Source of the DNA: the human T2T-CHM13v2.0 reference genome, Homo sapiens
NCBI RefSeq assembly: GCF_009914755.1
Contig: NC_060935.1
Direction: 5' to 3' (one strand)
DNA: 64,000 nt
Position numbers and translations under genes: made by a program. Numbering within the stretch: position 1 is the stretch's first letter; the number at the start of each line of letters is the position of its first letter. Shown here in pieces: positions 1 through 64,000 of this stretch. The notes under the pieces are model-generated. The model saw only the letters and a list, made by a program, of their open reading frames with translations. It was not told where the DNA came from and made no database searches.

Positions 1-239
1 CATGTGTTGGTCACTAAACTAACCATTCAGACATGTCAGTGGCCACACATGAGAAATAGAATTTTACAAAATTAGTTCCCAAAATTCACTAAACAAACAA
101 ACAACTAAAAACAGCAACAACAAACCCTGGAGAGTGGGAAAGAATCTGAATTCCAAAGTTGCCACACTGTGTTATCTTGAATGTCCAATATTCAACAAAA
201 AATTAAAGTCATGCAAAGAAACAAGAAAGTAAGGCCCAT

Positions 240-243
240 ACAC

Positions 244-285
<42 letters not shown>
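240..285. repeat. (CA)n microsatellite
   Basis: About 20 CA units. Confidence 0.97.
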
Positions 286-287
<2 letters not shown>

Positions 288-734
288 GTCAATAGAAACT
301 TTCCCTGAGGAAGAAAAAATATTGAACTTACTAGACAAAGACTTTACATCAACTACTTAAACATGTTCAAAGTACTAAAGGAAGCCATAGCTAAAGACCT
401 ACAGGGAAGTATGAAAATTATGTTTCATCCAATAAAAAATAAAAAGATAGAAATTATTTTTTGAAAAACCAAATATTAATTCAGAAGTTGAAAACTAACT
501 GAAGTGAAAAATTCACTAGAGCTCAATAGCGGATTTGAGCCAGCAGAAGAAAGAATCTGCAAACGTCAAGATAAGTAGATTGAGATTATTCCGTATGAGA
601 AAAGAAAAGAGAATAAACAAAAGGAATAGAGCCTCAGAGTCCTGTGGGACATCAGTAAATTACCAACATACACATAATGAAAATCCAAGAGAGGCTAGAA
701 AGGAGCAGAAAAAATATTTTAAAAAATAATGACC

Positions 735-1076
<342 letters not shown>

Positions 1077-1129
1077 TTACATGTCCAAGAAGCTCAAGAA
1101 ACTCCAACCAGGATACACTCAAAGACAAT

Positions 1130-1602
1130 TAAAATATTCTAAAATTGGTTGTTGTGATAGTTGCACTTTAAATATACAAAAAGCTATTGAATTGTACTCT
1201 TTATATCTGTAAATTGAATGGTATGTTAATTATATCTCAATAAAGTTTTTAAAAAGAGAATGAGGTACCAATACATCCTTACAACATGGATGAACCTTTA
1301 AAACTTTGTTCTAAGTGAAAGAAGCCAGTCACAAAAAGCCACGTATCATATAGCCCACTCATATAAAATGTTCATAATAGGCAATTCCATAGACACAGAA
1401 ACTAGATTTGCGCTTGCAGAAGTTGGAGGGAAGGGAGTTACTGACAATGGGTATGGGATTCCTTTAGGGAGTGATAAAAATATTCTGCAATTAAATAGTT
1501 GTGATGGATTCACAATCTTGTGAATATGCCAAAAATCACTGAACTACATACACTAAAAGGGTGAACTTTATGGTGTGTAAGTTATATCTCAATGTTTATA
1601 AA
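1130..1602 (+). mobile_element. L1M (L1MB/MC-like) 3' end fragments, two in tandem
   Basis: Twice ends in ...ttatatctcaat; acaacatggatgaacctt and ctaagtgaaagaagccagtcacaaaa motifs. Confidence 0.7.
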
Positions 1603-3635
1603 AGCAACACCCTCCTCCCCAGAAATTTCAGTAGTGAAAAGGTGTAAAACCATTGTAATGGTTGCACATGTTTATGCTGGAAAATTGGTAAACTGAAATG
1701 TTTCTTTAAAACACTTATACTTCATTGGGAGAGAGTTATTTCTTTGGAAAATGCCCTTTCTCTTTTTTCTATGAATAGTCAAAGTTTCAGGAAAAAGAAC
1801 CAGTAATACACATGTATTTTAAAAGGTGTGACTAAGTGTCAGAGGGTAGATTGTGCAAGATAGGTACCTTAGAGCTTGACCAGGACAACTCTTTGCTAAT
1901 CTTCAGGAATTCTTGGGACTCTGGCCCTGACTCAGCCAAGACAAGAATAGTGAGCTAATGATTAATGATGTGATGATTAAAGTTCAAATTCTCCTGGTGG
2001 CAGTCAGAACCAGTTTGTTTATTGATGGCTTATACCCAGTATAATCAGTTGGATATCCTGGCTTGGCTATGTGACCAAGAGGATATAAAAGACCCTGTTG
2101 GAAATGTTTAAGTACCTTTCCCAAAACAAAGATTTATCATCACACAATTCTTGGTAATTCAATTTGGAAACATTGCATATCCTGATGCAAATAAGAAAGA
2201 CACTGGGGAGCTGCGCTTGGAAGTTTCTTGGACCTCTGATGCTTTCTTGCAATCTCTTGTTCCTGCTTTACTGTATCCTCTGCCTTTATTGAATATGCTC
2301 TTCGAGGCCTTGTTAGTCTTTCAATTATCCAGCCTAATGCAATCTCTTTTCATGAGTAATGCATTCCATACTGCAGATCTTTTTTATAAAAAGTAAAGGA
2401 GCAGCAATCTCAGTAATTATATTCAAATGAGACTCTCAAAACCCTGTGAGCAAATATAAGCAAAATTAGTCCCACCTGTGGGACAGCGCCAATATACCCA
2501 GCAGCTGTTCATGAGTAGAGATGGCAGAGAGAATACTGCCTGTTCCCAAACATAGAAATCCAATCTGGTTGTCCAACCCAAACCACGAAAATCGTTGCAT
2601 TCCACAGACAAGGATACAAGAGTTATATTTGTGAAAAAGAAGCTTCTGCTGCTCAAGAACTTTCTCAATGATGCCTGAAATTGAGGGTCAAGAAACAAAC
2701 CCCAGAATCTAGTAATCGACTCTTGAGTACCACCCCACCCCACATTATCTAGACCATAGGTCTAAGTCAGAGATTCTGATGATCTCCTCAGGTACTTTGG
2801 CAAATTCATCACAAATATCTCCTGTTAATATATGGGTAAAGAAATGTTTGGGGTTAATATGTGGGTAGAGAAATGTCGGGATGACCAGAGCCATCCTCAT
2901 ACATAGTCATATCTCTGTAGCACAAGTGTTCAAATTTCTCCAAATTCCACCACTAAAAAGATATCAGAGCCACATGGATCCATACCTTCATGGCTTAGAT
3001 GTTTTCCCATGCTTTGCTTGAGCTCACACTATCAAGAAGGTACCAAGAGAAAGGCACCATTCTTTGAACTTAATCGCCAGACCCACTTCTTCTGGTTGCT
3101 ATTTAACCAGACTGGTCATCCACTCTCATTTATTCTGTCATCCTTTCTACCCAAAGTATAACCAGTTGAACAGTGTGGATTGCCACCACCCTAGAGCATT
3201 TCAACAATATCCTGGCTCTAGGTTCTCTAATCTTCTTCCTAACAAAGACTACACAGGGGTTGTATTAGTCACTCACCTCCCTCCCACCCCTGGCCGTATT
3301 CTGTACTTCCCTACAAGGAGCTATTAAGCTTAAGACCCATGAATTCAGCCAGCAATTTGTCTTTCTCATTTGCTTATAAAATAAGCAAGGTTTACAAGGG
3401 AAACTCCTGAGGCAGGTCTTCTGAAGCTGGAAAATAATTTCAACCCCTACACACAAATTAAGCCAGAGAGAATTGAAGCTGATGAGGCATTTAAGTGGGC
3501 AATAAAAATCTGGAGTTGGTGGAGGGAGAACCACCTAAGGTGAGCTGAAATACGTAACACTTGCAAGAATCTCCCAGACAGGAACTCCGACTAGTCTAAG
3601 CAACCCTGTAAGACCTAAAACAAGTTTTCTTCCTC

Positions 3636-4000
3636 TCTTACTCCATTTGGGCTGTTATAATGAATTAACAAAAACTGGATAGTTTGGAAACATAAGAAAT
3701 GTATTTCTCACAGTTCTGGAGCCTTGGAAGTCCAACATCTAGGCACATTCACTGTCTGATGAGGGCCCACATCCTGGATCACTTCTCATTGAAATCATTT
3801 CTTCCTACTCTGTCCTCACATGGTAGAAGAGGCAAAGGATCTCTCAGGCCTTTTTTATAAGGGCACTAATCCCATTCGTGGGGTCTCTACCTTTATGGCC
3901 TAATCACCTTCCAAAGACCTCACTTCCTCATACCATCATATTGGGGGTAGGATTTCAACATATGAATTTGGGGGAGACAAAAACATTCAGACCATAGCAC
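3636..4000 (-). mobile_element. MaLR solo LTR (MLT1A/MST-like)
   Basis: tatttctcacagttctggag, ataagggcactaatcccatt, acatatgaatttgggggg and cattcagaccatagca motifs. Confidence 0.8.
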
Positions 4001-6465
4001 TTCTTTTGTCAATACTTACTGACGAAGCCTAAGGAGTAATAAAGGAACAGAATCCCAAGATGGGGAATAAAAAGGGGAATCTACTAACTTTTCTCTCAAG
4101 GTGAAGTGTCTTTTAGAAAGGAAAAAAGGGGAGAAAAGTCCCTCAAAGATCTTCTTTGAAGACAAGGTTTAGAACTTAGCTCTTATATCCTGAGAACTTA
4201 CTCCATCTCACCTAGAAAAATCAGGAAAAAGTGAGGAGAAAGAGAAAAAAAAAATCACAGTTTTAGTTTTCCACAAGCCTTGATGCAAGACACATCCAAA
4301 TCAATCCTCTGCCCAAATAACTTCTAATCCATGCACTTCCTTTTTCCTTCGTTAGAGTTTGCTTAAAAACCTAGAAAATGTACCTGCTTGACCTGGCAAA
4401 GCAATGGGGGTGGTTCTAATTGGCTAACAGCCTAAAATACTTGATGGTGTCCCTGGACTAATTAATTTTATTAAACACATTTGAGCTGGATTCTAGTGAG
4501 TGTTGCTAAAAGGAGGGATTCATTTATTACTTCATTCAGCAAACAGTTGTATAATTTTAATGTGCATGGTGCTGTTCTAGGCACCTGGGATCAATTATGA
4601 AAAGTACAGAAAATCAGTATGTTCATGAACTTTATATTCCTTTGAGAAAGTGCACACAACAGGAGGTAAGCCTGATGATGGGTTTAGTATAATCAATTCT
4701 TATGAAAAGATAATGCCCATATTTAGGCTTGGGAAACACACAATCTTTCCTGTGTATGTTTCCCCTAGATTTCTAAATTTTCTCTTTTGTCTACCCAGTC
4801 TGGTGACACAGACTGTGTCCCCTCAACCATGTCCCCTCATCCAACTTTTGTCCTCTCAGCTCTGGGCTTTACATATTCAGGTCCATGTTCATAATCCTTG
4901 CAACTCCATGGGGTTGTGATGAAGGTCAAATGTTTTAATGGAAGGTGAAATTATTGTTATAATCTCTTATTGTTAATATGGCCCTTGGCAATTGTATGGC
5001 CAAGGTCCATGCCTGGTTAGCCCTGCAACACTCTTTTCACTTCCCCTTCAGAGCCAACCACTCTCTAGTCTTGGCCATTTGTAAAGCCGTTTTCCCAGGC
5101 CATCATGTTGACACAGCTGCTTATGGTACCCATATCCTGGTTCCCCTGTCTGTTCTATGCATTACGTGTATGTAATTAGAACTTCCAACATTTCATTCCA
5201 TAAGTATGCTGACCAAAGTAGCTGAAGACCAGTAATGTAAATTCGTTTTTCTGTTTTGTTTTTTTTTTTTGTCTTTACTTGGATTCTCGCTACATGTAGA
5301 GCATAGGTGGTAGTCTCCCTTTAATTCTCATCCATATGTAGACACAAAACTTTTCCTTAAGGGTCCCTTATAACATCTTGCATGTGCTAAAACTTGAAAA
5401 CACTAAAAGAGAAAATAAACAGATAAACATAGATGGTGCAAGAACCACGAAACAATGTTAGGTATATTCCCCATGTGACTGCAACCAGGAATAACTATCC
5501 TATAGCTAGGAATCACTTTAAGTCCTATATAATGGCACACTAACCATGCAATAAGTGAAATATTCACCTTTGACGAAGTTACCAACATAACACTAATGAG
5601 CAATCTGTTTCCTCTGGCACTCATATCCATCTCAATGAACCTAACATCCCCCTTCGTGACCTTCATGCCCTTTCCGTGATACCCATATCTACAGTAGCTT
5701 GACCTTTAAAGCTTAGGAGTAGCACTTTTGTTCCTTCATTCACTTCCATCTCCCATTTACAGCCCCCAATTGCATTAGAGTGATTCATATATCGCTTTCG
5801 AAATGCCAACGGACACACAGTGACTCACGTTCCCTGCTTTCATCCTCATATTTCCTTATGGAAATACTGAGGTCCTGCATGTGCCATTTTAGTGAATGTC
5901 CCAGGTTTTCCCTATCTTCCAAAGCAGGAATTGCTCAAGTTATGAGGGACTTTGCTGAAGATCCTGGCATGTATGGGATTAATAGGTTTTCCTTCAGAGA
6001 GGCTTCCAGGTGTTTCAAGCTGCCATCCAATCTTTCAGGCAACAAGTCTTCTTCCCAGGCTACTTAGTGCAATTTCAAACACTAAGGAAGATTTAAAACT
6101 GCTGGTGGATGAATATGAGTGTGTTTTTAGAGGCATAAAACTAGGTGTGCTGGTGCCTTCTCTCTCTCCTTTGTGCCCTCATCTTACACTGGGCTTCAAA
6201 CACTGTTTCCCTCCTTTTGTTTGGCTGTGTGGGAAGCCACTTTCTAATCCCTAGACTGAGGTGGTATGGCCACTGCCAGTAAGAAAAATGGGAATTTCTG
6301 GAGGTACGTCCGTTAAAATTGCTGGGATGGAGACAAGGCTGATTGTGAAAGCAATATTTCCACAGGGTAGTCTAAGGGAAAGGGAGCACCTTGGATGAAC
6401 CGGTAGTCTGCACTTGAGACTAACACACTGTCACCAGCAGGAGAAGATTTTTTGCTGTGTTCTCT

Positions 6466-6838
6466 GTGTGTTAGTTTGTTCTCACACTGCTATATAGAAA
6501 TACCCAAGACTGGGTAATTTATAAAGGAAAGAGGTTTAATTGACTTACAGTTCTGCAAGGCTGGGGAGGCCTCAGGAAACTTAGAATCATGATGGAAGGG
6601 GAAGAAAACATAACCCTTCTCACAAGCGGTCAGGAGCGAGAAGTGCGAGAAGTGAAGGGGGAAGAGTCCCGTATAAAACTGTCAGTTCTCGTGAGAGCTC
6701 ATTATTACGAGAACAGCATGGGGGAAACCACCCCCATGATTCAACTACCTCCACCTGGTCTCTCCCTTTACATGTGGGGATTATGGAGATTATAATTCAA
6801 GATGAGATTCTGGGTGGGGACACAGCCAAACTATACCA
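6466..6838 (-). mobile_element. MaLR solo LTR (THE1/MSTA-like)
   Basis: gactgggtaatttataaaggaaagaggtttaattgac...gggtggggacacagccaaac. Confidence 0.9.
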
Positions 6839-6989
6839 CTATGGATCATGTTTTAGGAAGAAATTAGAATTCAAAGAAATCGTAGTTGAAGGGAGAGAAA
6901 TAAGACTAGTACATCTTTCCACATTCTCACAAATCTCCAATCAAAGGGCAGTGTGGACAATTCCCCAGTGCTCGCAGGGAAGGTCTAAT

Positions 6990-7332
6990 CAAGATAGAAT
7001 AGAATCGTGGTTATCAGAGGCTGGGGGAAAGGGAAGACACTGGTCAAGGGTACAAAATTTTCATTAGACAGGAGGAATAATTTCTGGTAATCTATTACAC
7101 ACCATGGTGACTATAGTTAGTAATAATGCATTATATACTTCAAAATAGCTAAAAGGACGTTAAATGTTCTCGCTAGAAAGAAATAATAAGTATTTGAGAT
7201 GACAGATATGCTAAGTAGCGTGATTTGATCATTCCACAATGTATACATGTATCCAAACATCACATTGTACCTGATAAATATATACAATTATTACTTATCA
7301 ATTAAAAATAAAATGGAACTTAAAAAAAGAAA
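6990..7332 (+). mobile_element. L1MA 3' end
   Basis: ggtgactatagttagtaataat...catcacattgtacc...aattaaaaata followed by an A-rich tail. Confidence 0.8.
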
Positions 7333-7602
7333 TATATGGCCTGGAGGATTCACCAGGAGTTATTAAGTTGCTTAATGGAATTGACAAAGTGTAGGCTTTA
7401 CCTCCGACAGGGCTGCATTGAAATCGTGACTCTGCCACTTGCAGGCTAGGTGTCTTGTAAGCCAACCAGGCAATCTGTTCCTCCATCTGCGAAATGAAAG
7501 AAAAAGAAAATTATGCTCTTTTTTCCTGACAACCTGGAACATATTCCTAAGCCCCTCTGTGATAAAGTCACTAAATAACAAGAAATTTAATAGGTTTAGG
7601 AA

Positions 7603-8163
7603 TTGGATCCTGAGGGTCTTTTTTAGCAATTGAACCGGACTAACTGCCACTACTAGTGCAGATCTGAACAGCAGTATGGATATCATTGGAATATCAAATG
7701 CAGAGTTCAGACTTGCTAACATAACTGCGTAGGAGGAGGGTGCAATCTTCCTTAGTGCTGCAATGAACATAAGTATGCATATATCTTTATAATAGAATGA
7801 TTTATATTCCTTTGGGCATACGCCCAGTAATGGGATTGCTCATCTCAAATACTTGTACCTAAGCTGAGAGGACACAAGTTGGATGAGGGGACATGGCTGA
7901 GGGGACACAGTCTGTGTCACCAGACCTAAGTAACCATCCCTGAACCATGTTAAAGGCAGTATTAGGATAGGCAGATGAGCTCAGTTAGTGTTATTCCACA
8001 AATTGCCTTTTTCCGGGAAATTGCACCCTCCTCCTACACAGTTATGTTAGCAAGTCTGAACTCTGCCTTTGATATTCCAAAGATATCCATCCTTCTGTTC
8101 AGATCTGCATTAGTGGTGGCAGTTAGTCCAGTTCAATTGCTAAGAAAGACCCTCAGGATCCAA
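7603..8163. repeat. Inverted repeat: 144-bp arms 7603-7746 and 8020-8163, 273-bp spacer
   Basis: Manual alignment: 135/144 identical, no gaps; also seen as near-identical peptides in ORFs 7372..7770(-) and 7975..8214(+). Confidence 0.95.
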
Positions 8164-9197
8164 ACTGGTAATGCTGACAAAGACAGTTTCTTACAGGCAA
8201 AGGATACAATATAGCAACAGCATTAATGTAAGGATATACACCTCAGCCTAAGGCTGCCTCATAGGGAGGGGTCCAAAGAGGCTGGGAGTGGGCTCTAAGT
8301 ATTCTCCCTGCGCAAGGATGTATGGATGCACTTTTCTGTTTGGTCAGGAACCACCTACGTATGTGCAAACCTCTCAGATCCAGTGAGGCCAAAATGGCAT
8401 TACAGCCTGGTCTTCTGCTACCCTGCTGTTCATGTGGGCATAGTCTGCTATATAATGGCAGGCTTATGCTATATAATGCTATATAATTGAGGACTCATTG
8501 AGACCCAATGCAAATCATCAATGTCACTGTTATCAGTAGACGGTGCAGATGAGCTCTACTTAGGGGTCATTGATGTGAAACTTCAGCAAAACAGCTTGGG
8601 AGAATTGTAGCCCTGGTTGAGTCAACCTCCCAGCATACAACCCCATCCCCAGTCATCAGAAGTCATGGTCCAGTGTACATCAAATTGGCCCCTAAAAATG
8701 CTAAAAATGCCCTTCTCAATGTGACCCTAACCCATAATTTCACATTTTCCTTGTACAGTCATATGTCACTTAACAATAAGAATACATTCTGAGGAACTCA
8801 TTGATAGGCAATTTCATCGTTGTGCAAACATCATAACAAACCTAGAAGATACAAACTACGACAGACCTAGGCTATGTGATATAGTCTATTGCTTCTAGTC
8901 TACAAACATGCAAGTTACTGTACACAATTGTAGCACAATAATAACTATTTGCATTTCTAGGTATATCTAAACATAGAAAAGGTACAGTAAAAATACACTT
9001 TAAAAGATAAACGATGGTATACCTGCGGAGGACTGAAAGTTGCTCTAGGTGCAAGAGTGAGAGGGTGGTGAGTGAATGTGAAGGCCTAGAATATTACTGT
9101 TAACTATTGTTGATTTTATAAATACTGTACACAGGCTACACTACATTTATTTTTAAATACTTTTCATTCTTCAGTAACAAGTAAGCAACTTCTGTAA

Positions 9198-9518
<321 letters not shown>

Positions 9519-9564
9519 TAAACTTTGTAATTTTTTTAAGCTCTCATTTTTTCAGATTTTTGGG

Positions 9565-12500
9565 GTTTTTTAAATTTTATTTTAAGTTCCAAGATACATG
9601 TGCAGGATGTGCAGATTTGTTACATAGGTAAACATGTGCCGCGGTGGTTTGCTGCACCTATCAACCCATCACCCAGATATTAAACCCAGCATGCATTAGC
9701 TATTTTTCCTGATGCTCTCCCTCTCCATGCCCCACTCGACAGGTCTCAGTGTGTGTTGTTCCCCTCTGTGTTCATGTGTTTGGATAGTTCAGCTCCCATT
9801 TATAAGTGAGAACATGTGGTGTTTGGTTTTCTGTTCCTGTGTTAGTTTGCTGAGGATGATGGCTTCCAGCTCCATCCATGTCCCTGCAAAGAACATGATC
9901 TTATTGCTTTTTATGGATGCATAGTATTCCTTGGTGTATATGTACCAATGATAGATCCAGTCTATCATTGATGGGCATTTGGGTTGATACCGTGTCATTG
10001 CTATTGTGAATAGTGCTGCAATGAACATAAGTATGCATATATCTTTCTAATAGAATGATTTATATTCCTTTGGGCATATGCCCAGTAATGGGATTGCTGG
10101 GTCAAATGGTATTCCTGGTTCTAGGTCTTTGAGAAATCACCACACTGTCTTTCACAATGGAACTAATTTACATTCCCACCAACAGTGTAAAAGGGTTCCT
10201 ATTTCTCTGCAACCTCACCAGCATCTGTTGTTTCTTGACTTTTTAATAATTGCCATTCTGACTAGCATGAGATGGTATCTCACTGTGGTTTTGATTTGCA
10301 TTTCTCTAATGAACAGTGATGTTGAGCTTTTTTTATGTTTCCTGGCTGCATAAATGTCTTATTTTGAGAATGTTTGTTCATGTCCTTTGCCCACTTTTTG
10401 ATGGGGTTGTTTGTTTTTTTCTTGTAAATTTGTTTAAGTTTCCCTTGTAGATTCTGGATATGAGACCTCTGTCAGATAGATTGCAGAAATTTTATCCATT
10501 TCTCTAGGTTGTCGCTCACTCTGATGATAGTTTATTTTGCTGTGCAGAAGCTCTTTAGTTTAATTAGAGCCCATTTGTCAATTTTTGCTTTTATTGCAAT
10601 TGCTTTTGACATTTTTGTCATGAAATCTTTGCCCATGCCTATGTCCTGAATGGTATTGCCTAGATTTTCTTCTAGGGTTTTTACAGTTTTGGGTTTTACA
10701 CTTAAGTCTTTAATCCATCTTGAGTTAATTTTTGTATAAGGTATAAAGGAGGGGTCCAGTTTCAATTTTCTGCATATGGTTAGCCAGTTCTCCCAGCACC
10801 ATTTATTAAATAAGGAATCCTTTCCCCATTGCTTGTTTTTGTCAGGTTTGTTGAAGATCACATGGTTGTAGATGTACAGTCTGATTTCTGAGTTCTCTAT
10901 TCTGTTCCATTGGTTTATGTGTCAGTTCTTGTGCCAGTACCATGCTCTTTTGGTTACTGTAACCTTGTAGTATGTGCAGTCTTATAGCTGAGTTCTGTAT
11001 TCTGTTCCATTAATCTATGTGTCTGGTTTTGTACCAGTACCATGCTGTTTTGACTGTAGCCTTTTAGTATAGTTTGAAGTCAGGTAGTGTGTTGCCTTCA
11101 GCTTTGTTCTTTTTGCTTAGGATTTTCTTGACTATATGGGCTCTTTTTTGGTTCCATATGAAATTTAAAGTAGTTTTTTTCTAATTCTGTGAAGAATGTC
11201 AATAGTAGTTTAATGGGAATAGCATTGAATCTATACATTTGAGCAGTATGGCCATTTTCACGATATTGATTCTTCCTATCCATGAGCATAGAATGTTTTT
11301 CCATTTGTTTGTGCCCTCTCTTATTTCCTTGAGCAGTGGTTTGTCATTCTCCTTGAAGAGGTCCTTCACATCCCTTGTAAGTTGTATTCCTAGGTATTTT
11401 ATTCTCCTTGTAGCAGTTGTGAATGGGAGTTCACTCATGATTTGGCTCTCTGCTTGTCTATTGTCAGTGTATAGGAATGCTTGTGATTTTTGCACATTGA
11501 TTTTGTATCCTGAGACTGTGCTGAAGTTGCTTATCAGATTAAGAAGCTTTTGGGCTGAGACAATGGGGTTTTTTAGATATAGGATCATGTCATCCGCAAA
11601 CAGAGACAGTTTGACTTCCTCTCTATTTGAATACCCCTTATTTCTTTCTCTTGCCCGATTGTTCTGGCAGAACATCCAATACTATGTTGAATAAAAGTGG
11701 TGAGAGAGGGCATCTTTGTCTTGTGCTGGTTTTTGAGGGGCATGCTTCCAGCTTTTGCCCATTCAGTATAGTATTGGCTGTGGGTTTGTCGTAAATGGCT
11801 CTTATTACTTTGAAGTATGTTCCATCAATACCTAGTTTATTGAGAGTTTTTAACATGAAGGAATGTTGAATTTTACTGAAGGTCTTTTCTGTATCTATTG
11901 AGATAATCATGTGTTTTTTGTCTTTAGTTCTGTTTATGTGATGGATTATGTTCATTGATTTGCATATGTTGAACCAGGCTTGCAACCCAGGGATGAAGCC
12001 AACATGATTGTGGTGGATAAGCTTTTTGATGTGCTGCTGGATTTGGTTTGCCAGTGTTTTTTTGAGGATTTTTTTCACCGATGTTCATCAGGGATATTGG
12101 CCTGAAGTTTGCTTGTTGTTGTTGTTTCTCTTCCAGGTTTTGATATCAGGATGATGCTAGCCTTATAGAATGAGTTAGGGAGGAGTCCCTCCATTTCAAT
12201 TGTTTGGAATAGTTTCAGAAGAAATGGTACCAGCTCCTCTTTGTACCTCTGGTAGAATTCAGCTGTAAATCCATCTGGTCCTGGGTTTTTTTGGGTTTTA
12301 TGCTATTTCTTACTGCCTCAATTTCAGAACTCGTTATTGGTCTATTCAGGGATTCAGCTTCTTCCTGGTTCAGTCTTGGGAAGGTGTATGTGTCCAAGAA
12401 TTTATCCATTTCTTCCAGGTTTTCTAGTTTATTTGCATAGAGGTGTTTATAGTATTCTCAAATGATTGTTTGTATTTCTGTGGGGTCAGGATGATATCTG

Positions 12501-12993
12501 CTTTATCACTTTTTATTGTATCTATTTGATTTTTCTCTCTTCTCTTCTTTATTAGTCTAGCTAATGATCTATTTTATTAATTTTTGCAAAACCAGTTCCT
12601 GGGTTCATTGTTTTTTTGAAGGGTTTTTTGTGTCTCTGTTGCCTTCAGTTCTGCTCTGATCTTGGTTATTTCTTGTCTTCTGCTAGCTTTGGCGTTTGTT
12701 TGCTCTTGGCTCTCTAGTTCTTTCAGTAGTGACATTAGGATGTTGATTTGAGATCTTTCTACCTTTTTGACGTGCGCATTTAGTGCTATAAATTTCCCTC
12801 TTGATGATGCCTTAGCTGTGTTCCAGAGATGCTGGTACACTGTCTCTTTGTTCTTATTGGTTTCAAAGAACTTCTGAATTCCTGCCTTAATTTCATTATT
12901 TACCCAGGAGTCATTCAGGAGTAGGTTGTTCAGTTTCCATGTAGTTGTATGGTTTTGACAGAGTTTCTTAACCTTGAGTTCTAATTTGATTGT
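9565..12993 (-). mobile_element. 5'-truncated L1PA (about 3.4 kb, ORF2 fragments plus 3'UTR), inactive
   Basis: ORF track shows broken ORF2 peptides ([53 protein letters not shown]). Confidence 0.97.
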
Positions 12994-13104
12994 GTAAACT
13001 TTTTGAAATATAATAACACTTAGCTTTAAACACAATTTAAACACAAATATATGATACAGCTGCACAGAAATATATCCTTTATATCCTTATTCTATAAGCC
13101 TTTT

Positions 13105-13418
13105 TAATTTTTTATTTACTTATTTATTTTTGAGATGGAGTCTCGCTTTGTCGCCCAGGCTGGAGTGTGCCGTGGAGTGATCTTGGCTCACTCCAACCTC
13201 CACTTCCTGGGTTCAAGCAATCCTCCCACCTCAGCCTTCTGAGTAGCTAGGATTGAAGGCATGCACCGCCACACCCAGCTAAATTTTTTTGTATTTTTAG
13301 TAGAGATGGGGTTTCACCATATTGGCCAGGCTGGTTTCAAATGCTTAACCTCAAGTGATCTGCCTGCCTTGGCCTCCCAAAGTGCTAGGATTACAGGCAT
13401 AAGCTGCCATGCCAAGCC
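13105..13418 (-). mobile_element. Alu
   Basis: Alu consensus. Confidence 0.95.
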
Positions 13419-14091
13419 TAATTTTTTTTTCATCTTTTACTTTTTAAGCTTTTTTGTTACAAACTAATACCCCAACACACACATTAGCCTAGCCCCACAC
13501 AAGGTTAGGATTATTAATAGCATTGTATTTTTCTCCTTCATGTCTTGCCCCACTGGAAGATCTTCAATGGCAATAATATACATGAAGCTGTCATCTCCTA
13601 TTATAACAATGCCTTCTTCTAGAATATCTCCTGAGTGACGCCCCCAAGCCTGTCTTACAGTTAACCTTTTTATATATAAGTAGAGGAAGTACAATCATCT
13701 AAAATAGCAATAAAAAGTATAATATAGTAAATACCTAAACCAATAACAGTCATTTATTATCATTATCAAGTATTATGTACATTTTATAATTATATGTGCT
13801 AGACTTACATGACTGGCAGTACAGTAGGTTTGTTTGCATCAACGTCACCACAAACACATGAGTAATGTACTCTGCCACCACTTTATGATGGCTATGATGT
13901 TACTAGATGAGAGGAACTTTTCAGCACCTTCATAATCTTATAAGACTACCATCATGTATTCAGTCTGTCTTTGACCAAAAGGTCATTATGCAGTGTATGA
14001 CTATAGTTCAAAATCACAATGACACAGTAAAGCTTTTGCCAACTAAGACACATTTCGCAAACTAGCTCTATAGTTGTTGGGCCCTGGTACC

Positions 14092-14542
14092 CGTGAAAAG
14101 AAAATATCTTGGGCCCCTAGAATCACTCAGGAAAACTCAAGCTGGGAACTGTATAGGGCAAACCTGCCTCCCATTCTATTCAAAGTCACTCCTCTGCTCA
14201 CTGATATAGATGCATATCTGATTTGCTTCCTTTGGAAAGGCTAATTGGAAACTCCAAAGATGTAGCCATTTGTGTATCACCTATCTGTGAACTGGAAGCT
14301 CCCTCCCCACTTCAAGTCTTCCTGTTTTTGCTTCAAGTTGTCCCCTCTTTCCAGACTGAACAAATGTGCTTCTTAATTGATGTCTCATGTATCCCTAAAT
14401 GTGTAAAACCAAGCTGTGCCCTGACCACCTTGGGCACATGTCATCAGGACTTCCTGAGGCTGTGTCACAGGCGCATCATCAACCTTGGCAAAATAAACTT
14501 TCTAAATTAACTGAGACCTGCCACAAATTTTCAGGATTCATA
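14092..14542 (+). mobile_element. ERV1 solo LTR (MER4A-like)
   Basis: gtgaaaagaaaatatcttgggcccc start; gaccaccttgggcacatgtcatcaggac; AATAAA near the 3' end. Confidence 0.75.
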
Positions 14543-15202
14543 GACCCCGAGAGGAAAATGTATCCTTAAGGACAGAGGGAGGACAGAGCTTGGAAACTAT
14601 TAATTCTTTTGGTCTCCCTCCAAAAGAGCCTGGATATTTTTCGAGTTATGTGTAATCCATGCTCGCCCCTGAGGCAGACCCACCCTCCTGAGGGACTTAA
14701 AGACAGGACCATTATGTGGTTCATGTTTCTTCAAAAAGGAAGTTTATCTGGTACCAAGTTTTTCTGAACTGCCAGAGGTAGTTGCAGTTGAGACCCCTCA
14801 CACACCCTTAAAAAGGCTCTGAAGTTACTGACACAAAAAAGACATCTGGCTACAAGAAGGGGCTTCTCCTGGATCTCCATCATCCATGTCAGTAGATACC
14901 TAATGAAGCTCTCCACTGAATCCCAGTCCCATGTCCTGCACCATAAATCACATCGTTTTCTTCTCAGATAGCCCATCCACCTCCCACCTTGGCCCAGAAC
15001 AAGAACCTGAGCTTATAAACTGAGACTACCCATGCCTGCTCCCTTAATGTGCAAATCAAAAAAATCAGAGATAGTTGTGAATCTTTAAACACCAGTTATA
15101 ACTGAATAATTCTTCAGACCAAAACTCAAATACAAAAAGACTAATAGCTAACATGCTGGTAATAAGCTAGTAGGACACTTTTAAATAAGTCTAGCCACTT
15201 AA

Positions 15203-17014
15203 AGAGGTTTGGGTGTAAGAGTATATCTGGTTATGGATTACTAAAGGACATTTGGTTATTGATTGTAGAAGCATAATCATTAACCCTGTTAGGTGTCATT
15301 TTGTGTACAGGAAAAGGCAAGGACTAGGATCATTTCTCTTTTAAGGAATGTGGTGACTTAGGTAAGAGACTTGGAGCCTGTTTTTGTTTCCAAAGCATCT
15401 TTTCGGAGAACTGCAGGTCATCACAGAGTCAGGGGCTTTGTGAAATTATGCTGGCAAACAGAAATGAGCAAATATGGCTTCTTACATTTGCTTCTTTGTC
15501 TCACAAGCTCCCCCTTTTGGTCACAAATCAATCACCTGGTTGTATTTATAAGACCAATGCTAATTATTCCACATAGTTAGGAAGGCTCTTTTCCAGGAAG
15601 GTTGATAGTCTTCAGTTGCGGTTATACGGAATGAACATTGAGCCCAGTGTGCATACTTGCCTATTTATTGAAAAACATGCTTCAGATCGCATCTTATCTT
15701 AATTAGCATAAGCCAGGTTTCCTGACGTTGCCTTCTCTTGCACCTAACACAACACCTCAATAGGATTATTATGAGGATACTACAGATAATATATAGCAGT
15801 ACATACTTAAGTGAGTTAAAGCATTAAAGTAAGTTAAAGATTGGGAGAAAAACATGATAATAATTTTTTAAAAACTGTAACATACACTTGTTTCTTTATT
15901 TATTTATTTAGAGACAGGGTCTCACTTTGTCACCCAGCCTAGAGTGCAGTGGCATGAACACGGCTCCCTGCAGCCTCAACCTCCCAGGCTCAAGGGATCC
16001 CCCCACCTCAGACTTATTATTTTTATTATAGATTCAGGGGGTAACTGTGGAGGTTTGTTACATGGATATATTGCTTAATGATGAGGTTTGTCCTTCAAGT
16101 ATACTCATCACCCAAATAACGAATATTGTGTCAAAGGTGGAATTTTTCAACCCTCATCTCCTTTGGTAAACTCCTCCCATCTAGGGAGTTACTTGGCAGT
16201 ACAGTTTCCATGTGTGTTATACATGCAGCCATTTCTTCCTAGTAACTTTCAACTAGGAAAATTTCCCTTCTGGAGAAACAAAATATCTCAAGGAAGAACT
16301 TACCTCTTTGTCAAGGAGTCAAAACAACTAGATGAATAAAACTCAGGACCAGAAACAAAGTAGGAGATCTGAGATTCAAGGGAGAGTCACCCAGTTGTCT
16401 CCAACCACGAAGAAGTTGGAGGGACTCAGAGGGCAGATGCTGGCCCCAAGGTGCTGGATCCCCACAATGTTCCAGACAACCCTGGGCAGTCCACTGTGAG
16501 TTCCTTCGTGGTTGTCAGGATTGTTCACTAAACAAAAAAGAAATCAAGCTTTTAAAGCATTAAAGTTAGTTTTATTCAGAAGTCTTACTGAGGGCTGTAG
16601 ACCAAAGGCTACAGTCCAGGTGCAGTTCTATCAGACTACTTTGATGCAGTATTTTAGTTCAAAGCTTATATACAGGTGGTAAAGATTCAGTACATGCAAA
16701 ATTACATCAAAGTTTGGGAGTAAGAGTACATCTGGTTATAGTTTACTAAAGTACATTTGGTTATAGATTGCACACACATAATCACTAATCCTGTCAGATG
16801 TTATGTGTAAGGAAAGGCAAGAATTAGAATTATGTATCTTTTAAGGGATGTACTGATTCAGTCCAGAGACGTGGGCGGCTGTGTGTTCTATCCTGTTTTG
16901 CCCTCCAAGCATGTTTCCAGAGAGCTGCATGTCATCACAGAGTCCTGGCTTTGTAAAATTATTCAAGCAGAAATGAGCACACATGGCTTCTTACATTTGC
17001 TACTTTGTCTCCCA
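15203..17014 (-). mobile_element. Internally deleted ERV1-class provirus: 5' LTR 16522-17014, PBS 16500-16517, PPT 15508-15518, truncated 3' LTR 15203-15505
   Basis: Two similar direct repeats ending ggcttcttacatttgc...tttgtctc(a/c)ca; minus-strand TGACAACCACGAAGGAAC just inside one LTR and AAAAGGGGGAG just before the other. Confidence 0.75.
15891..16011 (-). mobile_element. Partial Alu (old, monomer-length)
   Basis: gagacagggtctcactttgtcacccag...ggctcaagggatccccccacctcag. Confidence 0.85.
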
Positions 17015-19192
17015 GGAGTCACAGAGAACAGATCAAGTGACTACCTCATAGATCTAGATGTTTAAGTGCTTCAAGCCTGATTCAGTAGTTCCATCATTGT
17101 GTTGAGAATGATTTTAATAATAACCCATCAGTGTAACAATCCATGTAAGTTCAGTGGGCTGAGAACAGTGGACCCATTCCTATAAACCTCTCTGTTCACC
17201 ATACCAAATACTAGTAGCAAAGAAAAAAAGCTACCTGAGAATCAACCAATACTAGAGCAGAAGGACTTTCACATATAGTCTTTACCCATCCATGCAGCAT
17301 GAGACTGGCTTGCTGCTGCCACAACAGGTCTTCAAATCCTGAAAAAAGAAGGACACAAAGATGAGGACTGAAAAGAGCAACTAAAATGTACATGTGTAGT
17401 ACTCAGGACAAGTGATGAACACCACCATCCAAGATTCATTTGGTTCCACTCTTCTTTCTAGTTTTGCTGCCCATGAGCCCAAACATCATGCCACATTCCT
17501 CAAGTCTCCAAGGCTCATTGCTATCTTTTCAGGGAAGGGAAGGAACAAGGATGAGTGGGTTACCTCAATCAGCAAAGCCAGTTTTTCCAATAAGAATAGT
17601 AAGAGGCAGCCATTGCCAGATTTTTTCCATCTAGATCACTTCTGGTTGATGACAAAAGGCAGATCTCATTCTTTGTGAAAGGGGAAAACCTGAGGTGAAT
17701 ATCTATGTAAGGGTCAAGAAAGACCACCAGTCATGAGCCATTTATAGGTAAAACCTAGGTGCCTGATCTCTAAAACTTGCAGCTGAAGCCAAGAGGTTTC
17801 CAGGAGCCTTCTCATGTAAAGTTCATCAAGAATCAGTATAAAGAAGAAGAACCCCTATAGAGCTAATTTTGTTCTCTGGAATATAAGATTTGCCTGAAGA
17901 CATTAACAAGTTAGGGAAAGGACTGGTCCCAAAAGAAGTCAACACCAAGGAACTGCTAACCCAAGCAAAGTTCTGTTACCCTCAGAACCAGTTCAGAGAC
18001 ATAGCAGCACGGCACTAGGGTGACCTACCTCCTCTCAACAGCCTGAGCACCTCAAGTTCAAAGCAGAACATGGCCAAGGGTTAGTACTCAATGAAATTCA
18101 GAGAAGCTCATCCTTATTTGTATGTGCAGACTTACAATATACTACCTACTTGAGGGAAGAATATTTGAAAATAGATGAATATGTTGAATTTTTGCAGAGA
18201 CCCAAGAACTTGAGGCCAAATCTATTGGGGCTTGAAAAGAATCAGACATTTACAACATCCTAATGAAATCATTTGCCATACTCTAGGAGCATCCTCTAGG
18301 GAACCAACAGCAATTCCCTGGAATGATCCATTGTATCTTAGTTGGGGGAAAAACCCTTCCCAAAGACACAGAAAGTTTTATCAACTAGTGTAACTGCTTC
18401 CTGATCCCTGAAAACAGTCCTGAATATTTGTTGTCTGCCAGAGAAAGCTAAAGATATTCCTATGGACTATTCCTCAGGGAACAGAAGCCCACCACCTGAC
18501 CCCCACTTATTCCTATTGATAAAGAGAAGGATTGGGTTAGAGAAATTTTAGTATTTAGAGTAAGAATTTAGTATTTAGAGTAAGACACAGGTTCTAGTCT
18601 GAGATTGGGAAGTCCCTTTAGTATAACCTAGTGTTCTCCATCAGGCACATATCTCTCCCTGTAAACTGAGCATTTTTCTCCTCCAGAATAATGGGGCCTG
18701 AAAGCCCTAGTATATAGAAAGGGGCAGAAAACCTATAAATAGGGGGATTTAATGGGACTGCAAACAGTCCTTATGAGGGTATGTTGGGTGGGAAAGCTGT
18801 AGAAAGGTAGTGATTCCCTAACTGGGAAGGTGGGCCTTTCACCCCAGATGCCCTGTTAGTAAGTTCAGAAGCCTCCTAAAGAATTCCTTTCAGTATTCCT
18901 CAAGGAATGTTGACCTATTCTGGGATAAAGAGCCATAAACAGCGGGTCTTTTTAGAATCCAGAGTCTTTGAGGATTTGTTTGGATGCCGCTTTACCCAGT
19001 CTGATACCTCTCTCAAGGAGACTGGAAACTTATGACCAGAAATTGAGCCTCGCCAGCACCAGTCCTGTAATCCATATCCCCTTACATGAACCACGTAGGC
19101 TGCAGCACCAAGTACCTCTCTGGCTTCTTTTCTGCCCAGTGAGCTTGATCTCTCACAGATCCTCTTCCAATTTCCCATCTCAAATCTAATCC

Positions 19193-19421
19193 ACAATTCA
19201 GCAAACTTTTTATGTAAAGGACAAAATAGTAAGTATGTTCACCTTTGTAGACCGTACGGTCTCCGTGGGAACTTCTCAACTCTACCCTTATAGCATGAAA
19301 GAAGGCATAGACAATATTCAAATGAATGAGTATATCTGTGTCCCAATTATACTTTATTGGACAAAAAAAATCACAAATATGGGCCATATTTGGCCTGTGG
19401 GCCACAATTTACAAACTGCTG
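19193..19421. mobile_element. MER58A-like hAT DNA transposon fossil
   Basis: cagcaaacttttt...gtaaagg...catagacaata...ttggcctgtgggcc...tttacaaactgctg. Confidence 0.8.
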
Positions 19422-21289
19422 ATTTTAACCATTCTCACATCTGGACTCAAACCTGTCTGGGGAAATAAATACTAAGTCTAGTGTGGGCAGACCTGAATGG
19501 GCCCACATGGGAGAATCTAGAAGACTTCTGGGCCCAAGTTCTCAGGAAATAAAAAGAATGAAGGCAGATTATCAGAGAGTTGTCAACTTCTCTAGCAGCT
19601 GTCACAAGACTTATCTTCCAGCCAAGATGCTTGGGAATCTTAGAACAAGATTTTGTTCCCCCAATCTCAGACATCCTGCTGCCTTGTATATGAGCTCATT
19701 TCTGAGACCATGCAGTGAAAACAACTATCTAACTCATACCAATGGGTGGCCTAGTCAACCTGATAAGGTAACAATTCTTGAACTCTGACATATGGATGTC
19801 AGACAACATAGTGAAAATGTCATATTTGTTATCTCTCTTAGTTTGGATTTATCGAAAAGTAAACCCAAAAACAAGAATTTGAGTACAGGTAACTTACTTA
19901 GGTGCAAAAAGATTGATAATCCTTAGAAATGAGCTCTTAAATCATGCCATTAACTTATAAGATTATCTCCTGCATAGAGAGACGATAGTCTAGCAAATAG
20001 CAAGACAATTTCTTGTATATCGAGAAAGAACCAACCCTTGCAATTAACTTAAAATGAACTCCCAGGCCCACCTATACTAGTTGTCTAACTGCCTGGCCAC
20101 CCAGCTTTATTCATTCGAGGATTGACCACACAGCTCAGTTTTCCTCTCTATGTTAAGACCTTCCATCCCTCCAGGAGGTTTTGACACACAGACTCTGGTG
20201 CCTCAATTATCTGGCCTCCTCACTTCCCAAGACTAAATACTATCCCGTATTTTTCACTCACTCTCATGGCCACATTCTAGAGCTCACCACCTAGAGTCAC
20301 ATAGCTCTCTGAGCCCTGCATTCAGACAGTACCCCAACCCCAGCAGCCAGTCCTTCCCACTTGCTCAGGTGAAATGAGAGGCCACCATGGACCACAAGAG
20401 CCTTAGGCAGGGATTCCTTCCGGAGAATTCTCAGAGACAACAAAAACCCCTTCTGATCCATGGATTCATGTTTCTTCTTTGGATATTTCTTTTATCTTTG
20501 GATATTTCTTTGAAACTGACAATACAGGGAAAGAAATTTGTACAACTTGGGAAAAACCAAAGTTTTCATTATTGCGTTTGTTTCACTTTCAGAAGACTAA
20601 CATTGCTGAAATATAAAATGTCTTAGGCATTAGTGGAAAATGATACATCTTGTTTTATTCCCAGCTGCTTAATGCATTAAGTTCTTAAGCACCACGTAAC
20701 AAGTATCTGACTTCTTACACTCTACTCTTATAGAAAACAAAAAGCATGAATACATTCGATTTATAATACTCTGAACAATGAAATGAAAATAGCCTTTTAT
20801 ATGCTTTAATATTACCAACTTTTCTCGTTTCTATTTTTCAAAGCTTTTCTAGTCTTGTTTATTTGAATTGAAAGCACATGTCCTGTGAGCCTCTTATATA
20901 ATTTCTTGGATAGTGAGCAATAACTATGAGTCTGATGGCAAGCCTGGTTTAGGCTAATTTCAACAGACAATGAAGTTTTGGTTTTGTTTTCACAAAACCT
21001 AACTATCTATCTCCTACTATTTATTACACGTACCTAAACACCTAACTACCTATCTCCTGTTGTTACATCACCATACGGCCTTGCAAACTCTTTCTTTATA
21101 ACATCACTGAAAACCTATTTCAGAACTAACATAAGGATTCAGTTGTCGTTAACTTATAAGAACATTCACTGCATAATAGCACAATAGGGACCAGTGGTTA
21201 GAAGCAGCCAGAGCAGGGCCAGCCATATGGGGGCTGCCACACTGCCCCCCACACCTGACTGTGTCAGCACGGTAGATGGAGTTGAAAAG

Positions 21290-21480
21290 GTTGATGGGGT
21301 TCAAACTCCAGTTCACCCTCACATAAGTGAGATTGCCGTAGTTATAAATTGGATTCAGTTGTCTTCATCAGAAAAGTGAGAATAATACCTAACTCATAGG
21401 ATTTTCTAAGGACTAAATGAGATCCACGCATAATATTTAGCACAGTGTCAGGCACAGAATAAACACTAAATGCTAACTAT
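21290..21480. mobile_element. MIR fragment
   Basis: cagttgtcttcatcagaaaagtgagaataatacctaactcatagg...ttagcacagtg core. Confidence 0.65.
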
Positions 21481-22241
21481 GATAGAATATTCATAATCAT
21501 GTGTATGTGGCTATGTTATATAAAACTGGGATAAGCTGTTTTCTCCTGACTATTCCTCAGACCTAGACAAGTATGAAATGTACCCTTCAACAAGGTTGTA
21601 TCAATTTACATGACAATAAAAGTAGGAGTAAGCCCACTTCTTGGCTTCTGTACAAACACTGAGTGTTACCTCATGTAAAAGCTGACATTAGGTCTTAATT
21701 TTTATGATAACTCATGAGATAATTTTATGTATATTGACCATTTATATTATGGAGATTGCTTTTCATGTCATTTGCCTATCTTATAAGGATGTTCTTTTCT
21801 TATATTTTAGAGTGAATCATATATAAGAAATAGAATCTGTCATTTGTTCAAATACTTTTTCTAGTTTCTCCCTTGTCTCTAATTTTCCTTACAGTGTTTG
21901 GGGTATATGGAGCCTTCAAATATTCAAGTAATCAAATGAAATCTTTCTGCCTTGGAAATAAAAAGATTAACTCGTATGTTTGCCTAACATTAATTTTGTT
22001 TTTTAGTGTATTTAATCGATCTGTAATTAATTTCTATGCAATACAGCATTCCTTTTTATTTTCAAGTTTTTAACCATTTTCCCAATTACCATTTATCCAT
22101 TTTTCTCTTCTCCCACTAATATAAAACTCTACGTTTTCTATATTCTGCATAACGTATTTCTATCAAGTTATAGACATAGTCAAGTATTTTACTGACCTCT
22201 CTGTTTTCCTTATTACACACATTTTAATTTTGTAGTTTTAT

Positions 22242-22862
22242 TGTGGTAGGAAGAATTCTAAGATGGCCTCCAATATTTCTCACAGCTTACATGCACACAC
22301 CTTCTCCCAGTTATTCAGTTAAACACCAATCCATATACTGCCTTGGAGGGATATCCAAATGCAATTAAGTTTCCAAACCAGTTACCCTTAAGATAGGATT
22401 ATGCAGGTGACTTGACCTAACCACATGAGCCCTTTAAAAGCAGCTAGTTTTCTCTGGCTGGTCTGGCTGGCAGCAGAGGTAATAGATAGAGAGATGTGTT
22501 CTGGTTGACCTGGAAGAAAGCAAATATTCATCCTGTAAATTGGAGATCCCATGTTAAGGAACAGCAGGCCAACTCTAGAAGCTGAAAGCAGTCCCACCCA
22601 CAGCTAGAGAGACAACAAGGTCCTGAATCTTATAACCACAAGGAAATGAGTTCTGCCAATAAATGAGCAGGGAAGGGGACCCCGAACCAAGATGAGAACT
22701 CAACCTGGATGACACCTTGATTTAGCCCCATCATTCTCTGAGCAGAGAACGCACACAACCTTTGCCAGACTTCTGAGTTTCAAAACTGTAAGCTAATAGT
22801 TGAGAGTCCTTTTAAGCCACTAAATTTGTGGTAATCTGTCACGCAGCAATAAAAAACTAATA
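22242..22862 (+). mobile_element. MaLR solo LTR (MLT1E/F-like)
   Basis: tgtggtagg...aattctaagatggcc start; ttttaagccactaaatttgtggtaat...gcagcaataaaaaactaata end. Confidence 0.8.
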
Positions 22863-23214
22863 TGTTTGTAGTATACTTTCACAACCAATATATCAGAACT
22901 CCATCAATTCCTATTCCATCATATTATTTGTTCTCGTTAATCACACTTACAGTACTTTAAATTTTCTCAAAATTAAAAAAAAAGTTCTATTGCTCTTTCA
23001 TGTTAAGTGTATGGATTACATTGGAGACAGATCTGAATAGTCCGGGAGGTTCATTGTCCCTTTTCTGTGGTGGCTAGACAGAAAGAGCAGCCTGGTGCCA
23101 GCCACTGCACTTCAGTGAGCTCCTCTTTCAAACCAGGCCACCCCCTCAACCACAAAGCCCATACTGTTACAAAATTGCCCTCCCAGAGCACACTGCTCAT
23201 TAAGATTAGTGGGA

Positions 23215-23577
23215 TCCATCAGTGATAAACTAGATAAAGAAAACGTGGTACATATACCTCATGGAATACTATGCAGTCATAAAAAAGAAAAAGATTGTGT
23301 CCTTTGCAGGGACAAACATGGAGCTGGAGGCCATTATCCTTAGCAAACTAATGCAGGAACAGAAAACCAAATACTCCATGTTCTCACTAACAAGTGGGAG
23401 CTAAATGATGAGAACACACTGACACATAGAGGGGAACAACACACCCTGGGGCCTATCAGAGGGTGAAAGGTGGGAGGAGGGAGAGAAGCAAGAAAAATAA
23501 CTAATGGATATCAGGCTTAATACCTGGGTGATTAAATAGTCTGTGCAACCAACCCTCATGAAACAAGCCAGTCATTT
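23215..23577 (+). mobile_element. L1PA/PB 3' fragment
   Basis: catggaatactatgcagtcataaaaaag...aacagaaaaccaaatac...tacctgggtgat. Confidence 0.9.
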
Positions 23578-23590
23578 ACACACACACACA

Positions 23591-23627
<37 letters not shown>
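23578..23627. repeat. (CA)n microsatellite, one TA interruption
   Basis: Direct reading. Confidence 0.97.
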
Positions 23628-23632
<5 letters not shown>

Positions 23633-24228
23633 AAACCTATGTCCTGTCTACCTAGGACATTGCTGGGGTGCATCAGCAAGATCCTAAGTAATACCCAAAT
23701 CGTCCTTACACATTGTTCCTGCATCTCCAAACCACCCTTGGTTCTCACACCCACTACTCAACTTCACACATCCAGGGCCCTTTGCATCAAGTCTTCTATT
23801 TGAAGACTATGATGTGTGTTGCTACTTCTAGTTGTTTATGTGTTTTCTGTCATGTTGTAGAAATATTTTTAAATAGGTCATTACTTGCCTTTAGCCTACC
23901 TCTGAGTACTATAGCTCTCAAAGCTATTATCAGTAAGTTAACTTTTTTTGTTTATACTTAATCTATGCTGGCGTAAAGAGAAGCTATTGGATCTATATAT
24001 TGCTGGGGGGTTTTCTTCCAACAGGACACAGAGTGTTTACTGACCATTAAAGTGTAAGTGAATGAAAGAATAAAGCATTTATATTTTTAAACAGGACCAG
24101 TTAGCCAGAGAAGTCTTCAGAATCTGAAAGAATGACTCTAAAAAGATGTCATTCAGACTATCAGCATGTGACTGCTACCTATTATGCCTACTTCCAAGGC
24201 ACATGTACATGCTACTGGGGAAGTAGAT

Positions 24229-24296
<68 letters not shown>

Positions 24297-24612
24297 GAAA
24301 GAGAAGAGAAGAGAAAGAGAGAGAGAGAAAAAAGAAGAAAAAGAAAGAAAGGAAGAAAGAGGAAGGAAGGAAGGGAGGGAGGGAAAGGAAAGAAAGGAAG
24401 GAAAGGAAAGAAAGAAAAAGAAAGAAAGAAGAAAGAAAGGAAAAGAAAGAGAAAGAAAGAAGAAAAAAGAAAGAAAGAAAAAAGAAAGGAAGAGAAAGAA
24501 AGAAAGAAAAAAGAGAAAGAAAGAAGAAAGAAAGAGAAAGAAAGAAAAAGAAAGAAAAAAGAAAGAAAGAAAGAAAGAGAAAGAAAGAAAAAGAAAGAAG
24601 GAAGGAAGGGAA
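24229..24612. repeat. 384-bp pure-purine tract beginning with (GAAA)16
   Basis: Only A and G on the + strand across the interval. Confidence 0.97.
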
Positions 24613-25810
24613 CGAAAGACAATTGCCCTTATCCCTTAACATCTCCTAAGAGTCAGGTCTGAGTATCTGAGGCTCAGGATTATGACCTGAAATATACCTT
24701 CTCATTTGCAATAGGGTTTGAGACCTCTTAATACTTTTAAAGCATCTCACAAGGCATCCTGGAAGTAATGTTGTCCATGGTTAGTCAATTATAAGTCAAA
24801 TATATCTTTCCACTCCAAAGCCCCCCAAAATTAAAATTTCTCACTGCTCTCTGGGTCCATCTTTCCATTCAGTATTCCATTGATTCCCATTCTGCTTTCA
24901 TCCTCAATTTTTCCATCATTTCCATAGGCTTTAGATGGGATAAAAATGTGAAGCCCCTATCTCTTGCAGTACCATAAGGGAGATTGCCTCTGTCCCAGCT
25001 CAGCAAAGATTTCAAGGCCCAGATTCAAAACAACAGATTGGCTTGCTAAGCAACAAAATTATTGCCTTGATTTGTAGGGGAATTTGCCTCGTGGTGCTCA
25101 TATCATTACCGATATAAAAGGCAGTTCTGTGCTTCTCCAACCTGGCACGCATCTGACTCCACTGCCAAGATACAACCTCAGCTGTGCCTCTGTGATATGC
25201 ATTGGAGACCATGGGAATCCATGTGCACCCTCCTGCAATCTTATCTCATGTAATCATCTCATGTAATCCTGTTCACGATGTATTCACTGCTTTCAGAGGA
25301 TATCAAAGTGAAAGCACCTTAAATGACGACCTTATTATCATTTTTGTCCATCCCTGAACCCAAATCAGATTCTGGTTCTATTCTGGGCTTAGCTATGTCA
25401 CCCTGACATCTATATCCTCAAACTTACTTTTATTCAATCCTCTTCCCACTTAATTTTTCAGCCACTTTTCCCCTCCCTTGAGTATTATATAACCCTAACT
25501 CTGGACAAAGTACCTTCTATTCAAAACTAATTCTTGATCATTTCCCTTGTCTCTCTTATCAGTAACTGACACTTGGCCCTGCATGTTCCCTGCTGTCCTC
25601 TCCTAAGGAATCCTTACCATCCAATTCCCTCCACCTTTGTAGAAAAAGTAGAGGGGACCAGCTTATTCCTAGAGTATATCTAGAATTGATTCATCACTGT
25701 TTTATCGACCATCCTTCATGTAAACTACAAACCATTCCTACTGGTTCAAAAAGAGTTCAGATAAAGACGTATTTTAGAATGCAGCTGATCAGGATATAAA
25801 AGTACATATA

Positions 25811-25816
25811 TTTATT
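25811..25816 (-). terminator. Candidate distal polyadenylation signal (AATAAA) of ANGPTL5
   Basis: tttatt on + strand about 580 nt beyond the stop, followed on the minus strand by T-rich sequence. Confidence 0.6.
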
Positions 25817-25974
25817 ACAAACAATAACAAAATAGTTAACCATGATTAGATATGAAAACAAGAAAAACTATTTGGGCAGCAAACTCTTACTACTTTTAAA
25901 ATGGTATGGCATCACCTAGAAATAGTAAGGTTTTTACATCATGTGTAGCTTATATATTAATCTGCATAAAGTTA

Positions 25975-25980
25975 TTTATT
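25975..25980 (-). terminator. Candidate proximal polyadenylation signal (AATAAA) of ANGPTL5
   Basis: tttatt on + strand about 415 nt beyond the stop. Confidence 0.4.
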
Positions 25981-26393
25981 GTAACTGTCTTCAGTAGAAA
26001 TTATCTGTAGATTATATAATCATATAAAGTATAAAAATAAGTAAAATATTCCCTTCAATTTTCCTTACAACATATTATGGTTTAAAAATGCTTCAAAGAA
26101 AAGGCAAAATCCTTTAAAATCACTATAAATTTTAGGAAGACAAGTTGTAGTTCACTTGAAACAAATTTCATTGTATATTGTTAATATAGTCAGAAGTAAA
26201 AACATACAATAAGCCATGTTTTCTTTTATAGAATACTACAAAATTGAAGTTTTCTAATTAAACTCATAACATCTAAATGCCATCTACAGTTAAATTTTGC
26301 CTAATATGTTTGAAACACTAAGTGAAAAGATAAACTTTTAAAAATCTTTAATATATTATCATTGTAGAACTTGCATTACAATGTTAAATGAGA

Positions 26394-43061
<16,668 letters not shown>

Positions 43062-43611
43062 TCAGTCAGCTCTTTGTGGAAAGAACTACAGAGCGTAGAG
43101 TCTTCAGTTAAAAACCTCTGGAAAGCGTACAACAAAAACATAAGCCAAAACTTACTAGTTTCCATGCCCTGGTTTGAAACAACACCCTTCATATGAAAAA
43201 CAAAGTAGCCTCTGGAGATCCTGACATTTTAAATTGTACAATTCCTTTTTTATCACTTCATGTCTGTATTATAAATCCAAGCTTTTGCAATATAGGCAAC
43301 AAATAGATAAATAAGTAAATAAATAAATAAATGACAGATGTAGACAGATAAATAAAGCATGAATTTATAAATTCATCTAATTTTTGTGAGTCAGCCTTTT
43401 CTTGCCTTGGGAAAAAAAATGGCTTTGATAAGCTGTACATCAATAATTGCAAACTGCTTGCAAAAAAATAGGAAGTAGAAATGACTGATGGAGTGGGAAA
43501 AATATTACCTTGGAACTATTTCTATAAAATGCTAAGTAGAAATTTGATCGAGGTGGACATCCAGAGCAGATAATTCAGACTTAAAATATACTTTTAAAAT
43601 GCCAAATCTCA

Positions 43612-43949
<338 letters not shown>

Positions 43950-44890
43950 TTAGTTGTAATCTAATTACAACTATTTTGTTAAAACTGTAAAAATTCTGAA
44001 CATCAGAGAAATAATATTATTGAAAATGACCACTCTTTGAAGGTTGATAGATGAATGTCTTCAAATTTTCCCTTTCAATGTCTCCTTCCCTTCATTCTAC
44101 ACACATGCCTAAGTCTTCATTATTCTAAAATTAAGAGGCAAAGCAAAACTTTCCTGCATCTTCCTTCTGGTTCGAGACATTATTTTCTCCATCTCCTTTC
44201 CTAACCTGAGAACTGCCATAGTTTTTATGGTACTAGTACAATGACTGATACACAAGAGGCACTCAAATATTTTCTTAATGAAGAAACAGCTTAAAATAAT
44301 TATCTGTTCTCTGACTTTCCTTCCTCACCACCTACTATTTAAACCCAAACAATCATATCTCTTATTTGTGGCAATCACTTTCTCAGAGTTTCTCCAGTGA
44401 GACAGTATGAGATGGTTGGGAGTGCCGGCTCCAAGACCAGATTGCCTGATTTAAAGATTAGTTTCAACACTCCCTTACCCTGGAATCTTGGACAAAGTTA
44501 CTAATATTGCTATAGCTTGATTACCTCCTTTGTATTATGGAAATTGTTGTATGGATTAAAAGATATGTAACATTGCGGACAATATTGATGACTTTTATAA
44601 TTTATATTAATAGGCAAATACACATATTGTAATCTTAAATTTCTAGTTGAAGTCTTACAAAATTCAAGTGAAAATGGCAGAACTTCAGCAGAAGTTGGCA
44701 GAACTTTAAATCAGCCAGATGTTAAAATTCTTTGTTCTTTCACATCTTGCCCAGAGACCAATTCAGGAAATTCTTATTTGAGCAAGAAAATACTTCAGTG
44801 GAAGATGGAAAAAAAAAAATAGCCTCAGCCAAGACAAAAGTGAAAGCACAAAAAAATTGTCCATCACAGCTGCCACATGGTTATAATACT

Positions 44891-45230
44891 TGTTAAATTA
44901 AATAAGCAGGAGGCCATTGCCTGAGGCTGTCTCTGTACTTTGAGTTCCTCTGTAGCAAACTGCAGCCTGACTTAGGAGTATATTTTTTGTAACAAATAGT
45001 GGAGTTTCAGCCAATCATAGGCAGCCAACTAATCAGAGTATACCCAAATAAGATAAACACCTAGCTGTAGGCAATCACATGATTCCTCTACTTTGTTTCT
45101 GTGTCCAACAAAATCTTGCTGCTCATGCTGCTGGGTGGAGCTCTCTGAACTTCTTGTTCTGGGTGCTGCCCAATTCGTAAATCATTCTTTGCTCAAATAA
45201 ATTCTGTTTATTTTCTGTTCTAAAGATACT
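44891..45230 (+). mobile_element. ERV1-class LTR fragment (subfamily not assigned)
   Basis: tgtta start, CCAAT boxes, gctgcccaattcgt...ctttgctcaaataaa near the end. Confidence 0.6.
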
Positions 45231-45244
45231 AAAAATAATATTCA

Positions 45245-45528
45245 GGCTGGGCGCGGTGGCTCACGCCTGTAATCCCAGCACTTTGGGAGGCTGAGGCGGG
45301 CGGATTACCTGAGGTTGGGAGTTTGAGGCCAGCCTGACCAACAAGGAGAAACCCTGTCTCTACTAAAAATACAAAATTAGCTGGGCGTGGTGGCGCATGC
45401 CTGTAATCCCAGCTACTCAGGAGCCTGAAGCAGGAGGATTGCTTGAACCCGGGAGGTAGAGGTTGTGGTGAGCCGAGATCATGCCATTGCACTCCAGCCT
45501 GAACAACAAGAGCAAAACTCCGTCTCAA

Positions 45529-45538
<10 letters not shown>
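45245..45538 (+). mobile_element. Alu (S-like) followed by (TA)n
   Basis: Alu consensus. Confidence 0.96.
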
Positions 45539-45559
<21 letters not shown>

Positions 45560-46076
45560 TTCAAATTAGATAAGTTATGTGAATATGCTTTATAACCATA
45601 AAGTGGTTATTATTAGTTTCCTTTGTAAATAAAACATCAACGATTTATGAGACCACATTAATGAAATTGCATGTCTAATAGACATCTCACATTTAACATG
45701 TTTGAAGCCTAACTCGTATTCCTTATTCCACCCCTACCTATTCTTTCCCATCTTAGTAATGGCAACACACTTTATCCAATTGTTTGAGCCAAAAATCTGA
45801 GTCACATTTGACTTTTTTTCTCTCGCTTACTGCAACCATCCACCAACACATCTTATTGGCTCAAGGTTCAAACTGTAAACATTTCTTGCCACCTCCACTG
45901 CTACCATCCTAGTCCAAGTCTGCCATCTCTGGTAACCTTAAAACTGTCCTTATTGTTTCTGGTCTTATCTCCTACAACCTAGTTTTCCCCACAACAACTA
46001 GAGGGTCTCTTTAAAGATTCAATAAAATTGTGTTACTCTTCTAATCAAAACTCTCAAATGGATTTCCCTCCATTGA

Positions 46077-46911
<835 letters not shown>

Positions 46912-47789
46912 CCCTACCTCACTCTATTCCAGCAACAGTGGTCTTGTGCTGTTCTTTGAGCACAACAGTATGATTCTGTCCTCACAGTCTTCTGTACTCA
47001 CAGACCCCTGTGCCCTTATTCTTCATCCAGATATTTGAATGGCAACCTCTTTCCTTCATTCAGACCTCTGTCCTAATTTCCCTTCCTTTGGGGCCTTTCC
47101 TGAGCACCCTCTCACAGATAGAACTGACATTGGTCTCTATCCCCCTTCACTATCCCACTTTCCATGTAGCACTTTTCACTACCCTAATATATTCTAGTGG
47201 GGAAGAAAAATAAATATAAGCTTCACGAACATAAGGACTTTGAAGTTTTATTCACTGTATCCCTAGCACCTGGAAAGTGCTTGGCACATAGTAGGTGCTC
47301 AATATATATTTCCTTAGCAAAAGAAGGAATTGTTTTATGGTTTTAAAGTGTGAAAGAATATAACATTGTATTTAATTCAGATGCCCCTTCTGATAAAAAA
47401 TAGGGATTTTAGGGTAACATTCTTCTTTACTGCTTGAATCACAACTGCCTTTCCTGTCAAGAGATGAAGTTGATAAAATCCTCAAATTTTTTATTATCCA
47501 AATATCTAATCCTAAAGCCTTTTTCCATAAATAACACTGACAAAAAAGTCATGACAAAATCAAGCATCATGATGTTCAGAGCCCCTTGGGCCCTGCCTTT
47601 CTATAAGAATCTAGGATTCTACAACTTAAATAGAATGTGGAAAACCCACTTAATATTTTGAAGAAATAAAGAAAGAATTTAAAGGTCGAAAAAACCTATG
47701 ATTAAAAAAACTGGCAACATTGTTTGAAATTTCTTTTCTTCTTGGTTGTTACCGTAAAACAATATTTGAATGAAGAATAATTATATAAG

Positions 47790-48687
47790 TCTAAACTGAA
47801 ATAAAATCCTAAGCCCCCACTGACTGAATAGACCCCCTCTTGGCCAAGGGGACCCTGGGAAAACCTTAAAACTGAGTTCCCAGCCATAATGGGATGGAAG
47901 GTCAGCTATGCCTCATTATATCCTCTTCCTGTTGTAGTTTGGACACAATTGACCAGGATTAACGTTAAAGTAGAGATCATTAGACTGACGGAACAGACAC
48001 TTGGTGGCAGTAAGATATCAAATTACAAATAGGACCTAAGGCCATGCCAGGCAAGGGTTAAGTCATGCACTCCTACACTTAAAGAATAAACTATGTTTAA
48101 CTTCCACAAGTTTTCTGTTTTTCTCTAGCAGCTAAACAAACACTGGCCTTGAGATAAGCAATAGTAAAACAATCGTAGCTCACCACCAGACACTGACTAA
48201 CTGACCCTCTGTTCCATAAGCCATAACTACAGCTTTGATTGGACAACAGACTGATTTCAATAACTTTCTCCTGATGAGAACATCACCAACCATGAGGTGG
48301 TTCTGGCCAGTTTAAGAGGACTGCTCACTTGAGTGCCTTTGTGTCCTAAAAAAAATTTAGACATAATAGGGCCTAATTGTAATGCAATTAAATGTTAAGT
48401 CTCCAGCCCAAAATGAACACGGGTCATATGTTACTGTTTGTTCAATATACATGCATCAGAACTACCTTCATAAATATTCATAGCTCCTCCTATATCCTAT
48501 AAATTATGTATGTTTAGCCAACTTTTCAGCATAAATCTCCTACCTCAACATCCCTCCTTCAAAGTACCTGCCTCTTTAGGCTTCAGTTGGAGGCACACTC
48601 CCAGCTTGTGGGATGGCCCTCCTTTCAGGCTGTAACCCTTTCCTCTCCTTTCTAGATTCATAAATTACGTGTTTTTTTAAGTTAACG
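47790..48687 (+). mobile_element. ERV1 solo LTR (MER4B/D/E-like)
   Basis: taaactgaaataaaatcctaagccccc...gaccccctcttggccaagggga...ccttaaaactgagttccc start. Confidence 0.75.
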
Positions 48688-49959
48688 TAAGAAAGGATTT
48701 ATAGGCAATTGAGAAACCAAATTATGCTTCTTAGTGCTAATATACCAAGCCACAAAGCAGTGAGATGCCTAGGACTTACGAGATCGCAAACTAATAATAT
48801 AGCAAAAGCTGGACTTCTGGAAAGCTAACCATGCCTAAATATTCCAAATAGCAACTCTAATATTCTCATATTCATCTGTACTTTGCACTGCCCTACTTTA
48901 CTCAGATCACCCATGGGGAGACAAACGTGTGATGACAGCAGTGGGAATAGAATCAAGGCCATTGCCTGTGGCTAGGCCAATTAAAAACTTGCCAAGATAG
49001 CCAAGTGTCCAGTTGTATACATTTAGCTTTTCATGTCAGAATTGTATATTTTATCCTGTTGGTATGCTTCTGAAGGAGAGTTCATGTGTTTTGTGTCTTA
49101 AATCGAAACTGGATTTGTTGTGGCACTTTAAAATCTGTCGCCAGTGTACATTCCAATTTGAGTCATTGCAACCAAGTTTGCAAAGATTGTTTTAAACAGT
49201 TTCAACTGGAAAAGTTTATTATTTGAAATCTTAAAATGAACAAATTAATTCACAAAGGCAGAGACATTTGAATGGTGGGTGAATAATCTTTATTTGGTCT
49301 GTACTTTCTGCTTCCAATCTGGGAATTTTTCCAAGAAAACACTGACTGAAATACAGTCAGAATTTATATATGCATTTACATTAGGCTCCAACAATAAGAT
49401 TCAGCCTTTTTCAAAACTGTCACTTGCATAGCCAATAAACTAGTGTCTCAAAAATCCATTTAATTTTCCATACTTCCCAAAACCATTTCAATGCGATGAT
49501 CTCTTTTGGCATATCTTCCCAAGAGATTGCTAGTTTTGCTGTGATGGTCCATTTCCAGAATCTGGCAGCAATGCGAGAACCATTAGGAGGCTTTGAAATG
49601 TAGACCTTCTAAGTAGGGCAAAGGCAAAGAAGACGACTGCAGAGGGAATGCCAGAAGCATTACCGAGTGGATGAGAGAATGCAGGGAAGGAAAATTTCCA
49701 CTTCACAAAGACATTTTAAAGAGACGGTGTTTGGGGATGATGATGCCACAGAAAGACTCACAACTCAAAATCTCACAACAGGATTCAGTAGTTTAACAAA
49801 TTCAACTCCAAATTGTCCCCCAGACAATCACTGCAGACTCCTCCCGGTGGCAATTGCCTGTATCTGAGGATTTTACATCTGTCTTTCGTCACTGTCGGTA
49901 CTGCCACAAAAACACTCTCATAAAAAGGGAGGCAGAACTGCATCAGGCTCTAAAACAAC

Positions 49960-50570
49960 ACTCAGCTCACCCCTCGCGCAACAACCCGGGTCCCTAGGGA
50001 TGCTTGGGTTGCCACCCGCCGCTCGAAGCTGGAGGGGCCGCCGGAGCCTGCGATTGGCTGCTTCGGGCACATCGTCCCGCCCCGACCTGTAGCTCCTCCC
50101 AGGTTTCCGTTGTCAAGGACGCGCCGTCGGTTGTTGTCAAGATGGCGGCTGCAGGGTTGCTGCCGCCCCATCTGCTATTGCCCGGCGAGGTCGCCGCTGC
50201 CTCAGCTGCCATCGCCGCTACAGGCACCAGTGCCGCTGCGCGGGAGCTAGGGCTGTCGAGGCCAACCCTTCCGCGCCCGTGACGCGGGGCCTGAGAGACG
50301 GAGTGTAGGGAGGGGCCGAGCAGGAGGAGGAGGAAGCCGGAGCTGCCATGAGGGAGGTTCTGGGGGCGAGCAGACAGGCGGCGCTGAAGTGAAGGATGCT
50401 GGCGGGGAGGCCCGGAACCCGGAGCGCGGTCGGGGAACTGGGCACTGAATCATCGGACAACCTCGACAGAGCCCCCCTCGGCCCTCGGGAGAGCGGCGGG
50501 CATCACCGACCTGGCTCTTACCTGTATCCTTCCCAGCCTGTGGCTGCCAGGGTAGCGATGTTGAAAACGG
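49960..50570. promoter_or_regulatory. CpG island / CEP126 promoter and first exon
   Basis: Only non-Alu GC- and CpG-rich tract in the window; inverted CCAAT (ATTGG 50053-50057), GC box (CCGCCC 50077-50082), YY1/TISU motif CAAGATGGCGGC (50138-50149). Confidence 0.9.
50396..50523 (+). CDS. CEP126: Centrosomal protein 126 (KIAA1377), coding exon 1 (MLAGRPGTRSAVGELGTESSDNLDRAPLGPRESGGHHRPGSYL)
   Basis: Recognised N-terminus; ATG 50396 in CpG island; ends CT|gtatcctt and joins in frame to 57754. Confidence 0.92.
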
Positions 50571-52138
50571 GGCCCATCTTTTTCCAATTAGATTCCCATT
50601 ACCTTTGACGCAGGGTGATCAAAACTAGCAAGTCATCTTAGTGCAGATATTTCCTTTAGCAACTGTCGTGTCTCACCTTAGACCTGAAATTATACCATTT
50701 TATCTAATTCTGTGGCTGCTTCCCCCCATCACCCTGTTATCCTACTCCCATTCTTCAACTTTGTAAAATTTTTGTGAATTTTAAAACACATCAACTGTGT
50801 ATTCTGTGGGGATATTTTTATGCCATTATGTTCTTTACTTACATATTAACTACTTCCTGATTTATCGTACTACTTGGAGAGAGAAATTACACAAATAAGT
50901 AAAATGTTTTGCTATCCTAAAGAGTCCGTTTTAACAGTTATCCTAACACAGCCCTAAATGCATTTACCAGAGCTGCTAAAGGCTACACAGTTTGGTAAGT
51001 TGTTTTGTTTTCCATCTCTGCCCAGTCTGTTGTCAGAGCGACAGAAAAGAGGAAATGAGAAACAGGGGACCTGGACGCTTTACAATCTGGATTAACTCTG
51101 ACTTTTCTCGAAGAGTTGGTTAAGCCTACCTTTGATGTTGCTGTTGGTTGCATTGTAGAAAATGGAAAGAGGAGAAGTATTTTGTTATCAAAATCTGTAA
51201 ATCAGGTTTATTCCTTTAGAGACTGTTGTGATGATTAGGATTTAACCTTTGTATTCCCAAAGGACTTGGTTGGCAATGATGGTGTTGTGTAATCATCTTC
51301 AGTCTTGTCAGAGATGAGTGTCTTCTCTTTCCAAGTTAACTCTGTTTTCTTATCCCCTTTGTCTCCAATTTCTAGGATGTTCTTTGTACTCTGTTACAAT
51401 TTTAGCAGCAAGTCAACAATTTGTATTGAGTGCCTGCTCTTTGGCTGACTCTGTTCTAGGTTCTAGGGATACAAATCTAGTGAGGAAGACAGATGTGTAT
51501 AGAGCTTCACTAAAAGTAAAATATCTCTTCTCCGATCATGCTTTCTGCAATCTTCCATCCCTTCAGTCTTTTCTTTCTTTGGGCAGGTTCTCAAAATGGT
51601 AGCTTGCAATAGCTGCTTCTAGTTCCTCTCATCTATTCATTATTAACCCCATTCAGTTTGGCTTTTGCCCTTGCTGCTCCCCAAAATTGCCCTCTTAAAG
51701 GTTACTCTGAAATGAACACAATCATTTTCTGTATGGATTTAATTCTGGCCTCTTGACATTATATTTTCTTGGACACAACTGCTATTACACGACCCTGATT
51801 TATCTCTAAATCAGAAAATAGGGAAGTATTGTAAATGGCTCATTGAGAGTGTATTTTCTGTTATTTTCATTAATAAAATGGTTGTAGGCCTCATTTTTTA
51901 AATTTTATGTGGTATAAATTTTTGATACAAATGCCAAAGAAAATATTCATAAATAGAATCCAGCAATACTTTGAATGAACACAACCAAATAGACTCTATT
52001 CCAGAATTAGAATGACATTTCCTATAAAGAAATACAACACTAAAAAAGATCCTTAAAGGCTAAATATATAGTTAAAATTAGGCAAGTTATAAATGAACAT
52101 TTTAATAGATGACCAATAGACTTTGATAAAATCCAACA

Positions 52139-52139
<1 letters not shown>

Positions 52140-52189
<50 letters not shown>
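52140..52189. repeat. (TG)25 microsatellite in CEP126 intron 1
   Basis: Direct reading. Confidence 0.97.
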
Positions 52190-52192
<3 letters not shown>

Positions 52193-53278
52193 GTTTATAT
52201 ATATTTTTGCTAGTTTGCATATGTGTGTATATATATGTTTAGATAATATATATTTAAATTGGAACAGAGGAATTATTTTTGAACATAATAAAGATTATAA
52301 CACTAAATCAAGAACATTATGTTTGCTAGCTGGAAAAACACTAAAGTACCTTTTATATAAGTTTAATTGGAATGTTCTTTGTGTCTATAATGTTTCCCAT
52401 TGGATACCTAGCACAGAGTAGGTGCTCAAATTTACATGACTAAATGAAAAAAAGGAAAGAAAGCAAATGAAAGGACCACAGCCTTAAAATAAGCAAGTAT
52501 GTGGTAACATTTACATTTCAATTTCAAATATGAACATGATACTCAGAGGCCATCTGGCTTTCTGTTGAAGACATTTTCTCACTGGAGTCAGAATTTTCTG
52601 ACTCTAAAGGTTATAAAACAACAAAACCTTATGAAGTTTATTTAATTAAAATTAGCTAAAGTTCTGTCATTTCAATCTCTTTTTCTCTTTTGAGAGTTCA
52701 AATAGAAATGGAATTTAAAAAAAAAAAAAAAAGGAAGGTCTCTCATGTCCCCTTATACCTGCCTTTTTTTCCTCATAAATATCTCTACCCTTCAACCCTC
52801 CCATTTTATCCTAGCACCCACCTTGCCTCTCCTTTCCTCTCCAGTTTATACCCTATTCTTAACTATTTGAACTTTCTCTCACCAACATCTTTGGCTATTT
52901 GTACCCCAATCATTCTGCCTCAGCCACTCAATAACTACTATAGTCCTGCTCCTTTACTCCTTCATGCGAATAATAAAAATGCTGTCAAAGAAAAATCACA
53001 AAACAATACAGATTGTACCACTAAAGATTGATGGTTTCCAGCTTCACCTAAACAGGAACAGGGTTCTTTCTTTTTCCTATGAATGCCTCTGCCAGGTCTC
53101 TGTCACCTTCCATCACACTCGATAGACTGTCTTACCACTTGATAAGACTTGGATGCCCTGACAGGTCTGTTCCAACAAACAGCACAAACACACACACTCC
53201 CACCCACCTGTCTTTTTTTCCCCCCAGGCTCACTGATGGGATCTTACTTTTACTATAGAAAGTGAAGTGAACCCATTC

Positions 53279-53577
53279 AGCTGGGCCCAGTGGCTCACAT
53301 CTGTAATCCTAGCACTTTGGGAGGCCGAGGTAGGCAGATTGCTTGAGTCCAGGAGTTCGAAACCAGCCTGGGCAACGTGGTGAAACCATATCTCTACAAA
53401 AAATACAAAAATTAGCTGTGTGTTGTGGTGCATGCTTGTAGTACCATCTACTTAAGAGGCTGAGGCAGGAAGATTGCTTGAGACTGCGAGGTGGAGGTTG
53501 CAGTGAGCCGAGATTATGCCACTGCACTCCAGCCTAGGCAACAGAGTGAGACCCTGTCTATAAATAAATAAATAAAT
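53279..53577 (+). mobile_element. Alu
   Basis: Alu consensus with (TAAA)n tail. Confidence 0.95.
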
Positions 53578-55717
53578 TGTATTTTGCTAATACATACATA
53601 ATAAAACATAGTTTTGTACCTTGTGTTTCTAAAAGGTACTGCCCCATGCTCATGAGATTTTGAAACTTAGGTACATAATACATTTCTAATGGCATATACT
53701 TTTGTATAACCCCCTTAGGAGCCAAGTTTTCTATAATGCACTAAAAGATATAAAAATGCATATGCCTTTTGTCCTCATATCTACCCCAGAGAATTTTCTC
53801 CAAGGGAATAATTCAGGAGGTTTTTATTAAATCATTACTATATTCTAAGAACCATGCCAGGCGTGAGAGTTACAGAAATGTAGAGAAGACACTTATCATG
53901 TACTCATGAAGGTGTCATCAAGTCATCTAGTGGAGGTTAGAAAAGGCTTCAAGGTAGAACGAACTGCTTGAGATGGCCCTGAAAGGATGAGTAGAGTTAG
54001 CCAAGCATGTGCCAAGAGATAATGGTATGATACATCACGGGTTGTTCTGTTTATAATTATCTTAGTGCGTCTGGACATAGGATTCATACAGGGAAATGTT
54101 AAGAAATAAAGTTGAAAAAACAAACTATATTATAGAATGGTTTATATATAGGTCCAAGAACTTTGGAATTTTTCATGAAGGTGATAGGGAGCTTTTGGAG
54201 AACAACAAAGAGAAACACAATCAGATTTGCATTTAGCTGACTTTGTGTAGGTTCAAATAGAGGTTTAGAGTAAGAAGAATTAGAGGAGCACTGTAGTCGT
54301 CCAAGCAAGGGATTTAGAGTACCTGAGTTAAGGGAGAGGAAGAAGGTACAGTAGAGGAAAAATCGAATCAACATAGCTTTAATAGATTTGGGGAAAAAAT
54401 GGGTTATATAATACATAGTTATTTGTGATGGCAACATTTTAAACAACCTAACTGGATAAAAGACTAAGTTGGGAGAGGAGAAGTGAGGATAGAGTGGGGT
54501 AGAATAAGCTATGCTTTAAAATCACATGTTACAATACATATTATTCTTGGTTTTGTTTTTTTAATGTTAAGTATATAAAAATTCCCTTCTTTTGGACAGG
54601 TATTTAGCAGTGTTTTTTTTATGGAACTCCTACCTTTACCATACAGCTTGTATAAAAAAACAAAATTTAACCAGCCATCTAATTTTTTTAAACTTGAATA
54701 CCATATTTGAAATGATACAAAAGCAGCAGGATTCTTTATATTAATAATTAATAATTCAGCAGGAAACATACTATACTATTATACTTATATATAAAGAAAG
54801 TAGAAAATCATTTGGTTAAATTGAAGACTATATAGTTGTCAGAACATTACAAACATTACATTTGTGATTTTCTTTATGCTGTCGTGATGAGACTTCAAAC
54901 ATGTCAAACAGAGAACAGAACTGTCTCCTCCTTGCTTCTCACTTAAGCCAAAGCATCTTCCTCCCCTCAACCTCATGTTGGCCCTGTGCACCCTGAAAGG
55001 AAGTTGCACTTTTCTTTACTGCCGAGTTGTCACTTTTAATACCTAGACATCTCGTTGAAGTCTGGCTCTTGTTAAAATATTCTATCAGAGAAAAACAGTT
55101 TTTCTGTGCTAGCAAAGAACCAAATTTTCTTCCCTTTTGGTTTGATTTTTATAAATCCTTTAAAAGAAATCTTTAAGTAAAAATATGTTTGTGAGTGTGT
55201 TTGGGTCTTTGTCTTGAAGTAGTGTAAAATTTTATTTAAAATGAAGGTAAAATGAATTATGGCCTATGGTATAAAGATGGTTAAATAGCAACACAAAAGA
55301 AAACAAATAAGCCCCCATCAGCAAAGGTCTAAACAACAAAATGTTCAAATAAACCTGTTATTCTGAAATATGTAATAATAGAGTTTCTTTATAATATTGA
55401 TGCTGAAGCACTATAGGATCCTGAAATTAACATGTTGAATTAACAAATTATGTACCGCATAGTTTATTATTGAGTGTATTTCTAGTATTCTGTTTTACCA
55501 TTAATAATCAATTTATGAGATTTTTACAATCTTGATTAAATGCAGCCTTTAAAGAGAATTTTGGACCTCCATCTTAGCGTAAAAAGTTTTTAAACAAGCT
55601 GTTTGTTCTAAAAAAGACAAATAGATATGCCCTACAATCTATAACTTCAGTATAATCTCATATATTTCTACATCTAATGATGAGGTACTAAATGTGATTA
55701 CACGGTAATTCAATGAA

Positions 55718-56018
55718 CTTTTTTTTTTTTTTTTGAGACAGAGTCTCGCTGTGTTGCCCAGGCTGGAGTATAGTGGCGTGTTCTTAGCTCACTGCAGACT
55801 CAACCCCCTCCAAGCTCAAGCGATCTTCCCACATCAGCCTCCCAAGTAGCTGGGGCTGCAGGCATACACCACCACACCTGGCTGATTTTTGCATTTTTTG
55901 TAGAGCCGGGGTTTCACCATATTGCCCAGGCTCATCTCAAACTCCTGGGCTCAAGCAGTCTGCCCACCTTGGCCTCCCAAATTGTTGGGATTACAGGTGT
56001 GAGCCACTGCGCCCAGCC
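55718..56018 (-). mobile_element. Alu (J-like)
   Basis: Alu consensus; TSD aatgaactt. Confidence 0.95.
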
Positions 56019-56537
56019 AAATGAACTTCTTTTAATTCAAAATCATTAAAAACAGAAGACTCATGAAAAACAGAAAATTACTCTGACAAATTTGATAAAG
56101 ATACTTAATAATGTCAATTAAAACGCAACTAAATAAATTGGAGAAATTACTCATATTGCTACAACTTATTTAAGGAGAGTTTAATTTTATAAAATAAATT
56201 TCAAGTGAATAGATGATTAGGATAACCAAAATATTCCTCTTTTTCTCTGACAAGCTTCTGGATACACAGATGACTATACATAGTTTTCCTAGTGGTTTTT
56301 TATAACCACTAAGTCACTAAGTAAATAACTAAACTGTATTCCTAACCATTCTAGTTATATTGCTATTTGATTGTTTAATATTTGAAAATGTACTTTCCTA
56401 CTATAGATTAAGGGATCTGGTGAAACATTTACTCCATCTACTTTCTATTAGTAAAATACAATCTTCTTATTTCATTTTCTTATATTCATGACTATGAGGG
56501 CAACTTGTTAGTAAGTACTCAAATATCTGTGTAATGA

Positions 56538-57195
<658 letters not shown>

Positions 57196-57244
57196 CTGAG
57201 CTCATGATTTCTAAAAGTAGATTTTTTTTCTCCAGGAAAAGTGA

Positions 57245-57573
<329 letters not shown>

Positions 57574-57753
57574 CCCGAATTTTTTTTACATAAAATGTTT
57601 GCCAGTCATATACTAATGTGGGCACATACTAATTATTCCACAAAAACTATCATTACATCATTTGCATGAGGCTGTAGTTATATTTATCATATAGCACTGA
57701 CAGTCATCCACTAAAGATGTAGACCATTGTTCTTAACTTAATGCTATCATTAG

Positions 57754-57873
57754 AGATATGAAAATCCATCTGGAGAAAAATTTAGAAGAAGAGCGCCAGA
57801 TATTACTGCAGCAACAAAAAATATGTCGAAATCGAGCACGTAAATATTTTGTGGAGTCAAATCGGAGAAAAAA
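57754..57873 (+). CDS. CEP126: CEP126 coding exon 2 (DMKIHLEKNLEEERQILLQQQKICRNRARKYFVESNRRK); gene continues beyond window
   Basis: cattag|A acceptor, AA|gtaagt donor, 120 nt, in frame with exon 1, coiled-coil-like composition. Confidence 0.92.
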
Positions 57874-58304
57874 GTAAGTAATTGCACTTTATTCAGAAGT
57901 ATAGAAATTCAAAGTCAATATAAAGTAATAGTTTCTCTACTTTGTAGCACTTTATGAAACTAAGTCATGGCAGTGTTATCTGTGAAACATTGATCAAGAT
58001 TTGTGTGGCTTTGTAAATTTTATTATTGTTTTCCTTCCCAAAGCACAAGGGTGGTGGTGTATTATCTAGGTCTCTGACAGTAGCAGTCTTTTTTTGTCAT
58101 AGAACAGCTTATTGCATTGTCATATACACTTCTTAAAATGACTATGAAATGTATTATCTTCTTTTTTTGTATCATTTCATGATTTCATGATGATTTTAAA
58201 ATTACCAATTAATATTTAGTCTTTTGGTATATAGTTTGAGTTTAATTTGTTATTCACTTCTATATAATTTTTCTATATCTGCCACTTTTCATTCGTTCAA
58301 TCTG

Positions 58305-58362
58305 AAAAATTGGAAAAAATATGAATAATGGTATAAAAATTGGAAAAATATGAATAATGGTA
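58305..58362. repeat. About 29-bp tandem duplication
   Basis: aaaaattggaaaaa(a)tatgaataatggta twice. Confidence 0.9.
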
Positions 58363-59487
58363 GCAATATGAATAACAGTAGAAGTGGTAGAAATGTTTTA
58401 TAAGTGAATGCTAGAAAAAGGAGCTTTCTAGGGTAAACTAGAAACTATAGTAAAGAAAAAGTACAAATTGTTCAATCACTGCTTAACATTTTTCAGGATG
58501 TTTTTTAAATATTAGGCTTTTTTTGAGACAGAGCAGTTATGCCATTTTTTAATTGTTGTTTTTGCTACCTTGTCCATATTTCTACAATATATGAATAGCA
58601 GAAAATCCCTAGACTTTATTAACTACATCACTGGGCATATGTTAACAAATCCCATTTGGGGAATAAAAAATTGTTTACCTGTAATTTTTGCCTGGCATTA
58701 TGTTTCTCTTCAGATTAACTTTTTTATTGTCTGATGTAGTTGAAATTATTTACTGAAATTTAGAATTTTATTTTGTATGCATAGGTTTCTGCTTTTCTCC
58801 TACCTTTGGGCTCCTGGCATCTATAAACGGCGTGTGACAGGTGTTCAGTAAAGATGAATAATCATATGTTGAAAGAGTAATGGACTTTGGAGTCAGAGAT
58901 CTAGGAAATACTAGCTCTATGAATTAAAGGATGTCTGTTTAATGTCTTTAAGCCTCAGTTTTCTCATTTATGATTGGAATTAATTACATCTATTTCAAGG
59001 GATTTTGGTGTAGAGCAGAAAGGGTAGAAATAAAGTGGAATATTTGAGAATACATGTAAAAATATCAGTGTCTGACACATAGGACTTCTTATTTTTTATT
59101 ATTAATGTTTATCAGTTGTTTATTTTACAATAATCAACTTTAATAGCAAGCCTTTATGGAATTTTATTAATAAATTTTCTATTTGTATTCTCTCATCAAA
59201 TGTAAGAATTCTTATGTAGAAAATAACAGAAAAGAAATCTTGGTTTAAAATTCTAAGAGGCAGGACATTTTCCAATACAATATTATTGTGTTTTATTTTC
59301 CGTTACCCTAAAGTGCAATGTAAAGATACATAAACATTTCTTTTAAAACACTAATCATTTGTCTCTGTATTTCACCTTTTATAAGGGGGCTGAATTATTT
59401 GTGCACATCCGAATTTCAGAAGCTGTCTATGATTATGGTCTTCTTAACCATGCCATTGTCTATCAATTTATACTTTACATCATTTAA

Positions 59488-59880
<393 letters not shown>

Positions 59881-60602
59881 TAAATAGTATTTTCTTCAGG
59901 TAGAGACAGTCTCCTGCCATTTGTCAGTTATACATTGACATTGTCAGTGTTATGTGTCCAGCAGAAGTCAAAGGAAAATGTTCCTAGCATCAAGTTCTCT
60001 TTATTTTCATTAGTTGCTTTAAATCACACACATTTTTATTTTCTTATTATTTATTGCATTTCTATTAGCCAATATTTTTCTTGCATTGTATGCTTTTATC
60101 ACATCCTCAAGTTTTCCATTCTCTCAGTCAGTATCTATACAATGGAGTCCCCTTTGTTTCCCTCCAAGTCCCCTTTGTTTCCGGCTCCAGTAGATGCTGG
60201 TTATCTTTTAGGCCTATTGCACAACTGGCATCCCAGAACTTTCTTTTATTGCTCTTAGGAGTTGGAGCCATAATTTTTTGCCTCTCATAGCATCCCTTTG
60301 TTTGTTTGTTCTTTGTATTCCATTAGTTTGCTGGAGTACATCCTCAAGTTACTTTCCAATATGCTTCTTTGTAGACCAAGGAATTTTGAGATACACACAC
60401 AGAAAGGAAATAAACTGGCTTATTTCCTGCTTTTTCAGTCCACCAACCAGAACTATCTTTTGGTAAATACGTGAATGGGCATTTATTCACTCAACATGGA
60501 GAATTCAGTGAGCACAAATGATTCAACATTATGTCAGGAAAAGAATTTATTTTGTTAATCTGTTCTACCAGTAAACTTTAGAAAAGTTTACCGGCAATTA
60601 TC

Positions 60603-60885
60603 TGGCCGGGCGTGGTGACTCACACCTGTAATCCTAGCACTTTGGGAGGCTGAGGTGGGTGGATCACGAGGTCAGGAGTTCAAGACCAGCTTGGCCAAGA
60701 TGGTGAAACCTCGTCTCTACTAAAAATACAAAAACTAGCCAGGTGTTGTGGCGGGTGCCTATAATCCCAGCTACTCAGGAGGCTGAGGCAGAGAATTGCT
60801 TGAGCTCAGGAGGCAGAGGGTGCAGTGAGCCAAGATCGCGCCACTGCACTCCAGCCTGGGCAACAGAGCGAGACAAAAAAAAAAA
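60603..60885 (+). mobile_element. Alu followed by (GA)/(GGGA) repeats
   Basis: Alu consensus. Confidence 0.95.
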
Positions 60886-61522
60886 GAGAGAGAGAGGGAG
60901 GGAGGGAGGGAGGGAGGGAGGAAGGGGCGGGCAATAATGTGATTAATGCAACTTCTTAAGGCAAAGAAATTGAAATAAATTTTAAGAAGAGCTCAACGGG
61001 AACATTCAGATCGTTATAAAACACTATAATATAGGCACATAAAAGCTCAGATGAAGAGACAAAATTCTATGTAGTTAACTGGCAGAATAAGAGAAAAACA
61101 CCACAAAATGGGGAAAATTGTGCAGTGAAGAAGAGGAAAGAATACCAAATGACAGATGAGGGACAAGTACTTTGGAAGGGTCACTAAAATCTACGATAAA
61201 AAAGATTCCTTAAATATCCTAGAGGCAGAAAAAAGTACTTAGAGGATCAGTGAAATACTTGGTGGACATGAAGTGTGAGGTAGCTACATTATCTGTTTGT
61301 GAGAATGATGGAGTTTGGAGTTTCTCATAAAAGCATTAAAAAAGTACTCCTAGAGTAATTAAGAAGGAATTATACGTTAAACAATAAGTCGTATTTATTG
61401 AACCTCCATAGATATATATGTATGCTATAAGCCAAAAAAATAAACAGATTCAAATAATTTTAGATATAAATTTAAAACTATCAATATCAATAGGTCTAAA
61501 TATTCATGGGCAATACATCCAT

Positions 61523-61527
<5 letters not shown>

Positions 61528-61597
<70 letters not shown>

Positions 61598-61895
61598 GGT
61601 TTTTTGTTTTTTGAGATGAAGTCTCGCTCTGTCGCCCATGCTGGAGTGCAGTGGCGTGACCTCGGCTCACCACTATCTCCACCTCCTGGGTTCAAGCAAT
61701 TCTCCCTGCTTCAGCCTCCCAAGTAGCTGGGATTACAGGCGCCCGTCACCATGCCCGGCTAATTTTTGTATTTTTAGTAAAGACGGGGTTTCGCCACGTT
61801 GGCCAGGCTGGTCTCGAACTCCTGGACTCAAGTGATCTGCCCATCTCGGCCTCCCAAACTGCTGGGATTACGGGCATGAGCCACTGTGCCCAGCC
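61528..61895 (-). mobile_element. Alu with poly(A) tail abutting a (TA)n microsatellite
   Basis: Alu consensus; (TA) about 21 units at 61528-61570; TSD atccatacta. Confidence 0.95.
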
Positions 61896-62960
61896 ATCCA
61901 TACTATATTAAAGAAAATTTGGATATTTGGAAGTTATCTTTGACTATTTAAAATGTTGTTACGTAAGATAGTCATTTATTCACTCAACTAATATTTACTA
62001 GGAAACCCCAAGGTTTCATATTCCGAAAGATAAAACAATAAAAAACATGATTTCTGTCCTCAGATTACTGATAGTGAAGTAATAAAAGATGGCAATGCTA
62101 TGCAGTAAGTACTACAATAGCATCACTTACGAGATTCTATGGAAGCACATGCCATAGACTTAAAGGACAAGAAAGAATTCCTGGAAGAACAAAGTCTCTC
62201 GTATTAGTTAACCAAGAGTTAGCCAGGGAAGATGAAGAGGAAGGGAGATGTTTTATTTAGAGAGAACAATATGTGAAAAAGCCTAATGTTATGAAATACA
62301 CGACAAAAGTTGTATGTGGCTGATGCATGGGAATATGTGGAAGAGTATCAGGAGAGGAAGTTACAGTGTTGATAGTACACGTTATGAAATAACTTTTATG
62401 CCAATCTAAAGAAATCAAAGATGCTGTTGAAGGAATAAAATCAGAGGAGTGTCATGATCAGATTTATATTTTAGCTCATTATAGCAAAGGGGCAGAGGAT
62501 GAATTGAAAACAGGCTGGAGGCAAAGAGTAAAGTAGAAAGCTGTTATAATGTTCTAGGCAAGAAGATGGCTATGGAGGTGGAACTGGATGGAGTAGATAG
62601 GATCAGTAGGAGTCAAGGATTAATTATAGATGAAGCATGAACAGCATTGCCAGAAATGGAATTCTTGTAGATTATGAAAACTTTATTTTCACATTTTAAC
62701 ATAAATTTTTCTAAAATACAATGCATATTTCTATAATCTTTCATATAGTTTATGATAAAAGTGGTTTGATCTTTTCTTCATGCCCTACAATCATTATTAT
62801 GAGCATTAAATATTCTCCTCCATTATATTATTGTACTGCCTTTGAGCTATTAAGCTTTATTTAGGCTATAATAAGTAGCCTGTAACAGTTAAGTTTGGTG
62901 AGTTCTTGCATTGAGGATTATCTATCTTCTTGTAATTTCTCTTTTTAAAATTAAACTGTT

Positions 62961-63255
62961 GGCTGGGCGCAGTGGCTCACGCCTTTAATCCCAGCACTTT
63001 GGGAGGCCAAGGTGGGTGCGTTACTTGAGGTCAGGAGTTCAAGACCAGCCTGGCCAACCTGGTGAAACCCCGTCTCTACTAAAAATACAAAAATTAGCTG
63101 GGCATTGTGGCGCATGCCTGTAATCCCAGCTATTCAGGAGGCTGAGGCAAGAGAATCTCCTGAACCTGGGAGGCAAAGGTTGTGGTGAGCCGAGATCATG
63201 CCACAGCACTCCAGCCTGGGTGACAGAGCGAGTCTCCATTTAAAAATAATAATAA
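62961..63255 (+). mobile_element. Alu
   Basis: Alu consensus. Confidence 0.95.
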
Positions 63256-63281
63256 TAAATTAAATTAAACCAAATTAAACT

Positions 63282-64000
63282 CTTTATTTTGAGGTAATTG
63301 TAGATTCACAGGCAATTGTAAAAAATAAAACAGAGAGATTCCATATACCTTTTACCCAGTTTCCCCCAATGATAACATCTTGCAAAACTATATAGTACAA
63401 TATCACAACTAGCATAATAATATGTTTACAGTCAAGAAATAGAACAGTTCCATCACCACAAAGATCCCTCAAGTGTTGTCCTTTTATAGCCACACCTACT
63501 TCTCTCCCAGTCCCACCCCCTGGAAATCACTAATATGATGTTCTCCATTTCTACAGTTTTTTCATTTCCAGAGTGTTGTATAAAGGGGATCATACCATAT
63601 ATAACCTTTGAGGATTGACTTTTCTCAGTACAATTCTTTGGGATTCATTCAAGTTGTAGTGTGTATCAGTAGCTTTTTCATTCTTATTGCTGAATATTTA
63701 TTATTATTATTATTTCATGATATGGATGCACCAGAGTTTGACCATTCACCCATTGAAGGACATGATATGTCAGTCTATTATAAATGAAGTTGATAAAAAC
63801 ATTCACATACAGGTTTTTGTATAAACATAAGCCTTTATTTCTCTGGGATAAGTGACCATGAGTACTCTGGTTAGGTCATATGGTAGTTGCCCATTTAGTG
63901 TGTTTAAAAACTGCCAGCCGTTTTTCAGAGTATAAGCGTGATCCAGCTTTTCCTCATCCTCACTAGCATTTGGTATTGTCACTATTTTTTATTTTAATCA
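63282..64000 (-). mobile_element. Old L1 (L1MC/MD-like) 3' end
   Basis: tttattttgaggtaattgtagattcaca...cccagtttcccccaatgataacatcttgc...ccattcacccattgaaggacat. Confidence 0.8.

What the first reader, a model, noticed from the sequence alone, without database searches (positions are those of the whole stretch)
7603..7925. Four-piece mosaic of locally templated copies: footprint of serial template switching
Seen in sequence: almost all of this 323-bp block is copied from elsewhere within 3 kb. (A) 7603-7746 is an inverted copy of 8020-8163 (135/144). (B) 7753-7840 is a direct copy of 10011-10098 inside the neighbouring L1PA (86/88); it shares that copy's gaacataagtatgcatatat and gggcata variants, which the other L1PA at about 31913 lacks. 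(C) 7840-7854 is an exact inverted copy of 7188-7202 (15/15, 1-nt overlap with B). (D) 7862-7925 is an inverted copy of 4798-4861 (62/64). There is no poly(A) tail or TSD, so this is not a retrotransposition product. Established: short templated inserts from nearby DNA in mixed orientation are the signature of FoSTeS/MMBIR or polymerase-theta-mediated end joining. Inference: a single germline repair event sampled sites about 2.8 kb to the left, 2.2 kb to the right and two adjacent sites. It happened after the L1PA inserted, and the 2-6% divergence suggests it is old and probably fixed.
Basis: partly seen in the sequence, partly recalled or inferred. Interest (0 to 1): 0.8.

Follow-up and report, generated by a model that had tools for sequence, protein, structure and literature searches.

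The report
Patchwork insertion copied from nearby DNA
A 323-base stretch of intergenic human chromosome 11 is stitched together from copies of four or five neighbouring DNA segments, a textbook scar of error-prone, template-hopping DNA repair or replication that happened millions of years ago; it is a neat example of a known process, not a new one.

Summary
7603-7925 consists of:
- A: an inverted copy of 8020-8163 (135/144).
- B: a direct copy of 10011-10098, inside an L1 (86/88).
- C: an inverted copy of 7188-7202 (15/15).
- D: an inverted copy of 4798-4861 (62/64).

Whole-genome searches give A and D no other copy. The local L1 is B's best hit, at 98% against at most 94% elsewhere. These are three of only four pairs at 90% identity or more in the whole 64-kb window.

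Direction is settled for three pieces. An old dispersed repeat runs unbroken across the outer edge of the right arm, so the right arm is native and 7603-7746 is the copy. The donors of B and C sit inside intact old L1 sequence.

I add a likely fifth piece: 7744-7757 is an exact inverted copy of 6080-6093. It bridges A and B with 3-nt and 5-nt overlaps. Only 7 nt (7855-7861) remain untemplated.

Best reading, about 0.6: one old germline event of iterative template switching (FoSTeS/MMBIR-like, less likely polymerase theta). Neither the single-event claim nor the age (roughly 10-30 My from 13/296 differences) could be tested without primate orthologues. A two-step history stays open, because A is more diverged than B and D (not significant, p=0.16). 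This is a known kind of event in an intergenic setting, so interest is modest.

The parts
7603..7746 (.). Piece A: inverted copy of 8020-8163 (135/144). With its donor it forms a 144-149-nt inverted repeat.
   Evidence: Genome-wide the only other match is the partner arm.
7744..7757 (.). Piece E (new here): exact inverted copy of 6080-6093 (14/14). It bridges A and B, overlapping A by 3 nt (AAT) and B by 5 nt (TAGTG). The alternative reading is that A runs to 7751 with 2 mismatches, followed by 1 orphan T.
   Evidence: (pair I11). The 14-mer occurs 27 times in the genome. 14 of 6000 random non-repeat 14-mers had a local match.
7753..7840 (.). Piece B: direct copy of 10011-10098 inside the neighbouring L1 (86/88).
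7840..7854 (.). Piece C: exact inverted copy of 7188-7202 (15/15), overlapping B by 1 nt.
7855..7861 (.). 7 nt (GTACCTA) with no local template of 9 nt or more within window 1-16000.
7862..7925 (.). Piece D: inverted copy of 4798-4861 (62/64). It carries the donor's internal 14-nt tandem duplication.
7926..8014 (.). Spacer with no copy elsewhere; presumed ancestral DNA continuous with the right arm.
8015..8163 (.). Donor of A (right arm), in its native context.
   Evidence: 12 of 16 copies of an old dispersed repeat align straight across 8163/8164, as do 5 of 6 fetched copies.
8106..8363 (.). Old dispersed repeat (68-82% identity to 16 genome copies; family not named) that polarises the A duplication.
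10011..10098 (+). Donor of B, inside a continuous L1 on the + strand.
7188..7202 (.). Donor of C, inside an old dispersed repeat. I recognise it from memory as an old L1 3' end. It spans 7090-7335.
   Evidence: all 39 other copies scored cover this position, at 78-88% identity.
4798..4861 (.). Donor of D, in DNA that is otherwise single-copy.
6080..6093 (.). Candidate donor of E, in DNA that is otherwise single-copy.

Best explanation
7603-7925 is the filler left by one old germline event of iterative template switching at a broken or stalled replication intermediate.

How it would have worked: a free 3' end at about 7602 was extended on a series of nearby templates. In order these were 8163->8020 (opposite strand, which made an inverted repeat), probably 6093->6080, then the L1 at 10011->10098 (same strand), then 7202->7188, 7 untemplated bases, and 4861->4798. 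Synthesis then rejoined the original track at 7926. The same order read in reverse from the other end is equivalent. All templates lie within a 5.3-kb span that contains the insertion site.

Shown:
- Each piece is copied from its local donor.
- For A, B and C the direction of copying is known.
- The event is not retrotransposition, a transposon or a dispersed repeat.
- Both mosaic and donor have mutated since the copy was made.

Inferred:
- That it was one event.
- The pathway. FoSTeS/MMBIR-type replicative repair fits the 64-144-nt pieces and the 0.3-3-kb jumps better than polymerase-theta end joining.
- Germline origin, and an age of roughly 10-30 My.

No function is implied. The site is intergenic, about 18 kb beyond the 3' end of ANGPTL5.
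For: 1. Local donors are the best or only matches.
- A and D have just one other genome match each, the donor.
- B matches the local L1 at 98%, against 89-94% for the 38 other L1 copies scored (40 of 2188 candidates scored).
- B and its donor share private variants (GGGCATA; AAGTATGCATATAT) that are absent from 7 of 7 other L1 segments compared.

2. Polarity.
- 12 of 16 copies of an old repeat align across 8163/8164.
- The left arm's match to that family stops exactly at 7603.
- B's donor is flanked on both sides by continuous L1.
- C's donor lies inside an old repeat covered by all 39 other copies scored.

3. Contiguity. 316 of 323 nt are templated. Pieces abut with overlaps of 3, 5 and 1 nt and one 7-nt gap.

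4. Rarity. Three of the only four pairs at 90% identity or more in 64 kb converge on this 323 bp.

5. It is old and real.
- At 7789 the mosaic keeps the base found in 6 of 7 other L1 segments, while the donor has changed.
- At 7821 the donor keeps the majority base (6 of 7), while the mosaic has changed.

6. No poly(A) tail and no TSD.

7. The class is documented.
- Iterative template switches with templated insertions as the FoSTeS/MMBIR signature: PMC5120786, passages.
Against: - The single-event claim rests on adjacency alone. No pre-event allele was seen.
- A is more diverged from its donor (9/144) than B+D (4/152; p=0.16). The gap widens with C and E added (4/181; p=0.087) or with A read to 7751 (11/149; p=0.067). 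This is what a two-step history predicts.
- Microhomology is clear only at B/C (1 nt). The 3- and 5-nt overlaps depend on accepting piece E. In the empirical control, 14 of 6000 random non-repeat 14-mers have a local match, and many junction-spanning words could have been tried.
- One junction has 7 untemplated bases.
- Microhomology at the two outer junctions cannot be read without the ancestral sequence.
- The pathway (MMBIR or polymerase theta) cannot be told from sequence.
- Only 40 of 2188 L1 candidates were scored for B.
Confidence: 0.6

Rival explanations
1. Two steps at one fragile spot. First a simple fold-back template switch made an inverted duplication (A, perhaps originally longer), that is, a hairpin-prone palindrome-like structure. 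Later a break at the stem-loop boundary of that structure was repaired with the templated filler E-B-C-D.
For: - A is 6.3% diverged from its donor, B+D 2.6%.
- The filler sits exactly at the inner end of the left arm.
- The present inverted repeat folds very strongly as single-stranded DNA: -181.7 kcal/mol against -61.2 +/- 5.3 for shuffles, z -22.6.
- Centre-breakage of palindromes followed by stabilising rearrangement is an established phenomenon (recalled, not looked up here).
Against: - The divergence difference is not significant (p=0.16, or 0.067-0.087 under other counts).
- It needs two rare events at the same nucleotide.
- Piece E, if real, primes from the last 3 nt of A. That fits either model.
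Confidence: 0.22
2. Same single event, but made by polymerase-theta-mediated end joining (repeated prime-extend-dissociate cycles at a two-ended break) rather than by replicative FoSTeS/MMBIR.
For: - Overlaps of 1-5 nt, an untemplated stretch and mixed orientation are all compatible with it.
- Iterative annealing and extension with homology of 1 nt or more is the TMEJ model (PMC4032859, passages).
Against: - That paper stresses close proximity of inserts to their templates.
- Here the pieces are 64-144 nt long and their templates lie 0.27-3.0 kb away on both sides. This fits long-tract replicative synthesis better.
- Typical TMEJ insert sizes are recalled by me; I did not measure them here.
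Confidence: 0.12
3. One 3.4-kb inverted duplication of 4798-8163, later whittled down by internal deletions, with an L1 patch added at one deletion junction.
For: The three inverted pieces A, C and D lie in the mosaic in the order expected for an inverted copy (8163 > 7202 > 4861).
Against: - It needs at least three further events, one of them itself a templated insertion.
- Collinearity of three pieces has a 1-in-3 chance.
- Piece E (6080-6093), which lies between A and B, breaks the collinearity.
Confidence: 0.04
4. Not a templated mosaic at all: dispersed-repeat homology, a transposon with terminal inverted repeats, chance, or an assembly artefact.
For: - B and the donor of C are L1-derived.
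- Some L1 copies align 10-11 nt beyond B into C (91% over 7753-7851).
- Without repeat masking, 3.7% of random 22-nt stretches have a local match of 15 nt or more.
Against: - A and D are two-copy sequences genome-wide, so there is no transposon family and no TSD.
- The local L1 beats all other scored copies and shares private variants with B.
- An artefact would give identical copies. Instead there are 2-6% differences, with derived changes on both sides.
Confidence: 0.02

Closest known systems
Complex germline templated insertions attributed to MMBIR ('MMB-TI'; Osia et al. 2021, PMC8421209; passages read)
   Same: Insertions copied from nearby templates, often inverted. [quoted passage not shown]
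   Different: That survey searched only for templates within 100 bp and for inserts no longer than a sequencing read. Here the templates lie 0.27-3.0 kb away, the pieces are 14-144 nt, the total is 323 nt, and the event is old (2-6% diverged), not polymorphic as far as can be told.
FoSTeS/MMBIR iterative template switching at breakpoints of complex genomic rearrangements (for example Gu et al. 2016, PMC5120786; passages read. The original FoSTeS and MMBIR papers are recalled, not read here)
   Same: Serial switches between nearby templates in mixed orientation, microhomology of 0-6 bp, and templated insertions at junctions.
   Different: The disease-associated cases accompany large copy-number gains. 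Here the net product is only a 323-bp insertion, with an unknown deletion if any.
Short-range template switching in human and great-ape evolution (Loytynoja & Goldman 2017, PMC5453318; Walker et al. 2021, PMC7954356; abstracts in search listing only)
   Same: A replication-linked switch to the opposite strand creates an inverted local copy and new hairpin-forming repeats. The changes are fixed in ape lineages.
   Different: Those events are single there-and-back switches, described as short-range. This one has four or five templates over 5.3 kb.
Polymerase-theta templated insertions (Roerink et al. 2014, PMC4032859; passages read. Schimmel et al. 2019 seen only as a reference entry)
   Same: Iterative priming, extension and dissociation with minimal homology gives patchwork inserts.
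   Different: Those templates lie close to the break. Here they are up to 3 kb away and the tracts are long.

Membership tests
Complex templated insertion by iterative template switching (FoSTeS/MMBIR-type) | Every inserted segment matches a nearby genomic template better than anything else in the genome | tested here: met
   A and D have the donor as their only other match. B: local L1 98% against at most 94%, with 40 of 2188 candidates scored. C: 49 genome copies of the 15-mer, one of them 638 nt away.
Complex templated insertion by iterative template switching (FoSTeS/MMBIR-type) | Several templates, in mixed orientation, joined head to tail in one block | tested here: met
   Four or five pieces (three or four inverted, one direct). 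316 of 323 nt are templated.
Complex templated insertion by iterative template switching (FoSTeS/MMBIR-type) | Microhomology at the switch points | tested here: inconclusive
   1 nt at B/C. 3 and 5 nt only if piece E is accepted. One junction has 7 untemplated nt. The outer junctions are unreadable without the ancestral allele.
Complex templated insertion by iterative template switching (FoSTeS/MMBIR-type) | All pieces arose in one event (a pre-event allele lacks the whole block) | not testable with these tools
   No primate orthologue or second human assembly is available. The divergence heterogeneity test is not significant (p=0.16).
Polymerase-theta-mediated end joining insert | Templates in close proximity to the break; short tracts | tested here: inconclusive
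   Template distances are 265 nt to 3.0 kb and tracts reach 144 nt. That is larger than the proximity described in PMC4032859, but no hard limit was established here.
Retrotransposition product (L1 or processed copy) | 3' poly(A) tail and target-site duplication | tested here: not met
   Neither is present at 7602/7603 or 7925/7926. B is an internal 88-nt L1 fragment.
DNA transposon / MITE with terminal inverted repeats | Multiple genome copies of the arms; TSD | tested here: not met
   The arms occur only as this pair. The only dispersed homology is an older repeat that covers just the outer part of the right arm (from 8106) and runs on beyond it.

The most novel reading that the evidence does not exclude
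This locus may be one visible member of a class that current scans miss: kilobase-range, multi-template germline template-switch insertions fixed during ape evolution. The template-switch scans I read passages of look for templates within 100 bp (PMC8421209), and the others I saw only in abstract are described as short-range. If such events are common, they would be an under-counted source of new long inverted repeats (here a 144-nt stem) and of 'orphan' sequence in primate genomes.
Probability: 0.2. Interest if true: 0.5.

Novelty: new member of a known kind. Interest (0 to 1): 0.3.

Why it matters
It is a clean, almost fully decoded natural example of serial template switching. 316 of 323 bases are traced to five local donors, and three of the donors are polarised. 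It shows that a multi-template, kilobase-range patchwork can persist in the human germline without any large rearrangement.

It also created a 144-149-nt inverted repeat, a potential hairpin or fragile structure, in intergenic DNA near ANGPTL5. Its practical value is as a test case for primate comparisons that could date the event and reveal the pre-event allele. It could also serve to calibrate scans for longer-range templated insertions.

It does not reveal a new mechanism, and there is no sign of function.

Tried and rejected
- L1 continuation as the source of C. Two L1 copies align to 7850/7851 (91%, with a gap). But the local donor, which carries B's private variants, diverges right after 7840, and the 15/15 match to 7188-7202 is better. 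A pre-existing L1 fragment at 7753-7851 that was gene-converted is rejected, because no L1 homology flanks B.
- RNA-mediated origin from a minus-strand read-through transcript. A, C and D are collinear on that strand. But only 1 of 4 internal boundaries has a canonical splice dinucleotide (AG before D's donor), B is on the other strand, and there is no poly(A).
- Template for the 7-nt gap 7855-7861. No exact match of 9 nt or more within window 1-16000. By eye I saw an 8-nt direct match (7853-7860 to 7266-7273), which I treated as chance.
- Left flank 7330-7620. The genome search found only itself. I therefore could not test whether an old repeat (by eye it looks MIR-like) is interrupted at 7602, and so could not measure a deletion.
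- Rfam scan of 7000-8600. Two miRNA-family hits at 19-20 bits against gathering scores of 84-90, so nothing.
- PMC7615360 was searched for passages on templated insertions. It yielded only a reference entry and a figure legend, nothing usable.
- A search for 'ANGPTL5' plus 'template switching' found 0 papers, so I found no description of this locus in print in that library.
- The 'L1PA' label could be neither confirmed nor rejected. No repeat library is available. The nearest copies are 84-88% identical over 1 kb.

Full report
**What is there.** The window is human chr11:101,866,001-101,930,000 (T2T-CHM13). The block lies in intergenic DNA, about 18 kb beyond the 3' end of ANGPTL5 (hub annotation). 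I read 7100-8300, ran the repeat finder on 4000-11000 and ran a short-word BLAST of 7400-8300 against the whole window.

| Piece | Mosaic | Donor | Orientation | Identity |
|---|---|---|---|---|
| A | 7603-7746 | 8020-8163 | inverted | 135/144 |
| B | 7753-7840 | 10011-10098 | direct | 86/88 |
| C | 7840-7854 | 7188-7202 | inverted | 15/15 |
| D | 7862-7925 | 4798-4861 | inverted | 62/64 |

The repeat finder extends A to 7751/8015, 149 nt at 93%. The second L1 at 31913-32000 is only 84% identical to B. A self-BLAST of the entire 64-kb window found 221 non-self HSPs. Only four reach 90% identity: the A, B and D pairs and one Alu pair. Three of the four most similar sequence pairs in the window therefore converge on this 323-bp block.

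**Are the local donors the true sources?** I searched the window's own whole genome.
- The full block has one full-length copy. Its A part matches only the right arm.
- Its B part matches the local L1 at 98%, against 89-94% for the 38 other L1 copies scored (40 of 2188 candidates scored).
- D with short flanks has two candidates in the genome, itself and 4798-4861.
- The reciprocal search with 541 nt around D's donor again finds only itself and D.
- The spacer plus right arm (7926-8400) finds itself, the left arm, and 16 copies of an old dispersed repeat at 68-82% identity. That repeat covers window 8106-8363.

I aligned B with seven other L1 segments. Mosaic and donor alone share GGGCATA and the AAGTATGCATATAT string. 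It was tested and is not met.

**Direction of copying.** Twelve of the 16 old-repeat copies align straight across the outer arm boundary 8163/8164, as do five of the six I fetched and realigned. The left arm's match to that family stops exactly at 7603 (L017). The right arm is therefore native, and 7603-7746 is a truncated inverted copy of it.

B's donor lies inside continuous L1 sequence. C's donor lies inside an old dispersed repeat spanning 7090-7335. All 39 other copies scored, at 78-88% identity, cover the 15-mer position (40 of 4307 candidates scored). I recognise this repeat from memory as an old L1 3' end. D's donor and the mosaic copy are both in otherwise unique DNA, so D's direction rests on parsimony.

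**The small pieces.** C's 15-mer occurs 49 times in the genome (23 forward, 26 reverse; reversed-pattern control 9). The chance that one of about 47 unrelated copies falls within 3.5 kb is about 1e-4 per word. In empirical controls, 25 of 6000 random 22-nt stretches from non-repeat parts of the window had a local exact match of 15 nt or more. The figure was 147 of 4000 without masking.

I found a further piece. 7744-7757 is an exact inverted copy of 6080-6093 (pair I11). It spans the A/B junction.
- It explains the two 'mismatches' at the end of arm A and the orphan T at 7752.
- It overlaps A by 3 nt and B by 5 nt, as microhomology-primed switching would.
- The 14-mer occurs 27 times in the genome (control 26), giving a chance of about 6e-5 per word.
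- Against that, 14 of 6000 random non-repeat 14-mers had a local match, and many junction-spanning words could have been tried. I call it likely, not proven.
- The DNA around 6080-6093 is single-copy.

With piece E, 316 of 323 nt are templated. Only 7855-7861 has no template of 9 nt or more within window 1-16000.

**What it is not.**
- There is no poly(A) tail and no target-site duplication, so it is not a retrotransposition product.
- The arms are a two-copy sequence, so they are not a transposon's terminal repeats.
- An assembly or read artefact would give identical copies. Instead the copies differ by 2-6%, and B shows one derived change on each side. At 7789 the mosaic keeps the base of 6 of 7 other L1 segments and the donor has changed. 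At 7821 the donor keeps the majority base (6 of 7) and the mosaic has changed.
- An RNA intermediate is unlikely. Only one of four internal boundaries has a splice-like dinucleotide, and B is on the opposite strand.
- Rfam finds nothing.

**Mechanism.** The most economical account is one event of iterative template switching. A 3' end at about 7602 copied 8163->8020 from the opposite strand, which created the inverted repeat. It then probably copied 6093->6080, then 10011->10098 in the L1, then 7202->7188, added 7 untemplated bases, copied 4861->4798, and rejoined at 7926. All donors lie within 5.3 kb around the site.

Independent insertions would each have had to land within 0-7 nt of the previous one. 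That adjacency is the main argument for a single event, and it is an inference.

Tract lengths (64-144 nt) and jump distances (0.27-3.0 kb, on both sides) favour replicative FoSTeS/MMBIR-type synthesis over polymerase-theta end joining, whose templates are described as lying close to the break (PMC4032859, passages). Sequence alone cannot decide between them.

**The main rival.** A differs from its donor at 9/144 sites, B+D at 4/152 (Fisher p=0.16). Against B+C+D+E (4/181) p=0.087, and with A read to 7751 (11/149) p=0.067. The trend fits a two-step history: an inverted duplication first, then a break at the inner end of the hairpin-prone arm repaired with the E-B-C-D filler. The present inverted repeat folds at -181.7 kcal/mol against -61.2 +/- 5.3 for shuffles. 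That is expected by construction, but it shows the structure-forming potential. I give this rival about 0.2.

A '3.4-kb inverted duplication plus deletions' model is suggested by the collinear order of A, C and D. It needs more events, and piece E contradicts it.

**Age.** Pooled, there are 13 differences in 296 aligned nt (4.4%; Poisson range about 2.3-7.5%). Two paralogues diverge like two species. Using recalled calibrations (human-orangutan about 3%, human-macaque about 6%), the event falls roughly 10-30 My ago. It came well after the L1 inserted, since that L1's nearest copies are 84-88% identical over 1 kb (40 of 17,783 candidates scored). At that age the block should be fixed in humans. 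None of this could be checked, because no primate orthologue or other human assembly is reachable with these tools. The 'L1PA' label could not be verified.

**Comparison with what is known.**
[quoted passage not shown] That survey was limited to templates within 100 bp.
- Microhomology plus templated insertions from iterative switches is the accepted FoSTeS/MMBIR signature (PMC5120786, passages).
- Short-range template switches that create inverted copies and hairpins in ape genomes are described in PMC5453318 and PMC7954356 (abstracts in listing only).
- No paper in the library pairs ANGPTL5 with template switching (0 hits).

**Verdict.** This is a new, unusually well-resolved member of a known kind. 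It is longer-range and has more templates than the catalogued short events, but it is mechanistically unsurprising and has no sign of function. Interest 0.3.

Noticed in passing
window 7636, 7728, 7821 (with donor positions in 8020-8163 and 10079): All three CpG/TpG differences between mosaic and donors have the CpG on the mosaic side. At 7821 the L1 family majority (6 of 7) has T, so there the mosaic gained the CpG. With three sites this is not significant.
   Followed up: partly
window 4816-4843 and 7880-7907: A 14-nt tandem duplication (93% between units) is present in both D's donor and D. It therefore predates the copying (families D9 and D11).
   Followed up: no
window 4631-4644 vs 7801-7814 / 10059-10072: An exact 14-mer (TTTATATTCCTTTG) is shared between the L1-derived piece B, its donor, and a site only about 150 nt from D's donor. 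It may be chance or an old L1 scrap. No role was established.
   Followed up: no
window 8106-8363: An old dispersed repeat with 16 scored genome copies at 68-82% identity. The family is not named because no repeat library is available.
   Followed up: partly
window 56544-57196: Two repeats of about 300 bp in head-to-head inverted orientation, about 47 nt apart (self-inverted HSP of 653 nt at 80.6%). They belong to the Alu-like family that is abundant in 56-63 kb. They lie about 560 nt upstream of CEP126 exon 2 at 57754-57873 (hub annotation).
   Followed up: no
window 10866-11070: A tandem duplication of about 100 nt (82.6% identity) inside the donor L1.
   Followed up: no
window 7340-7600: By eye the left flank resembles a MIR-type SINE. 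The genome search returned only the locus itself, so this is unverified.
   Followed up: partly
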